From: Deltaproteobacteria bacterium
Lineage (GTDB): Bacteria > Myxococcota_A > Polyangia > Polyangiales > Houyiibacteriaceae
DNA length: 64,000 bases
Assembly: GCA_034670305.1 (NCBI GenBank)
Contig: JAXMNT010000035.1
Coordinates: forward strand, 1-64,000
Direction of reading: 5' to 3'
Within the stretch, counting starts at the first letter, position 1, and every line of letters starts with the position of its first letter. This document shows positions 1 through 64,000 of the stretch, one piece after another. Made by a program: the position numbers and the translations under genes. The notes under the pieces are model-generated. The model was not told the DNA's origin and did no database searches. It saw only the letters and a list, made by a program, of their open reading frames with translations.

Positions 1-1
1 A

Positions 2-44
2 GCAGGCTGCTGAAGAACGCCCGCAGGGCGTTCTCGCAGCCTGC
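2..44. repeat. Inverted repeat/hairpin with GCA triloop
   Basis: gcaggctgc(2-10)/gcagcctgc(36-44) and agaacgccc(14-22)/gggcgttct(26-34) enclose the loop GCA. Confidence 0.8.
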
Positions 45-77
45 CCCTTGCCCCTGCCCTTGCCTTTGCCCTTGCCC
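44..77 (-). repeat. (GGGCAR)n hexamer array, G-quadruplex-like
   Basis: ccccttgcccctgcccttgcctttgcccttgccc; 32/34 identical to 55174-55207. Confidence 0.85.
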
Positions 78-199
78 GCGGATCAGCGGTCAGATCGCTT
101 GATCAGCGCGACGAGCATCGCGACGACTGCTCAAGACCGCCAGAGCCCAAACGGGCCCTTGCCCGACGACCGTAGTTCTCAGCCGTTCCCAGTGCATCG

Positions 200-1381
200 C
201 TACTCGCTGCCCAGCGCGGCTTGGCAGGCGGCGCGGCTGCGGTACCAGTGGCCGGCGTCGTTGGGGTGGTAGGCGTGGACGTTCTGCGCGTCGATGTAGG
301 TGATGCGGTCGTCGGTGACATCGACGATCGACATCGGCGACACACACCCCATGGCACCCATCTCCCCCGGCATGCCCGAACCGGGGGGCGGCCTCCGGAT
401 CCAGCGGTACTCGTACCCCGGTGCGTACGCGGTCATCTGCGGCGGCTGCCCATCGAAGCTGTAGATGGTCTTCACCTCGCGCACGCCCCCGTCGGTCTCC
501 TCGCGCACCGAATGCGACAGGCGCATGCCGTCCGCGTTCGACTGCACCCGCCAGCGCTGACACTCGTTCACCCGCTGCGATTCGCCGTCGTCGGAGTTCG
601 TGAACCGGTGTCGGATCCAGTAGACCGAGCGCGGGAACCGGCGGAGCGTGTACGGACGCGCCAAGACGAACCCGTCGGGAACCTCGATCTCGGGTGGTGT
701 CGCGGGCGTGACTCGGGTGTGCGCCCCATCGGTGGTCACGACCACTCCGACGACCGTGCGGCGGGGCCGGGTCACCACCCGCGGTGGACAGTCGCCGGTC
801 CCGCGTTCCGCGACCGCGCCCTCGATCCGCCCGCGCAGCACCAAAAAGCCATCGCGTGAACGCACCTGCACGACGGTGTGGCCGTCGTGTTCTTCGAGCA
901 CTTCGATCGGGTCGCAGAAGAAGTGCGAGAAGCGCGCCTCTCCCCCATGCGCCCCGACCCGCTTGAGATCGAAGGTGTGGCCGGTCGCGACCCGGAGCAC
1001 CGGCGCAGCCGTCACGGGCGGAGGCGACGCGTGCGACGACTCCCGGATCCAGACCCGCAGCCCATGGTTGGTGGCGCCGTGAATCGGCGGCGCCAGTTCC
1101 CTCCAGGTCACGCCATCGACCTCGCGCGTCTCGCGCAACCACCCCGGCGGCGCAGGCGCCAGCAGCGCACCGACGACCTCCCCGCCCGGTTCCAGATGCA
1201 GGTCCGCCGACACCTCGGGCGCGACGGCCACTTCCGCCTCGGTGAGGACGGGTGCGGCGGGTGCGGGTGCCGCGGTCTCCGCCGGCGCGGGTCTCGGCTC
1301 TTGCATCGCCGCACCACACCCCATCCACACCGCGAAACCCGCAACCCACCCGCTCACTCGACATGCTCCCAACGACGTCAT
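200..1381 (-). CDS. Hypothetical exported/lipoprotein
   Basis: 393-aa ORF with hydrophobic N-terminus ending MGC and a Pro/Ala linker; start uncertain. Confidence 0.6.
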   Translation of the reverse strand: MTSLGACRVSGWVAGFAVWMGCGAAMQEPRPAPAETAAPAPAAPVLTEAEVAVAPEVSADLHLEPGGEVVGALLAPAPPGWLRETREVDGVTWRELAPPIHGATNHGLRVWIRESSHASPPPVTAAPVLRVATGHTFDLKRVGAHGGEARFSHFFCDPIEVLEEHDGHTVVQVRSRDGFLVLRGRIEGAVAERGTGDCPPRVVTRPRRTVVGVVVTTDGAHTRVTPATPPEIEVPDGFVLARPYTLRRFPRSVYWIRHRFTNSDDGESQRVNECQRWRVQSNADGMRLSHSVREETDGGVREVKTIYSFDGQPPQMTAYAPGYEYRWIRRPPPGSGMPGEMGAMGCVSPMSIVDVTDDRITYIDAQNVHAYHPNDAGHWYRSRAACQAALGSE

Positions 1382-1643
1382 GTGTGCCCGACCCCACGAC
1401 CACGAGAAAGTTCCGAGGAAGGACGTTCACCCAAAAGCGCCATGCCCTACAACGTCACCGGACGGACCTCGTTGGCGACCCCTACGAACAAGTCGTGCCC
1501 GTCGAGCCACACCGACTCGGTCCGCTCGCGGCTCAAAGCGCCACCGGGATGCGCGGCTGTTCCGCTCGCCCAGTCGAAGACTGGCAGAACCACGAAGCGT
1601 GATGGCGGTTGACGGGGATGGCTTCGTGGTGACTCTTGCGGCC

Positions 1644-2489
1644 ATGTCTCTCAAGGGAATCGCACTTCAGGTTCTGAAGATCCTCGAGGAGGGGCGCTAC
1701 GAAGCTCCGTCCGGCGCGACGATCGACTTCGCCGAAGCGTTCGAAGCGGCGGAGCAGGACACCGAGCTGTTCACGCCAGAGCATTTGCAGACGCTCCGCC
1801 AGACCGGCGCGTGGCCCTCGGACCTTTCGGGCCACATCGAGGTCACCGGGGAGACGACCCAGGTCGCGGCGCATCGGCTCGTCCACGCCCATCCGGACGA
1901 AGACGTCGCGGTGCTCAACTTCGCTTCGGCGAAGAACCCCGGCGGCGGGTTCCTCGGTGGCGCGCGGGCGCAGGAAGAAGACGTGTGCCGCTGCAGCGCG
2001 CTCTACCCCTGCCTGCTGACCCAGCCCACCTACTACGACATCAACCGCGCCTGCAGTGGCCCGCACCGCGCGCTCTACACCGACCACCTGATCTACACGC
2101 CCGCGGTGCCTTTCTTCAAAACGGCCGGCCGCGGCGAACTGCTCGAGCAGCCGTTCCTCGCCAGCGTGCTGACCGCGCCGGCGCCGAACTCGGGCGCCGT
2201 CTACAAACATGCGGACGACGAAGACGCAGCACGCGCCGCGCTGACGAAAACCTTCGAACGGCGCAGCGCGTACGTGCTCGCGGCCCTCGCCGCCCGCGGG
2301 CACCACACCATCGTGCTGGGCGCGTGGGGATGCGGCGCGTTCCGCGGCGACCCCACCCTCGTCGCCACGATCTTCCGGGATTTTCTCCGCACCGAGTTCG
2401 AAGGCGCGTTCGAACGGATCGTCTTTCCGGTGTTCGATCCGCGAAAAGGGGAGCCAAACCGCGTGGCGTTCGACACCATCCTCGGGTGA
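1644..2489 (+). CDS. TIGR02452-family bacterial PARG-like macrodomain protein
   Basis: NFASAKNPGGGFLGGARAQEE (GGG-x-QEE PARG loop) and VLGAWGCGAF motifs. Confidence 0.9.
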   Translation: MSLKGIALQVLKILEEGRYEAPSGATIDFAEAFEAAEQDTELFTPEHLQTLRQTGAWPSDLSGHIEVTGETTQVAAHRLVHAHPDEDVAVLNFASAKNPGGGFLGGARAQEEDVCRCSALYPCLLTQPTYYDINRACSGPHRALYTDHLIYTPAVPFFKTAGRGELLEQPFLASVLTAPAPNSGAVYKHADDEDAARAALTKTFERRSAYVLAALAARGHHTIVLGAWGCGAFRGDPTLVATIFRDFLRTEFEGAFERIVFPVFDPRKGEPNRVAFDTILG

Positions 2490-2534
2490 GCGCAGCGCCG
2501 CAAACATTTCGCCCGGCCCGGTGTCCGTAGTTCG

Positions 2535-5150
2535 GTGAGCTGCCAGCACAGAACGCGTGAGACCATCTGGCTCTGCTGCGTGGTCGCGTGTGCCACCCCG
2601 GCCGCGCCTCCGGCACGCACCCCGCCGCCGGTCGTCGTGCGCGCGCCGGCACCGGACTGGCAGCCCGAGTTCATGCCCGCGGGCCACACCCTGACCCTCA
2701 CCTCTCCGTGGATGGCGGGTGGCTACCGCATCTACCCGGAGGGGGAGCAACTCCGTGCGGAACACATCTCACCGACGCCGAGCCACGTCGAGTGGTGCGG
2801 GGACGGCGAGATCATGGTGGTGGCCAATGCGGTCACCTACCAATCGCCCTCCACGGCGCGGCGGGTCGTGGCCCGCGGCGCAACGCTCGAGCCGCCCGAA
2901 GTCGCTGTGTCGCACGGCCGCCTGGTGTTCATCGACGGGAGCCGGGTGGCGCACGGCCGGTGCGAAGGCCCGTTGACCGATCACCCGGTGCCGCTCTTCG
3001 GGGCTCGAGCGCTCGGGCGCGCGGTGGTGGGCGTCGCCCTCGACGGCCGAACCCACTACTCGCTCGACGCGGGCAGAACCTGGCACGTCGTCGACGTCGA
3101 AGCGGTGGCGCTCGACATCGCACCGACCGAGCAAATCTGGATCGCCGATGCGGACGGACAGCACTACGAGCTCACCGCGAGCGGCGCGATCGCGGGGGAC
3201 GAGCCACCGTTCTTCGGGGAGTCGATCGCTCGAATCCGCGACCTGGCGCAGTCTCCAGACATCACCGGGTTGCCGCGGGGCGGCCTGCAGCCTTCGGACA
3301 TCGGCACGTTCTTTCGCAGCCGACTGGCGCTCGGCCATTCGATGCAGTGGACCCGGAAGTTGGCGGAAGCGCTTCTAGGCATCGACGAGGTGGATCGGGT
3401 CGAGGCCTACGTGGCGTCCCAGCGAGGCGAACCCACCCGCGCCGAGCTGGCGGCGCGCATCCGAGACGCGTGGCCTCACGACGCCATCGATCTCGTAGGC
3501 AGCCAACCGCTCCACAGCCGCACCCACAGCTACGCCTGTTTCGACAACCAGCCGTTCGTTCGCCGCCACGGCCGCTACCTGCGAGACGCGCGCGCCTTCG
3601 GTCGCGAGGGACCCGCCACCCCGTGGACCGCCCTGGCGCTTCCCGAGTTCTGCGACGGCTGCGACACCCGCCCCTGGGGCGACGGTTCGCACGTGGTGTG
3701 CGTCCACGACGCGTACTTGCTCGAGGGCGACCGCGTTCGGCGGCTGCCAGAGCGCAACGAGTACGGCTGGTCGACCCGAGGGGGCGAGTGGATGTTCTCC
3801 GCTGGCGCCTGCCACGAAGGCCCAAGTCTTCAAGGCCACCACCCGGAGGAAGAAGGAGACACGCCGAGGTTCTGCGCGACCAACTTGGATGGACGGGTGC
3901 TCGAGATGCGCTCGCCGGTGAACCTCGACCAGGTGTTCTTCGCGGTGCCGGACGGCCTGGTCGTGGCGTCCGACGACGCGCACCACGGCCTCTTGGAACT
4001 CGACCTCGAACACGCGGTGGGCGACGTGGTCCACGCTCAGTTCAAGAAGTTCGGACAATCCAGTCGTCGTCCCCGCGCACTGCCCGAAGGGCGCATCGGC
4101 CTGCTCCAAGACGACCCCCCGACGATGACGATCTGGGGCGCCGATCGTCCACCGATCCATCGCGACTGGGCGTTCTTCGACGCCGAGCGGGCCGTCCGCA
4201 TGGAGGGCGCCAAGTTCCGATGGTCGAACGACGGCGGCGTCACGTCGGAGCAGCGCGTGGGCTCGGGTTCCAGTGGCGCGATTCAATGCACGAGCCTGGA
4301 CGCGTGCTGGGTCGAGTGGATGTCGGAGCGACCCGACATGCGACGCACATCGCAGGCATGGGGCATCCCGCTGATTCCGAGCCACCTCAGCGACGCGCCC
4401 CGGTGGCGACTCGAGGAGGTCGCGCCGGCGCCGAGGCCTGAGCTGCAATGCAAACCCTTCGACGATCCCGTCGAGAGCTTCGATGGGTTCAGCGTGCAGA
4501 TCGTGCCGGCATCGGCGGAAGAACGAACGTATCCGCCGGGTCCGAGCCGGATCGAATGGGGGCCGGTGGGACGCCCCGCCGACCGGACCGCCGAGCTGCC
4601 GTTCCGGAACCGACTGCTGCGGCTCAACCGCGACGAAGCGTGGATCTTCACCGCCGGCACACTCCGCCTGGTCCGGCCACGGCGGCCCGACGTCGTCACC
4701 AGTCTTCCAGGGGGATCGGAGTGGTCGGCCCGGCGCGCCCGCTGGTCCGGCGACTCCTACGTCATCGACTTCCGAGAGAACGCTGGGATGCGAGGAGAGC
4801 GCATCGAAGTCGGCCGGGAAGGGATCCGGTCGCGCCGGCCCATGCTCAGCGCCGTGCTCCAGCACCGTGGCGCGACAAGGGAGACCTGGGCCGCTGCGCC
4901 ACGAACCGACGCGCCCCGACCGCCCGACCGCGTCTGCGATGCGGATGGACCCGGCACCTGGGAGATGCACGCCATGCGCGAGGGCGACTGGCCCGTCGAG
5001 ATCAAGGTCGGCCTCGAGAACGGGACCCGTTGCTTGCGCGCCATCTCGTACCCGCGGTGTCGCATGCGCCCACAGCACGGGAGGCTGGTCGGCGCGTGCG
5101 CCACGCCAGAGAAGATCGAAGGCTACCGTTGCGAACTGGTTCTCCGATGA
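2535..5150 (+). CDS. Hypothetical large lipoprotein (beta-rich, BNR/Asp-box-like SxDxGxT motifs)
   Basis: 871-aa ORF; N-terminal LCCVVAC; YSLDAGRTW and WSNDGGVT motifs. Confidence 0.6.
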   Translation: MSCQHRTRETIWLCCVVACATPAAPPARTPPPVVVRAPAPDWQPEFMPAGHTLTLTSPWMAGGYRIYPEGEQLRAEHISPTPSHVEWCGDGEIMVVANAVTYQSPSTARRVVARGATLEPPEVAVSHGRLVFIDGSRVAHGRCEGPLTDHPVPLFGARALGRAVVGVALDGRTHYSLDAGRTWHVVDVEAVALDIAPTEQIWIADADGQHYELTASGAIAGDEPPFFGESIARIRDLAQSPDITGLPRGGLQPSDIGTFFRSRLALGHSMQWTRKLAEALLGIDEVDRVEAYVASQRGEPTRAELAARIRDAWPHDAIDLVGSQPLHSRTHSYACFDNQPFVRRHGRYLRDARAFGREGPATPWTALALPEFCDGCDTRPWGDGSHVVCVHDAYLLEGDRVRRLPERNEYGWSTRGGEWMFSAGACHEGPSLQGHHPEEEGDTPRFCATNLDGRVLEMRSPVNLDQVFFAVPDGLVVASDDAHHGLLELDLEHAVGDVVHAQFKKFGQSSRRPRALPEGRIGLLQDDPPTMTIWGADRPPIHRDWAFFDAERAVRMEGAKFRWSNDGGVTSEQRVGSGSSGAIQCTSLDACWVEWMSERPDMRRTSQAWGIPLIPSHLSDAPRWRLEEVAPAPRPELQCKPFDDPVESFDGFSVQIVPASAEERTYPPGPSRIEWGPVGRPADRTAELPFRNRLLRLNRDEAWIFTAGTLRLVRPRRPDVVTSLPGGSEWSARRARWSGDSYVIDFRENAGMRGERIEVGREGIRSRRPMLSAVLQHRGATRETWAAAPRTDAPRPPDRVCDADGPGTWEMHAMREGDWPVEIKVGLENGTRCLRAISYPRCRMRPQHGRLVGACATPEKIEGYRCELVLR

Positions 5151-5184
5151 CCCCGCGAGTTCGGCGGGAGACCGTTTGTTGTCC

Positions 5185-5277
5185 GAGGGGCATGGGCGCA
5201 TCCCCCTCCGGCCTGCGGGGCAAAGCCCCTCCGGCCTCCTCCCCAACTTCGCTTCGCGCAAAGTGCTGCGCACTTTG
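5185..5277. repeat. Cluster of short GC-rich hairpins between convergent genes (REP-like/terminator)
   Basis: gagggg..cccctc; ggggc-aaa-gcccc; caaagtgc-tgc-gcactttg (5259-5277). Confidence 0.6.
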
Positions 5278-5310
5278 ACGGTCTTCGGCGCTTGACAGCG
5301 CTCTCGACCC

Positions 5311-6453
5311 TCAGCCGAAGAGCAAGGCGTCGCACATCAGGTTGCCGTGCCGCGTCACCCGATCGCCGGCGATCGAGAACGTGCCCACTTCGCCGTAGGT
5401 GGCGGCGCCGATGAAGGGCGCGCCGCCCACCGCATCGCCGAACATCTCCGCGACCTCGTCCATGCGATCTTCCACCGCACCGACGCAACCACCGCAGTAG
5501 ACCACCACGCCGCCGCGCACGTTCGGCGCCTCGACCCCGCGCAGCGCGCGTTCGACGACTTCCCGCGCGTGGGAGACCAGCGAGCTCCGCGTGCCCATCA
5601 TCTGTTCGATCTGTTCGCCCACCGAGAACTCGGTGAAGAACGAAACCGAGTCGTCGGTGTGCACTTGATGCGGATGCGAGAGCAGGTAGCGTTTGCCCCA
5701 CGCATTGTCTTCGATGAGCCGGCCGATGGGGCTGAGGCTCGTTTCGCTGAGCACCACGCCACCGTTCGCCCGCGCAGACTTGAGCGCGCCCGACATCCAC
5801 TCGTCGAGCACTTCGCCGGCGGGTCGGTCGTCGATCGCGTGGATCGTACGGCCCGCACAACGCGTCACGGTGCCGGTCTTCTTGGTGCCCATGTAGCCGC
5901 TGACGAACCCGCCATGCATCGGGCGCTTGGTCCGCATCGCGATCAGCAGCACGCCCTCGTCGGAGTGGTCTTCTCCGAACCCGTGCGATCGATCCCGATC
6001 GAACACGCACCAGCGCCCATCGAGGTCGTCGTCGGCTGCCGTGCCACCGAAGACCAGCATGCTCGACGCCCAGCCGGCCTGCGCGAGTCCCTCGACGACC
6101 CGCTCTTCGAACCCCGGCGTCGCGTGCACGAGCACGGCGTCCGGACGACCCAGCCGCTCTTCCATCTTGGCCGCCGCGTGGGCGGTGTCGCGCCGGGCCG
6201 CGTGGGCGTTGGTCTCGACGAGCACGTGCGCCACTTCGAGGTCGTCGCCGGGCTCGAACCCGAGACCCCACGCGCCGCGTTTGAACCCCTGGGGCACGAG
6301 CACGCCGTGGTAGCTGGTCGCGCCGAAGAGCGGCACCGCGGCCGGCACATGCTTGCGGACCACAGACAACTCGGCGTCGACCGTGGTGTAGACGAGCATC
6401 GACGTAAGAGAAACGTCGCCCGGAACGGGTTGTGAGAGGTCGAAGACGCGCAC
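5311..6453 (-). CDS. FIST N/C-domain signal transduction protein
   Basis: VFGGTAADD, IDDRPAGEV, YCGGC and GAATYGEVG...HGNLM motifs typical of FIST. Confidence 0.85.
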   Translation of the reverse strand: MRVFDLSQPVPGDVSLTSMLVYTTVDAELSVVRKHVPAAVPLFGATSYHGVLVPQGFKRGAWGLGFEPGDDLEVAHVLVETNAHAARRDTAHAAAKMEERLGRPDAVLVHATPGFEERVVEGLAQAGWASSMLVFGGTAADDDLDGRWCVFDRDRSHGFGEDHSDEGVLLIAMRTKRPMHGGFVSGYMGTKKTGTVTRCAGRTIHAIDDRPAGEVLDEWMSGALKSARANGGVVLSETSLSPIGRLIEDNAWGKRYLLSHPHQVHTDDSVSFFTEFSVGEQIEQMMGTRSSLVSHAREVVERALRGVEAPNVRGGVVVYCGGCVGAVEDRMDEVAEMFGDAVGGAPFIGAATYGEVGTFSIAGDRVTRHGNLMCDALLFG

Positions 6454-6613
6454 GGAAGCTGTCCTTGTGTTGTCATGAACGGATGCTCCGGGCCAGTCCC
6501 CACGCGTTCTCTCCCTTGCCGAACCCGGCCCGGGAAGATGGCAGAACCGATGCTGTGACCTATGCTCGCCTCCCCGCAGTGCACGCTGCGTACACCCTTC
6601 GAATCGTCGATCC

Positions 6614-7252
6614 GTGAGCCGCTTTCAAACCGTTCGGGCCCAAGGCCTCGTGAAACTCTACGGCCGCACCCGTGCGCTCGCGGGCGTGGCCCTGGAGCTG
6701 AACGCAGGCGTGGTGACGATCATCGAAGGCCCCAATGGCTCCGGAAAGAGCACCTTGCTCCAGATCCTTGCCCTGCTCGCCCGCCCGACCGATGGGGTCC
6801 TGACCTATGGGGACCTCGACGGACGCAAGGACGCCAAGGAGGTCCGCCGGCACCTCGGGGTGCTCACCCATGCATCCATGCTCTATCCGGATCTGACCGC
6901 CATGGAGAACCTGCGGTTTCACGCCACGCTCGCTGGGGTGCCGGCCGAGCGGGTCGATGCGCTTCGGGAACGGTTCGGCATCGGCGCCTTCGCCAACCGG
7001 CCGGTGCGCACGTTCTCACGCGGCCAAGTGCAACGGGTCGCGCTCGCGCGTGCGCTCTTGAACGAACCGCAGCTGCTCCTGCTCGACGAACCATCGACCG
7101 GTCTCGACGTGGCCGGCATCAAGCGGCTTCGGGCCGCGATCGAAGTGGAACGGGACCGGGGCGCGATCGTGGCGGTCATCACCCACGACCGAGCCTTCGT
7201 GAAGGGGCTCGACGCCGAACGCATCCAGCTCGAGCGGGGCCGGCGGGTATGA
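6614..7252 (+). CDS. ccmA: Heme ABC exporter ATP-binding protein CcmA
   Basis: Walker A GPNGSGKST, signature FSRGQ, LLLLDEP; overlaps the start of ccmB. Confidence 0.85.
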   Translation: MSRFQTVRAQGLVKLYGRTRALAGVALELNAGVVTIIEGPNGSGKSTLLQILALLARPTDGVLTYGDLDGRKDAKEVRRHLGVLTHASMLYPDLTAMENLRFHATLAGVPAERVDALRERFGIGAFANRPVRTFSRGQVQRVALARALLNEPQLLLLDEPSTGLDVAGIKRLRAAIEVERDRGAIVAVITHDRAFVKGLDAERIQLERGRRV

Positions 7253-7923
7253 ACCTCTGGACCGGCGCGATCGCGATCGCGAAGAAGGACCTGCGCATCG
7301 AGCTGCGCACCAAAGAGATCACGCTGACCACGATGTTCTTCGCGGTGCTGGTGGTGATCCTTTCGTCGCTCTCGTTCTACTTGAACAAACAGCTCGCCGA
7401 GAAGATCGCGCCCGGCGTGCTCTGGGTCTCGCTCGCGTTCGCGGGTCAGGTCTCGGTGCTGCGGAGCTGGGGACGCGAACGCGACAACGACGCGCTTCGC
7501 GGCCTGCTCGCGAGCCCGGTGCCGCGCGCGTCGATCTACTTCGGCAAACTGATGAGCGGCCTAGTGATCCTCTCGCTTGTCTGCTTCGTGCTCGTCCCGC
7601 TGGTCGGACTCTTCTTCCACCTCGAGTTCCGCGACCTGCCGATGCTGACCTTGCTGCTCCTGCTCGGCACGCTGGGGTTCGTGTCCGCCGGCACGCTCTT
7701 CGGCGCACTGACGGTGCGCTCGAGCGCGCGCGAAGTCGTGCTCAGTTTGATCGTCTTTCCGCTCGTCACGCCCGCCCTGCTTGGCGGCGTCGTGGCCACC
7801 CGCGCGCTCATGGGCGGCGCGCCCTTCGAGGAGATCGCGGTCTGGCTCGGGGTGCTCGCCGTCTTCGATTCGATCTTCTTGCTGAGCGGCTGGCTCCTCT
7901 TCGACGCCCTCCTCACGGATTGA
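7249..7923 (+). CDS. ccmB: Heme exporter protein CcmB
   Basis: KKDLRIELRTKE, APGVLW and multiple TM helices; ATGA overlap with ccmA. Confidence 0.9.
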   Translation: MNLWTGAIAIAKKDLRIELRTKEITLTTMFFAVLVVILSSLSFYLNKQLAEKIAPGVLWVSLAFAGQVSVLRSWGRERDNDALRGLLASPVPRASIYFGKLMSGLVILSLVCFVLVPLVGLFFHLEFRDLPMLTLLLLLGTLGFVSAGTLFGALTVRSSAREVVLSLIVFPLVTPALLGGVVATRALMGGAPFEEIAVWLGVLAVFDSIFLLSGWLLFDALLTD

Positions 7924-7935
7924 GGCGCCCGCCTC

Positions 7936-8016
7936 GGCTTCCGCTTCCGCTTCGGCTTCCGCTTCCGCTTCCGCTTCCGCTTCCGCTTCGGCTTCCGCTT
8001 CCGCTTCCGCTTCCGC
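7936..8016. repeat. (GCTTCC/GCTTCG)n hexamer array
   Basis: Tandem hexamers starting ~12 nt after the ccmB stop. Confidence 0.95.
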
Positions 8017-8080
8017 CACCAGGCGTCTTCGCCGAACTCCAACGTGGACAGTTCTGTAGAGAAGGTTAACTAGGAGCCCC

Positions 8081-10603
8081 ATGCGGAAGTTGTTGGTGAC
8101 TCGAGGCGCGCAGGGCGCGGGCAAGACGCATTTCGCGCACACGCTGCGGTTGCATGACCACGTGCTCAGCGCGGATGCGATCCGCCAGATCACCGCGGCG
8201 CCGGTGCTGACGGTCTCGGGCCGGTTCGGCACCTCGCAGGACCACGACGCCCGGGTCTGGAAGCAGCTCATGCAGCTGTGCGACGAACGCATGGGGCGCG
8301 GCGAGTTGCTCATCGTGGACGCGACCCACCCAAACGCGAAGGCATTCGAACCCTACCTCGAGCTTGCCCACAAACACCGCTATGAACTCCGCTGCGTGGA
8401 CTTCGCGGGCGTCCCGCTCGAACGTTGTCTGAAGCAGAACCGCCTGCGCGACGATCCGTGGTTCGTACCCGAGGGCGTCATCAAGAAGACGTGGGCGGCG
8501 TGTGCCGATCCCGAACTGATCTCCGCGATCGCAGCGCTCGGCGTCGAGTCCATCCCGTGGCGAGAAGACCTCGGCCACGTCGACGAAGTGCAGGCCTGGC
8601 TCGACGAACCAATCCTCGACCTCTCCTCCTACGCCGCGGTGGTGCACATCGGCGACCTGCAGGGCTGCTTCACGCCGCTTCGGATGTTGCTCGACCCGAC
8701 TGAAGAAGACGGCGGGATCCGCGCCGAGAACTTCTACATCTTCATCGGCGATCTCTGCGATCGCGGCGACGAGAACGCCGAAGTGGTCCAGTTCGCGCTG
8801 CAGCACATGCACGAAGACAACGTGGTCTTCCTCTGGGGCAACCACGAAGAACACTTGCACCGCTGGGCGCGCGGGCTCGACCCGGTCAGCACCGAGTTCG
8901 ACGAACGCACCCGCCCACAACTCGAGGCGGGCGGCATCACACCCGCCATGCTGGACCCGCTCTGCGACCGGCTGCGCGACGTGGTGCGCTACACCTTCCG
9001 CGGCCACCGCGTGATGGCGTGCCACGCCGGCATGTCCACCGTGCCGAAGATGCCCGCGCGGGTGAGCTCCCGGCAATGGGCGAACGGCGTCGGCTTCTAC
9101 GCCGAAGCGATCGATCCGATCTTCACCGAGCGCGCACCGGAGGGCTGGGTGCAGGTGCATGGCCACCGCAACATTCACTCACTTCCGACCCGCGCCGCGG
9201 AACGCAGCTTCAACCTCGAGGGCAAAGTCGAGTTCGGCGGGGATCTGCGGGTCGTCGTGCTCGACGGCATGGGCTGGCACGAACGCGCGATCCGCAACCC
9301 GGTCTTCCGGCCGATCCAGAAAGTGGTCGCCGCCGGCAAACTCCGCCACGCCAAGAGCCACCCGCAATGGGTCACCGCGGACATGGCCGACGCACCGGCC
9401 GAAGGCGCCGAGATGTTGCCCGTCCTGCGCGCGCACCCGCTCATCTACGAACGACCGTCCAGCAGCGTGCCGCACATCTCCGCGTTCAACTTCACCCGCG
9501 AAGCGTTCTTCGACGCCGCGTGGGACGAGACCAACGTGCGTGCCCGCGGCCTGTTCCTGGACAACGAGACCGGCCGCATCCTCGCGCGCAGCTACGACAA
9601 GTTCTTCAACCTCGGCGAACGGCCCGAGACCCAGCTCGACGCGATCTGCGAGCGGTTCGTGTTCCCGGTCGATGTCTGGCTGAAAGAGAACGGCTACCTC
9701 GGCATCGTGGGATTCGATCACCGCACCCAAGAGCTCGTGTTCACCAGCAAGTCGAGCCTCGAGAGCGACTTCGCCGGCTGGCTGAAGACCCGGGTGGAAG
9801 AGACGCTCGGCGAAGGCGGCTTGCAGACGCTGCGGCGCTACGTGCGCGACGCGCAGGCGTCCCTGGTCTTCGAGGTCGTCGAGCCGGTGCACGATCCGCA
9901 CATCGTCGCGTACGACGCGCCGGTGCTCGTCTTGCTGGACGTCGTGCGCCGCGCCGAGAAGTTCGAACGCATGGACTACGACCGGTTGCAGAAGCTCGGT
10001 CAGTGGCTCGGGTTCCAGGTCAAGCAGCGCGCCGCCCGGCTGCCTTCCGAACGCGCGCTCCGCGGCTACCTCGGTCAAGCGCTCGAAGACGACGAACGCC
10101 AGGTCGAAGGCTACGTGCTCGAAGACGCGGCCGGCGCGCAGGTGAAGATCAAACTTCCCTACTACCAGTTCTGGAAACGCATGCGCTCGCTCAAGGACCG
10201 GGTGCTCAAGACCCGCGGTTCCAATCAGCCGCTGCAGCGGGATCTCAGCGACCCGCGCGTCGCCGCGTTTCACGCGTGGCTGACGGAGTGTTCGGACGAG
10301 ACCTTGAAGCTCGGCATCGTCGAACTGCGCGCGATGTACCTCGACGGCCACGTGCCTCCGCCACGGATCGGCGAAGCGAAACCGGATCCGAAGGTGCGCG
10401 GATTCGAACGGGCCCTCGAAGGCCTCGAGGGCGAGGCGCTCAAACCCGCGACCGCCGAAAAGCTGCTCGAGAAGGCCCTCGCCCACGACGGCATCCTCGC
10501 GATGCTGCGCGAGCGCCCCGAGCGGGTCGCCTTGGTGCTCGCCTGTCCAGAGGGCGACACGCGTACCGAAGCGGCGGAGCGCCTGAACGTGGACGTGGCG
10601 TAG
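8081..10603 (+). CDS. Polynucleotide kinase / metallophosphoesterase / Rnl1-type RNA ligase fusion
   Basis: P-loop GAQGAGKT; calcineurin-like GDLQG, GDLCDRG, GNHE, HAG, HGH; ligase RARGLF, SYDKFFN, KENG (motif I), EGYV (IV), KIK (V). Confidence 0.9.
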   Translation: MRKLLVTRGAQGAGKTHFAHTLRLHDHVLSADAIRQITAAPVLTVSGRFGTSQDHDARVWKQLMQLCDERMGRGELLIVDATHPNAKAFEPYLELAHKHRYELRCVDFAGVPLERCLKQNRLRDDPWFVPEGVIKKTWAACADPELISAIAALGVESIPWREDLGHVDEVQAWLDEPILDLSSYAAVVHIGDLQGCFTPLRMLLDPTEEDGGIRAENFYIFIGDLCDRGDENAEVVQFALQHMHEDNVVFLWGNHEEHLHRWARGLDPVSTEFDERTRPQLEAGGITPAMLDPLCDRLRDVVRYTFRGHRVMACHAGMSTVPKMPARVSSRQWANGVGFYAEAIDPIFTERAPEGWVQVHGHRNIHSLPTRAAERSFNLEGKVEFGGDLRVVVLDGMGWHERAIRNPVFRPIQKVVAAGKLRHAKSHPQWVTADMADAPAEGAEMLPVLRAHPLIYERPSSSVPHISAFNFTREAFFDAAWDETNVRARGLFLDNETGRILARSYDKFFNLGERPETQLDAICERFVFPVDVWLKENGYLGIVGFDHRTQELVFTSKSSLESDFAGWLKTRVEETLGEGGLQTLRRYVRDAQASLVFEVVEPVHDPHIVAYDAPVLVLLDVVRRAEKFERMDYDRLQKLGQWLGFQVKQRAARLPSERALRGYLGQALEDDERQVEGYVLEDAAGAQVKIKLPYYQFWKRMRSLKDRVLKTRGSNQPLQRDLSDPRVAAFHAWLTECSDETLKLGIVELRAMYLDGHVPPPRIGEAKPDPKVRGFERALEGLEGEALKPATAEKLLEKALAHDGILAMLRERPERVALVLACPEGDTRTEAAERLNVDVA

Positions 10604-10605
10604 CT

Positions 10606-10629
10606 GGAAGCGGAAGCGGTAGCGGTAGC
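10606..10629. repeat. (GGAAGC)2(GGTAGC)2 short hexamer array
   Basis: Directly after the ligase stop and downstream of the four-helix-bundle gene. Confidence 0.85.
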
Positions 10630-10666
10630 GCGACGGCCGGCGCCCCGAAGGACGCCGGCCTCACCT

Positions 10667-10981
10667 TCAGCGGCTCAGCTTGTACAGCATCGCGCAGACG
10701 TGGTCGCAGCGGTCGAGCAGCGCCGCGTCGACGTCCACGTACCCGAAGACCTCCGCCAGTTGGATCGCCGCCTTCAGCTCACTGCACTCGCCATAGGCAA
10801 TCGAGAACTTGTCGTGACAGCGAAGCCCCCGGGCCTGCCGAGCCTCTGCAATGTTCAGGACCACGCTCTGCGCCGCTCGCTGCATCTGCGAAGCGAGCGA
10901 AGCGTCATGCTTGCGAACGGCCGGTAGAACCTGGGCGCGAAGCGAGCGCACGAGTTCAAAAGAAGTTTGAAGAACGATCAT
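10667..10981 (-). CDS. Four-helix-bundle protein (23S rRNA IVP / TIGR02436-like)
   Basis: 104 aa; LASQMQRAAQSVVLNIAE and FSIAYGECSEL match the family pattern QxxRAAxSxxxNIAE...IAxGxxxE. Confidence 0.85.
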   Translation of the reverse strand: MIVLQTSFELVRSLRAQVLPAVRKHDASLASQMQRAAQSVVLNIAEARQARGLRCHDKFSIAYGECSELKAAIQLAEVFGYVDVDAALLDRCDHVCAMLYKLSR

Positions 10982-11013
10982 CGGAGACCCCTGTGTGAAG
11001 ACGACCGAGCAAT

Positions 11014-11150
11014 GTGCCCGGCGGCCGCAGGCCGCCGTCGTCTGGGGGGTCAGGGGTCAAGGGCGAAGCCAGCCTTCCGAAGGCTGGGGGCCGCAGGCCA
11101 CCCTTGAGGCCTGGCACCCCAGACGGCACGCTTGATCACCCGCCGGGCAC
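11014..11150. other. Branched multi-hairpin structured element upstream of the four-helix-bundle gene
   Basis: Complementary pairs 11014-11024/11140-11150, 11039-11047/11117-11125, 11051-11054/11110-11113, 11057-11063/11101-11107, 11069-11076/11080-11087, 11089-11092/11096-11099. Confidence 0.75.
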
Positions 11151-11229
11151 CAACCCCCCTCCGGCGACCCGTTCGAACACGGCAGTCACCCCGAAACGAG
11201 CCCACACGGAAGCCCTCGGCCTCAGCTGC

Positions 11230-11368
11230 AGAAACAGAAGCGGACGCGGAAGCGGAAACGGAAGCGGAAGCGGAAGCGGAAGCGGAAGCGGAAGCGGAAA
11301 CGGAAGCGGAAGCGGAAGCGGCCGCAAGAACCACGGGCAAGGGCAGGGGCATGGGCAACGGCAAGGGG
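11230..11368. repeat. (GGAAGC)n array followed by a (GGGCAN)n array
   Basis: 11230-11320 GGAAGC/GGAAAC/GGACGC units; 11335-11368 contains five G-tracts. Confidence 0.95.
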
Positions 11369-11426
11369 CCCAGTCCTCCTTCGGATCGGACCGTGCCCTG
11401 TCTCACCCCGCTGGTAGGGTGTGCAG

Positions 11427-13436
11427 ATGGCCGTGGGCAAGTTGCACCTGAGTAGCGAGATGACGCCGAAGGGCGATCAGCCGACCGCCATCGCGGAGCT
11501 GACCGCCGGCATCGAAAAGGGCGAGAAGCACCAGACGCTCCTCGGCATCACCGGCAGCGGCAAGACCTTCACCGTCGCCAACGTGCTGGCGAACACGGAC
11601 CGGCCGGCGCTCATCATGGCGCCCAACAAGACGCTCGCCGCGCAGCTCTACGCGGAGCTCCGGCAGCTCTTCCCGGACAACGCGGTCGAGTACTTCGTCA
11701 GCTACTACGACTACTACCAGCCCGAAGCCTACATCCCGAGCTCGGACACCTTCATCGAGAAGGACGCGATCATCAACGACGCGATCGACCGGATGCGGCA
11801 CAGCGCGACCCGCTCGCTCCTGAGCCGGCGCGACGTGATCATCGTGGCCAGCGTGTCCTGCATCTACGGCATCGGCGCGGCCGAGTGGTACCACGAGATG
11901 TTGATCGACTTGCGCAAGGGCGAAGAGTTCTTGCGGGCGCGGCTGCTGCGCCGGCTGGTCGACATCCAATACAAGCGCAACGACGTCGACTTTCACCGCG
12001 GCACGTTCCGGGTGCGCGGCGACGTGGTGGAGATCTTCCCGGCCCACTCCGACAAGCTCGCGGTCCGGGTGGAGTTCTTCGGCGACGAGATCGACCGCAT
12101 CGTCGAGGTCGACCCGCTGCGCGGCACCGTCGTGCAGGAGCTCGATCAGTACGCGATCTACCCGGGCAGCCACTACGTGACCCCCGAGCAACAGCGCGCG
12201 CAGGCGATCGAGCGCATCCGCAACGAGCTGCGCGAACGGCTCCAAGAACTCGAGAGCGCCGGCAAGTTGCTGGAACGGCAGCGGCTCGAACAACGCACGA
12301 TGTTCGACCTCGAGATGCTCGAGCAGATGGGGTTCTGTCAGGGCATCGAGAACTATTCGCGGCATCTGTCCGGCCGCAAAGAAGGCGAACCGCCGCCGAC
12401 CCTCATCGACTACTTCCCGGACGACTTCCTCCTGATCCTCGACGAGTCGCACCAGACGGTGCCGCAGATCGGCGCCATGTACCGGGGCGACCGCGCGCGA
12501 AAGCTCACGTTGGTCTCGCACGGGTTCCGGCTGCCGAGCGCGCTCGACAACCGCCCGCTCCAGTTCGAAGAGTGGGAGGCGCACGTCAAGCAGGCCATCT
12601 ATGTGTCGGCGACGCCGGGCGACTACGAACTCGACAAAGCCGAGGGCGTCTTCGTTGAGCAGGTCATCCGGCCGACCGGGCTGATGGATCCGATCATCGA
12701 AGTCCGGCCGGTCAAATCCCAGGTCGACGACCTGCTCGCCGAAGTGCGTTTGCGGGTGGAACGGGACGAGCGGGTGCTGGTCACGACGCTGACCAAACGC
12801 ATGAGCGAGGACCTCACCGAATACTACGCGGAGCTCGGCGTGCGGGTGCGCTACCTGCACAGCGACATCGACACCATCGAGCGCATGGAGATCCTGCGTG
12901 ATCTGCGCAAAGGCGAGTTCGACGTGCTCGTCGGCATCAACCTGCTGCGGGAAGGCTTGGACCTGCCGGAGGTGTCGCTCGTCGCGATCCTCGACGCGGA
13001 CCGGCAAGGTTTTCTGCGTTCCGCCCGTTCGCTCATCCAGACCTCTGGGCGCGCGGCCCGCAACGAACACGGCCGGGTGCTCATGTACGCCGACAAGATC
13101 ACCGACGCGATGCAGATCGCGATCGACGAGACCAAACGGCGCCGGGTGATCCAGGCCGCCTACAACGAGAAGCACGGCATCACCCCCACCACGGTGCGCA
13201 AAGCGGTCATGGAGCTCGACCCGTCGATGGGCCTGAGTGACTACGCCGCGGTCCCCAAAGTCGGCGACGACGAGGGCACGGTCGAAGAGCGCATCGAAGC
13301 GCTGCGCGGCGCGATGTACGCCGCAGCGGAGGATCTCGATTTCGAGAAGGCCGCCCGCTGCCGCGACCAGATCAAAGCGCTCGAAGGCAGCGACAAACGC
13401 CCCCCCGACAAGAAACGCCAACGCCCCCGGCGGTGA
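11427..13436 (+). CDS. uvrB: Excinuclease ABC subunit B
   Basis: [47 protein letters not shown]-terminal UVR motif. Confidence 0.98.
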
Positions 13437-13587
13437 GTGCTGGTTTCTCGGCCACCGCCCCCCAACCCTGTGACCCGCTTCGCCGCGTCAATTGCGGAGA
13501 TGGCGGACTTGTGAACCTTCCTTACAATTGCGGGTCCGTACCGCTTCTCTGTGTTGCTTGGAGTGGGATCCGAGGTACCAATCGTCT

Positions 13588-14427
13588 GTGCGGTTCGTGA
13601 TCCCGGTTCTATTGGTGGTGTTGGCGGGCTCGGTCGCCGCTCAACCCCCGCCCGGGCCCGACGCCCACGCCGCTGCGATGGCCCGGAGTCTGTTCCACGA
13701 AGGGGTGGAACTCGCCGACGCGCACCAGTGGTCGGAGGCCGCCGATCGGTTTCGTCGCGCCCAGGCCATGCGGCCTTCGCCGATCATCGCCTTCAACCTG
13801 AGCGTCGCGGTGCTGGAAGCGGGCATCGAACACGAGTCGCTCGTAGAAGCCGTCGAGATGCTCGAGTGGGTCCGCCGGCACGCCGAGACGCCCGAAGCCA
13901 TGGCGGCCGACGCGACCGCTCGGCTCGAACTGAACCGGCCTCGACTTGCGAGCGTCCGGTTGTCCATCGAGGGCTCGCTCGACGGAGTGACCTTGTCGAT
14001 CGACGACCGCCCCGTGCCCCACGGAGCCGTCGGCGCGTGGATCCCGGTGAACCCCAGTGAACACACTGTGGTCGCGATGCGCGGCGAAGAACGGTTCTCG
14101 GCGGCGGTGCCGTTGCTCGAAGAGGGAACGGAGTACGAGGTCGCGCTGACCATTCCGGCCTTCGTGCCCGAAGTCGTCGAACCCGAAGTCGTGGTCGACC
14201 CGGCGGAGGACGCGCGGCGCGCGCTCGAAGCCCAGCGACGCCACAACCTACTGATGGCCGACCAGCGGCAGCAGGAGCAGACCTCCCGTCGGCAACGACG
14301 ACGGCGACGGGCGATCGGCATCACGGTCGCGCTGCTGGTGGCTGGCGCCGCGGCGACGACCGCGGTCGTGCTCACCCGCGACGACCCCCACCCCAACGGC
14401 ACGCTGCAGACGGTGGACTGGCGATGA
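13588..14427 (+). CDS. TPR/PEGA-like membrane-anchored protein (myxobacterial type)
   Basis: Signal peptide, ARSLFHEGVEL...WSEAADRF TPR-like segment, beta domain, C-terminal TM helix. Confidence 0.7.
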   Translation: MRFVIPVLLVVLAGSVAAQPPPGPDAHAAAMARSLFHEGVELADAHQWSEAADRFRRAQAMRPSPIIAFNLSVAVLEAGIEHESLVEAVEMLEWVRRHAETPEAMAADATARLELNRPRLASVRLSIEGSLDGVTLSIDDRPVPHGAVGAWIPVNPSEHTVVAMRGEERFSAAVPLLEEGTEYEVALTIPAFVPEVVEPEVVVDPAEDARRALEAQRRHNLLMADQRQQEQTSRRQRRRRRAIGITVALLVAGAAATTAVVLTRDDPHPNGTLQTVDWR

Positions 14428-15896
14428 GCAGAGCCAGCGTGACTCGAAGCGTCGCCCTGGGCGCGCTGCTCTCGGTGGCAGCCTGCGCCGACCCCTCGAC
14501 GGGGATCCTCCTGACCATCGAGTCGGACGGCACCCTCGACGAGGTGCTCATCGACTCCGACATCGGCATGGCCACCAGCCGCACCTCCCCCACCGGCGGC
14601 ACCCTCGAAACGATCGAGACCATCAGCATTCTCGTGTCGTCCACGCTGGACGGAGAGCCGGTCGAGATCTCCGTCCAGGGCCAAATCTCGGGTTCTCCCG
14701 CGGGCCGGGCATCGGGCAGCGTCGCGATCCAAGCCGGTTCGTTGGTCCCGCTGACCCTCTCGCTGACCCGGCCCTGCGGCAACGGCACCCTCGAGGCGGG
14801 CGAAAGCTGCGACGACGAGAACCAGACCGGCGGCGATGGGTGTTCCGCCACCTGCACGGTCGAACCTGGCTTCTCCTGCACCGGCGTGCCGTCGGTCTGT
14901 GTCAGTGGCTGCGATCCTGCCTGCAGCGAGGGACAGCGCTGCGACCCGGACCGTGTGTGCCGCTGCGATCCCGCCACCTGCGCGGGCTGCTGCGACGGCG
15001 ACGCCTGTGTGGCCGGCGACACCGCCGGGAGCTGCGGAACGATGGGCGAGAACTGCCAGGCGTGTGTGTCAGGGGACATGTGTCGGGCCGGCGAGTGCAG
15101 CTCCTGCTCGCTCGATTCGTGCGGCGGCTGCTGCGCGGGCGCGTCCTGCGTGGATGCCCTCGAGTTCCCGAACTGTGGCGTGAGCGCCGCCGGAGACTGC
15201 GTGTCCTGCGACGTCGCCACCGCCGACGGCTGCGCCGCTGGGGCATGCAGTTGCGGCGGCGGCCCGTCGTGCGGCGCCAGCGAAACGTGTGTCGACGGCG
15301 CATGCCGCGTCGAGTGCACGCCCGACACCTGCGACGGTTGCTGCAACGGAGAGATCTGCGTCGCCGAACCGAGCCTCACCCAATGCGGGGTGGCCGGCGA
15401 AGCCTGCCAAGCTTGCAGGCCGGGCCGGGCCGACGCCTGCATCTTCGGTGTCTGCCAGTGCGGCACGGACTTCGAGTGCCCGGATGGATCCGCTTGCACC
15501 GACGGGCGATGCGTCTGCATCGGCGCGGCGTGCATGCTCGGTGGGGCCTGCGTCCCGAACGACCAGCCCAGCAGCTGCGGGGACGCGGGCGGCACCTGTA
15601 CGGTCTGCGACGCACAGGCGGACCGCTGCACCGACGGGGTCTGCACCTGCGGCACCGGACCGGCGTGTGGACCCGAGGAGGAATGCATGGGGGGCGCCTG
15701 CCGCTGCGACGGAGTCATCTGTGGCGCCGGCTTGCGGTGCATCGGGCGGTTCTGCGAGTGCGACACCATCTCGTGCGACGGCTGCTGCCGCGCCAGCGAA
15801 TGCCAGCCGGGAACAACTCGGATGGCCTGCGGCGTGGGCGGAGTGGCGTGCATGGGTTGCGGCGCAGGCGTCTGTATGGACGGCTCCTGCCTCTGA
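14424..15896 (+). CDS. Cys-rich repeat lipoprotein (myxococcal Cys-rich/DUF4215-like)
   Basis: Lipobox VAAC; CGNGTLEAGESCDD...GDGCSATC; many Cys repeats. Confidence 0.8.
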   Translation: MSRASVTRSVALGALLSVAACADPSTGILLTIESDGTLDEVLIDSDIGMATSRTSPTGGTLETIETISILVSSTLDGEPVEISVQGQISGSPAGRASGSVAIQAGSLVPLTLSLTRPCGNGTLEAGESCDDENQTGGDGCSATCTVEPGFSCTGVPSVCVSGCDPACSEGQRCDPDRVCRCDPATCAGCCDGDACVAGDTAGSCGTMGENCQACVSGDMCRAGECSSCSLDSCGGCCAGASCVDALEFPNCGVSAAGDCVSCDVATADGCAAGACSCGGGPSCGASETCVDGACRVECTPDTCDGCCNGEICVAEPSLTQCGVAGEACQACRPGRADACIFGVCQCGTDFECPDGSACTDGRCVCIGAACMLGGACVPNDQPSSCGDAGGTCTVCDAQADRCTDGVCTCGTGPACGPEEECMGGACRCDGVICGAGLRCIGRFCECDTISCDGCCRASECQPGTTRMACGVGGVACMGCGAGVCMDGSCL

Positions 15897-16004
15897 AAAT
15901 TTCCGCTGGCCGTGGTTCGACTCCGCCCTCCTTGGACGAACTCATTCCGGCCTTGGATCATTGATCGGTTGCCCGAAACTCCCGTACACCGGACAGTACG
16001 AGTT

Positions 16005-17501
<1,497 letters not shown>

Positions 17502-17521
17502 TTTCGCACTCTGAACGCGGC

Positions 17522-19108
17522 TCAGTTCGCGCGGATGGGCATCGTCTCGAGGAACGTCCAGTCGGCGTTCTCTCGAATCGCGCGCTCGAGCTCCCACTCG
17601 TCGCGGAAGAGCGCCACGAGGCCGCCGTCGATGTCGTGCACCGCCAGCGGAATGCGTTTCGCGATGAGGTCCTCCGCCGTCTCCGGACCCTGCACCCAGC
17701 GCGCGTGGCTGTAGGGCAGGTTGTCGAAGCTGATCTTCGCGCCGTACTCGTGCTGCAGCCGGAACACCAACACCTCGAACTGAAGTTTGCCCACCACGCC
17801 GCAGATCGGATCCTTCTCGCGGCCCGGCTCGCTGAAGAGCTGCACGGTGCCTTCTTCGGCGAGCTGCGAGATCCCCTTCTGGAGTTGCTTGCGTTTGAGT
17901 GGATCGAGCAGAACCACCCGGCCGAAATGCTCCGGGCTGAACCGCGGAACCGCGTCGAAACTCATCGCCGCTTCGCTCGCGAGGGTGTCGCCGATCCGGA
18001 ACAGGCCCGGGTCGTAGAGCCCGACGATGTCGCCGGCCCACGCTTCCATCACCGTCTCGCGTTCTTGCGCGAAGAACTGCTCCGCCCGGTTCAGGCGGAT
18101 GGCTTTGCCGAGGCGCGAGTGGTGCACTTTCATACCGCCCTCGAACTTGCCGCTGCAGATGCGCGCGAAGGCGATGCGGTCGCGGTGCGAGGGGTCCATG
18201 TTGGCCTGCACCTTGAAGACGAACGCGCTGAACCGTTTGTCGTCCGGCGGGATCGATTCGCCGTCGGCGTCCGCCCGCGGGCCGGGCGGCGGGCAGAGAT
18301 CCGCGAAGGACTTCATGAACGGCTCGATGCCAAAGCTGTTGAGCGCGCTGCCGAAGAACACCGGGGACAGTTCGCCCGCCCGAAAGCGTGCTTCGTCCCA
18401 CTCTTCGCCGGCGCCTTCGAGCAGCTCCACTTCGTCGCGGAGCGCACCGGCCGGCTTGTCACCGAGCAACTTGCCGAGCTTCTCGGACGCGAGGTCCTCG
18501 ATCTCGACGACGGCCTTGCTCGCGTTGCCGGACTCGCCGCGATCGAAGCGCAGCACCTTCTGGGCGTGCCGGTCGTACACGCCCTGGAAGAGATCGCCCG
18601 AACCGATGGGCCAGGTGTAGGGGTAGCTCTCGATGCCGAGCACGTCTTCGACCTGGCTCATCAGATCGAACGCGTCCCGAGCGGGCCGGTCGAGTTTGTT
18701 GATGAACGTGACGATCGGGATGCCGCGCATGCGGCAGACGTGGAAGAGCTTCCGGGTCTGGGGTTCGACGCCCTTGGCGGCGTCGAGGATCATGATCGCG
18801 CAGTCCGCCGCGGTCAGCGTGCGGTAGGTGTCTTCCGAGAAGTCGTTGTGGCCCGGGGTGTCGAGCAGGTTCCAGCGGATCTCGTCGTAGGTGAACTGCA
18901 GCACCGAGCTCGTGACCGAGATGCCGCGCTGCTTCTCGAGCGCCATCCAGTCACTGGTGGCCGCGCGTTTGGCTTTGCGCGACTTCACCGCGCCCGCCAT
19001 GTGGATCGCGCCACCGTAGAGCAGCAGCTTCTCGGTCAGGGTGGTCTTGCCAGCGTCCGGATGCGAGATGATCGCAAAGGTACGCCGGCGCAGGTGCTCG
19101 GCAGCCAT
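17522..19108 (-). CDS. prfC: Peptide chain release factor 3
   Basis: RRTFAIISHPDAGKTT, DWMALEKQRGIS, DTPGH, FKVQANMDPSHRDR. Confidence 0.98.
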   Translation of the reverse strand: MAAEHLRRRTFAIISHPDAGKTTLTEKLLLYGGAIHMAGAVKSRKAKRAATSDWMALEKQRGISVTSSVLQFTYDEIRWNLLDTPGHNDFSEDTYRTLTAADCAIMILDAAKGVEPQTRKLFHVCRMRGIPIVTFINKLDRPARDAFDLMSQVEDVLGIESYPYTWPIGSGDLFQGVYDRHAQKVLRFDRGESGNASKAVVEIEDLASEKLGKLLGDKPAGALRDEVELLEGAGEEWDEARFRAGELSPVFFGSALNSFGIEPFMKSFADLCPPPGPRADADGESIPPDDKRFSAFVFKVQANMDPSHRDRIAFARICSGKFEGGMKVHHSRLGKAIRLNRAEQFFAQERETVMEAWAGDIVGLYDPGLFRIGDTLASEAAMSFDAVPRFSPEHFGRVVLLDPLKRKQLQKGISQLAEEGTVQLFSEPGREKDPICGVVGKLQFEVLVFRLQHEYGAKISFDNLPYSHARWVQGPETAEDLIAKRIPLAVHDIDGGLVALFRDEWELERAIRENADWTFLETMPIRAN

Positions 19109-19204
19109 GGGCGGGCCTTAGAGCAAAAGACGCCCTCCGTCGATGCGCCGCGACGGCACGCGCGGCAACTGCCACCTCGGCCCTGAACCTGCTACCAATG
19201 CGGC

Positions 19205-20506
19205 GTGCGCGCTCTGAAACTGACCGGCCGTTTCCTGTGGATCCTCTGGGTCATGGGCGCGGCGTTTTGGCGCTACGTCTTCCGGCGCCTGACCGGCGGC
19301 CGGCTCACGACGCTCGAGCGCGATCGCCTGCGGGGCGTGATCCTCGCCGACATGCTGCAGCGGCTCGGCGCCACCTACGTGAAGTTCGGGCAGATCCTGA
19401 GCACCCGGCCGGATCTCTTCGGGCCGGGCATCACCGACTCGCTCGCGCGGCTGCAAGACCACGTCGCGCCGATCCCCTACGACATCGTCGAAGGCGTGAT
19501 CGATGGCGAACTCGACGCGACTTCACGCGCGCTGCTCGTGGCGATCGAACCGGAGCCACTCGCCGCCGCCTCCGTCGCCCAAGTGCACCGAGCCGAGCTC
19601 AAGGACGGAACCTTCATCGTCCTCAAGGTGCAGCGGCCGCTCGCGCGGATCCAGGTCGATCGAGATCTCGTATTGATGATGCTCGGCGCGAAGTTCCTGA
19701 ACCTCTTCCCGTCGATCAAGCTCCTCTCCCTGCCTGGCGCGGTGGAGCGGTTCGCCGAAGCGATGCGGGGGCAGCTCGACTTTCGCCTCGAAGCCGAGAA
19801 CAACCGGCGCTTCGCCAAGAACTTCGAACACCTCGAAGGCGTGGACGTGCCGAAACTCTTCGATGCGCTCTGCACCGAACGGGTGCTCGCGATGGAGTTC
19901 ATCGACGGAGTGCGCGCGACCGAACCGGAGAAGGTGGGGGGCGACCGCGAGGCGATCGCGCAGAAGGGGCTGCAGTGCATTCTGCAGATGGTGTTCGACG
20001 ACGGGTTCGTGCACGCGGATCTGCACCCCGGCAACATCATCCTGACGCCGGACGAGCGCGTCGTGCTCATCGATCTGGGCCTGGTCGCGGAGATCGAAGA
20101 CGAACTCAAGGGCCCCTGGATCGAGAGCTTCCTCGCCATCGGCCAGTACGACGCCAAGAGCGCAGCGCGCCTCTTCTACACCTACGCGCCCTTCGTCGCG
20201 ACGAAGGACTACGGCGCCTACGAAGCGGACGTCGAAGCGCACTTCTCGAGCTTCCACGGCAAACCGCTGCACGAGATCGAAGCGAGCCAAGTCCTGGCCG
20301 GCATGATGAACATTCTTCGCCGCCACCGGATCCAGATCGACCCGGTGTTCACCGTGGTGAACATCGCGATGCTCGTCGCGGAGGGGCTCGGCAAGCAGCT
20401 CGACCCGAACCTCGATCTCATCCAGGTCTCGACCCCGTACCTGATGAAGGCCATCGCCCACGCGCCGACCAGCCGCGCGCCCAAACGCGAAGTCCCCGCA
20501 CACTGA
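19205..20506 (+). CDS. AarF/UbiB (ABC1) atypical kinase
   Basis: VKFGQILSTRPD, AAASVAQVH, KVQRP, HADLHPGN, DLG. Confidence 0.92.
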   Translation: MRALKLTGRFLWILWVMGAAFWRYVFRRLTGGRLTTLERDRLRGVILADMLQRLGATYVKFGQILSTRPDLFGPGITDSLARLQDHVAPIPYDIVEGVIDGELDATSRALLVAIEPEPLAAASVAQVHRAELKDGTFIVLKVQRPLARIQVDRDLVLMMLGAKFLNLFPSIKLLSLPGAVERFAEAMRGQLDFRLEAENNRRFAKNFEHLEGVDVPKLFDALCTERVLAMEFIDGVRATEPEKVGGDREAIAQKGLQCILQMVFDDGFVHADLHPGNIILTPDERVVLIDLGLVAEIEDELKGPWIESFLAIGQYDAKSAARLFYTYAPFVATKDYGAYEADVEAHFSSFHGKPLHEIEASQVLAGMMNILRRHRIQIDPVFTVVNIAMLVAEGLGKQLDPNLDLIQVSTPYLMKAIAHAPTSRAPKREVPAH

Positions 20507-21270
20507 TGGCGTTCCGTGGCCAAGAGGCGTCCGACCAAGCCCGCCGCGAAGCGCTCGAGGCCGAAGTGGAGACGCTGCGCGCGCAGAACGCGGAGCTGAC
20601 CAAGCACGCGGTGTCCGATGCGCCACAAAGCTCGCTTCTGCCGGCGGTCCTGCTCTTCGCTGCCGCGGTGGGCTGCGGTGCGTACGCCGCATTCGCCCCG
20701 TACGTCGAACTTCGGATGATCCTCATCCTGGCCGCCGGATTCTTCACGACCGCAGCCGCCACGACGGTGGTGATCCGTCGCTATCTCCTCTTGGTGCCGC
20801 CCGATCGCATCTGCATCGTGGCCGGCCGAGCTCGGGAGGTGAATGGGCTCAAGCTCGGATACCGCGTCGTGACGACCGGCCGGACCATGCGCCTTCCGAT
20901 CCTCGAGAAGGTCGAGTGGCTGTACGGCGGGGCCATCGCGTTCGAGCGCCGGCTCACGGTTGAAGTGAGCGATGGCCACGTGGATCTCTTGGTGGGCGCC
21001 CGCTGCGCCGTCGGCCGCAGGCACGAAGAGCTGCTGGAGCGCGCCGTGAACCAATGGGTGGGCTACCCGGTCGCCGCGCAACCCGCCGCCATCGAAGAGG
21101 CCGTGGTTCCGATCCTTCGCTCCATCCTCAAACGGATCCTGATCCAGGTGAGCCGGGACGACCTCAAGAAGGACGGCGACAAAGTCGAAGACCTCGTCCG
21201 CCGAGACATCGACGAACAGCTCTGGTCGCTCGGCCTCGAGCTGAAGACCCTGTCTCTAGAAACCACGTAG
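20506..21270 (+). CDS. SPFH/flotillin-like membrane protein
   Basis: Two TM helices, then YRVVTTG...LPILEKV and LGLEL; start overlaps the upstream stop. Confidence 0.65.
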   Translation: MAFRGQEASDQARREALEAEVETLRAQNAELTKHAVSDAPQSSLLPAVLLFAAAVGCGAYAAFAPYVELRMILILAAGFFTTAAATTVVIRRYLLLVPPDRICIVAGRAREVNGLKLGYRVVTTGRTMRLPILEKVEWLYGGAIAFERRLTVEVSDGHVDLLVGARCAVGRRHEELLERAVNQWVGYPVAAQPAAIEEAVVPILRSILKRILIQVSRDDLKKDGDKVEDLVRRDIDEQLWSLGLELKTLSLETT

Positions 21271-21338
21271 CAGTATTGCCCGGTCTACCCGAACTGAGTT
21301 GGGTGGTGATCGGAGAGCCATCCGTCTAGGATCGCAGG

Positions 21339-23351
21339 ATGGATTTCGGGGCGCGACAGTGGGTGCTGTGTTTGTCTTTGGCCGTTGGGTTGGCGTGTTC
21401 CAGTGACCCGCCGCCTGAACCCGAATGTGAAGGGCACATGGACTGCCCTGAAGGCGAACGTTGCTTCGAGGGCAACTGCGAGACTGGCGGGCCTTGTGCC
21501 ACAACGCCGGACTGTCTGGTCGCGGATGACCCGTGCCTGACCGCCCGCTGCGAGCCTGCGACCCGCACATGCATCTACGGGGTCCTAGACGGCGACGGCG
21601 ACGGATCATCCCCAAGCATCTGTGGAGGCTTCGACTGCGACGACGGCGACCCGGACATTCACCCGGGCGCGGTCGATGTGTGCGATGGAGTCGATGCCGA
21701 CTGTTCAGGCGACGAACCCCCCGATTCACCGGGGTGTGCCGTCAACAAGGAATGTTCCGACGGTCGGTGCGTATGCGTCACCGGTCGCAGCGACTGCGGC
21801 GGGTTCTGCTACGACCTGAGTTCGGACCGAACCCACTGCGGCCGGTGCAACAACGGATGCATCGGTGGGCAGGTGTGCCGGGGCGGTTCGTGCGTCTGTC
21901 CAGGCCCCGAAGAGTTCTGCGAACGGGCTTGCGTAGACACCACAACCTCAACGAGCCATTGCGGCGGCTGCGACATCAGTTGCAATGGCCTGATGTGTCT
22001 TGATGGATCTTGTGGATGTGGTCCGGCACTAAGCGGCTGCCCCAGAGGAAGCGTGCTTGCTTGCGTGGACCTAGACTCGGATATCCAACACTGCGGTGCG
22101 TGCGGCAATGAGTGTGCGAGCGGTGCGACCTGTCTAGAAGGTGTGTGCAGCATTCGCGCGGATGGGTTGTTCTCTGCGTATGGCATCTCGACATCGGTGA
22201 GCGCGTTTGACCTATCCGGTACCAACTCCGGGTCCCGCATCGATTTCGACGCAGTCTCCAACAGCATCGCCACGGTTGAGGAGACCACAGGCGCCATTCA
22301 CCAGCACCTCGACGGTCCCTCCTCCTTCGACGGGTCCGAGGCCAACTTCGTTCTGTATGGACCCGACGGAGTCCACCGATGGGTCGCGGCGACCACCATG
22401 ACTGCTCGCCGCCAAGTGACAGCGGAAGGGGCGCACGTCTTCGTCGCCATGTCAGAGGATGGGCCTAGCGGAACTCTCTCTGGTCAGACCTTCCTCCGAG
22501 AGATTGGTAGTGAGCGGATCGAGCTGCTCGCAGAACTCGACCACGACACCGGAGAAGTCGTTCAGTCGGTCGACTTCGGCGCTCTCGATGTGAGGATCAC
22601 GGACATCGACGCAAATTCAGCTGGGGAGGTACTTGTCCTCCTTGAGCATCTGGAGGGAACCGTAGACCTTGGCGGTGGGCCATTCGATGCAGCCGATGGG
22701 CAGGGAATCGTTGTCATCTATGGACCGGGTCTCGTACATCGGCACTCGTTCCAGGTTCCGTTTGTGTCGCTTGGGCAGTTCAACCCCGGCGGAGACATCG
22801 TGCTCCACGGTGCACTCCTGGCGGAGGCATCCTTCCGCGGCGGGCCCGTACTGGCTCCAGCCTTCTCAGGCTACCTCGCACGTTTGACTCCCGAAGGTGG
22901 ACACCTTTCGTCCTTCATCCGGACGGGCCGAGTGTTGGCAGTCACCGCGAGAGGCGTTTGGGTCCAGGCGTCGGTCGGATTCGGGTTCTATCGGTTCGAT
23001 GGAACGGAGCTCCGTCTCCCTGCCCCATGGTCTGATCCGGACGTTCAAGCGGAGCACGTCGCCATCTCCGGCTCCGACCTATTCGTGAGTGGTCAGTTCC
23101 TGTCCAGAACCGACGTTGGTGAAATCCGGTTTGGTCGGAGTGCCTTCGTCGCTCGGTTCGACGCCGATACGCTCGTCCTGCGCGACGTGACGACCACGCC
23201 AGCTCCGACCTTCGGCTTCTTTGCCCTCGGTGGCGCGACACCCACGGTGAGGACCGTCGGCACCAGCTTTGGCATCGAACGTTTTGCCGGGCGTAGGCTC
23301 GGGGGGTTCGGTTCAGCCCACTCGTTCTTCGTGGACTACCAGTTCAGGTAA
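21339..23351 (+). CDS. Cys-rich lipoprotein with putative metal-binding motif and C-terminal beta-rich domain
   Basis: Lipobox GLAC; DCDDGDPDIHPGAVDVCDGVDADC; DxxHCGxC repeats; codon usage visibly less GC-biased than neighbours. Confidence 0.8.
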   Translation: MDFGARQWVLCLSLAVGLACSSDPPPEPECEGHMDCPEGERCFEGNCETGGPCATTPDCLVADDPCLTARCEPATRTCIYGVLDGDGDGSSPSICGGFDCDDGDPDIHPGAVDVCDGVDADCSGDEPPDSPGCAVNKECSDGRCVCVTGRSDCGGFCYDLSSDRTHCGRCNNGCIGGQVCRGGSCVCPGPEEFCERACVDTTTSTSHCGGCDISCNGLMCLDGSCGCGPALSGCPRGSVLACVDLDSDIQHCGACGNECASGATCLEGVCSIRADGLFSAYGISTSVSAFDLSGTNSGSRIDFDAVSNSIATVEETTGAIHQHLDGPSSFDGSEANFVLYGPDGVHRWVAATTMTARRQVTAEGAHVFVAMSEDGPSGTLSGQTFLREIGSERIELLAELDHDTGEVVQSVDFGALDVRITDIDANSAGEVLVLLEHLEGTVDLGGGPFDAADGQGIVVIYGPGLVHRHSFQVPFVSLGQFNPGGDIVLHGALLAEASFRGGPVLAPAFSGYLARLTPEGGHLSSFIRTGRVLAVTARGVWVQASVGFGFYRFDGTELRLPAPWSDPDVQAEHVAISGSDLFVSGQFLSRTDVGEIRFGRSAFVARFDADTLVLRDVTTTPAPTFGFFALGGATPTVRTVGTSFGIERFAGRRLGGFGSAHSFFVDYQFR

Positions 23352-23360
23352 CGGGGTCCG

Positions 23361-24710
23361 TTACGGGGCGAAGCGGCCGCGGCCGCGGTTGATGATCGGG
23401 TGGCCGGCGGTGTTGCCGACTCCAGGTGTTTCGGTCTGGAGTCGGAAGCCGTTGCCGAGGTCGCCGTTGGCGCAGTGGCGTTCTTCGGCGATGCAGTGGC
23501 GGGTCCAGGTCTGGGCGGTCTCCGGTTCCCAGGCCATGAACCAGTCGCCGTGCGCCGATGCACCGCCGGGTGATTCGTCCGTGGTGTCGTAGCTGTCCGA
23601 CGAGAGGAACCAGTCGCGGGTGTCGCCGTAGGGTCCGACGCTGCGGTCGTCGAGCGGGTAGTAGAGCTGGTAGCTGACCTGCGGGATCGCGACCGGGTGG
23701 CTGGCGGGGCACCGGAAGGTGTCGGTGGGTTCGTCGTATTCGACGTACGCCATGTGGGCCTGGTGGTTCTCGGAGTCGAGGTTCTCGCCATCCCAGCAGG
23801 GCGGGAAGAAGAGCCCGAAGTGCACGCGCCAGGGAATCGGTGCGCCTTCGTCGCGACCTGGAACACAACGCGGAATGGTCGGCGACTGATCCTGCGGCTG
23901 TCCCTCCGCGTTGCGCTGGTCGTGGCAGGTCCAGCGGATCACCGTTGGGTGCTGCGGCGACTCCGGCGTCGCGCTGCCGCGGCCGGCGATCATGCGCAGG
24001 CCGATCGGCGGCGGAATCACGTCGCCCTCCACGCCGCGCTTGTAATAGACGTCCGGCCCGTGGTTCTCGGTGTCGATGAGCTCACCGGAGCCATCGCGCA
24101 TGGGCACGCCGTTGTCGTCGAGTTCCCAGCTGTCGACCGGGTAGATGATGCGGAACGCGCCGTTCGGGATGAAGCGGCCTTCGTCGTCGGTCCGGAACGA
24201 GCCGTCTTCGTTCTGCTCGTACATCGGGCGCAGCACCGTCGGGACCCAGTAGGCGGTCATGTTGAGCGGGCCGCCTTGGCAGGTGCTGGTCATGCCGCTG
24301 CGCGCGTTGTCGACGGTGAGCGTGTGGTCCGCGACCGTGCTGCCGAAGTAGGTGTGCAGGTGCGCGACGCCTTCTTCGCCCGGGTAGACGATCGGATCGT
24401 CGTAGTTGACGTGCGAGAGGCTGCACTTGATCCGGAAGGTCCCGTACTCGTCCCGGTCGGTGAACGGGTCCTGCGTGCGATGGGTGACCAGGTGCCCGTG
24501 CATCGGGTGCGCGGGATCGAACACGCTGCCGCCGGGGCCTTCGATGACGCAAGAAGACGAGCAGCCGTCGCCGCTCACCTGGTTGCCGTCGTCGCAGGTC
24601 TCCCCGAGCCCGATCTCGTTGTCCCCACACGAAGCGAGCGGAGGGTGGTCGTCCCCGCAGGACGCCGAGAGCAAGAGGCAGAGCGCAAACGTCGAACGCG
24701 TGAAGGCCAT
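23361..24710 (-). CDS. DUF1996-domain lipoprotein
   Basis: [47 protein letters not shown]. Confidence 0.88.
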
Positions 24711-24779
24711 CGCCCGACGCATAGCGCACGGTCGCCGCTTCGCCACCGCCACCGGCGTACGAGCCGCCGATTGCAGCGG

Positions 24780-25143
24780 CCGAAGCCGACAGCCGATGCC
24801 GGAGGCGAAGCCGAAGCCGAAGCCGATGCCGACGCCGAAGCCGAAGCCGAAGCCGATGCCGATGCCGACGCCGACGCCGAAGCCGACGCCGAAGCCGATG
24901 CCGATGCCGATGCCGATGCCGATGCCGAAGCCGATGCCGACGCCGATGCCGACGCCGATGCCGACGCCCTCGGTACCAGTTTCAGCACCAGCTTCAGAGT
25001 CAGTCTCAGAATCAGGATCGGCTTCAGAGCCAGCTTCAGAATCAGAATCAGCCGCAGAACCAGAATCAGAACCAGCTACAGAACCGGCTACAGAATCAGC
25101 TTCAGCACCAGCTTCAGAACCGGCTGCAGCTGAAGCTACAGCC
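24780..25143. repeat. Composite array: (GCCGAA/GCCGAT/GCCGAC)n then degenerate CAG-type hexamers
   Basis: 24780-24968 and 24975-25143 are periodic blocks of different composition. Confidence 0.9.
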
Positions 25144-25165
25144 GTGCTCCGAAGGGAGCACGGCT

Positions 25166-28009
25166 CTAGTACTTCCGGCGCCAGAGCAGGCCGAGCAGGC
25201 CGAGTACGACGAGCGCGCCCGGGACCCGCGAGGGATCGCTCGTGCCCGGCGTTCGGCAGCTGCAGCCGTCCGGATCGTCGACGAAGACGATGCCGCTGTC
25301 GGCGCCCGAGTCGATCGGTCCCGCGTCGACTTCGACCGAAGCGTCGTCTTCGACCGAGGCGTCGTCGGCGACACCGGCGTCGTCGCCCGCGTCCGCGCCG
25401 GCGTCGTCCATGGTGCCGGCGTCGTCCATGGTGCCCGCGTCGTCCATGGTGCCCGCATCGTCCATGCCCGCGTCCGTGCCCGCGTCGTCCATGCCCGCGT
25501 CCATGCCCGCGTCGGCCATACCCGCGTCCGTGCCCGCGTCCGGCATGCAGCCGGCGATCGGTACGTTCTCGCAGCCAGTGCCTTCGGTGCACATGTCCGC
25601 GGTGCAGTCGTCTCCGTCGTCGCAGTCCAGATCCGTGCCCGCCGCGCAGCTGCCCGCCGCACACAGCTCGTCGCCGTTGCAGGTGGTGCCATCGGCGCAG
25701 GACGTGCCGTCCGCTTCGAACAGGTCGGCGCCGCAGCTCTTCGTGGTGCCGTCGCAGTTCTCCGCCACGTCGCACACCCCGCTCGCCGAACGACACTCGG
25801 TGTCCACGGAGGCGACCGCGTCCGAAGGACACGCCGCACCGCCGCCCGAGCAGCTCTCGGCGACGTCGCACACGCCGGTGGCTGCACGACATTCCGTGAC
25901 CGCGTCGAACACGTCCGCCGGGCAGTCCGCATCGGTGCCGGTGCAGGACTCGGCGAGGTCACACACCCCGGCCGCGCCACGACACTCGAGGGTCGACGGC
26001 GCGAAGCCGTCCGCCGGACAGTCGACGTCCGCGCCGTCGCAGCTCTCCGCCACGTCGCAATCGCCACCCACGGCTCGGCACTCGGTGCCCGAGGCGACTC
26101 GAAGGTCGGCCGGGCACGCCGCACCGCTGCCGGTGCAGGTCTCCGCCGCGTCGCACACACCCGCTGGCGAACGACACTCGACGGTGTCCGCCGCGAACCC
26201 GTCGGCCGGACAGGCGCGGCCGGCGCCATCACACGCTTCGGCGACATCGCAGACGTCGGCCGCGGCGCGACAGGTCGTCCCTGCCGCCGCCACGCCATCG
26301 CTCGGACAGTCCGCCGAGCTGCCCGAGCAAGACTCGGCCGCATCGCAGTCGTCGACCGACGCACGACATTCGTTGGTGGAGTCGAGGAACGAATCGCTTG
26401 GACAGACGTCGCTGGATCCGGTGCAGGTCTCGGCCATGTCGCAGTCGCCCGCCACCGCGCGGCACTCGACCGTCGAGGGCGCGAAGGCGTTGGCCGGGCA
26501 CGCGTTGCTGCTGCCCGTGCACGTCTCCGCGACGTCGCAGACCGTGGTCGCGGCGCGGCACTCGACCGTCGAGGGCGCGAAGTCATCGACCGGGCAGTCG
26601 TCCGTCGTCCCCGTGCACGTCTCCGCCACATCGCAGATGCCCACCGATGCGCGGCACTCCGTCGTCGCAGGCTCTCGAAGGTTCGGGGGACAGCTTCTCA
26701 GAACGCCGTTGCAGACTTCCGCCACGTCGCAGTCTCCAGCCGATGCCCGGCAGGTCGTACCCGCCGGCTCCACGCCGTCGGCCGGACAGCTCGGGCTCGC
26801 ACCGTCGCACGCCTCTGCCGCATCGCAGTCGTCCGCCGAAGCGCGACACGTGGTGCCCGTGGGCTGCACGTCGTCGGCCGGACAGGCAGCGCCCGAACCA
26901 TCGCAGAAGTCGGCGACGTCGCATCCACCGGCCGCGGCCGGACGGCACATGGTGACCGCGTCGAAGGTGTCCGCCGGACACGAGGGGTCCACGCCATCGC
27001 AAGTCTCCGCGACGTCGCAGACGCCAGCCGACGCGCGGCATTCGGTGCCCCCGGCCACGACGGTGTCGGTGCAGAGCCCGGCCCCATCGCAGAAGTCGTC
27101 CGCGTCGCATGCGCCCGCGCCCGCGGAGCCGCAGAGCGTGCTCGAAGATGCGAACTGGCAGTCCAGCTGACAGCCGCACGTGGTCGACCCGTTCGCCGCC
27201 CCATCGTCGCAGGCCTCGCCGGTGTCGATCACGCCGTTGCCGCACGGCACGGTGCCGTCTTGGATGGTCACGTCGTCGATGCCGAGCTCGTCGCGGCTGC
27301 CACTGCCCGACAAGTCGTCGGTCACGAAGTGAATGTGCAGTGCCTCGCCGGTGGTCCACGCCCCGCCGAGATCAGCGAAGTCGAGGGTCTGGGCGATCGG
27401 GATCCGATCCCAGACGCCGGTAGGCGCGTCCGGTGTCGAGGTCAGCACGCCCGAGCAGACTTCGGCGGCGGCGCGGCTGGGGATCACGAAACAGACCTCG
27501 ATGCTGTTGCCGCGGGGTTGGTCGTTGAAGAACCAAAAGACGAAATCGAGGTCGAGCTGCCCCACCGCCGGGCCCACGTTGGTGTACTGGGCCGAGAACC
27601 GGCCGGGGGTCATGTCGGTGCCGCCCGGCTGGGCGCCGAGGATTTCGTTCACGCCGGCGCTGCTGGTGTTGAACTGATAGATGCCGCCCGTGGACACACC
27701 GCCGGGGCTGTTGCCGCGGGCGAAGTCGCCGGTCAGCAGCGTATCGCCAAACGCGCCATCGCCATCGCTGAGCCCGCTCACGATCCAATCGTTCGAGTTG
27801 AGCTGTCCAGGGACCGGCGTCGGCTGGAAGCCGGTGCCCTCGAAGCCGGTGAAGTCGTCGGTGATCACCGCGAACCCGCCCGTGCCCGTGAGGTCGAAGT
27901 CGTGTGCCTGCGCGTCCGCCTGGCCCGCAAGCCCCACCGTACCCATCGCCACGATCAACCCAACCCATACAGCGTTCGCACGCCGCGCCCCCGAACCCAT
28001 CCCAGTCAT
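25166..28009 (-). CDS. Surface protein with tandem disintegrin-like Cys repeats and MYXO-CTERM-like tail
   Basis: Signal peptide; ~14 CRxxxxxCDxAExCxGxxxxCP repeats; DAG linker; GCSC...TM-RRKY. Confidence 0.88.
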
Positions 28010-28074
28010 CGTGCGAGCCTACCTGCCCCACGAACCTTCTGCACGCCGGCAGGGCCCCCTTCAGCCCCTGGGTT

Positions 28075-28297
<223 letters not shown>

Positions 28298-28311
28298 AGA
28301 GCACCCCCGGC

Positions 28312-29259
28312 TCAGTCGACCCGATGAAGCGCCGGTCGGCCGTGCAGCACCGCGTCGAGGTTGGCGAGCGCCAGCTCCGCCATGCGCACCCGAGTCGCCG
28401 TGGTCGCGCTGCCCACGTGCGGTGTGAGCACGACGTCGTCCCGCTGAAGGAGCCCGGCGTGTACGCGCGGCTCGTCTTCGAAGACGTCGAGCCCGGCGCC
28501 CCCGATCTTTCCTGCTTCGAGCGCCTGGACCAGTGCGGCTTCGTCCACGATCGCACCTCGCGCGGTGTTGAGGAGCAACGCGCCGCGCTTCATGGCGCCG
28601 AACTCCTGCGCGCCGAACCGGCGACGGGTCGCGTCGTTCAAAGGCGCGCTGATCGCCACCACGTCCGAGACGGAGAGCAGGGTCTCGAAGTCGACCGGCG
28701 ACGCGCCTTCGCGCGCCAGCGCCGGGACCTCGGTCCGAGTGCAGTAGACGACGTTCATGCCGAACCCCGCGGCGCGGCGTGCGATCGCCCGGCCGATGCG
28801 GCCGAAGCCGTAGATCCCGAGGGTCGCGTCGCTCAGCTCCATGCCGAGCAGCGCGGTCGGCGACCAGAACCCGAAGTCGCCACTGCGCGCCAGCCGCTCG
28901 CATTCGCGGAGCCGCCGCCCGACCGACAGGAGCAACGCGAACGCGAGGTCCGCGGTCGCTTCGGTCAACACATCCGGGGTGTTGGTGACGACCACGCCAC
29001 GCTTGGTGCAGGCGGCGACGTCGATGTTGTCGTAGCCGACCGCGAGGTTGGAGACGACGCGCACCGACGGGCACGCGTCCAGGAAAGCGGCATCGATGCG
29101 GTCGGAGAGCAACGAGAGCACCCCGTGGCAGCCGCGGGCGCGCGAACGAAGCTCCTCCGGTGTCGGCGGCCGGTCGTGCTCGAAGAGATCCACCTCGACG
29201 CCCCGGGGAAGCTGGCTGCGCGGATCGATCGGCAACCGCCGGGTGACAAAGATCTTCAT
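28312..29259 (-). CDS. D-2-hydroxyacid dehydrogenase (glyoxylate/hydroxypyruvate reductase type)
   Basis: AVGYDNID, NTPDVLTEATAD, GFGRIG, NTARG, LDVFEDEP, PHVGSAT. Confidence 0.93.
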   Translation of the reverse strand: MKIFVTRRLPIDPRSQLPRGVEVDLFEHDRPPTPEELRSRARGCHGVLSLLSDRIDAAFLDACPSVRVVSNLAVGYDNIDVAACTKRGVVVTNTPDVLTEATADLAFALLLSVGRRLRECERLARSGDFGFWSPTALLGMELSDATLGIYGFGRIGRAIARRAAGFGMNVVYCTRTEVPALAREGASPVDFETLLSVSDVVAISAPLNDATRRRFGAQEFGAMKRGALLLNTARGAIVDEAALVQALEAGKIGGAGLDVFEDEPRVHAGLLQRDDVVLTPHVGSATTATRVRMAELALANLDAVLHGRPALHRVD

Positions 29260-30023
29260 CCGAGTGCACCGAGCCGAAGTTGCCGGAGCCACGCATCCAT
29301 TTCGGCGCGGTTCGGGGGTTCGGTCGGAAGCGTGCTCTTCGCCTCGGCTTCGACGAGTTCCGCTTCGAGCTTCGTCCAGCCGGCCCGCATCGACGCGTCG
29401 ATGTCTTCCGGCAGCGTCGCGTGTTCGTCGGCTTCGCCTTTGAACCGCACCACCTCGAGCACCTGCGGGTACCCGTACTCGGGCGCGAGCGCCGTCGCGT
29501 CGCCGATGAGTTCACCGGTACGCATCAGGTGGATGCCGGTGAGCGCGACCCGGTAGCTGTAGAGCATGGTCTTCGCGCGCTGCTTGAGCGCGTGCTCGCG
29601 CTGCATGCCTTGGAAGAAGCCTTTGTAGTGGCTTGCGAACCGCCGGCTGATGCTGCCGCGCGCGAGTTCCGCGAGCGCGTCGACTTCGGGGCCTTCGACG
29701 ATTTGGATCGGAGACAGAAACCGTTCGAGCAGGTTGCCGTTGCCCTTGAGCAAGAGCGAGAGCGCGCGCGCGGCTTCGTGGGTGGTGAGATCGTGTTCGA
29801 GCGCTTCGAAGTCGAGCAGCCGATCGAAGGTCTCCGTCGGCCGGTCGAGCCCGAGCAGCGCCTGGGTCGGTGCGAGGTGCACGCCCTTGAGATCCACGTC
29901 GCTGTCCGGGGACGGGAACCCGTAGAAGTGCGCCCCGGTCACGCCGAGTTGAAGCAAGCGGCCCGGCGGTGGGTGCGCCTCCAGAAACCGAAGCGCTTTG
30001 TCGCGGTCGACCTCCATGCCCAT
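29256..30023 (-). CDS. Pol-beta superfamily nucleotidyltransferase (RlaP/PF10127-like), copy 2
   Basis: GAHFYGFPSPDSDVDLKG, LLKGNGNLLE, LYSYRVALTGIHLM. Confidence 0.85.
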   Translation of the reverse strand: MGMEVDRDKALRFLEAHPPPGRLLQLGVTGAHFYGFPSPDSDVDLKGVHLAPTQALLGLDRPTETFDRLLDFEALEHDLTTHEAARALSLLLKGNGNLLERFLSPIQIVEGPEVDALAELARGSISRRFASHYKGFFQGMQREHALKQRAKTMLYSYRVALTGIHLMRTGELIGDATALAPEYGYPQVLEVVRFKGEADEHATLPEDIDASMRAGWTKLEAELVEAEAKSTLPTEPPNRAEMDAWLRQLRLGALG

Positions 30024-30025
30024 GG

Positions 30026-30934
30026 CTACCTCCACCCCCGGACCCGCTCGATGAGCTCCACGCACAGCGCCTCGACGAAGTCTCCGTCGACGCTCTCTGG
30101 GAGGTCGCTCGCGGCGCGGGCCGTTCGAATGCGGGCGTCGTTGGACGCGCACACCTCGAGCAACTGTTCGTACGTCATCGCTCCATCGCGGATCGCGAGC
30201 AGCTCGTCGCGGTCGGTCCGCCGCACTTGCACGACGCCGGTCTCGAGGATCTCCACCGCCATGCGCTGAAGCCGAACGAGATGCAGCGCGTGTTTGGTGT
30301 CGAAGCCGTACTTCGCCTCGAGCGCACTGCGTTTCGGGTTCCGCGACTTCTTCCACTGCTGGTACTGCTGCCAGCGCGCCCGCGCCGAGCGGTACTGCTT
30401 CTCCTTGCCGAGCGTCGCGAGAAACGCCGGCGAGGCGTCGAGCACTCCGTCGCGTTCGAGCAGCGCTTCGGCGGCCCCGAGTTGATCTTTGGCCACCGCC
30501 GGCCGTTCGGGCAGCCCGAAGTCGGCGCGCACCGGTGCGGCTTTCGGAGGCGAGAGCAGCCACTGCCGATGGGTCTGGATGCGTTTGAGCTGACCGAGCG
30601 CGTAGCCACCGAAGGTGTCCCCGACCTGTGCGGTCACGAACCGGTCGCGCACCTCGAGCAGCCGCCGCCCGGCGTCTTCGAGCCCCTGGTGGTCGGAGGG
30701 ATCGGCGAACAACATCTCGAGCGCCATCGGGTTCGCGCGGGCGGCGAGGCGCAGGAACTTCCGGAGCTCGAACCGCACGTGGTCCGGCCCGAGCTCGACC
30801 TGCTCCGGTCCTGGATCGGGCCCGAGGTACCAGACGGGCGGACCCACCACGATGCCCTTCAGATCGGTGTCCGATCCTTCGCGCGCGAGTCCAAACGCCC
30901 GGCTGCCGTGCACGGTTTCGTAGATCAGGTCCAT
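30026..30934 (-). CDS. Pol-beta superfamily nucleotidyltransferase (RlaP/PF10127-like), copy 1
   Basis: [50 protein letters not shown]. Confidence 0.88.
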
Positions 30935-31028
30935 GGGCCGCGGAGCATAACCACGAGCGCGCAGGTTGCCGAGCCTCCCTGTGGGTCGGAACACGCAGCG
31001 CCCTGCGACTGTTGGCCCACAGTGAAGG

Positions 31029-31355
31029 CGGGTAGCGGTCGCGGTAGCGGAAGGGGAAACGGTCGCGGTCGCGGAAGCGGTCGCGGTCGCGGTCGCGGTC
31101 GCGGAAGCGGAAACGGAAGCGGAAGCGGTAGCGGTCGCGGAAGCGGAACCGGAAGCGGAAGCGGTCGCGGTCGCGGAAGCGGTCTCCGAAGCCGACCCCG
31201 ATCCCGAAGCCGAAGCCGACCCCGAAGCCGATCCCGAAGCCGAACCCGAAGCCGAACCCGAAGCCGAAGCCGATCCCGAAACCGACCCCGAAGCCGAAGC
31301 CGATCCCGAAGCCGACCCCGAAGCCGACCCCGAAGCCGAAGCCGACCCCGAAGCC
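31029..31355. repeat. Composite hexamer array (GGTCGC/GGAAGC then CGAAGC/CGACCC/CGATCC)
   Basis: Two periodic blocks between divergent genes. Confidence 0.95.
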
Positions 31356-31519
31356 AATCCCCTCCGAACGATCCTGAAGCCGATGACCCCGATGTCCGAC
31401 CCCAACCCTCCCCAGGGCGAACTTGCCCGCTGGGGCTGGGCAGCGCAGTGTGATCGGGCGATGCGCCTGCTCACCCGCGTTCGAAGTCACGCCTGGCCCG
31501 CTCTTGCGACTGTAGTCCG

Positions 31520-32644
31520 ATGATGGGGGTGGTTCTTCAGCGGGCTTCGTGGCTCTCGGTGGTCGGGCCGCTCTTCGTGCTCGCGGCGTGCGGCGAACCA
31601 GAGGTCGAAGAAGCGCCGCCCACTGCACCCGCGGTGCGGGTCGAGGTGCTCGAGACCACTGCGTGGACGCCGGTCGCCGAATCGGTCGCGACCCTCGATG
31701 CGGTCCGCCAGGCGAGTCTGCGCAGCGAAGCGGCCGGGCGGGTGATCGAGCGCTCCGTGAATGCGGGCGACCGGGTGACGGCGGGACAGGTGCTTTTGCG
31801 TCTCGACGTGGGCCGGGTCGCGACCGCGCTGCAAGCGGCCAACGCACAGGTCGGTCAGGCCCAGGTCGCGCTTGCTCAAGCAGAGCGGCAACGGGCGCTC
31901 GCGGCGCGGCTCGTCGAAGCCGGCGGCGCACCGCGGGGCCGATTGGACGACGCGACCGATGGGGTGCGGCTCGCGCAGTCGGCGGTGGAAGCGGCGCAGG
32001 CGCAGACCCGGCTGACGCGTCGAGGCATCGCGGAGTCGGTCGTGCGCGCGCCCTTCGACGGGACCATCGCCGAGGTGTTCGCCCAGGAAGGCGAGTTCAT
32101 CGGACCCGGCACGCCGGTCGCACTGCTCGTCGACCCCTCTGAACTCGAAGCGCGGGTGCTGGTGGATCCGCGGGACGCGCTGGACCTCCCGATCGGTTCG
32201 GTGGCCCGCATCGAAGCGCACGCGCGGCCCGGCGAGGTCTTCACCGGCGAGGTCGTGCGCATCGGCGAAGTCGTCGATCCGCGGACCCGGCGCCTGCCGG
32301 TCGTCGTGCGGGTCGAGGACCCGGACCGCCGCTTGCGCGCCGGGCTCTCCGCGCGGGTGCGCATCGACACCGGCGCTCCGGCCGACGTGCTCAGTGTGCC
32401 GCTGGACGCGGTGTTCGAACGCTACGGGCAATCTCAGGTCTTCGTGGTGCCGGCGGACTCGGACGTGGCGGAGCGGGTACCGGTGCAGGTCGGCCGCGCC
32501 CAGGATGGGCGCTTCGCGGTCGAAGGGCTCGAGGCCGGCGCGCGGGTGATCGTCGCGGGCATCGATCGGGTCGTCGCCGGGCGGCCGGTGCAAGTGGTCG
32601 AGGCGGTGGTCGAACGTCTGGTCGACCCCGAACCGGCGCCGTGA
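31520..32644 (+). CDS. RND efflux periplasmic adaptor (MFP)
   Basis: Lipobox LAAC; GDRVTAGQVL, VRAPFDG, DPRTR, LRAGL. Confidence 0.92.
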   Translation: MMGVVLQRASWLSVVGPLFVLAACGEPEVEEAPPTAPAVRVEVLETTAWTPVAESVATLDAVRQASLRSEAAGRVIERSVNAGDRVTAGQVLLRLDVGRVATALQAANAQVGQAQVALAQAERQRALAARLVEAGGAPRGRLDDATDGVRLAQSAVEAAQAQTRLTRRGIAESVVRAPFDGTIAEVFAQEGEFIGPGTPVALLVDPSELEARVLVDPRDALDLPIGSVARIEAHARPGEVFTGEVVRIGEVVDPRTRRLPVVVRVEDPDRRLRAGLSARVRIDTGAPADVLSVPLDAVFERYGQSQVFVVPADSDVAERVPVQVGRAQDGRFAVEGLEAGARVIVAGIDRVVAGRPVQVVEAVVERLVDPEPAP

Positions 32645-32651
32645 ACTCAGC

Positions 32652-32789
32652 TGCGTTCGTGAAGCCGGTGCGTTCGTGAAGCCGGGGTTCCTCGGGAAGC
32701 CGGTGCGTTCGTGAAGCCGGTGTTCCTCGGGAAGCCGGTGTTCCTCGGGAAGCCGGTGTTCCTCGGGAAGCCGGTGTTTCGCGTGAAGG
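32652..32789. repeat. 17/18-bp minisatellite (GAAGCCGGTG core), 7 full units
   Basis: Units gaagccggtgcgttcgt (17 nt) and gaagccggtgttcctcgg (18 nt) start at 32661, 32678, 32696, 32713, 32731, 32749, 32767. Confidence 0.92.
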
Positions 32790-32817
32790 TGTGCCTCACC
32801 CATGCGAGGTCGGCCCG

Positions 32818-35800
32818 ATGAACGCGGTGTTCCGCTTCGTCGTGCGGCAGTCGCTGCTCGTCAACTTGGTCGGGGTGACGATCGTGATCGTCGGCGCGGT
32901 GCTCCTTCAGGAGATGAACCGCGAGTCGATCCCGCAGGTCCCGACCGGCTGGGCGAGCGTGGTGGTGCCCTACCCGGGTGCGTCGCCGGAAGAGATCGAG
33001 CAGCTCGTACTCGACCCGATCGAAGAAGCCGTCTGGCGCGTCGACGACATCGCCGAGATGTGGGGACACGCGCGCGAAGGCATCGGCTACGCGTTCGTGC
33101 AGTTCGAGCCGCACGTGGAAGACGTCGCACGCGCGACGCTGGAGATCCAAGCCGAGGTCGCCTCGGTGCGTTTGCCCGAAGGCACCGAACGGCCGCAGAC
33201 CAAACGGTTCTCGGTCAACGTGCCCACCATCGCGATCGCGGTGCGCGGCGACGTGCCCGAAACGGTCTTGCGGCGGTTCGGTCTCGACCTCGCCGACCGC
33301 ATCGAGACGCTCGACGGAGTGGGCGAAGTCGGGCGCAACGGCATCCGAGAACCGCGGCTCTACGTGGACGTCGACCCGGAGCGGCTGGCCGCGCGCGGGC
33401 TTCCCCTCGAAGCGGTGACCCAGGCGCTGGCGGTCCGAAGCGCCAATGTCCCCGCGGGCACCATCGGCACCGCCGACGCGCGTCTCATCCGAGGTATGGC
33501 GCGGGTCGACGACGCGGCGGGGGTCGGCGCGGTCGTCGTGCGGCCCGACCCGCGGGGGGCGGTGCGGGTCGGCGACGTGGCGGACGTCGAACGCGGCTTC
33601 GCGCCCGCCAGTTTGACGGGCCGCGTCAACGGCGAGCCGGGCGTGCTGCTCCTCGTGCGCAAAGCCGCCCAGGCCGACAGCATCCGGATCAGCGAAGACG
33701 TGCGCGCGATGCTCGAAGAGATCGAACCGCCGGATGGGGTCTCGATCGAGATCTTCGGAGATGCCGCCCACGAGGTGCGCCGGAGCTTGAGTTCGCTCTA
33801 CGGCAACGCCGCCACGGGCCTCGTGCTCGTGCTCGCGCTGCTCTGGTTCTTCGTCGGCGGGCGCAACGCCACCATGGCGGCGCTCGGGGTGCCCATCGCG
33901 CTCGCGGGCGCCTTCGTCGCGATGCACATCATGGGCATCACGATCAACGTGATCTCCCTGCTCGCGCTGATCTTGTGTCTCGGGATCGTCGTCGACGACG
34001 CGATCATCATCATCGAGAACATCTATCGGCACATGGAAGAAGGGCGCAGCCGCAAAGAAGCGGCCGTCATCGGCACCCAAGAAGTGTTCTGGCCGGTGGT
34101 GTCCTCGACCCTCACGACGTGCGCGGCGTTCATGCCGATGTTGCTGATGACGGGCGTGCTCGGGCGGTTCTTCGCGATCATTCCGAAGGTGGTCGTCGCC
34201 TCGCTCGTCGCGTCGCTCATCGAAGCCTTCTTCATCCTGCCGAGCCACATGGCGGACTTCGGAAAACTCGCGGGCAAGAAGCACGCGGCCGACCGCCCGA
34301 AGACCCGGTGGGAGCGGCTCGGAGAACGGTCTCGCGCGGTGTACGAGCGGGTGCTCCGGGGCGCGCTCCGGCGCCGCTACCTGGTCATCGTCGGTGCGTA
34401 CGTGATCGCCGGCGGGCTCGTCGCGGCGGCCGCGTTGACCAAAGACGTCGTGCTCTTCACCGATGGCGACGTCGACATGTTCGACGTGCGGCTGCACCTG
34501 CCGACCGACGCGTCCAAAGAAGAGACCGACGCGGTGGTGCGGCAGGTCGAGGCGCGGCTGCTCGCACTCGACCGCGAAGGCGTCGAGGCGGTGGTCGCCG
34601 CGCGCGGTCTGACGCGGACCAACATGGGCGTCGACCGAGGCGACCACCTCGGCATGGTCACGGTCTACTTGAAGCCGCAAGACCAGCGCGCCGAAGGCTC
34701 CGGGCATCGACTGCTCGCGGCCGCGCGTTTGGCCATGAGCGATGTGGTCGGGCCCTCGCGGCTGGAAGTGCTCGAGTGGCGACCCGGGCCACCGCGCGGG
34801 GCGCCGGTTGCGGTGCGGCTGCTCGGCGACGACCTCGATCGGCTGGCGGAACTCTCGGCCGAGGTCGCGGCGGAGCTGCGCGAGGTGCCTGGTGCGCGCG
34901 ACATCACGACGGACTTCGAGCTCGGCAAACAAGAGCTTCAGGTCCACGTCGACGAAGAACGCGCCGCGCTCTTCGGGCTGACCCCGGCGCACGTCGGCCG
35001 GTGGTTGCAGCAAGCGTTCGGCGAGCTTCCGGTCGCGACCTTCCGAGAAGGCGACGACGAGGTCGACGTGGTCGTGCGCTTGAACGAGCGGGCGCGGCGC
35101 AACGCCGCCGAACTCGAAGCCCAGCACCTCGTCGCCGCGGATGGCTCGTCGGTGCAACTTCGAGAGCTGGCGACGATCGAACACGCGCGTGGCCCGGCCG
35201 CGATCCACCACCGCGATCGAGACCGGGTCATCAAGGTGACCTCTCAGATCGACGAACGGTCGACCACCAGCGCCGCGGTCAACCGCGCGCTCTTCGAACG
35301 CATCCAGCCGCTCATCGACGCCAACCCCGAAGTCCGCTTCGAACTCGGGGGAGAGTACGAACGCACCACCGAGTCGCTCACCTCGCTCGGCAACGCGTTC
35401 GCGGTCGCGGTGCTGCTCATCCTGACCATTCTCGCCACCCAGTTCCGCAGCCTGCTGCAGCCCATTGTCGTGATGGCGGCCATCCCGCTCTCGTTCATCG
35501 GCGTGGTGATCGGCTTCTTCGTGAGCGGCGCGTCCATCGGTCTCATTGCGCTCATCGGCGTCGTGGGGCTGGCCGGCATCGTGGTGAACGACTCGCTGGT
35601 GCTCGTCGACTTCATCAACAAACGCCGCGCCTCGGGCACCGCGCTCGACGAAGCGATCGTCGAAGCCTCGATCATCCGGCTGCGTCCGATCTTCTTGACC
35701 AGCATCACGACCGTCGCGGGCCTGGTCCCGCTCGCGCTCGCCGGAGACCGCGCGCCGCTCTTGAGCCCCATGGCCACCGCGATCGCCTGGGGCCTCAGCT

Positions 35801-35982
35801 TCGCGACCATCCTCACGTTGGTCCTCGTCCCCTGCCTCTACCGAAGCGTCGACGACCTCTCGCGTCTGCTCACGCGCCTCACCGCCCCCTTCGTCCGCTG
35901 GATCACCGACCCCGGCGAAGCCACCGACGGCTCGGTCGACGACCTCGACCCCCCGCCTTCCACGGCACAGCCCGCCGAGTAG
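32818..35982 (+). CDS. RND efflux permease (AcrB/CzcA superfamily)
   Basis: YPGASPEEIE, GIVVDDAIIIIENI, GIVVNDS, RLRPIFLTSITT. Confidence 0.95.
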   Translation: MNAVFRFVVRQSLLVNLVGVTIVIVGAVLLQEMNRESIPQVPTGWASVVVPYPGASPEEIEQLVLDPIEEAVWRVDDIAEMWGHAREGIGYAFVQFEPHVEDVARATLEIQAEVASVRLPEGTERPQTKRFSVNVPTIAIAVRGDVPETVLRRFGLDLADRIETLDGVGEVGRNGIREPRLYVDVDPERLAARGLPLEAVTQALAVRSANVPAGTIGTADARLIRGMARVDDAAGVGAVVVRPDPRGAVRVGDVADVERGFAPASLTGRVNGEPGVLLLVRKAAQADSIRISEDVRAMLEEIEPPDGVSIEIFGDAAHEVRRSLSSLYGNAATGLVLVLALLWFFVGGRNATMAALGVPIALAGAFVAMHIMGITINVISLLALILCLGIVVDDAIIIIENIYRHMEEGRSRKEAAVIGTQEVFWPVVSSTLTTCAAFMPMLLMTGVLGRFFAIIPKVVVASLVASLIEAFFILPSHMADFGKLAGKKHAADRPKTRWERLGERSRAVYERVLRGALRRRYLVIVGAYVIAGGLVAAAALTKDVVLFTDGDVDMFDVRLHLPTDASKEETDAVVRQVEARLLALDREGVEAVVAARGLTRTNMGVDRGDHLGMVTVYLKPQDQRAEGSGHRLLAAARLAMSDVVGPSRLEVLEWRPGPPRGAPVAVRLLGDDLDRLAELSAEVAAELREVPGARDITTDFELGKQELQVHVDEERAALFGLTPAHVGRWLQQAFGELPVATFREGDDEVDVVVRLNERARRNAAELEAQHLVAADGSSVQLRELATIEHARGPAAIHHRDRDRVIKVTSQIDERSTTSAAVNRALFERIQPLIDANPEVRFELGGEYERTTESLTSLGNAFAVAVLLILTILATQFRSLLQPIVVMAAIPLSFIGVVIGFFVSGASIGLIALIGVVGLAGIVVNDSLVLVDFINKRRASGTALDEAIVEASIIRLRPIFLTSITTVAGLVPLALAGDRAPLLSPMATAIAWGLSFATILTLVLVPCLYRSVDDLSRLLTRLTAPFVRWITDPGEATDGSVDDLDPPPSTAQPAE

Positions 35983-35985
35983 ATC

Positions 35986-36099
35986 GGCGTCGGCCTCGGC
36001 GTCGGCGGCGGCTTCGGCTTCGGCTTCGGCGTCGGCTTCGGCTTCGGGATCGGCTTCGGGGTCGGCTTCCGCCTCGGGCACGGGCACGGGCACGGGCAC
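35986..36099. repeat. (GGCDTC)n array followed by (GGGCAC)4
   Basis: Starts within a few nt of the RND stop; lies between convergent genes. Confidence 0.93.
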
Positions 36100-36116
36100 G
36101 GTCCCGATCCGGACCG

Positions 36117-37226
36117 CTACCGGTTGCACACCAGACCGCGAAAGCGCAGCTCGAACTCGCGGCCCGCGGCGACGACGTACGCGATGCCGCCCGCGCTGCC
36201 TTGGTCGACGAGCACCACATCCGCGGCAAGCATCGGCGTCGTGGTGAATGGTTCGAGTCTCCGAACCGCCGACCCGCTCAGTGGCGCGTAGACGAGCGAG
36301 CCGTCCGCGAGGACGAAGAGCGCTTCGGTTTCGTTGGTGACCACCCGTGAGATCCGCGCTCGCAAAGGCAGGTCCGACGTGTCGAGGTTCCGCCGCGTGC
36401 CGTCGATGCCCAGCACCTGGAGCTCCGTACGTCTCGGATCGGCGGTGCGCGTCGAGGCGATCACGACGCCACCGCTCAGTGGATCGGGCGCGGCCTGAGC
36501 ACTCTCGACTTCGATCTCGGGCTCGGTGCCAAGCGCACCGGTGCGGCCGCTCTCGGTCCGGTAGCGCACTTCGGTGGGGCGGCCACCACCGACCACCACG
36601 AACACTCCGTCGCGGCTGAGCACGGGTCCGCCAACCACGGTGGGAAGCTCGCCCACGCTGCCGAACGCCGCCAGATCGTCGGAGGCGAGATCGAAACGGT
36701 CGTACAGGCCCTCGCCCTGCTCGACCACGAACGCACCGTCGTAGCCGCTGCTCGCGCGGCAGTTCCACGACCCGAGTTCGATCGTGCCGGTCGGTGCCCC
36801 GTCGAACGACCACTTCTCGAGCGTGCACAGCCCGTTGCGCAACATCGCGAACCCAGCCGGGGTGGCGTACGCCTGGTCCGCGGGCGCTGCGGTTCGCACC
36901 CAGGCCGTCTCCGGCATCGCGCGGACATCGACCCGAGCCACGTCCGCGGTCTCTGGTCCACGCTCCGCGACCAGCAGCGCCGTTGGCCCGCTGGGATGCA
37001 CCGTGCCGCGGATCCGCCCGTAGGGCTCGATCGAGGTCGCTACGAGCACGTCGCCTTCGTAGCTCCAGCGACAGGGAAACGTGTCGAACCCGCCGTCGGG
37101 GGCGGGCGCATCAAGCAACAGCGCGTCGGCGGGCGTCGCGTCGGGCGCGCCCGGTTCGACCAAGAGACCCGTCTTCGATCCGCACGCGCTGAGCAGAGAG
37201 AAGACAGCGGCGATGGCCCAACGCAT
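36117..37226 (-). CDS. Hypothetical lipoprotein
   Basis: MRWAIAAVFSLLSAC lipobox, then CGSKTGL. Confidence 0.75.
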   Translation of the reverse strand: MRWAIAAVFSLLSACGSKTGLLVEPGAPDATPADALLLDAPAPDGGFDTFPCRWSYEGDVLVATSIEPYGRIRGTVHPSGPTALLVAERGPETADVARVDVRAMPETAWVRTAAPADQAYATPAGFAMLRNGLCTLEKWSFDGAPTGTIELGSWNCRASSGYDGAFVVEQGEGLYDRFDLASDDLAAFGSVGELPTVVGGPVLSRDGVFVVVGGGRPTEVRYRTESGRTGALGTEPEIEVESAQAAPDPLSGGVVIASTRTADPRRTELQVLGIDGTRRNLDTSDLPLRARISRVVTNETEALFVLADGSLVYAPLSGSAVRRLEPFTTTPMLAADVVLVDQGSAGGIAYVVAAGREFELRFRGLVCNR

Positions 37227-37315
37227 CCGGCATCGTACCGGAGTCGGGCGGTTCATCGAGCGGTGTCGTTGTGAGCGTGGGGCCGTGGGCGTGGCCGTGT
37301 GAGATCGGGTGGCCG

Positions 37316-37433
37316 CGGCCGAAGCCGGAGGCCGATTCCGAAGTCGATGCCGAAGCCGAAGCCGAAGCCGAAGCCGAAGCCGAAGCCGATCCCGAAGCCG
37401 AAGCCGAAGCCGATCCCGACGCCGAAGCCGAAC
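37316..37433. repeat. (GCCGAA)n-type hexamer array
   Basis: Tandem gccgaa/cccgaa/gccgat units next to the stop at 37442. Confidence 0.93.
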
Positions 37434-37441
37434 CCGCCAGC

Positions 37442-38479
37442 CTAGCGGCGGCGGCGGAGGCACATCAGGGCGGCGGCCAAGAGCCAGGCTGCGGTGCCTC
37501 GGCCGCCGGCGGCGCAGCCGTGTGGCTCCACGGGCAGGGCGCTCGCGTCGACACCACCGGCGTCTTCGATCGGTCCGGCGTCGCGCTGGAGGGCGACCCG
37601 TTGAAGCGCGCCTTCGACCGCGTTCCGGTCGACGACCGGCGGCCGCACGGTGACCACTGAGGTCGCCAGGCGGCGGTCGGTGTGCACGAGCAGGGCGCCC
37701 TCGACCTCGACCTCGTCGCCTGCACTCACGACGTCGCCCTCGAAGAAGAACCCGGTCGTTCGTCCGGACCCGAGCCGCACCGCTTGGGTCGCGCCGAGCT
37801 CGCTGAGCAGCACCGGCACGTCGACCCCGAGCCGACACCCACCCGCGCCGCCGGCGCCGCGGCCATCGCAGGTCATGAGGAAGAGTCGGGTGCCGTCCGC
37901 GTTCAAGGCCGCGACGGTGTTCGCCTGGCGGCCGACGTCCCACGCGAGCGCTTCTTCGGGGTACGACGCACCGTTGATGACCACATCGTCGGAGTCCGCG
38001 CGCGTGCGCTCCCAACGGAGCGTGCCGTCTTGCAGCAGGTGCGGACCATCGCCGGCACCCTCTTCGTCAGCGGCCGGCATGCCGATGCGCACCGCGGTGG
38101 GTTCGTCGTGCACGCTCTCACTGCCACCGACAACCAGCGCCGGGTGGCCAGGACGAAGCGCGCGCGCGTCCACCGCCAAGTCGGCGCCGTTCGCTTCCGC
38201 GAGGGAACGGAGCGAGCCAGGACCTGCCACCCAGGAGATCCCCACCGACGCGTGGCTCAGATCCACGATCGCGACGTGGTAGTTCTGCCGCACCCCGGAT
38301 GCGTCGACGCCGGAGCGGTGCAGATGCCGCACCCCATCCATGGTCAGCGTCCATCGGTCGACCCACTCAGCCGTCGTCCTGGTCGTCCTGGCCGCTTCCG
38401 CGACCGGCTGCGCATACGCGGGCGCACCCACACAGAGCGTGGCGGTCGCGCAAAGAGCGAGGGCGAGGCGCATCGACAT
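37442..38479 (-). CDS. Phosphodiester glycosidase (NAGPA)-like protein with MYXO-CTERM-like tail
   Basis: GPHLLQDG, LFLMTCDGR, LGATQAVRLGSG (canonical NLDGGGS is altered); GC..TM..RRRR tail. Confidence 0.6.
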   Translation of the reverse strand: MSMRLALALCATATLCVGAPAYAQPVAEAARTTRTTAEWVDRWTLTMDGVRHLHRSGVDASGVRQNYHVAIVDLSHASVGISWVAGPGSLRSLAEANGADLAVDARALRPGHPALVVGGSESVHDEPTAVRIGMPAADEEGAGDGPHLLQDGTLRWERTRADSDDVVINGASYPEEALAWDVGRQANTVAALNADGTRLFLMTCDGRGAGGAGGCRLGVDVPVLLSELGATQAVRLGSGRTTGFFFEGDVVSAGDEVEVEGALLVHTDRRLATSVVTVRPPVVDRNAVEGALQRVALQRDAGPIEDAGGVDASALPVEPHGCAAGGRGTAAWLLAAALMCLRRRR

Positions 38480-38535
38480 GGGTGTGGGTACAGAGGTCAC
38501 GAATCGTCACTCGAACTGGGGGAGAAGCCGCCGCA

Positions 38536-39240
38536 CTAGAAGCAGCCACCTTCAGGGAGACACCAGGCGTCGCCCATCGTCGCACCGGTGGGCAGGACGA
38601 CGATCACGTATCGGTTGGCCGCCACGAGGGCGCCGTCGCTTCGTTTTACGTTGTAGCGCCAAGAATATGCCCGGTTGCAGACCCGCGGCACGGCGTCTCC
38701 AAATGCGAAGCGCGCTTCGTACCCCAGCAGCGTCGTGCCCGTGACCGCGCGAAACACTTCGTTCTCCTCGTCGATGAGCGCGACGTTGTCGGGCGGGTCG
38801 GCGAACACTGGCAGCGACTCGACGTAGAAGGTGGCTGCGGTGGCCCCGCCGAGATCGGGGTCCCCGAGCGATTCGAACGCGCCGGTGTAGTTCTCTCCGC
38901 GGCCCCGGATGACCCGCTCGATCGAGACCTGCAGCGCCGACGCCGGGTTCTCCCTCAAGAAGAACACCGTGTCCCGGTCGGGCGAGGTGTTGCCGAGCGG
39001 GTTGAACCCGAGCGTGATCTCGGTCGAGTCGAGAAACCCGTCGAAGTCCGTGTCGGCCAGGAAGGGATCGGTGCCGCGTTCGCGTTCGGTCGCGTCGCAG
39101 AGCCCATCTTCGTCGGAATCGATCCGAGGATCGACGAACCCATCCTCGACCACCGCGTCCTCGCCGCCTCCATCTCCCGGCGCCGTCGATGTTCCGCACC
39201 CGATCCCGAAGACCCAGAGCAGCAGAACGGAGAAGCGCAT
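38536..39240 (-). CDS. Lipoprotein with TSP3-like Ca-binding repeats
   Basis: GIGC lipobox; DSDEDGLCD..E...GTDPFLADTDFDG. Confidence 0.75.
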   Translation of the reverse strand: MRFSVLLLWVFGIGCGTSTAPGDGGGEDAVVEDGFVDPRIDSDEDGLCDATERERGTDPFLADTDFDGFLDSTEITLGFNPLGNTSPDRDTVFFLRENPASALQVSIERVIRGRGENYTGAFESLGDPDLGGATAATFYVESLPVFADPPDNVALIDEENEVFRAVTGTTLLGYEARFAFGDAVPRVCNRAYSWRYNVKRSDGALVAANRYVIVVLPTGATMGDAWCLPEGGCF

Positions 39241-39369
39241 ACCGCTCCAGCCTGTCGAGTCCGCCCCCCAACGTCAATGCCCACGCCCGTCGAGCCCGTC
39301 GAGCGAAGCGAGCCGGCACCCGCCGAACGTCCGCCAGTCTCGCGAAGCGGCTCCCGCCCGTCGATTGGT

Positions 39370-40227
39370 CTAGACGGGCCGCAGGCGGCGCAAGCTGACG
39401 ACGCGGCCGCCCTTGCCGCCCGGATCGACGGGCGGGAGCCGCTCCACGAGGCGTTCGATCCAGCCCGACGCGTGGATCATCGCTGCTTCCACGTGCAACT
39501 CGGAGAAGTTGCCGTCTTCGAAGATCAACACGAGCCAGTAGATCCCACCGAAGCCGCGGGCCAAGAAGCCGAGATCCGGATCGTGGACCGCCAGGCGGGT
39601 GCGCTCTCCTTCGTGCCCCTCGAGCATGCCTCGAAGCGACGTGACCCCTGCAAACCAGCGCAGCGCATCGCGCCACTCCTCTTCGGTCCGTTCCACGCCA
39701 GTCGCCGCCGCCCGCACATCGACGAACGCGCGCGCGAGCTCCTCCGGCAGTTCGCTCGGTTCGCCCGCGAGTTCCTTCGCGAGATCGATGTTCGACGCGT
39801 CCGCCATGGTCAACGCTTCGGCCGCCTGGCGGGCGTCGTGCATGTCCTCCGGGCCGCGGGCGGAGTGTCCCCAGATCATGGGAGACGATTCGTCCACGAC
39901 CAGCGCGGTGCGCGCGCCAGTCTGCGTAGCGACGACATCGAGGGCGTCGTCGAGTGCGCGCCGGGGCTCCATCATCGGCCGAGGTGGGGTGGAGGGGCGG
40001 TCGAGGGTGAACTTGAATCCGCGGATCAAGAGCTCGAGGCGACCTCTCAACGCGTCCAGCGAAGCCTCGGGCGGCTCGTCGAACACCACGACGAGCCGGT
40101 GGTCGTGGTCGGGAAGCACACACCAGAGCAGGCCATCGGCGGGTTCTCGGCCTCCGAGTTCGAGGCGCGCGTCGTCTGCGCCGAGCTCGCGTTTGACCAC
40201 TTCCAACAGCCGAAGCACGTCTTCCAC
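39370..40227 (-). CDS. Hypothetical protein
   Basis: Protein-like composition; GTG start inferred. Confidence 0.7.
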   Translation of the reverse strand: MEDVLRLLEVVKRELGADDARLELGGREPADGLLWCVLPDHDHRLVVVFDEPPEASLDALRGRLELLIRGFKFTLDRPSTPPRPMMEPRRALDDALDVVATQTGARTALVVDESSPMIWGHSARGPEDMHDARQAAEALTMADASNIDLAKELAGEPSELPEELARAFVDVRAAATGVERTEEEWRDALRWFAGVTSLRGMLEGHEGERTRLAVHDPDLGFLARGFGGIYWLVLIFEDGNFSELHVEAAMIHASGWIERLVERLPPVDPGGKGGRVVSLRRLRPV

Positions 40228-40377
40228 CGGGGCACTGTGCCCGACATGGGCGGGCTCGTCATGGTTCTTCGTACGGTTGTATGGCCTCGACGCGAATCGA
40301 CGGGGTTGGCCGCGGAGAAGCCAGATTGGACAAACCTCCACAGTATGGTTGCGCTTTTTGCGGGTAAGGAGTGAGAA

Positions 40378-40406
40378 TGCGCCCCCGGGCCGGATTCGAA
40401 CCGGTG
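40378..40406 (-). other. tRNA 3'-end-like fragment (T-arm plus acceptor strand)
   Basis: Minus strand CACCGGTTCGAATCCGGCCCGGGGGCGCA; no matching 5' half upstream. Confidence 0.4.
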
Positions 40407-40448
40407 GGGGTTGAATGACGGCCGGTTCCCCGGAGGGATGAGCTTTTC

Positions 40449-40979
40449 ATGGCGGCAGCGAAAGAGATTATCTGCACGATTTGCGGGGCGAAGAACGACC
40501 CGGCTTCCAAGCGATGCACATCGTGCGGCGCGAAGGTCGACCCGCTCGACATGGGCCGGGAGCTCAGCGAGCAGGAGAAGCATGAGCGCCGCTATCAGCA
40601 GGACAGCTTCGACTTCAAGTGGGCCGCGATTTCATTTGGGATCTTCGCGGTCCTGCAGCTGATCGCGCTGGTCCTTCTGCCGATGGTCATCGACAGCTAC
40701 GACCCGCAGGGGTTGCCCGGCCTGTTGATCAGCGCGGCGGTCTGGTTCGTGGGCGGCGCGGTCGTCGGTTTGGTCTCGCCTGGCAAGACCTTCATCGAAC
40801 CCGGCGTGGGTGCGCTCATCGCGGTCGTGCCGACGCTCATCTACCTGAACTCGATCGCCGATGTGTACCGGCTCTCGCTCCTCGCCAACGTGGTGGGCGG
40901 CATGATCGGTGTGATGGTCACGCTTCTCGGCGGTTTCCTCGGCGAGAAGCTTCAGATGTCGACGCGCGGCCACGACTGA
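40449..40979 (+). CDS. Zinc-ribbon membrane protein
   Basis: CxxC...CxxC N-terminus followed by four TM helices. Confidence 0.8.
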   Translation: MAAAKEIICTICGAKNDPASKRCTSCGAKVDPLDMGRELSEQEKHERRYQQDSFDFKWAAISFGIFAVLQLIALVLLPMVIDSYDPQGLPGLLISAAVWFVGGAVVGLVSPGKTFIEPGVGALIAVVPTLIYLNSIADVYRLSLLANVVGGMIGVMVTLLGGFLGEKLQMSTRGHD

Positions 40980-41650
40980 TGCGGCTGATCTGCGGTGTGG
41001 CGCTGGCGCTTCTGTGTGGAGCCGCCAATCTCCCAACCACCGCACACGCCGATGCCATTCGAGCGCCGGCCGAGTGTCCTGAACCTGGTTGGGTCACCCG
41101 GCGGGTGGGGCACGGCGGCTGGTGTTTTCCACGCGACTGTCAGACCGACGCCGAGTGTCCGGGCGGCGGCTCGTGCGAAGAGGTCGCGCGGTGTTTCACC
41201 CAGTCGACCTACTCGGCCGGACGCCGGCGATTCGAGCCCGGCGAAGAGCGGCCGACGCGCGCACGACCGGGCGAGCGGTGCAACGCCAACGGAACCTGCG
41301 GCCCGGACCTCAACGGCCGGCCCCCGCCTCCGAACATGCCCACCTGCGAGACGAACCGCGAGTGTGTCTACGGGCCGGAGTTCGCATTGGACGCCCCATG
41401 GGACCGAGGCGAGACGACGCCGCCCCCGCGCCGCCTCCAGCCCGCGCCCGAGCCGGCGATGACCGAAGCACCCATGACCGAAGCGCCCATGACCGAGACC
41501 GCGATGAACGAGACGGCGATGAACGAAGCCTCGAGTGGAAGCGCGTCGGCCGAGACCGAGTCGTCGAGCTGTGCCGCGTCGGGCGCCGGTGGCGGTGGCG
41601 CGCTCGGGTTGATCGGCATGCTGTGGTTCGCGGCGCGACGACGACGCTGA
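40979..41650 (+). CDS. Cys-rich exported protein with MYXO-CTERM-like tail
   Basis: Signal peptide ending AHA; MTEAP repeats; SC..TM..RRRR; start overlaps the upstream stop. Confidence 0.75.
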   Translation: MRLICGVALALLCGAANLPTTAHADAIRAPAECPEPGWVTRRVGHGGWCFPRDCQTDAECPGGGSCEEVARCFTQSTYSAGRRRFEPGEERPTRARPGERCNANGTCGPDLNGRPPPPNMPTCETNRECVYGPEFALDAPWDRGETTPPPRRLQPAPEPAMTEAPMTEAPMTETAMNETAMNEASSGSASAETESSSCAASGAGGGGALGLIGMLWFAARRRR

Positions 41651-41685
41651 CGCAAGCGGGAGGCTGAGAGGGTCGGGACAGACTC

Positions 41686-41840
41686 AGCTTCCGCCCGAGG
41701 CCGAAGCCGAAGCCCGCGACTCGCGCGGGCCTCTGCGGCTGTCTGCTGCTGACTCTGCCGCTGTCTCTGCCGCCGTCTCTGCCGCCGTCTCTGCCGCTGT
41801 CTCTGCTGCTGACTCTGCCTTTGACTCTGCCGCTGTCTCG
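41686..41840. repeat. CTCTGC/CGCTGT-type 12-bp-period array
   Basis: ctctgccgctgt/ctctgccgccgt/ctctgctgctga units between convergent genes. Confidence 0.88.
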
Positions 41841-41846
41841 CAGGCG

Positions 41847-43601
41847 TCAGCGACCGCTGCGGTAGAGGTGGCCCGGCCGGGCGCCTGTCAGCTTGCCGCC
41901 CTTGGTGATCGCTTGGCCCTTCACGAGCGTCGCGATGTAGCCGTCGGCGCCCTGCATCAGGCGCTGGCCGCCGGCGGGCAGGTCTTTGCGCATCTCCGGG
42001 TGCTGGAGCCGCAGCTGGTCGAAGTCGATGACGTTGATGTCGGCGCGCATGCCCGGGGCCAAGGTGCCGCGGTCTTTCATGCCGAGGAAACGCGAGGTGT
42101 CGTGGGCCTGCATCTTCACGATCTTCTCGAGCTCGATGCGGTCGTGGTCGCGGTCGCGCGCCCAGTGCTGCATCAAGAACGTCGGGAAGCTCGCGTCGCA
42201 GACGGTGCCGACGTGCGCGCCGCCATCGCTGAGCCCCGGGAGCGCCAGCGGATGGGTGAGCATCTCGTGCAGCACGTCGAGGTTCATGCCCGTGTAGTTG
42301 TAGAGCGGGAAGTAGAGCAGCGCTTTGCCGTCCTGCTCGAGCAGCGCGTCGTAGATCACACCGAGCGCGGACTCGCCGTTCTTCATCGCCTGGGCGGCGA
42401 GGCACTCGCTCACGTTCGGCTCGTAGTTCGGGTTCTCGCCGAGTCGGAAGAGCCGCATCGCGACCATGTCGATCTTCGAGAGCAGCTCGTCGGCGAGCGG
42501 CGGAATCGGGCTGCCATCGCCGGCGACCGGTTCCGACTTCTCACGGAGCATCTGAGCCCGGAACTCGGAGTCGCGCATCGCTTTGACCCGCTCTTCGAGC
42601 GGCAGATCGTGGATGCGTTTGTACGACGGGAAACCCATGAACGGGTGAAAAGTCGCCTCGAGGCCGAGCATCACGCCGATGGCGCGCGCCGCGACCTGAC
42701 AGCGGATCGTGAGCCCCTTCTTCGCGGCCGCTTCGGCCCGGTCGAAGATCCACTTCCACTGCTTGGGTGAGTGGTCGCGCTGCATCGTGGACATCGACAT
42801 CGGGCGCCCGCCGGCCGCCGCGAGCATCGCCTCGAGCATGTCGAACTCGCTCTGAAAACTCTCGTCGCCCTGCAGCACGTTGAAGTCGCTGACCGCTTGC
42901 AACACGCCGTGGTCGAGACCGACGAACGCGCGCGCGAGCTCCACCAGTTCACGCGGGGTCGCCTCCGAAGCAGGCGTCGGTTTTCCGTCCGCGGTGCGGT
43001 GGTTGTCGCTGCGTCCGGTGCTGAAGCCGACCGCGCCCGCTTCGAGCGCTTCGCGCACCACTTGGCGCATCGCGATCATGTCGTCTTCGGTCGACGCTTC
43101 TTCGGCGAGCGCGCGTTCGCCCATGACGAACACCCGCACGACGTCGTGCGGCACCTGGCACGCGAAGTCGATCGTGTGCGGCATGCGGTCGAGCGCGTCC
43201 ATGTACTCGGGGAACGTCTCCCAGTCCCACGAGATGCCTTCGGCGAGCGCGCTGCCGGGGATGTCTTCCACACCCTCCATCAGCGAGATGAGTTTCTCGT
43301 GGTCCTTCTCGTGGCAGGGCGCGAAGCCCACCCCGCAGTTGCCCATGACCGCGGTGGTCACGCCGTGCATCGAGGACGGCGTCATCTCTTCGTCCCAGCT
43401 GATCTGTCCGTCGTAGTGGGTGTGGATGTCGGTGAAGCCCGGCGTCACGACCGCGCCGCTCGCGTCCATCGTCTCGCGCGCCACGTCCGGGCAGTCACCG
43501 ACCGCGACGATCATTCCATCCTTGATGCCGATGTCGCCGGTGAACCGGTCGCCCCCGGTGCCATCGACGAGGGTTCCACCTTTGATCTTGAGGTCGTACA
43601 T
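41847..43601 (-). CDS. N-acyl-D-amino-acid deacylase family amidohydrolase
   Basis: [36 protein letters not shown]. Confidence 0.92.
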
Positions 43602-43685
43602 CAGCGTTTCCTGTGCTCCTGGGAAGTCGTGGGGGCGGCAGGAAGTGAACCTGGTTCGCCCGGAACGAAGAGTACCCTAGATCGT

Positions 43686-43703
43686 TTTAACCGGTCGGTC
43701 AAA
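43686..43703. promoter_or_regulatory. Putative TetR operator
   Basis: Imperfect palindrome tttaaccggtcggtcaaa between the divergent amidohydrolase and TetR genes. Confidence 0.6.
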
Positions 43704-43737
43704 CCTCTCGGTCAAATTCTGTGCTACATGCGGTTTC

Positions 43738-44355
43738 ATGGGAGAACCGAAGGCCAAAGCGTCCTTGATCCTCGACGCCGCCGCCGCCGTGCTGGCGGAA
43801 AGTGGCTACGCCGGCCTGAGCGCGCGCGCGGTGGCGGAGCGGGCAGGCGTGAACAAGGCGCTCGTCTTCTACTACTGGGGCAGCACCAAAGAGCTCTTCG
43901 AGCGGGTGCTCGAACGCTACTACACCGCCCACAAAGCCAGCTTGGCCGAAGCTTTCGAACGACCGGGCACCGACCGCGAGCGCTTCCACCACGTCATCGA
44001 CGTCTACCTCGACTTCATGGAGCACAACGTCGCCTACGCGCGCATCGTGCAGCAGCAGGTCGCGAGCCGCGGCGACCACCTGCCGCTCGTCGAGACCCAT
44101 CTGCGCGAAGTGCTCGCGATGACCACCAAGGTGATCGCGCCGGTCGCCGGCACCGGACCGCTCGCCCCGAGACACTTTCACCTGAGCTTGTCGGCCCTGG
44201 TCTTGAACTACTTCACCTACGCGCCGGTGCTCGGCCCGGATGAACGCGGCCGCGATCCCTTGAGCAACGAAGCACTCGAAGAACGACGCGCCCACGTGCA
44301 CTGGGTCATCGACGCCTGGCTCGACGCGCTCGCGAAACAACGCGCCGCCAGTTAA
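43738..44355 (+). CDS. TetR/AcrR family regulator
   Basis: ILDAAAAVLAESGY..VAERAGVNKALVFYYWGSTKEL HTH. Confidence 0.93.
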   Translation: MGEPKAKASLILDAAAAVLAESGYAGLSARAVAERAGVNKALVFYYWGSTKELFERVLERYYTAHKASLAEAFERPGTDRERFHHVIDVYLDFMEHNVAYARIVQQQVASRGDHLPLVETHLREVLAMTTKVIAPVAGTGPLAPRHFHLSLSALVLNYFTYAPVLGPDERGRDPLSNEALEERRAHVHWVIDAWLDALAKQRAAS

Positions 44356-44357
44356 CT

Positions 44358-44563
44358 CCGCTTCCGCTTCGGCTTCCGCTTCCGCTTCGGCTTCCGCTTC
44401 GGCTTCCGCTTCCGCTTCCGCTTCGGCTTCCGCCTCCGCTTCCGCTTCCGCTTCCGCTTCCCCTTCCGCTTCCGCATCCGCATCCGGGTCGGCTTCGGCT
44501 TCGGCTTCGGCTTCGGCTTCGGCTTCGGCTTCGGCTTCGGCTTGGGCTTCGGCTTCGGCTTCG
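44358..44563. repeat. (GCTTCC/GCTTCG)n array filling a convergent intergenic gap
   Basis: Spans almost all of the gap between the stops at 44355 and 44569. Confidence 0.95.
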
Positions 44564-44568
44564 CAGAG

Positions 44569-45546
44569 CTACCGGCTTCGCGCTGCCTTGTAGAGCGCCT
44601 GGCGGTGACCCTCGAACCGCCCCACCAACGACGGCGCCGCGGCGGCCACCGCTTGTACGAACCCCGCGGGGTGCGCGGACGTGCGTTCGATGCAGTCGCG
44701 CAGCTCGGTTTCGTTGCCGAGCAGCGCGTGCGCGAAGAGCCAGTACATCGCGTCGCCGTAGTGCGTCGCCACGCCGTCCTTCTGCGCCTCCCACACTGTG
44801 CGGGTGGGGAGCGAATCGATCGTGTGCGCGTCGAACCGTTTGTGCAGGAACCGCGTCATCCACCACCGCTCGGAGGCGCGCGCCATCGTGCGGTGCCACG
44901 TCTCGTCCCACGCGGTCTTCAGCGCGTCGTCCAAGACCGGCTCGGGCGGTTCGGACGGAACGACCGAGAGCACGAAGCAGTCGCGCACATCCTCCGTGTC
45001 CGGCTCGAACTCGGCGAGCTCGTCTTCGTCGAGTCCGTCCCTCTGCTCTTCGACCTGTTTCCAGAAACCCGCCGCCGCCTCGCACAAGAACGCGGACACG
45101 CTGGCGCCCCACGTGCCGACTTCGCGTTCGTCGTAGTACATCACGCCGCCGACGCCGGGCGCGTACTCGTGCACACACGCGAGCGCGTACATGAAGTCGC
45201 CGTACTGCAGCTGCGCGCCGATCGGCACGAGGCCGAGGAAATGGATGGTCGCTGCGTAGCGGCCGAGGTACCCGGCTTCGAGCGTCTTCAGAAACGCGTC
45301 CACGTCGGGCAAGCCGAGCGCGAACGACTCGAAACCTCCGGGCAGCGGGATCTCCGGATGATCCTCCGCGTCGGGATGAAGCAGCGTCGGGGCGGCGCGC
45401 ACGAACGCGCGGGTCTCTTCTGGGAGCGTGCCCACCGCTTCGAGCAACTGCCGCAGCGTTTCCGTGTCTTCGTTCGGATCGGTCGCGCCGACGAGCTTCA
45501 GCGCCGCCGCGATCTCGGTCCCGCCCACATCGAGTGTCTTGGTCAC
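44569..45546 (-). CDS. Hypothetical protein (possible SUKH/SMI1-like segment)
   Basis: GTGA overlap with the WD40 gene; LVPIG...VMYYDERE...GASVSAFL. Confidence 0.65.
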   Translation of the reverse strand: MTKTLDVGGTEIAAALKLVGATDPNEDTETLRQLLEAVGTLPEETRAFVRAAPTLLHPDAEDHPEIPLPGGFESFALGLPDVDAFLKTLEAGYLGRYAATIHFLGLVPIGAQLQYGDFMYALACVHEYAPGVGGVMYYDEREVGTWGASVSAFLCEAAAGFWKQVEEQRDGLDEDELAEFEPDTEDVRDCFVLSVVPSEPPEPVLDDALKTAWDETWHRTMARASERWWMTRFLHKRFDAHTIDSLPTRTVWEAQKDGVATHYGDAMYWLFAHALLGNETELRDCIERTSAHPAGFVQAVAAAAPSLVGRFEGHRQALYKAARSR

Positions 45547-48500
45547 ACGCCCTCCCACGCGCCGACATCGGACGCGGCGGTTTCCCGTTCTGCCTCGAGC
45601 GTCACCTCGAAGAGGCGGCCCGAGTCGCACCCCACGAGCACCCGACGCGGCCCGACGAACACACACCCCGCGAGTTCGTTCGACTGGAACCGTTTCAAGG
45701 CACCGAAGCGGCCGACCCGCCGGCCGCTCGGCACCTCGTAGACTTCCAGGTTGCTCGAGCTTGGAATCGCCAAGAGCGTCCCGTCGGGCGAGAACGCGAT
45801 GCGGTTGAAGAGCCCGAAACCGCACGCGATGCGAAGCAGCGGCGGCGTGTCCGGCGGCGCGTCGAAGTCGTAGACCCGCACGATGTGATCGGTGGCAGCG
45901 GACGCGAACCGGCGGCTCCCCGCATGGAACACGATCGACGAGACGTTCTTGTGGTTGCCGCCGCGCGCGAGCCGGTCGCTGCCGTGGTCGGCCCGAGCCC
46001 ACACCCGCGTACCGCCTTCGCGTCGAGTATCCACAAGACACACCTGGCCGTCTTCGTTGCCGGTGAGCACGCCGAGTGCTCGGCCGTCGGCGCCGGGCAC
46101 GACGCACAACGCGTTCAAGGTGTCGGTGCCGACCTCGACCACCTCGCCGACCGTCGCCAGATCGGGAAGCGACGCGAAGCCGACATGGTCTCCCACCCGG
46201 TGCGCGATCTTCTCTGGACCCAGCACCGCGACGTCGTCGGCGCGCGCTTCGGTCTCTGCCAGCACCTCGCCGGTGTCGAGGTCGATGAGCCGCAGCCCAC
46301 CCCGGGTGCCGAAGAGCGCGCGGCGCCCCGGCACGAGCACGCCGTCTTCGACCGTGAGTCCGAGGTCCACGACCTCGCGGCCCGCCCCGTCCCTCCACTC
46401 GATGACGCTGCCGTCCCAGTCCGCGGTGAGCAGACCGCCGTTTTCGCCCGGCAACATCACGACCACGCGCCGCGCATGGGCCACGTTCTCGATCGGCACG
46501 AGCGCACCGCCCTCGGCCACCGTCACCACGCCGCTCTTGCCCGCCGCAAACGCGCGCTCGCCATGGCACGCGAGCGCCCAGATCGACGCACCGCCTTCGA
46601 TCAAGGTCGACTCGGTGTCGTCGCCGAGCTCCCACCGGGTGAACGCGCCGCCCTGGGTGGTGGCGTACAACCCGTCCCCCTGGAACTCGAGCCGGGTGAC
46701 CTGCGTCTGCAACAGCTTTCGGGTGAACGCGAAGCGCTTGTCTCCTTCCCCTTCCTTGCCGACCCAGATCCACTTGGAGTCGCCCGCGTACGCGAGCGTG
46801 CCGTCCTCCGCGTACGCGAGGGACCAGACCGAGAACTTCATGTCGAAGACCTCGGCCTCGCCGGTCTGCGGGTCGAGGATCTCCAGGGTATTCTTGTCGC
46901 CGCCCGAGCTCGTGACGTGCGACGCGAGCACCCGGCCATCCGGTCGGAAGACCACGTCCTGGTAGCAACCCGAACCGCTCGAGAACGACCACCGCTGGGT
47001 GCCGGTCCCGAGATCCCAGCCGATGAGTTTCGCGTCCTGGCCGCCCGTGACGAGCAACGTGCCGTCCGGTGAGACCGCAGCGCAGCGGGTCCCGTTCGGA
47101 ACGCCGCCGTGGCCTTCGAGCTCGAGGGTGCGCTCGCCGGTCGCGACGTCGTACACCTCCACGTGTCCGCCATGAAAGGTGGCCGCGACGCGTTTCCCGT
47201 CGGGCAAGAACACGCAGTCGTAGGCCCAGTTCCACCGGAGCTCGAGGCTGTGCAAGAGCGCGCCGGTGTGGGCGTCGAGCAGGCGCGCCGTGTTCTCTCC
47301 GACCGCGCAGAGCAGCGCGCCGTCCGGCGAGACGGCGAGGCCGTTGATGTTCTGTCCGAGACTGAATGCGGGCGCGTCGAAGGCTTCGATCGTGGCGTGC
47401 CCCGCGTCGTCGGGTGCGACGTAGGGCATGTCGGGCCCGTCGAGGAACATCGACTGGATCCAGGGGTGCTCGGACCCGGCCAGCCATTCGGCGCGGTCGT
47501 CTTCTTCGAGACGCGAGAGGACCCAGAGCCGAGGCTTCTCCGGATCCGGCAGGTCCCCGTAGTAGCTCGCGCGGTACGCTTCGGTGGCTTCGATCTGGGT
47601 CCGGCACCACTGAACGAGGCGTGCTCGGACGTCGCGGTCGGGGTGTTCGAGCAGCGCCGCGAGGAGGACGTTCTCGAAGCAGGTCGCTTCGTTCTCGAGC
47701 GCCTCGAAGAGCGCATCCGGACCGTCTTCGGCGAGCACCTGCTGCGCGCGTACGCTGTCCCAGTAGCGTGGTTCGAGACCGCCTGCCGCGGCGCCCACTT
47801 CGCGCAGCAGCACGGTGGGGTGGGTCGAGAGGGACTGCACCCACGCGAGATCTTCGGCACTCGAGTCGTCCGATGCGGCGAAGAGTTCGGCTGCCACCCG
47901 GTGCAGGACGAGCAGATCGTCGGCCTTCGGGTAGCCATAGCGCTGCACCCGAAGGGTGTCGCGCAGGTAGCGCGCGGCTTCGAGGCCCCTCGGATCCGGA
48001 TCGCCCGCGCGGGCGCATACGAGCGCCGCCCCGGCGCGGAGCAACATCGTCTCGTCCGGGTTGCCCGCGAGCGAATCCAGATATGCGCGCACGTCGGTGA
48101 CGTCGTCGCCGGCTCCCGTCAACGCCGCGATGCCCCAGAGCGCCGGCAGCGCGTCGTCGGTGCGGATCATAGAACCGAGTTGCGCGCGGATGGCCTTCGC
48201 GTCGAATCCCTGCTGTGAGGATGTGGACGCCACTGCGGTTGCCGCCGCCACCGACGACACCGCGCGCATCAGGCTGAACACGGCGTCGAACGACTCGTGC
48301 AAGGGGTGGCTCGGGTCCTCTCCTGCGAAGAGCCGCGCGCAGCGCTCCCGCCAGAAGGCTGCGAGCGTGGAGACCGCCGTTTGGAGCCGTGGCGCCACGC
48401 GCAGGTCGCCCGCCAAAGCCAGACACACCGCGAGTTGGACCCGTTCCGGCAGGTCGTCGATCCCATCCAGCGCAGCGATCGCCACCGCGCGATCCTCGGG

Positions 48501-48941
48501 GTACGGCGACGCGGCCAAGCCGAACGGGAGGTGCGCCGGCGTGTCGGACCAACGTTCCACGCAGGGCGCGATCGGACGTCCGAGATCGATGCCGGCGGCC
48601 AAGCCCCGCAGGGCGGTCGACTCGTCGTCGGAGCGACTGAGCAGCGCGAGCACCAGCGGACCGAGCAGACGGCAGGAGTCGCGGCCGTCCTCGTCGCTCA
48701 CCAACACCCGGTGCGATTCTCCACCGGCCCGCAGCCGCGCCACCGCGGTGGCGACTTCGGGATCGGTCGCGCCGCGCGCTTCGTAGAGCGCCAACAAGAA
48801 CGTGCTGTCGAGCGGCAACGCGTCGCAACACGCCCACGCCTTGTCGAGCCAGTCGTCGCCGGAGGCCACGGCGGCCGCTTCCGCCTGTGCTTCCGTCTTC
48901 GCGGCCGCCATCTCATCCAAACACTCGAACCAACCAGCCAT
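45543..48941 (-). CDS. Alpha-helical N-terminal plus WD40-repeat protein
   Basis: AVSPDG, LEGHGG...TGGQDAKLIGWD, SAATDHIVRVYD. Confidence 0.85.
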   Translation of the reverse strand: MAGWFECLDEMAAAKTEAQAEAAAVASGDDWLDKAWACCDALPLDSTFLLALYEARGATDPEVATAVARLRAGGESHRVLVSDEDGRDSCRLLGPLVLALLSRSDDESTALRGLAAGIDLGRPIAPCVERWSDTPAHLPFGLAASPYPEDRAVAIAALDGIDDLPERVQLAVCLALAGDLRVAPRLQTAVSTLAAFWRERCARLFAGEDPSHPLHESFDAVFSLMRAVSSVAAATAVASTSSQQGFDAKAIRAQLGSMIRTDDALPALWGIAALTGAGDDVTDVRAYLDSLAGNPDETMLLRAGAALVCARAGDPDPRGLEAARYLRDTLRVQRYGYPKADDLLVLHRVAAELFAASDDSSAEDLAWVQSLSTHPTVLLREVGAAAGGLEPRYWDSVRAQQVLAEDGPDALFEALENEATCFENVLLAALLEHPDRDVRARLVQWCRTQIEATEAYRASYYGDLPDPEKPRLWVLSRLEEDDRAEWLAGSEHPWIQSMFLDGPDMPYVAPDDAGHATIEAFDAPAFSLGQNINGLAVSPDGALLCAVGENTARLLDAHTGALLHSLELRWNWAYDCVFLPDGKRVAATFHGGHVEVYDVATGERTLELEGHGGVPNGTRCAAVSPDGTLLVTGGQDAKLIGWDLGTGTQRWSFSSGSGCYQDVVFRPDGRVLASHVTSSGGDKNTLEILDPQTGEAEVFDMKFSVWSLAYAEDGTLAYAGDSKWIWVGKEGEGDKRFAFTRKLLQTQVTRLEFQGDGLYATTQGGAFTRWELGDDTESTLIEGGASIWALACHGERAFAAGKSGVVTVAEGGALVPIENVAHARRVVVMLPGENGGLLTADWDGSVIEWRDGAGREVVDLGLTVEDGVLVPGRRALFGTRGGLRLIDLDTGEVLAETEARADDVAVLGPEKIAHRVGDHVGFASLPDLATVGEVVEVGTDTLNALCVVPGADGRALGVLTGNEDGQVCLVDTRREGGTRVWARADHGSDRLARGGNHKNVSSIVFHAGSRRFASAATDHIVRVYDFDAPPDTPPLLRIACGFGLFNRIAFSPDGTLLAIPSSSNLEVYEVPSGRRVGRFGALKRFQSNELAGCVFVGPRRVLVGCDSGRLFEVTLEAERETAASDVGAWEGV

Positions 48942-49005
48942 GCCGCGAGAGAACCACCGAACGGCAAGGACCTCAATGTTTGCCGGCTTCGAAGCCGCTG
49001 GCGAA

Positions 49006-49612
49006 TCCGCTTCCAGTTCCGCTTCCGCCTCCGCTTCCGCTTCCGCTTCCGCTTCCGCTTCCGCGACCGCTTCCGCTTCCGAATCCGAAGGAGAGGATGC
49101 GCGGTTCCCGTGCCCGTGCCCGTGCCCGTGCCCGTGCCCGCGGGGTTGTTTCTGAACCGAAACCGATCCCGAATCCGAAGCCGATCCCGAAGCCGATCCC
49201 GAAGCCGAAGCCGATCCCGAAGCCGACGCCGATCCCGAAGCCGACGCCGATCCCGAAGCCGACGCCGACGCCGACGCCGACGCCCACGCCGATGCCGAGA
49301 CCGATGCCGAGACGTCTTCAAAGGGTCGGGCCGTAGCCCGGCCTTCGTGCACGTACACGTACACGTGCACGTGCACGTACCCGTGTGCGTCCTCGTCCTC
49401 GCCATCGAGGATCAGACGTGAGTTCTGTTGACCGCGTCCGATGCCGATTCCGATGCCGAGGCCGATGCCGAGGCCGACGCCGCCGCTGCCGCTGCCGCTG
49501 CCGCTGTCGCTGTCGCTGCCGCTGCCGCTTCCGCTTCCGCTTCCGCTTCCGCAACCGCTTCCGCGACCGCTTCCGCTTCCGCGACGGATTCCGATCCCGA
49601 TCCCGATTCCGA
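49006..49612. repeat. Large composite repeat region with several hexamer families in both orientations
   Basis: GCTTCC block, CCCGTG block, CGAAGC/CGATCC block, CACGTR block, GCCGAK block, GCCGCT/TCCGCT block. Confidence 0.95.
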
Positions 49613-49621
49613 CCGTGCCCC

Positions 49622-51817
49622 TCAGGTCGTGGGCCGGGTTCGGATCGTCTTCACGCGTTGGCGCAGCGCCGCGAGATCGACCTCCACATCGCCCCAGCGG
49701 GCGGCGAGGTAGAGCTCGGTGACTTCGTCCACGGTCTGCGCGTCTTGGAAGCCGGCTTCCCGGAGCGCTCGCGCGTGTTCGCGTGGCGTCGTGGACGCTC
49801 CCCGTTTGTGACCCGCGCGTTCGAGCACCCGCTCGAGTTGCCGGTAGAGGCGCACCAGATCTTGTTCCTTCGGTCGCCGCTTGCGCCGCCGCCAGAGCAT
49901 CCACAGGCAGCCGAGCAAGAGCAGCACGCCGCAGACGATCGCCACCACCGCGTACCGGGGCGAATCGGACCCGTCGGCCTCCGCGTCTTCGTCGGTCAGC
50001 GTGCGCTGGCTCTCGTCTTCGGACTGGAACGATCGCAACCACCGAAAGGCACGGCGCAGCGCCCGCACCTGTTGGTGCAGGTCGTACCCGACGACGTCTT
50101 CGTTCCAGCGGGTGCGCAGCGCATCCAACATCGCGCGCAGGTCGTCGAACATGCCGGGCGGCACCGGCTCGCCGCGCGCACCTGGGGTCGGGTCGAAGGT
50201 CTCCCACTGGTCGTTGACCCAGGCCTCCACCCAACTGTGCGCGTCGCCCTGCGCGATCGCGTAGTAGCGGCCGTAGCTGTTGTACCGGCCGCCGAGAAAA
50301 CCAGTCACGTTCCGGGCCGGGATGCCTTCGCCGCGCAGCATCACCGCGAGCGCGGTGGAGAAGTATTCGCAGTGTCCTTCGCGCGCCTCGAAGAGGAATA
50401 CGTCGAGCGGGTTTCGGCCTTCGGTCTCGGGCTGGGTGAGCGAGTACGCGATCTCGCCCGAGTCCCGCAGCCAGCGTTCGATGCGCCGCGCACGAATGCT
50501 CGCCGATCCCTCGCCCGCGATCTCGCGCCCGAGCTGCCGCACCCGGCCGAGCCCGAGCGGCAGCTGCAGGTAGCGTTCGCGTTCCGGTGCGGTGAGCACT
50601 TCGCCGATCTCCCGGGCGTCGTCCGCGGTCACGATCGTGTAGCGGAACGCCAGCCCGTCCGGCTCGTACCGGAGGTCGAGCCCGTCGTAGAGGTCGAGCC
50701 GCCGTTCGATGTCGACCCCGCTCTCCACCCGCGGTGGCACCCGAAGCGCGATGGTGCCCGGCAACAAGAACACGACCGGCTCTTGCAGCGGGTCGAGGTG
50801 GATGTCGTAGCGCGTCTCGCCGCGCGCCATCGGCGGCCGCTGGATCACCGCGTACCGGCCGTGCGGCACGAGACCCGTCGGTGGCAACGGCGTGCGCGTC
50901 CACTCCGCATCTTCGTACCGGTCGAACGATGTGCCGCGCAGTCGGAAGTTTGCGTCGACCGGTGGGTTGAGCGCGAGGTCCTGCGGCTGAACACGGAGCA
51001 CCACCGTCGGGTCGTTGCGAATGGTGCCGAACCCGCCGAGCTGCACGTTGGATCCGAACCCGGCCACCCGACGGCCGGCATTCTCCCCGAACGCGAGAAA
51101 CCCCATGCCGACCCGCGGGAAGAGCAAGAAGAACGCAGCGGTCGCGAAGAAGAGCGGCACCGAGAGCGCCGCGGTCCCAGCCAGGAAACGCCAGCCGGCG
51201 ACCTTGCGCGACGCGAGGATGCGCGTGACTTTTTCTTCGCCGCTCACCGCCCCGCTGCCGAAGTCGGAGACCGGCGCGTCGGGGGTCGCGGTCGCCTCGG
51301 CGGTCGCCGCGGGTTTCTTCTTCGGCGGGTCGTGCAGGTGCGGGGTGTAGTGCCGCTCGATCTCCGCGCGCAGGTGCGTCAGCGCGAACATCCAAGGCGT
51401 GACCAGCACGAACCCGAAGAACGCGAACCCGTAGTCGAGTCCGGTCGTCAGCACAGTCGCCGCGATCAGATGCAGGAACGCGAGCGCCTGCACGTGCTGG
51501 TGGTCCTTCGCGGTCGCGCGGTGGAAGAGCTTCGCGATCTGCAGAAACGCGGCGAACTCGAGCCCGAGTTCCAGCATCGCCGTGCCGAGGAACCCGCGGA
51601 CCACTTGAAGCCCGAGCAACATCAACACGAGCGCGTTCCACATGGTCGTGTACCCGCTGCGCGACCAGAGCCCCGGACCGGCGAAGACACTCACGACGAA
51701 GCCGACCAGCAAGAGCGCGCGGCTGGGCAGCCCGATCTCGGTGCCGAGCGTCAGCGCGTACAAGCCGAGTCCCGCGATCAGATAGGTGACGAATTTGTGG
51801 AGCGCCTGAAACCTCAC
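49622..51817 (-). CDS. Transglutaminase TgpA-like protein (DUF3488/TGase/DUF4129)
   Basis: N-terminal TM helices; GHCEYFSTA, ARNVTGFLGG, DAHSWVEAW, FDPTP. Confidence 0.92.
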   Translation of the reverse strand: MRFQALHKFVTYLIAGLGLYALTLGTEIGLPSRALLLVGFVVSVFAGPGLWSRSGYTTMWNALVLMLLGLQVVRGFLGTAMLELGLEFAAFLQIAKLFHRATAKDHQHVQALAFLHLIAATVLTTGLDYGFAFFGFVLVTPWMFALTHLRAEIERHYTPHLHDPPKKKPAATAEATATPDAPVSDFGSGAVSGEEKVTRILASRKVAGWRFLAGTAALSVPLFFATAAFFLLFPRVGMGFLAFGENAGRRVAGFGSNVQLGGFGTIRNDPTVVLRVQPQDLALNPPVDANFRLRGTSFDRYEDAEWTRTPLPPTGLVPHGRYAVIQRPPMARGETRYDIHLDPLQEPVVFLLPGTIALRVPPRVESGVDIERRLDLYDGLDLRYEPDGLAFRYTIVTADDAREIGEVLTAPERERYLQLPLGLGRVRQLGREIAGEGSASIRARRIERWLRDSGEIAYSLTQPETEGRNPLDVFLFEAREGHCEYFSTALAVMLRGEGIPARNVTGFLGGRYNSYGRYYAIAQGDAHSWVEAWVNDQWETFDPTPGARGEPVPPGMFDDLRAMLDALRTRWNEDVVGYDLHQQVRALRRAFRWLRSFQSEDESQRTLTDEDAEADGSDSPRYAVVAIVCGVLLLLGCLWMLWRRRKRRPKEQDLVRLYRQLERVLERAGHKRGASTTPREHARALREAGFQDAQTVDEVTELYLAARWGDVEVDLAALRQRVKTIRTRPTT

Positions 51818-52968
51818 GCGGCCACCTCGCTGGCCGACACGACGGAGACTTTGATCTCCAGCACCTTGCCGGTGTTCGGTCCTTGAGGCGCCGTGGTGCC
51901 TTCGGCGCCGACCGGCTCGAGCAACGCGAGGTAGCGCCAGATCGGATCGGGCGGCGCGCCGGGCAACACCACCGGAGAACTTCCCGCCCGCGTCCGCACC
52001 TCGACCGACGCGCCGAGTCCGAGCGCCGCCGAGGCGAGCGACGCCGCTTCGGAGATCGCGGCCTCGAGCCCCTCGGCCCACGCCGGCGCGATCGCGTGGT
52101 CGGCAGGCGGCGCGCCGTCGTCGAGCACGATGGTCAGATGCGCGCGGGTCTCGGCGAGTCGCTCCCGCACCACCAGCCGGCCGAGCGCCGCGGTCCGCCG
52201 CCAATGGATCGAGCGCGCGCCGTCGCCCTCCTGGTACTCCCGCAAGCCGGCGACCTCGGCGCCGCGTCCGAGTTTCGCGGTCGCCGCGGTCTCGCCCCCG
52301 AACCCGCCGAAGACCTCGCGCGCATCGGTCGGCACGAGCGCGGGGAACACCAGCACTTCGCCGTCGATCGCGAAGCGCCGGCCCTTCTCGATCAGACCGA
52401 AGGGGTACCGCGTGCGCACGATGAGTTCTTCGAACCGGAGCATGCCCCGTCGCTTCGGACGGCGGCGGTAGGTGGCGGACTGCTGCGCGGCCGGCGCGAC
52501 CTTCAGGAAGAAGCAGCTCCGCTCGGCCGAGACTTCGCCTTCGGCGCGGTCCTCCACCTCGAGCGCGTAGCTCGGGAGCCGCTTCTTGAGGTTGCGCAGC
52601 GTGAGCTCGATCAACGCCGGCTGGCCGGCGAACGCGCGGGTGGGCACCCGCCGGTCGATGCGAATGCGCCACAGCACCACGTCGCTCAGCACGCCGCTCA
52701 CGAGCAGCAGACTCAGCATCAGCCCGAGCACCAAGTAGAGGAGGTTGTTGCCGGTGTTCACCGACGCGAGCCCGACGCCCATCGTGACCGCGACGAAGAC
52801 CTTGCCCTCGCGGGTGAACCGGAAACTGCGCGGCCGGCGTTTTCGTTTCTCGCGTTTCTTGGCGCGCCTCCGTCCGCTCCACAGGACCACTTTCACCTTC
52901 TTCGGCCGCGGGGCCGCGCTTGGTTCGGTGGAGTCTTCGGTGGCGGGCTTCGAGGACACGCCAGTCAC
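51814..52968 (-). CDS. DUF58-domain protein
   Basis: NTGNNLLYL, YPFGL, GLREYQEGDGARSIHW. Confidence 0.92.
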   Translation of the reverse strand: MTGVSSKPATEDSTEPSAAPRPKKVKVVLWSGRRRAKKREKRKRRPRSFRFTREGKVFVAVTMGVGLASVNTGNNLLYLVLGLMLSLLLVSGVLSDVVLWRIRIDRRVPTRAFAGQPALIELTLRNLKKRLPSYALEVEDRAEGEVSAERSCFFLKVAPAAQQSATYRRRPKRRGMLRFEELIVRTRYPFGLIEKGRRFAIDGEVLVFPALVPTDAREVFGGFGGETAATAKLGRGAEVAGLREYQEGDGARSIHWRRTAALGRLVVRERLAETRAHLTIVLDDGAPPADHAIAPAWAEGLEAAISEAASLASAALGLGASVEVRTRAGSSPVVLPGAPPDPIWRYLALLEPVGAEGTTAPQGPNTGKVLEIKVSVVSASEVAA

Positions 52969-53912
52969 ACAGGCACAGGGATCTCGGCGGCCAGCTCGCG
53001 GAGGATCGCCTCGGCGTCCGCCCGGGAGCTCGGCCCTTCGGTCCGGGTACGCACCCGGTGACTCAGCGCCGGCACGAGCAGCGCCTTGGCGTCGTCCGGT
53101 TCCGCGTACGTACGCCCCATCACGAGCGCGCGCGCTTTGATCGCGCGGCTGAATGCAAGCGCGGCCCGGGTGGACGCACCGACCTCGAGCATCGGATGCG
53201 AGCGGGTGGCGAGCACGAGCGCGTGCACGTAATCGAAGAGCGCCGGCGCGACCTTCACCCCATCGACCGCAGCCTGGGCAGCCATCAACTGCGCCTGGCT
53301 CACGACCGGCTTCACGCCAGCGACCGGGTCGGCGCCGGACCGCTCCAAGAGCGCGCGTTCGATCGCCTCCGGCGGATGCCCGATCCGCACCCGGAACAAG
53401 AACCGGTCGAGCTGCGATTCGGGCAGCGGGTAGGTTCCGTAGAAGTCGCGCGGGTTCTGCGTCGCGACCACGAAGAACGGCTGCTCGAGCGGGTACGTCT
53501 CGCCTTCGATCGACACCTGCCCTTCGCCCATCGCCTCGAGCAGCGCGCTCTGGGTCTTCGGCGTGGTCCGGTTGATCTCGTCCGCGAGCAGCACCTGCGT
53601 GAAGATCGGTCCTTTGCGGAGCGTGAACGCGCCGGTCTCCCGATCGAAGACGCTGCCGCCGATGACGTCGGCAGGCATCAGGTCCGAGGTGAACTGGAGC
53701 CGCCGAAACCCGAGCCCGAGCGACGCCGCAAGCGCGCGCGCCAACGTCGTCTTGCCGACGCCGGGCACGTCTTCGATGAGCACATGTCCACCCGCGAGCA
53801 GCGCGACCACGAGGGTCCGCACGACGTCGTCTTTGCCTTGCACGACGACGGACACGCTCTCGATCAAGCGCTCCGCTACGGCGGTCGGACTGGGGGGAGA
53901 AGGCGCGGCCAT
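52965..53912 (-). CDS. MoxR family AAA+ ATPase
   Basis: EDVPGVGKT, QFTSDLMPAD, ADEINR.TPKTQSALLE, ATQNP, LPESQLDRF. Confidence 0.95.
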   Translation of the reverse strand: MAAPSPPSPTAVAERLIESVSVVVQGKDDVVRTLVVALLAGGHVLIEDVPGVGKTTLARALAASLGLGFRRLQFTSDLMPADVIGGSVFDRETGAFTLRKGPIFTQVLLADEINRTTPKTQSALLEAMGEGQVSIEGETYPLEQPFFVVATQNPRDFYGTYPLPESQLDRFLFRVRIGHPPEAIERALLERSGADPVAGVKPVVSQAQLMAAQAAVDGVKVAPALFDYVHALVLATRSHPMLEVGASTRAALAFSRAIKARALVMGRTYAEPDDAKALLVPALSHRVRTRTEGPSSRADAEAILRELAAEIPVPV

Positions 53913-53996
53913 CCCGTCGTCAGGAGTCACGCCGGAAAGGTAGCACGCCCCAGTCGGGGCGGGATCCGAGGTCGTATGCGGTCGTATGCGGTCGGC

Positions 53997-54260
53997 CGCG
54001 GTCGCGGAAGCGGAACCGGAAGCGGAAACGCTTGCGGAAGCGGTCGCAGAAGCGGAGGCGGAGGCGGAAGCGGAAGCGGTAGCGGTAGCGGTAGCGGTAG
54101 CGGTAGCGGTTGCGGAAGCGGGTCGCGGAAGCGGAAGCGGAAGCGGTCGCGGCATCGGCTTCGGCGTCGGCGTCGGCATCGGCTTCGGCTTCGGCTTCGG
54201 ATTCGGCTTCGGCGCGAACAAAGAACGGGGGCAAGGGCAGGGGCAAGGGCAAGGGCAAGG
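53997..54260. repeat. GGAAGC/GGTAGC block, opposite-orientation GGCTTC block, then (GGGCAA)n
   Basis: Three periodic blocks between the divergent MoxR and LysR genes. Confidence 0.95.
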
Positions 54261-54314
54261 ACAACGCTTCGCGTTTGGTTGCCCGGGCTGGGCTTCCTGT
54301 GCTGTGGTCTCTTC

Positions 54315-55151
54315 ATGCGATGGGATGATCTCCGCTACCTCGACGCGCTCGCCCGCACCGGTTCCGCGGGCGCGGCGGCGCGGGAGCTGACGGTCTCGGC
54401 TTCCACCGTGTACCGCCGCGTCGATGCGCTCGAGGCCGCCGTCGGTGTCCCTCTGCTCGTCCGTGGCGCGGAGCCGATCGCGCTCACCGATCCCGGCGCG
54501 CGTCTGGTGGAGCTCGCGCGGGCGATGAAGCTTGGTCTGCACGAAGTCGCGCAGAAGGTTCAATCGAACGTCGCGTCCGTGCAGGGACGCGTGAAGCTCA
54601 CCACCGTCGAAGGTTACCTGCCGCTGCTCGTCGAACCGCTCGCCGAGCTCGCCGCCACCCATCCGGACCTCACCGTCGAGCTGCACCTCGGGCACTCCGG
54701 GCCGAGCGTGCGCAAGCGCGAAGCGGACGTCGCGATCGGCGTCATGTCGCGGCCCCCGAGCGGCCTCGTCGGGCGGCGCATCGCGCAGATCGCCTACGGC
54801 GTGTTCGGCACGAAGGCCGCGCTCGAACGCAAACCGCTCCGCTGGGTCGTCTTCGGACCATCGCTCCAACACACCCAAGAAGCCGAGTGGGAACAGCTCC
54901 ACGCCGGCGACGCCTCGGTCGCCACCAGCTCCCGCCACGCCTTCACCACCCTGATGTGCGCCGGCGTCGGCGTCGGCCTCCTCCCCCGCCCCATCGCCGC
55001 CCAGTACCCGGAGCTGCAAGAACTCGACGCCTTCCGAGACACCTGCGCGGAACTCAAACGCGAAGCCTGGACGCTGATGCATCCGGACATGAAAGAAGAC
55101 CCGCGGGTGAGAGCGCTGCTGGACGCACTGACCCGGCACCTCGCGGACTAG
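54315..55151 (+). CDS. LysR family transcriptional regulator
   Basis: WDDLRY..GS..AAREL....TVYRRVDALE HTH, followed by a substrate-binding domain. Confidence 0.93.
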   Translation: MRWDDLRYLDALARTGSAGAAARELTVSASTVYRRVDALEAAVGVPLLVRGAEPIALTDPGARLVELARAMKLGLHEVAQKVQSNVASVQGRVKLTTVEGYLPLLVEPLAELAATHPDLTVELHLGHSGPSVRKREADVAIGVMSRPPSGLVGRRIAQIAYGVFGTKAALERKPLRWVVFGPSLQHTQEAEWEQLHAGDASVATSSRHAFTTLMCAGVGVGLLPRPIAAQYPELQELDAFRDTCAELKREAWTLMHPDMKEDPRVRALLDALTRHLAD

Positions 55152-55152
55152 G

Positions 55153-55350
55153 CAGGCCAAAGGCCTGACGAGTCCCCTTGCCCCTGCCCTTGCCCCTGCC
55201 CTTGCCCTTTGTTCGGCAAACCGACAGCAACCCGAGCAACAGACCGAGCAACAGCAACAGCGGCAGACTCAGGGACAGCGGCAGCAGCAGCCTCAGCCTC
55301 AGCGACAGCGGCACCAGACGCAGCGCCAGACTCAGCAGCACCAGACTGCT
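55153..55350. repeat. Triloop hairpin, (GGGCAR)n on minus strand, then CAG-type array
   Basis: caggcc-aaa-ggcctg 55153-55167; G-array 55174-55207; gacagc/ggcagc units up to 55350. Confidence 0.88.
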
Positions 55351-55399
55351 GTTCAAGCGTGCTCTGGAACTCGCGCTTCGGTGAAGCTAGCGTCGCCCG

Positions 55400-56401
55400 A
55401 TGGACGTCGACGCCATCCTCGCCAAACCGCGTTGGGCACCGCTGCGTCGCTTCGTCGAGATCTGGTACGCCGAGCCGCTAGGCGCCACGACCACGCCGGT
55501 GTCGGAGATCGATGCGGTCGAGGCCAAACTCGGGTGCCGTCTCCCGCTCGTGGTTCGGGAGTGGTACCGCCTGGTGGGCCACCGGCTCGTGGATGTGAAC
55601 TGTGACCGCCCGGTGCCGCTCGACAAGCTCGGGGTGTGGGACGGACGGCTGGCCCTCTGGCGGGAGAACCAGGACAACTGGAGCGTCGAAGTCGCGGCGG
55701 AGCCCTCGGACGACGACCTGCCGATCGAAGTCGGAGGGGAGCACTTCTTCGAACCCTTCCCGGCGACGGTCACTCAAGCACTGCTCGGCATGGTCTACAG
55801 CGACACGTTCGCCGGCGTGTTGTCCGGCTGTGGCGACGGTCCCCTCGGCAAGCTGGGGGCTGAGGTGGTGGGCGGATCCATTCCACTGGGCGAGGAGAGC
55901 GGCGCACGGATCGCTGGGTTGCCAGCGCTCGGCGTTTGGCCGATGCCCTACACCGAGGCGCCTCCTCGCGGTCATGAGACGCTCGTCGTGGACGGCCGTT
56001 GGATGGCCGCAACCGCGAAAGCAGCAGAGGAAGCCGCGACGCTCTTCGAACTCGGCAGCTCGGGCCAGTACGTGCTCGTCCTGTGGTTGACGCAGCCCTC
56101 CCTGCCAGGCGTGACGGCGGCCGAGCTCATGATGCAGGGCGACGTCGCCCAACACTTCACCGATGGAGCCGCACGCTATGTCGGGGGACACCACGACTAT
56201 TCCGATGCCTACATGACGCAGGTCATCGCGATGGTCCTTCGGTTCGCCACCACCGACCCGGTCCGCGCGTTCGAGATGCTCCGACCGCACCTGTCCCCCG
56301 ACTCACTCGACCACCTCACGGCCGGCTACCGCCCCGAAGACACCATCAAGTTCACGCCCTGCTGGCCACCAGGAGCCGAGACCTTCCACATGCCCATGTG
56401 A
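55400..56401 (+). CDS. SMI1/KNR4 (SUKH)-like protein
   Basis: SEIDAVEAKLGCRLPLVVREWY N-terminal signature; ENQ motif. Confidence 0.7.
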   Translation: MDVDAILAKPRWAPLRRFVEIWYAEPLGATTTPVSEIDAVEAKLGCRLPLVVREWYRLVGHRLVDVNCDRPVPLDKLGVWDGRLALWRENQDNWSVEVAAEPSDDDLPIEVGGEHFFEPFPATVTQALLGMVYSDTFAGVLSGCGDGPLGKLGAEVVGGSIPLGEESGARIAGLPALGVWPMPYTEAPPRGHETLVVDGRWMAATAKAAEEAATLFELGSSGQYVLVLWLTQPSLPGVTAAELMMQGDVAQHFTDGAARYVGGHHDYSDAYMTQVIAMVLRFATTDPVRAFEMLRPHLSPDSLDHLTAGYRPEDTIKFTPCWPPGAETFHMPM

Positions 56402-56418
56402 GCCCGAACCTCGGCCCA

Positions 56419-56814
56419 TCACTCCAGCACGCACACCGTGTCGACACACCGTGCACTCGGAAGCTCCGACGAAGGCGGACAGGTCGGGCACGCGCCGTCG
56501 GTGCATTCTTCGATGCCGCACTCGAGCTGCTCGGCCTCGAGCCACGCATGGGTCGTGGCGTGCCACTCGCAGGGGCACCATCCCGTGTTGTCCGCGCAGC
56601 AATCGTCGAACTGCGTCGCCACACACTCGTCGTCGGACGCACAACGCGGCGTCTCCTCGAGCGGCGCATTGGGATCGAACGCGGGCTGTTGAGTGGTTTG
56701 GGCCACTGTCTGGACCCCGGGCTCCTCTTGCGTGCCGCCACCGCACGCGGTCAGGAAGGCCAGAGCCAGCCCCAGCGCGGCGGTCAGTGTGGATGACGGG
56801 GCAGCAATCTTCAT
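56419..56814 (-). CDS. Small Cys-rich lipoprotein
   Basis: LTAC lipobox; CASDDEC..CC..CPC. Confidence 0.75.
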   Translation of the reverse strand: MKIAAPSSTLTAALGLALAFLTACGGGTQEEPGVQTVAQTTQQPAFDPNAPLEETPRCASDDECVATQFDDCCADNTGWCPCEWHATTHAWLEAEQLECGIEECTDGACPTCPPSSELPSARCVDTVCVLE

Positions 56815-57398
56815 GGCTCGGTGCTTAGTCTGGCAGGCGCTGAGACGCGAACGATTGGCACTCGTCCCGGCGTGGCCTCGCCCGCGGTGACACGGACGCA
56901 AACATCGGGGCGCTCCCCACGGCCACGGACCACTGCCAGCTCACTTTCTAGTTCAATAGCCGGGCGAGCATGAAGTCTCCCATCACAGATTGTGTACCGT
57001 TTGACATCTATTCCATCGGATTCGATGGTCGCCAGGACGCAGAGAGTGTCGACATCGGGGTCCCCTGGATCCGGCCGCCTGTGGGCGTATGCCCATGCCG
57101 CCAACGAGCTGCAATCATCCACTCCGGCCTGAGCTGCCGACCGCGGACATCTACACTGAGATCTGAGGACGTGTGGCTCTCGACCCTGGAGATGAACCCA
57201 TGCCCCAACAGCCACAACGGTGGCGAGAACAAGGCCGACAAAGAGCTTTTTCAAGAGCCCGCCGAGTCGCCAACGAACAACGTCACCGAAGACGCGCGTC
57301 CGGGCGCCTTCCGCGTACTCCTGGACGCGATAGTCATCGACGGAGAGTTTAGTCCGTGACACCCGGATCTGGGAACTTGATCTCAGACTTGCGTTCAT
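56811..57398 (-). CDS. Hypothetical single-TM protein
   Basis: One TM helix; its stop overlaps the next ATG (ATGA); a competing + strand ORF lies at 56970-57359. Confidence 0.3.
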   Translation of the reverse strand: MNASLRSSSQIRVSRTKLSVDDYRVQEYAEGARTRVFGDVVRWRLGGLLKKLFVGLVLATVVAVGAWVHLQGREPHVLRSQCRCPRSAAQAGVDDCSSLAAWAYAHRRPDPGDPDVDTLCVLATIESDGIDVKRYTICDGRLHARPAIELESELAVVRGRGERPDVCVRVTAGEATPGRVPIVRVSAPARLSTEP

Positions 57399-57412
57399 GG
57401 CGTCATGGGCCG

Positions 57413-57973
57413 ATGCGCGTTCCGTTGATCCTATTTCTGGCAGGCTGCTCAGCCCAAACGTTCTGGCCGACCACGCCAGGGACCATCGCCTTTGAGTCCG
57501 ACGAGTTCACCGGCGGCGAGTCGCTTGAACTGGATGGGATGCAGGTCTTCATCAGCGGCGCGGGCCACACTTCCATCGGCATCTCGATCCCGAAACGGGA
57601 GGGAGACGGGGTGGTGCCCGCACTCATCAGCTTCGCCCGGATTGGAGGCCGGTGGCGCTACCTGACCTGCCACCAGTGGGACGTGATCATCGACGAAAGT
57701 CGCAGCGCGTTTCAGACCACCCACGATGGCCATGTCGGTAGTGGCGGGGTGTCAGAACTGGTCTCCGCACCCACATCCATCGCCACCCTCGAGGCCATGT
57801 CGAACGCGGGGACGGTTCGAATGCGAGTCTGCCAAGATGTCTTTGAGCTCGACCCGAGCCAGCGCGAAGCGATCGGCCGCTTCGTCACCGCATGGCGCAC
57901 GGGCTCGGTACCGGCAGCTCCCGCACCACGCAGTGAGGAGCGCCGGCGGACCAGTTCGATGCCAGCGTTCTAG
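57413..57973 (+). CDS. Hypothetical lipoprotein
   Basis: MRVPLILFLAGC lipobox. Confidence 0.75.
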   Translation: MRVPLILFLAGCSAQTFWPTTPGTIAFESDEFTGGESLELDGMQVFISGAGHTSIGISIPKREGDGVVPALISFARIGGRWRYLTCHQWDVIIDESRSAFQTTHDGHVGSGGVSELVSAPTSIATLEAMSNAGTVRMRVCQDVFELDPSQREAIGRFVTAWRTGSVPAAPAPRSEERRRTSSMPAF

Positions 57974-58075
57974 GAAGGGCATATTCGTTGGTCGGAGAAC
58001 GCGGCTTCACCAAACGGCACAATGATAGGCGCCTCCCACGTGACACCCGCGTACAGATGGTTAGAGGTCTGCTCA

Positions 58076-59824
58076 ATGGAGAACGATCTCGACTGGGAAG
58101 AGCTTGTGGAGTCCGCTTCGGAGCAGACCTGCGAATGTTACGCCGAAGTGGTCGGAGCTTGGCTGAATGAGGAGGTACCACGCCCAGACCTGAGCGAGTG
58201 GGCTCCGCTGATCCCCGTACTTCAAGTCTGGAACAACCTATCGAAAGATCAGGAGGACCCTTTCGGACCCGTGAGCTTCTCTCAGATTCCAGGATCTCTA
58301 CTTGTCAGTCTTACAGCCAAAGGTGCTCCCTGCTGCCCACCGGACGTCAGGGCTCGGCTGATTCACTTGGCTTGGCATCGAAGGCTGTGTAGTCATAGCC
58401 TGGTTCAAGATGGCGTGGAGGCATATCTTGAATCGGCGAAGTGCCTCCTAAACCACGACTCGTGGCTTACACCATTCGCGCGCTTCAAAGGAGCCCTCGA
58501 CCTGGGGTGCTCACTTCGTGATAGCCCAGCTGCCGACACGGCGGTTCAAGGGGTTGAAGACGCTATCCGCACTCTCTACCCTGATGATCCGCTGTACTTC
58601 CTGCTTAGGTTGCAGCAACTCTTGCTGGACCACCGCCGGGGCAATCCCGTAGAGATGCTCGAGACTTGTATCGACATGGCGGCTCGGGCGCGCGCCAACT
58701 ACGAGGCACACGGTATTGGGCCTAATGGTCTTGAGTCGGACCGGGAGCTGGCCTACCTTGAGACGGCACTAGCTTGGGCCCATCGGGCGAAAGAAGAACA
58801 GCGAGCAGTGGGGCTCCAAAGAGAGTTGGGCGAAGCATACGCGCGCAGAGCGCACGGCGTGATCGAAGCAAACTGGCCCAGCCGCTACTCCGTCGCTGAG
58901 CACTTCCTCGAGAAGGCCATTCAATCTCATCGAGTTGCTGGTGCCTCGAGTAGAATCGAAGACCTGCGTGGGGAGCGGGAACGTATTCAGCGCCAGGCTG
59001 TCGCCGAGATGGGAGCATTCTCGTTCAGTGTTGACTTGGGTGATACCCCGGACTCGGCACGCGGCCATGTGTCAAGCCTCCCGCTGGAAGCCGCCTTGCT
59101 TCGACTTGTTGCCCAACGCTCTCCGCCGACAAGCTCCAGGTTGGATCACGAAGTTCGTTTACACGGAGCTCGTGCACACCAACTCTTCCCTACAGTTCGA
59201 CTGGGTCCGCGTGGAACCAAACAGGTATCACGAGGCAGCCTGCTCGATGCTACGGAGACTGAATGGGCGGCAGAACGACTGCGTGAGGCACACCTTCAAC
59301 AGCAGATTAACGCTATTTCATTCATTGAACCTGCGCTCGATCAGATCGCACGAGAGCACTTGCTAGACTCTAGAGTGTGGCTACATGTTCTAGTGGGCAG
59401 CGAGTTTGTATCTCCCCCGAGACGCACCTCATATGCCCGCGGATTGGCGTCTGGTGTTCGCCAGGAGTGGGACACGTCTGCGGCTATTCTAGTGCCGCAG
59501 TTCGAGCATGGTCTGCGCGAACTATTTTCGCGAACAGGAATCGTGACTACCACGCTCCCTGGCAGTGGGATTCAGAACGAGCTCGACCTAAACAAGATGC
59601 TCACGCACCCGCGTGTCGGAGAGGTTCTCTCAGAAGAGTGGGCGCTTGATCTTCAAGCACTTCTGACTGAGAAGGCGGGAGCCAACCTACGCAACGATCT
59701 TGCTCACGGAATCCTAGATGATGATGCAAAGATCGCCGCCAAGATCTACCTCTGGTGGATCTGCCTGCACTTCGCACTCTGCCGAGATCACACCGTGGCA
59801 CCTCTGTCATGTGAAGACGAATAG
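58076..59824 (+). CDS. DUF4209-like protein with C-terminal HEPN-type RxxxxH motif
   Basis: ILVPQFEHGLR...LLTEKAGANLRNDLAHG; helical N-terminus; lower GC. Confidence 0.8.
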   Translation: MENDLDWEELVESASEQTCECYAEVVGAWLNEEVPRPDLSEWAPLIPVLQVWNNLSKDQEDPFGPVSFSQIPGSLLVSLTAKGAPCCPPDVRARLIHLAWHRRLCSHSLVQDGVEAYLESAKCLLNHDSWLTPFARFKGALDLGCSLRDSPAADTAVQGVEDAIRTLYPDDPLYFLLRLQQLLLDHRRGNPVEMLETCIDMAARARANYEAHGIGPNGLESDRELAYLETALAWAHRAKEEQRAVGLQRELGEAYARRAHGVIEANWPSRYSVAEHFLEKAIQSHRVAGASSRIEDLRGERERIQRQAVAEMGAFSFSVDLGDTPDSARGHVSSLPLEAALLRLVAQRSPPTSSRLDHEVRLHGARAHQLFPTVRLGPRGTKQVSRGSLLDATETEWAAERLREAHLQQQINAISFIEPALDQIAREHLLDSRVWLHVLVGSEFVSPPRRTSYARGLASGVRQEWDTSAAILVPQFEHGLRELFSRTGIVTTTLPGSGIQNELDLNKMLTHPRVGEVLSEEWALDLQALLTEKAGANLRNDLAHGILDDDAKIAAKIYLWWICLHFALCRDHTVAPLSCEDE

Positions 59825-59967
59825 TAGCATGGTGGGAATCAAACTTGCGGCGACCAAAGGCGGATCGAAGTTGCTCTCACCCAATCATCATCCACAGGTT
59901 AGGCACAGCACATCGCGATTCCAAGCTAGGAATTGTCGAGTCTAGTGGCATCGATGGCCATTTGTCG

Positions 59968-61005
59968 ATGACGCTCATCGCACTAGTTCCGCTTGGCAAC
60001 GTCCCAGTCCTTATATCGGACGTCGTACTATCCGCGAAGTTTACGCCCAAGCAACTTCACTTGCCGACACAGGGCGCTGTCGTGCCCCAGCACCGGACAG
60101 TGGCTCAGCCGGTCGGTGTATCACGGAAGATCGTTTGGAAGGACCGCAACAGCATCATCGCGTTCTCCGGGCCCTATCGCGAAGCACTACGGCTCCGCAA
60201 GCGAGTATCTTCTTTGCAGGACAGGAGCCCAAAACGAATAGTCCAGGAACTAACCAACGCAAGGCTGCGGTCCCTACCTGGTCTTAGCATCGTGGGAATG
60301 GTCCGTGATCGTGACGGATGGTTCGGCTTCGGTAGCGGGCCGGACGCTTGGTCACATGCCAGTCCGGATGGAACAATCCACGTGGCCGGTTCGGGCAGAT
60401 ATGGACTTCTGTCCCTGCTCAGTTCCCTCTCAAGAACAGGAGGGTTCCTCTCTCGTGCGAGCGTGCTCCACGCGGCACTCTTCCTTGGCGACTCCCTCTG
60501 CAACTTTTCCCAATCTCAACTCGCCGGGGGAGCGTACGAGGCGTGGTACCCGTGTAACGGTAAAATTGTTCCGTTGGCTAACCACAACATCGTCCTCGGA
60601 GTTGGCCGAGCGAATACTGTGCACTTCTCCATTCTTCATAATATTCGGTACTACAAGGGGTGGCTCTGTGCGCGTACAGTTGCATTGTGCTCGGGGCAAG
60701 GTGGTGACCTGGCACTGGCCAAGGGCACCACACACGTGATCTCGTATCCGAATGTCCACCTGCCGCGAAGCCACCGGAAACGCATCGCAGAACAGCCTTT
60801 TCTTCAGGAAACCCCCTTGCAGACGACCGGCCTAGCCGTTTTTGATGAGGATGAACGCCTTAAAGGGACCCTTTTCATGGGAGGAGGCAAGAGTTCGTCG
60901 AACTCCATCTTTCTACACGAACACCGTGGCGGAGTTCTCGTGACCGTTCCGCACTCATTTCTAGCATCGTACCGGGCTGGCATCGGTCGTATTCTGACCA
61001 GCTAG
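59968..61005 (+). CDS. Putative Ntn-hydrolase / proteasome-beta-like protein
   Basis: M-T1, D17, RKI, IAFSG, AGSG and GG motifs in proteasome-beta order; lower GC. Confidence 0.55.
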   Translation: MTLIALVPLGNVPVLISDVVLSAKFTPKQLHLPTQGAVVPQHRTVAQPVGVSRKIVWKDRNSIIAFSGPYREALRLRKRVSSLQDRSPKRIVQELTNARLRSLPGLSIVGMVRDRDGWFGFGSGPDAWSHASPDGTIHVAGSGRYGLLSLLSSLSRTGGFLSRASVLHAALFLGDSLCNFSQSQLAGGAYEAWYPCNGKIVPLANHNIVLGVGRANTVHFSILHNIRYYKGWLCARTVALCSGQGGDLALAKGTTHVISYPNVHLPRSHRKRIAEQPFLQETPLQTTGLAVFDEDERLKGTLFMGGGKSSSNSIFLHEHRGGVLVTVPHSFLASYRAGIGRILTS

Positions 61006-61170
61006 GATAGGCACCGTCAAATGCCTAGTCAGGTCTGCCGCTGCGGAACCATCGAGGCGCCGCTTGGGTGCTGACAGCGACGCCAGCAGCTTCCACCTCT
61101 CCGCAGTTCTGCAAGACCAGTTCGCAGAACTGCACCTGGCCCGGGCCGCGTCCTCAGCCATGGTCGAGGC

Positions 61171-62229
61171 ATGAGACGACTGGCCTTGCTGTGTGGGTGG
61201 TGCGTGGCGTGTGGCTCCTCTCCTGTGGACGGGCCGGACGCGGGCGCCGAAGTCGATGCGTTCGCGGCGGACGACGCGGCCATCGAAGACGCGTCCACGC
61301 CAGACGCCGGCCCTGCCGACGACGCGGGGTTCGACCCCGCCTTCGCCGGCCGCTACCCGCTGACCGCGCAGTTCCCCGAAGGCGGGACCTACGACGACTC
61401 CGAACGGGCGTTCTTCGTGGGCAGCCTCGGCACGGGCGATGTGTTTCGGATCGATGCGGAGACTGGGGAAGAGACGCTGTTCTACGAGGCGACCGATCCG
61501 GGGCTCTACTGGACGCTGGGGCTCGACGTGGACGAGGCGCGCGGCCGGCTGGTGGTGTGTGCGATGGAGGATCTGCGCGAGGTGGGCGATGGGGATCCGG
61601 CCAACGCGGGGTACGTGTGGTCGCTTGATCTCGAGACCGGGGAGCGGCTTTCGGTGCATGCGCTCGGCGATGCGTTCGAGACGGCGACGTGTACCGATGT
61701 GGCGGTCGCGGCCGATGGCACGATCTACGTGTGCGACCGAGAACACCCAAACGTGTACCGGATCGATCCGGAGGGGACGCTCTCGATGTTCGTCTCGGAC
61801 GATCTGCTCGCAGGCGGCGTGGTCGGACAGAACGCGCTGGTGCTTCTGCCGGACGAGAGCGCGCTCTTGAGTCTGGTGTATCTGTCGTCGCGGCTGGTTT
61901 ACATCCGGCTCGACGACGGCGCAGTGCGCGAAGTCGAGATCGACGGCGACTTCGCGGACCGGACGCCGGTGCTCAGCGGCGCCGACGGCATGACCTACGT
62001 GGACGGCGGGTTGCTCGTGGCGTTCACGAGCCAGTTCAACCGGGTCACGCCGGTGCTCGCGGACTGGAGCCAAGCGACGACGGTCGCCATCGATGTGCCC
62101 GAAGGCATGACCGATGTGGTGGCGACGCCGGGCGGCAACTACCTGCTCAACGGACAGGCGGTGCACTTCGCGTTCGACCGCACCCCGGAACCGTTCGCGC
62201 TGGTGCGGTTCGAAGGCCGCTTCGAGTGA
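61171..62229 (+). CDS. SMP-30/gluconolactonase-like beta-propeller lipoprotein
   Basis: VAC lipobox; FPEG, DVAVAADGTIYV, GADGM. Confidence 0.8.
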   Translation: MRRLALLCGWCVACGSSPVDGPDAGAEVDAFAADDAAIEDASTPDAGPADDAGFDPAFAGRYPLTAQFPEGGTYDDSERAFFVGSLGTGDVFRIDAETGEETLFYEATDPGLYWTLGLDVDEARGRLVVCAMEDLREVGDGDPANAGYVWSLDLETGERLSVHALGDAFETATCTDVAVAADGTIYVCDREHPNVYRIDPEGTLSMFVSDDLLAGGVVGQNALVLLPDESALLSLVYLSSRLVYIRLDDGAVREVEIDGDFADRTPVLSGADGMTYVDGGLLVAFTSQFNRVTPVLADWSQATTVAIDVPEGMTDVVATPGGNYLLNGQAVHFAFDRTPEPFALVRFEGRFE

Positions 62230-62271
62230 GTGGCGCCGCATTCTAGGGTTACTGCGCAAGCGACGGACGGC

Positions 62272-62337
62272 TTGACACGATGCGTCAATATGGCATGGTG
62301 TTAGGCATACCGCGACCATGACCTAATATTGTTAGGT
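62272..62337 (+). promoter_or_regulatory. Putative sigma70 promoter with inverted repeats upstream of gltB
   Basis: TTGACA 62272-62277, TGn-CATGGT 62291-62299; inverted repeats ttgac/gtcaa and acctaa/ttaggt. Confidence 0.5.
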
Positions 62338-62401
62338 TTCGGCTCGCATCCACCGTTGTTTCTGCGGGCCGACCCACGGGCGGCCACGCCCTGGAGTTCG
62401 A

Positions 62402-64000
62402 TTGGCGCCTCGCACCACCCGGCCCGGTCCGTCCGGCTTGTACGACCCCCGCTTCGAGAAGGACTCGTGTGGGGTCGGTTTCGTCGCCCACATCCACGGA
62501 CGGCGCTCGCATCAGATCGTGCTCGACGCGGATCTGGTGCTCCGAAACATGGAGCACCGCGGCGCATGTGGGTGTGAAGCCAACACCGGGGACGGCGCGG
62601 GCATGCTCACCGGGCTGCCCTACGAGTGGCTCACCCGGGTCGCCTCCGAACAGCTCGGCGTGGCCTTGCCGGCGCCCGGACGCTTCGCGGCCGGCAACGT
62701 CTTCTTGCCGAACGACGCCGGCGAACGGGCGCACTGCAAACGGACCTTCGAACGCATCGCGCGCGAGCAAGGGCTGCGGGTGCTCGGCTGGCGGATCGTG
62801 CCGACCGACGCCGAAGAGGCGGACCTCGGTCCGACCGCGCGCGCATCGATGCCGGCGATCGAACAGCTCTTCATCGCGTTGCCCGACGGCATGGAGTGCA
62901 CCCCGGACGAGTTCGAACGGCAGCTCTACATCGTGCGCAAACACGCGGGCACCGCGCTGCGCAAAGACGCGCGGCTTCGGGAGAGCGAGTCGGTATACGT
63001 GTGCACGCTCAGCGCGCGGGTGATCGTCTACAAGGGCATGCTGACGCCGGGGCAGCTCATGCCCTTCTACCCGGATCTGCAGGAGTGGGATTTCAAGACG
63101 CACCTCGCGATGGTGCACTCCCGCTTCTCCACCAACACGTTCCCCTCGTGGGACCGCGCGCAGCCGCTTCGCTGCATGTCGCACAACGGCGAGATCAACA
63201 CGCTGCGCGGCAACGTCGGCTCGATGGACAACCGCGAGCGGCTCGCGAAGAGCGAACTGCTCGGCGACGATCTCGAGAAGTGTTTCCCGGTCTGCGAACC
63301 GTTCGCGAGCGACTCCGGCAACTTCGACAACGTGCTCGAGATGTTGATGATGTCCGGCCGCTCGCTGCCGCACGCGATGATGATGATGGTGCCGGAGGCG
63401 TGGCAGAAGGACCCGCAGATGAGCGCGGAGAAACGCGCGTTCTACGAGATCCACAGCGCGGTGATGGAACCTTGGGATGGCCCGGCGTCGATCGCGTTCA
63501 CCGACGGCCGCTTCATCGGCGCGGTGCTCGACCGCAACGGGCTGCGCCCAAGCCGCTACGTGGTCACCGACGACGACCGCGTGATCATGGCGAGCGAGGT
63601 CGGCGTGCTGCCGATCGAACCGGAGCGCGTCGTGGAGAAGGGCCGGCTGCAACCAGGCCGTCTCTTCCTCGTCGACTTCGAAGCGGGCCGGCTGATCCCC
63701 GACGCGCAGGTGAAACAGATCATCACCGGCCGCGAGCCCTACGGGGATTGGATCGCCCAGCACCGGCTCGAGCTGACCGACGTGGTCGCCAAGGCCGAAC
63801 CACACATCGCGCCGGAACCGGCCGCGCCTCTGCGACCTCGTTTGCGTGCGTTCGGCTACACGACCGAGACGCTGCAGCACTTCCTCGTGCCGATGGTCCA
63901 GCAGAAGCGGGACCCGCTCGGCTCGATGGGCAACGACTCGGCGCTCGCGTGTCTGAGCGACCAAGCGCGGCTGCTCTACGACTACTTCAAGCAGCTCTTC
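62402..64000 (+). CDS. gltB: Glutamate synthase large subunit (5' part, runs off the window; absent from the ORF track)
   Basis: GGAG RBS plus TTG start; GLYDPRFEKDSCGVGFVA, HSRFSTNTFPSW, HNGEINT, MEPWDGPA, LDRNGLRP. Confidence 0.96.
   Translation, partial: MAPRTTRPGPSGLYDPRFEKDSCGVGFVAHIHGRRSHQIVLDADLVLRNMEHRGACGCEANTGDGAGMLTGLPYEWLTRVASEQLGVALPAPGRFAAGNVFLPNDAGERAHCKRTFERIAREQGLRVLGWRIVPTDAEEADLGPTARASMPAIEQLFIALPDGMECTPDEFERQLYIVRKHAGTALRKDARLRESESVYVCTLSARVIVYKGMLTPGQLMPFYPDLQEWDFKTHLAMVHSRFSTNTFPSWDRAQPLRCMSHNGEINTLRGNVGSMDNRERLAKSELLGDDLEKCFPVCEPFASDSGNFDNVLEMLMMSGRSLPHAMMMMVPEAWQKDPQMSAEKRAFYEIHSAVMEPWDGPASIAFTDGRFIGAVLDRNGLRPSRYVVTDDDRVIMASEVGVLPIEPERVVEKGRLQPGRLFLVDFEAGRLIPDAQVKQIITGREPYGDWIAQHRLELTDVVAKAEPHIAPEPAAPLRPRLRAFGYTTETLQHFLVPMVQQKRDPLGSMGNDSALACLSDQARLLYDYFKQLF

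Follow-up and report, generated by a model that had tools for sequence, protein, structure and literature searches.

A 104-aa four-helix-bundle gene located between an RNA ligase gene and uvrB belongs to a repeated cassette: the gene is preceded by a ~170-nt leader with a 133-nt folded core and followed by a GC hairpin, and a tandem hexamer array encloses this unit on either side. With a probability of roughly 45%, we read this unit as a long-lived gene cassette of the intervening-sequence (IVS) type, in which the arrays are part of the unit, probably as recombination handles, and the leader controls or processes the mRNA. To judge from its sequence, the cassette is this myxobacterial order's version of the ORF-bearing 23S rRNA intervening-sequence cassettes. 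PF05635, the family of the encoded protein, and short tandem repeats are tied to each other here by the statistics of one genome, by 20 further genomes and by a well-supported new RNA motif. To our knowledge, a function has been established for no member of this very large family except Avd, the accessory protein of diversity-generating retroelements (DGRs), and we know of no explanation for bacterial 6–7-nt tandem repeats. PF05635 genes are also found inside rRNA genes and in operons. Our literature searches returned only papers on IVSs, DGRs and cas loci, and none that links short tandem repeats to PF05635. The leader motif is a concrete binding or processing partner, and it makes both the function of PF05635 and the link to the repeats testable.

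Overall organization of the cassette

The cassette and its flanking repeats occupy positions 10606–11367 of the window, the stretch of 64,000 nt that was analysed. The features are as follows, with group A denoting the eight closest copies in the genome.

10606–10630, no strand: short downstream (3') array of 4.2 tandem GGAAGC/GGTAGC units (TRF and sequence)
10635–10660, minus strand: GC-rich hairpin right after the stop codon of the cassette gene, terminator-like, no U tract (group-A alignment)
10667–10981, minus strand: gene for the four-helix-bundle protein (PF05635 / TIGR02436), 104 aa (ORF and profile match)
10982–11015, minus strand: 5'-UTR tail with ribosome-binding site, between leader and start codon (group-A conservation)
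11016–11148, minus strand: structured leader core (covariance-model match at 11006–11178 and covariation)
11158–11186, no strand: 29-nt palindrome-bearing fragment between leader and upstream array (matches ends of Y1 (HUH) elements)
11237–11321, no strand: upstream (5') array of 14.2 tandem GAAGCG units (TRF)
11335–11367, no strand: solo (GGGCAA)5.5 block, 33 nt (TRF)

The gene runs opposite to both neighbours, the kinase-phosphatase-RNA ligase gene (8081–10603, plus strand) and uvrB (11421–13436, plus strand), and the first array starts 3 nt past the ligase stop codon. The two arrays have identical unit and orientation, and are direct repeats. The original prediction, made from the letters of the window, had described this inverted gene, the GGAAGC-type repeats in the same orientation on both of its sides and a ~137-nt branched structure upstream of its start; all three are found, the last as the covarying 133-nt core.

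The GC hairpin is kept in 8/8 group-A copies in the alignment. Consensus promoter and terminator scans of 10500–11500 returned nothing, including no sigma-70-like promoter, and the terminator scan missed the hairpin because it has no T run. Among the group-A copies, the 5'-UTR tail has a pairwise identity of 96.6%, compared with 71.4% at third codon positions. The 29-nt fragment has 96.6% matches on contigs C15, C11 and C55, where these lie beside Y1_Tnp matches and form the ends of ~1-kb elements. It is specific to the ligase–uvrB copy and missing from the seven other group-A copies in the alignment. The (GGGCAA)5.5 block, on which the original prediction is silent, is of the arm type that brackets the degraded four-helix-bundle cassettes of group D; the genome holds 503 (GGGCAA) blocks, 270 of them with exactly 5.5 copies.

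The cassette protein

The predicted four-helix bundle is borne out by profile searches, in which residues 2–100 match PF05635 (E = 1.3e-15; 58 bits, cut-off 33.8) and the protein matches TIGR02436 (59.4 bits, cut-off 24). Its translation carries RxxxSxxxNxxE at R35–E46 (R35, S39, N43 and E46), which PMC3936711 gives as a conserved motif of the PF05635 family. The nearest solved chain is that of XCC0516 (2GSC; E = 1.6e-5, residues 8–98), which was deposited with five chains and is a homopentamer according to PMC4990558. The cassette proteins have pI values of 8.4–9.4. Inspection of the sequence recognised no nuclease motif, and the R-x4-H of the group-A proteins is not retained in groups B and C. 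Searches with PADLOC and PHROGs gave no family match.

For the eight group-A copies, we obtained dN = 0.049, dS = 0.527 and dN/dS = 0.09, by which estimate all eight proteins are under strong purifying selection. Since the copies are old (dS 0.53, with 94.9% identity for the closest of 229 module pairs) and under selection, the present copy is not a recent insertion; being old and maintained, the cassette would be long-lived, and either selfish but tolerated or partly domesticated. By the same sequence comparisons, it is not an actively bursting transposon.

The cassette family in the genome

The genome contains 47 PF05635 matches, 39 of which exceed the cut-off. A leader accompanies 35 of the 47, and 35 of the 39 leader matches have a gene. 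These ~35 leader-plus-gene copies fall into three subfamilies (A, B and C), and a fourth, decaying subfamily (D) has inverted arms, with CCCTTG x5.5 upstream and GGGCAA x5.5 downstream. Seven loci match 10633–11160 (~525 nt) at 84.9–89.3% identity and form group A together with the present copy, and ~15 further loci are 66–69% identical across the CDS and ~130 nt upstream. Within group A, the homology ends at the arrays, and the discrete cassette that had been suggested from a single locus is thus recovered as eight copies, 85–89% identical. At the cassette ends, the group-A alignment reveals neither a poly-A tract nor a target duplication, and no terminal motif is shared. The cassette has hairpins at both ends. 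Four of the 39 leaders are gene-less; in one of these, on contig C18, the leader is fused straight to the 3' hairpin and arrays. The single 23S rRNA gene of the genome lies at C85:11277–14289, on a contig that is free of PF05635 matches (0/47).

Association of the hexamer arrays with the cassettes

Period-6 arrays number 1375 in the genome, where they cover 150.8 kb, or 1.9% of the DNA. Comparing the paralogs with random genes had been proposed as a check on the prediction, and the outcome is clear-cut: arrays adjoin 40/41 paralogs, compared with 1183/5743 other genes (21%), and lie upstream of 33/41 paralogs, compared with 474/5743 other genes. The counts for other genes are approximate, as genes were called crudely, by codon usage, and the paralogs are not independent, so that Fisher P values overstate the enrichment.

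The repeat unit is characteristic of the subfamily, with constant orientation and distance. For group A, we counted nine copies (the eight full ones and one truncated). CCGCTT/ACCGCT arrays lie upstream in 7/9 of these, in one orientation relative to the gene. At a TRF score of at least 50, a threshold that the 4.2 copies at 10606–10630 do not reach, CCGCTT-type arrays follow ~49–57 nt past the Pfam match in 5/9. Group C has AAGCCG/ATGCCG arrays upstream in 11/14 copies, all in one orientation, while CGGCTT-class arrays (one of them ATCGGC) are found 43–86 nt downstream of 9/14 group-B copies. The two sides have the same unit and orientation in groups A and C and unlike units in group B, and only group D is inverted. 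The arrays of groups A, B and C are long, direct or unlike, and cannot pair with each other. Relative to host genes, the arrays show no preferred orientation.

We propose that the flanking arrays belong to the cassette and may serve as recombination handles. Homologous recombination of the host between like-unit arrays would account for the gain, loss and movement of copies, with no need for a recombinase of their own. Simple excision and integration via direct repeats fails to explain group B, which is flanked by unlike units.

The original prediction had also taken the other arrays for protein-less relatives of the cassette or for binding sites. Gene-less derivatives do exist, as the four gene-less leaders show, but only 90 of the 1375 arrays (6.5%) lie within 500 nt of a cassette gene or leader and 93.5% lie away from any cassette, so that most arrays are not visibly such relatives. 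The original prediction had seen the unit as inserted into an array or as generating it. The idea that cassettes generate arrays gained no support, as copy number and purity are alike in cassette-adjacent (n = 59) and other intergenic arrays (n = 619), with medians of 19.5 and 22.5 copies, respectively, and 84% matches in both.

The leader is a structured, covarying element

The leader core consists of a closing helix P1 (11016–11022 / 11142–11148), which encloses the 133 nt and surrounds a long helix P2, a junction with an invariant UCAAGG/CCUUGA, a GGCC-UUC-GGCC hairpin, a variable hairpin and a hairpin P4. Evidence for this fold comes from covariation. With 31 leaders aligned independently by MAFFT, 93.5% of the cells pair, compared with 34–42% when the partners are slid; 12/35 pairs have double changes, and 0/500 shuffles attain the score. 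Compensatory changes are seen in 24/35 pairs in an alignment of 45 sequences, and in 29/35 pairs among 60 distinct leaders from 21 genomes, where 94.8% of the cells pair (27–44% when slid) and again 0/500 shuffles attain the score. The junction includes both unpaired and paired nucleotides that are invariant in these 60 sequences. Group-A copies share 89.6% identity over the leader, compared with 71.4% at third codon positions; besides covarying, the leader is conserved above the level of synonymous sites.

A wobble test on the 21-genome alignment gave 140 G.U against 26 A.C cells, which favours the sense strand; in an alignment dominated by the source genome, with the invariant pair left out, the values were 18 G.U and 32 A.C, an ambiguous outcome. 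Rfam 15 returned 0 matches at gathering score in the whole window, and at E up to 10 only chance-level miRNA-type matches (E of 0.6 or worse) within 10600–11420. The leader is a newly recognised RNA motif without an Rfam family. Pairing of the leader loops with array units in the manner of a guide was dropped as a candidate, since inspection by eye gave nothing convincing.

In the reading that we prefer, the leader would act as RNA of the sense strand, in the control or processing of the cassette mRNA. It would most likely be bound by the cassette's own mildly basic protein, forming an autoregulatory ribonucleoprotein (RNP).

Distribution in other genomes

The leader is present in 21/151 genomes of the order, representing 17/77 genera. 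It is followed by a four-helix-bundle gene at 18/21 loci (19 when a Pfam match is counted) and at 19/20 further loci, and arrays are present at 19/21 and 18/20 of these loci, respectively. The layout of array, leader and gene thus recurs in 20 genomes beyond the source genome, with repeat units that differ by genome. At the control uvrB loci of 19 relatives, we found one period-6 array and no four-helix-bundle gene. A phylum-wide search gave a lone leader match outside the order, which was weak, partial and without an adjoining four-helix-bundle gene, and was treated as spurious.

A search for an empty site, which had been proposed as a further check, yielded none among the relatives compared, which are all from other genera; ligase orthologs are present in 4/30 relatives (50–57% identity), none with uvrB nearby. 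Metagenome contigs contain three ligase loci at 35–36% identity. In public runs, the locus itself is found in four DNA runs of one study and in no RNA run, and a 3002-nt public contig continues from the ligase gene into that of the cassette protein. Three runs contain a joint 10630->11237, which skips 606 nt, but it was rejected as an empty site since its shorter side measures 22–23 nt and is all repeat.

Alternative explanations

Domestication of the paralogs is an alternative that we consider somewhat unlikely. The proteins would be host factors that bind hexamer arrays genome-wide, in DNA form or in RNA form at gene 3' ends, each subfamily matching its own unit; the leader would be an autoregulatory site, and the genes would be kept vertically beside binding sites. 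The purifying selection on all eight close copies despite their high dS, the lack of recent duplicates and the subfamily-specific units in fixed orientation agree with such a role, as do the excess of arrays over genes (1375 vs 47) and the concentration of arrays at gene 3' ends, since they are found in 62.6% of convergent but only 11.5% of divergent intergenic regions of at least 100 nt. A low dN/dS over branches this long would suit a host-level function as well as selfishness. Such binding factors do not account well, however, for repeat units that change between genomes while the protein and leader stay recognisable, for the unlike sides of group B or for the decay of the fourth subfamily. 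In relatives, moreover, arrays cluster at cassettes and not at control loci, so that arrays as parts of the cassette fit better than a genome-wide target set.

Processing of read-through transcripts could also be the role of the leader, which we regard as unlikely. It would self-cleave or guide a nuclease and so free the cassette mRNA from read-through of an upstream host gene, as a counterpart of the RNase III excision of rRNA intervening sequences, and mobility would be a separate matter. In 24/35 cases, the leader points the same way as the gene on its 5' side, which is a median of 250 nt away, and the lack of a sigma-70-like promoter in 10500–11500, the invariant junction nucleotides and the absence of any matching Rfam family are what such an element might display. 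The other 11/35 leaders are divergent, however, and the ligase–uvrB copy is one of these; as its 5' neighbour uvrB points away from it, this copy cannot rely on read-through. The fold is also not known to carry a catalytic-RNA signature.

It is improbable that the cassette is an RNA-antitoxin-like or defence module, in which the upstream array or structured RNA would neutralise the small protein and addiction would preserve the copies. The small gene does have repeats and a structured RNA immediately upstream, on its own strand and conserved across genomes, the copies are long-lived and selected, and PF05635 genes have been described within cas loci (PMC3936711). A 6-nt unit, arrays that are found downstream of the gene as well, the lack of any PADLOC or PHROGs match and the lack of a recognised nuclease motif speak against such a module.

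We likewise give little credence to an RNP, formed by leader RNA and four-helix-bundle protein, that creates or maintains the adjacent arrays. It might prime or template the synthesis of short units, or drive slippage or recombination at its borders. If this were true, the ~1,400 hexamer arrays, and perhaps repeats near PF05635 genes in other phyla, would be the footprint of the RNP, and the PF05635 family would gain a function and bacterial 6–7-nt repeats an origin.

It is very improbable that a reverse transcriptase or an HUH/Y1 transposase, encoded elsewhere and dedicated to the cassette, mobilises it in trans. The first reading of the sequence had noted that the window encodes no reverse transcriptase, transposase or integrase, which our scan of 39 window proteins upholds; it had expected any catalyst to act in trans and had proposed a genome search for reverse transcriptase and HUH genes. 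The genome does have three reverse transcriptases and 11 Y1_Tnp matches, the ligase–uvrB copy carries the 29-nt Y1-element end fragment, and hairpins are present at both cassette ends. The search nevertheless failed to supply a partner: all three reverse transcriptases score best as retron-type and none adjoins a cassette, the Y1 fragment is confined to one copy, and the copies are old and lack poly-A, target duplications and a shared terminal motif.

Finally, a chance neighbourhood, with a gene in an array-rich genome and a structure that is a GC-rich accident, could appeal to the arrays in 188/381 intergenic regions of 400–800 nt and to an unexceptional single-sequence fold of 10982–11165 on the minus strand (z = -1.95; 10/200 shuffles equally stable), but it is already contradicted by the array enrichment (40/41 vs 21%), by the unit and orientation fixed per subfamily, by replication of the layout in other genomes and by the covariation in 29/35 pairs.

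Comparison with known systems

Among the closest known systems are the ORF-bearing IVSs of 23S rRNA, such as those in helix 45 of Coxiella burnetii and in Leptospira, which share the protein family with the cassette (S23p = PF05635; PMC4990558). Both are self-contained units of ~0.4–0.7 kb that are bounded by repeats, and both are sporadic and regarded as selfish, as far as PMC4990558 describes the IVSs. IVSs occupy helix 25 or 45 of 23S rRNA; the cassette is located outside rRNA, between the ligase gene and uvrB, and also differs in its complex covarying leader. Where the IVS has a 28-bp inverted-repeat stem (PMC4990558), the present copy has direct tandem hexamer arrays. The ORF of the Coxiella IVS is decaying and probably not made according to PMC4990558, whereas the cassette protein is clearly under selection.

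Avd belongs to the same fold family, and it resembles the cassette protein in its small size and basic character and as a presumed nucleic-acid-binding pentamer (PMC10053308). No reverse transcriptase adjoins the cassette, however, and the three in the genome are retron-type; a DGR was rejected because there is no DGR-type reverse transcriptase. Traits of insertion sequences, transposons or integrons were also looked for in the window, and no transposase, integrase, recombinase or reverse transcriptase family was found among the 39 proteins scanned, which comprise 35/42 gene calls and four ORFs, with the cassette gene taken as the full ORF 10667–10981 in place of a shorter call and three short calls (22617–22808, 53920–54264 and 57171–57359) omitted.

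In type III toxin–antitoxin systems (ToxIN-like), a tandem repeat array or structured RNA lies upstream of a small protein gene, and the ToxI unit is ~36 nt long. In the cassette, an array and a structured RNA likewise precede a co-oriented small gene, and by analogy an RNA–protein pairing is plausible. It differs in its 6-nt unit, its unrelated protein family (only PF05635), its additional downstream arrays and the lack of a PADLOC match. The arrays themselves recall the heptamer STRR repeats of cyanobacteria, which are bacterial short tandem repeats of unexplained function. Like STRR-type repeats, the hexamer arrays are intergenic, located mostly 3' of genes, built of 6–7-nt units and variable in length; unlike them, some of the hexamer arrays accompany a protein gene and an RNA motif, and these have a fixed unit and a fixed orientation.

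The four-helix-bundle gene and its copies

The cassette under study, consisting of a hexamer array, a folded leader, a PF05635 four-helix-bundle gene, a GC hairpin and a second hexamer array, lies on contig C35 of a genome of 7.93 Mb (G000; 68% GC, 105 contigs). Its gene is oriented opposite to both of its neighbours, a ligase-fusion gene and uvrB. The original prediction had described such an opposed gene with same-strand flanking repeats, and this description was accurate, the open reading frame, profile matches and TRF arrays all agreeing with it.

Features of the window
40-77, (GGGCAA/CCCTTG)5.5 block
8081-10603 (+), neighbouring gene; encodes 840 aa that combine AAA_33 kinase, metallophosphatase and T4-type RNA ligase domains
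10606-10630, (GGAAGC)4.2 array (TRF)
10667-10981 (-), four-helix-bundle gene; ORF of 104 aa with PF05635 and TIGR02436 matches
11016-11148 (-), 133-nt leader core; helix P1 pairs 11016-11022 with 11142-11148
11237-11321, (GAAGCG)14.2 array, unit and strand as at 10606-10630 (TRF)
11335-11367, (GGGCAA)5.5 block (TRF), also listed as (GGGCAA/CCCTTG)5.5
11421-13436 (+), uvrB, the other neighbour
54229-54264 and 55175-55209, (GGGCAA/CCCTTG)5.5 blocks

The 104-aa protein matches PF05635 with an E-value of 1.3e-15 (58 bits, cut-off 33.8) and TIGR02436, "four helix bundle protein", with 59.4 bits (cut-off 24). Its nearest solved structure is XCC0516 (2GSC, E = 1.6e-5), and PADLOC and PHROGs returned no match for it. 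The cassette proteins are basic (pI 8.4-9.4). The ligase fusion has a Pnkp-like architecture, yet scores far under the NCBIfam Pnkp cut-off; with two adjacent RlaP "RNA repair pathway" nucleotidyltransferase genes (29256-30934), it makes the window rich in RNA-repair genes.

The genome holds 47 PF05635 matches, 39 of them above the cut-off. A blastn search with the repeat-free segment 10631-11230 returned seven other loci (84.9-89.3% identity across 513-531 nt) and about 15 more with 66-69% identity across the CDS and ~130 nt upstream. By protein identity to the studied copy, the leader-bearing cassettes form groups A (93-95%, including the studied copy), B (~60-64%) and C (~50-59%). When the eight close copies of group A are aligned, homology covers the post-stop GC hairpin, the CDS and ~170 nt upstream, and is replaced on either side by hexamer arrays and then unrelated DNA. 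Group A has a dN of 0.049 and a dS of 0.527 (ratio 0.09, 28 pairs), and the most similar of 229 module pairs in groups A-C is 94.9% identical. The copies are old, each has been kept intact, and they do not stem from a recent burst. Truncated 5' cassette parts are also present, and in the copy on contig C18 the leader is joined straight to the 3' hairpin and the arrays, which looks like loss of the CDS by a deletion between two hairpins of similar sequence.

Hairpin-rich inserts of ~70-110 nt, of at least two families, lie inside three leaders (L034, L035 and L018, at C19:95849, C28:6141 and C68:35370), and such small inserts occur inside leader-less genes as well (C32, C83, C1:298450). They point to further miniature mobile repeats in this genome.

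A structured leader precedes the gene

The branched structure that had been noticed upstream of the gene is real. Folded alone, the studied copy is unconvincing (z = -1.95), and Rfam contains no match for the leader. The paralogs provide the test: when 31 leaders of groups A-C were aligned with MAFFT, RNAalifold gave a consensus with 10 compensatory pairs. The 35-pair structure written on this alignment has a closing helix P1, a long helix P2, an invariant UCAAGG/CCUUGA helix closing the junction, a GGCC-UUC-GGCC hairpin and a hairpin P4. In these 31 leaders 93.5% of cells pair, and sliding the 3' partners lowers this to 34-42%. Double changes are seen in twelve pairs, and none of 500 shuffles matched the covariation score.

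A covariance model of the 35 pairs found 39 copies in the genome, and in 35 of these a PF05635 match follows closely on the same strand; 35 of the 47 PF05635 matches carry the leader. In relatives, matches were obtained directly upstream of PF05635 matches in 5 more genomes. A second covariance model was applied to a 151-genome sample of the order; 21 genomes, belonging to 17 of 77 genera and to six families, contain the leader, with a maximum of 12 copies in one genome. In a sample of the same size covering the phylum, matches came only from the genome under study and one of the same family, plus one weak partial match with no four-helix-bundle gene beside it. Among 60 distinct leaders from 21 genomes, compensatory changes affect 29 of the 35 pairs, and 94.8% of cells pair (27-44% when slid; score matched by 0/500 shuffles), in an alignment that was fitted to the model and so leans towards the structure, the 31-leader MAFFT alignment being the independent control. 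Covariation among paralogs and across the 21 genomes thus supports the fold.

The 60-leader alignment contains 140 G.U and 26 A.C cells, an excess that favours an RNA of the gene's own strand; the same wobble-pair test is ambiguous on an alignment dominated by the studied genome. Within group A, the leader (89.6% identity) and the ribosome-binding tail (96.6%) are more identical than third codon positions (71.4%); the leader is under a constraint of its own.

Hexamer arrays of the genome and of the cassette

TRF (score of at least 50) identified 1375 period-6 arrays in this genome, totalling 150.8 kb, with AAGCCG (430), AAGGGC (406) and AAGCGG (82) the commonest units. Such hexamer arrays mark the genome as a whole. 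According to our own gene calls (a crude codon-usage caller; 5942 calls, 88% coding), intergenic regions of at least 100 nt contain them in 62.6% of the convergent, ~25% of the tandem and 11.5% of the divergent cases, and those of 400-800 nt in 188 of 381, so that an array beside any one gene is unremarkable. They fill gene 3' ends, often beginning 2-6 nt past the stop codon (for example at window 7929, 35984 and 44357), and their units have a CCGC/CGGC-type core in common, with variation at two positions. In a recurrent composite, a (CACGGG/GGGCAA) arm is followed by CATCCTCTCCTTCGGATTCGG, and this in turn by a (TTCGGN)n array (for example window 49082-49140; C2:69576, C3:84221, C4:195799), so that a defined head sequence opens many TTCGGC-type arrays. 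Of the 74 occurrences of CATCCTCTCCTTCGGATTCGG, 68 lie no more than 120 nt from an array and just 18 are near a leader.

The suggested check for flanking-array enrichment among four-helix-bundle paralogs gave a clear result. An array adjoins 40 of 41 PF05635 matches (within 400 nt upstream or 150 nt downstream, matches at contig ends left out) as against 1183 of 5743 other gene calls, and lies upstream of 33/41 as against 474/5743; since paralogs are not independent, P values for this enrichment are overstated, while the contrast itself is large. The further proposal that the other arrays are protein-less relatives of the cassette holds for a few gene-less derivatives (4 of 39 leaders), but only 90 of the 1375 arrays (61 of 856 with at least 8 copies) lie within 500 nt of a cassette gene or leader. 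These are neither longer nor purer than the remaining arrays.

Given in the sense of the cassette gene, group A (eight full copies and one truncated) has CCGCTT/ACCGCT upstream in 7/9 and CCGCTT-type arrays ~49-57 nt past the Pfam match in 5/9. Group B has AGCGGC/ACAGCG-type arrays upstream in 11/14 and CGGCTT-class arrays (one ATCGGC) 43-86 nt downstream in 9/14, and group C has AAGCCG/ATGCCG upstream in 11/14, in a single orientation throughout. Relative to host genes, arrays as a whole have no preferred orientation.

The layout was also examined at 21 leader loci in 20 other genomes. At 18 of them the leader is followed by a four-helix-bundle gene (19 counting one Pfam match; one further locus runs off its contig), and 19 have tandem arrays with a period of 5-8, which usually adjoin the leader 5' end and whose unit differs in nearly every genome. 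Another 20 loci, from three genomes, include the gene in 19 cases and arrays in 18. In one genome (G039), AGTCCG/ATTCCG-type arrays flank all five copies on either side, always in one orientation, and in another (G027) (CGTCTG)n lies upstream in 4/6 copies. The uvrB loci of 19 relatives (~5 kb each), taken as a control, contain one period-6 array in total and no four-helix-bundle gene. On this comparison, the arrays appear to belong to the cassette, and the layout is not peculiar to the studied genome. Convergent pairs of leader-gene cassettes exist in several other genomes, often separated by ~0.8-1 kb and bordered by arrays outside the pair (L053, L083, L096, L100-L102, L115; G027, G132, G135), and PF05635 pairs only 45-100 nt apart occur in G002, G012 and G013.

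Leader-less copies and 33-nt arms

Ten PF05635 matches without the leader (group D) stand between (CCCTTG)5.5 on the upstream and (GGGCAA)5.5 on the downstream side; these arms are inverted, and beyond each of them is a hairpin. These copies are highly alike, frameshifted or truncated, invaded by small inserts, and several stand at contig ends; their "gene in a stem" design resembles an rRNA intervening sequence. The genome contains 503 such 33-nt arms, 270 of exactly 5.5 copies, and pairs oriented C...G and enclosing 50-630 nt are favoured (57 versus 20). The blocks are not free microsatellites; they are often paired inverted arms, some enclosing degraded four-helix-bundle genes. In the window, 11335-11367 is a solo arm of this type, and the first 77 bases are the end of another; the segment 1-~130 is the 3' end of one arm-bearing element on the minus strand.

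History of the locus

In three relatives, uvrB is preceded, in tandem, by the ortholog of C74:25435-26526. That gene is now followed, in its own sense, by a 173-nt (AAGCGG/TCGCGG)n array (C74:25263-25435), whose unit and direction recur in the array before uvrB (11237-11321). The ancestral pair is split in this genome, with AAGCGG-type arrays in one direction at both break ends; this single case suggests a rearrangement through arrays. Among the relatives examined, none carries a four-helix-bundle gene upstream of uvrB; the cassette is therefore no long-standing neighbour of this gene.

The 39 window proteins scanned (all but three short gene calls) include no member of a transposase, integrase or RT family, and for the scanned proteins the statement that the window lacks such enzymes holds. 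The genome encodes three reverse transcriptases, all best-scoring as retron RTs, and 11 Y1 (HUH) transposase matches. A stretch of 29 nt (11158-11186), within group A present in the studied copy only, matches the inverted ends of ~1-kb elements bearing Y1 transposase genes (elements at C15:125582-126655, C11:63805-64876, C55:37825-38514). This fragment bears a palindrome and lies between leader and array; the Y1 genes are IS200/RAYT-like.

Proposed working of the cassette

The cassette is conserved and exists in multiple copies, without a recombinase; it is built from an array, a structured sense-strand leader, a gene for a small basic protein under selection, a hairpin and another array. That it forms a family with a real leader and intrinsic arrays we consider very probable. 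We give a probability of roughly 0.45 to a combined reading, in which the arrays serve as recombination handles and the leader as a cis element of the mRNA. Where direct arrays of the same unit stand on both sides (groups A and C, G039), host homologous recombination could release the cassette as a circle, and the same process could insert it at any like array. Exchange through like arrays would fix the orientation of the cassette relative to the repeat strand, as is observed. The unlike sides in group B, the age of the copies and the lack of a true empty site for the cassette in relatives, metagenome contigs and public contigs argue for caution about such handles.

As a cis element of the cassette mRNA, the leader would most likely be a binding site for the cassette's own protein, providing feedback, or else a site where processing releases the mRNA from upstream transcription. 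Of the 35 leaders, 24 point in the same direction as their 5' neighbour, the studied copy not among them.

Comparison with known systems

The cassette protein is a PF05635 member, and the cassette was compared with the systems known for this family. It lacks the defining features of an IS, matches no described RNA family, and is no DGR, a DGR-type RT being absent from the genome. The defining features of a 23S intervening sequence are likewise missing, and the single 23S rRNA gene is without such a cassette. In the literature search, the family was mentioned solely as an IVS ORF, as an Avd relative (PMC10053308) and as a frequent guest in cas loci (PMC3936711, PMC10910872); no paper found linked it to short tandem repeats or a leader RNA. 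The protein family is already known, and the leader is a new RNA motif. In its working, the cassette would be most like the ORF-bearing intervening sequence (PMC4990558), from which it differs by its direct arrays and its complex leader.
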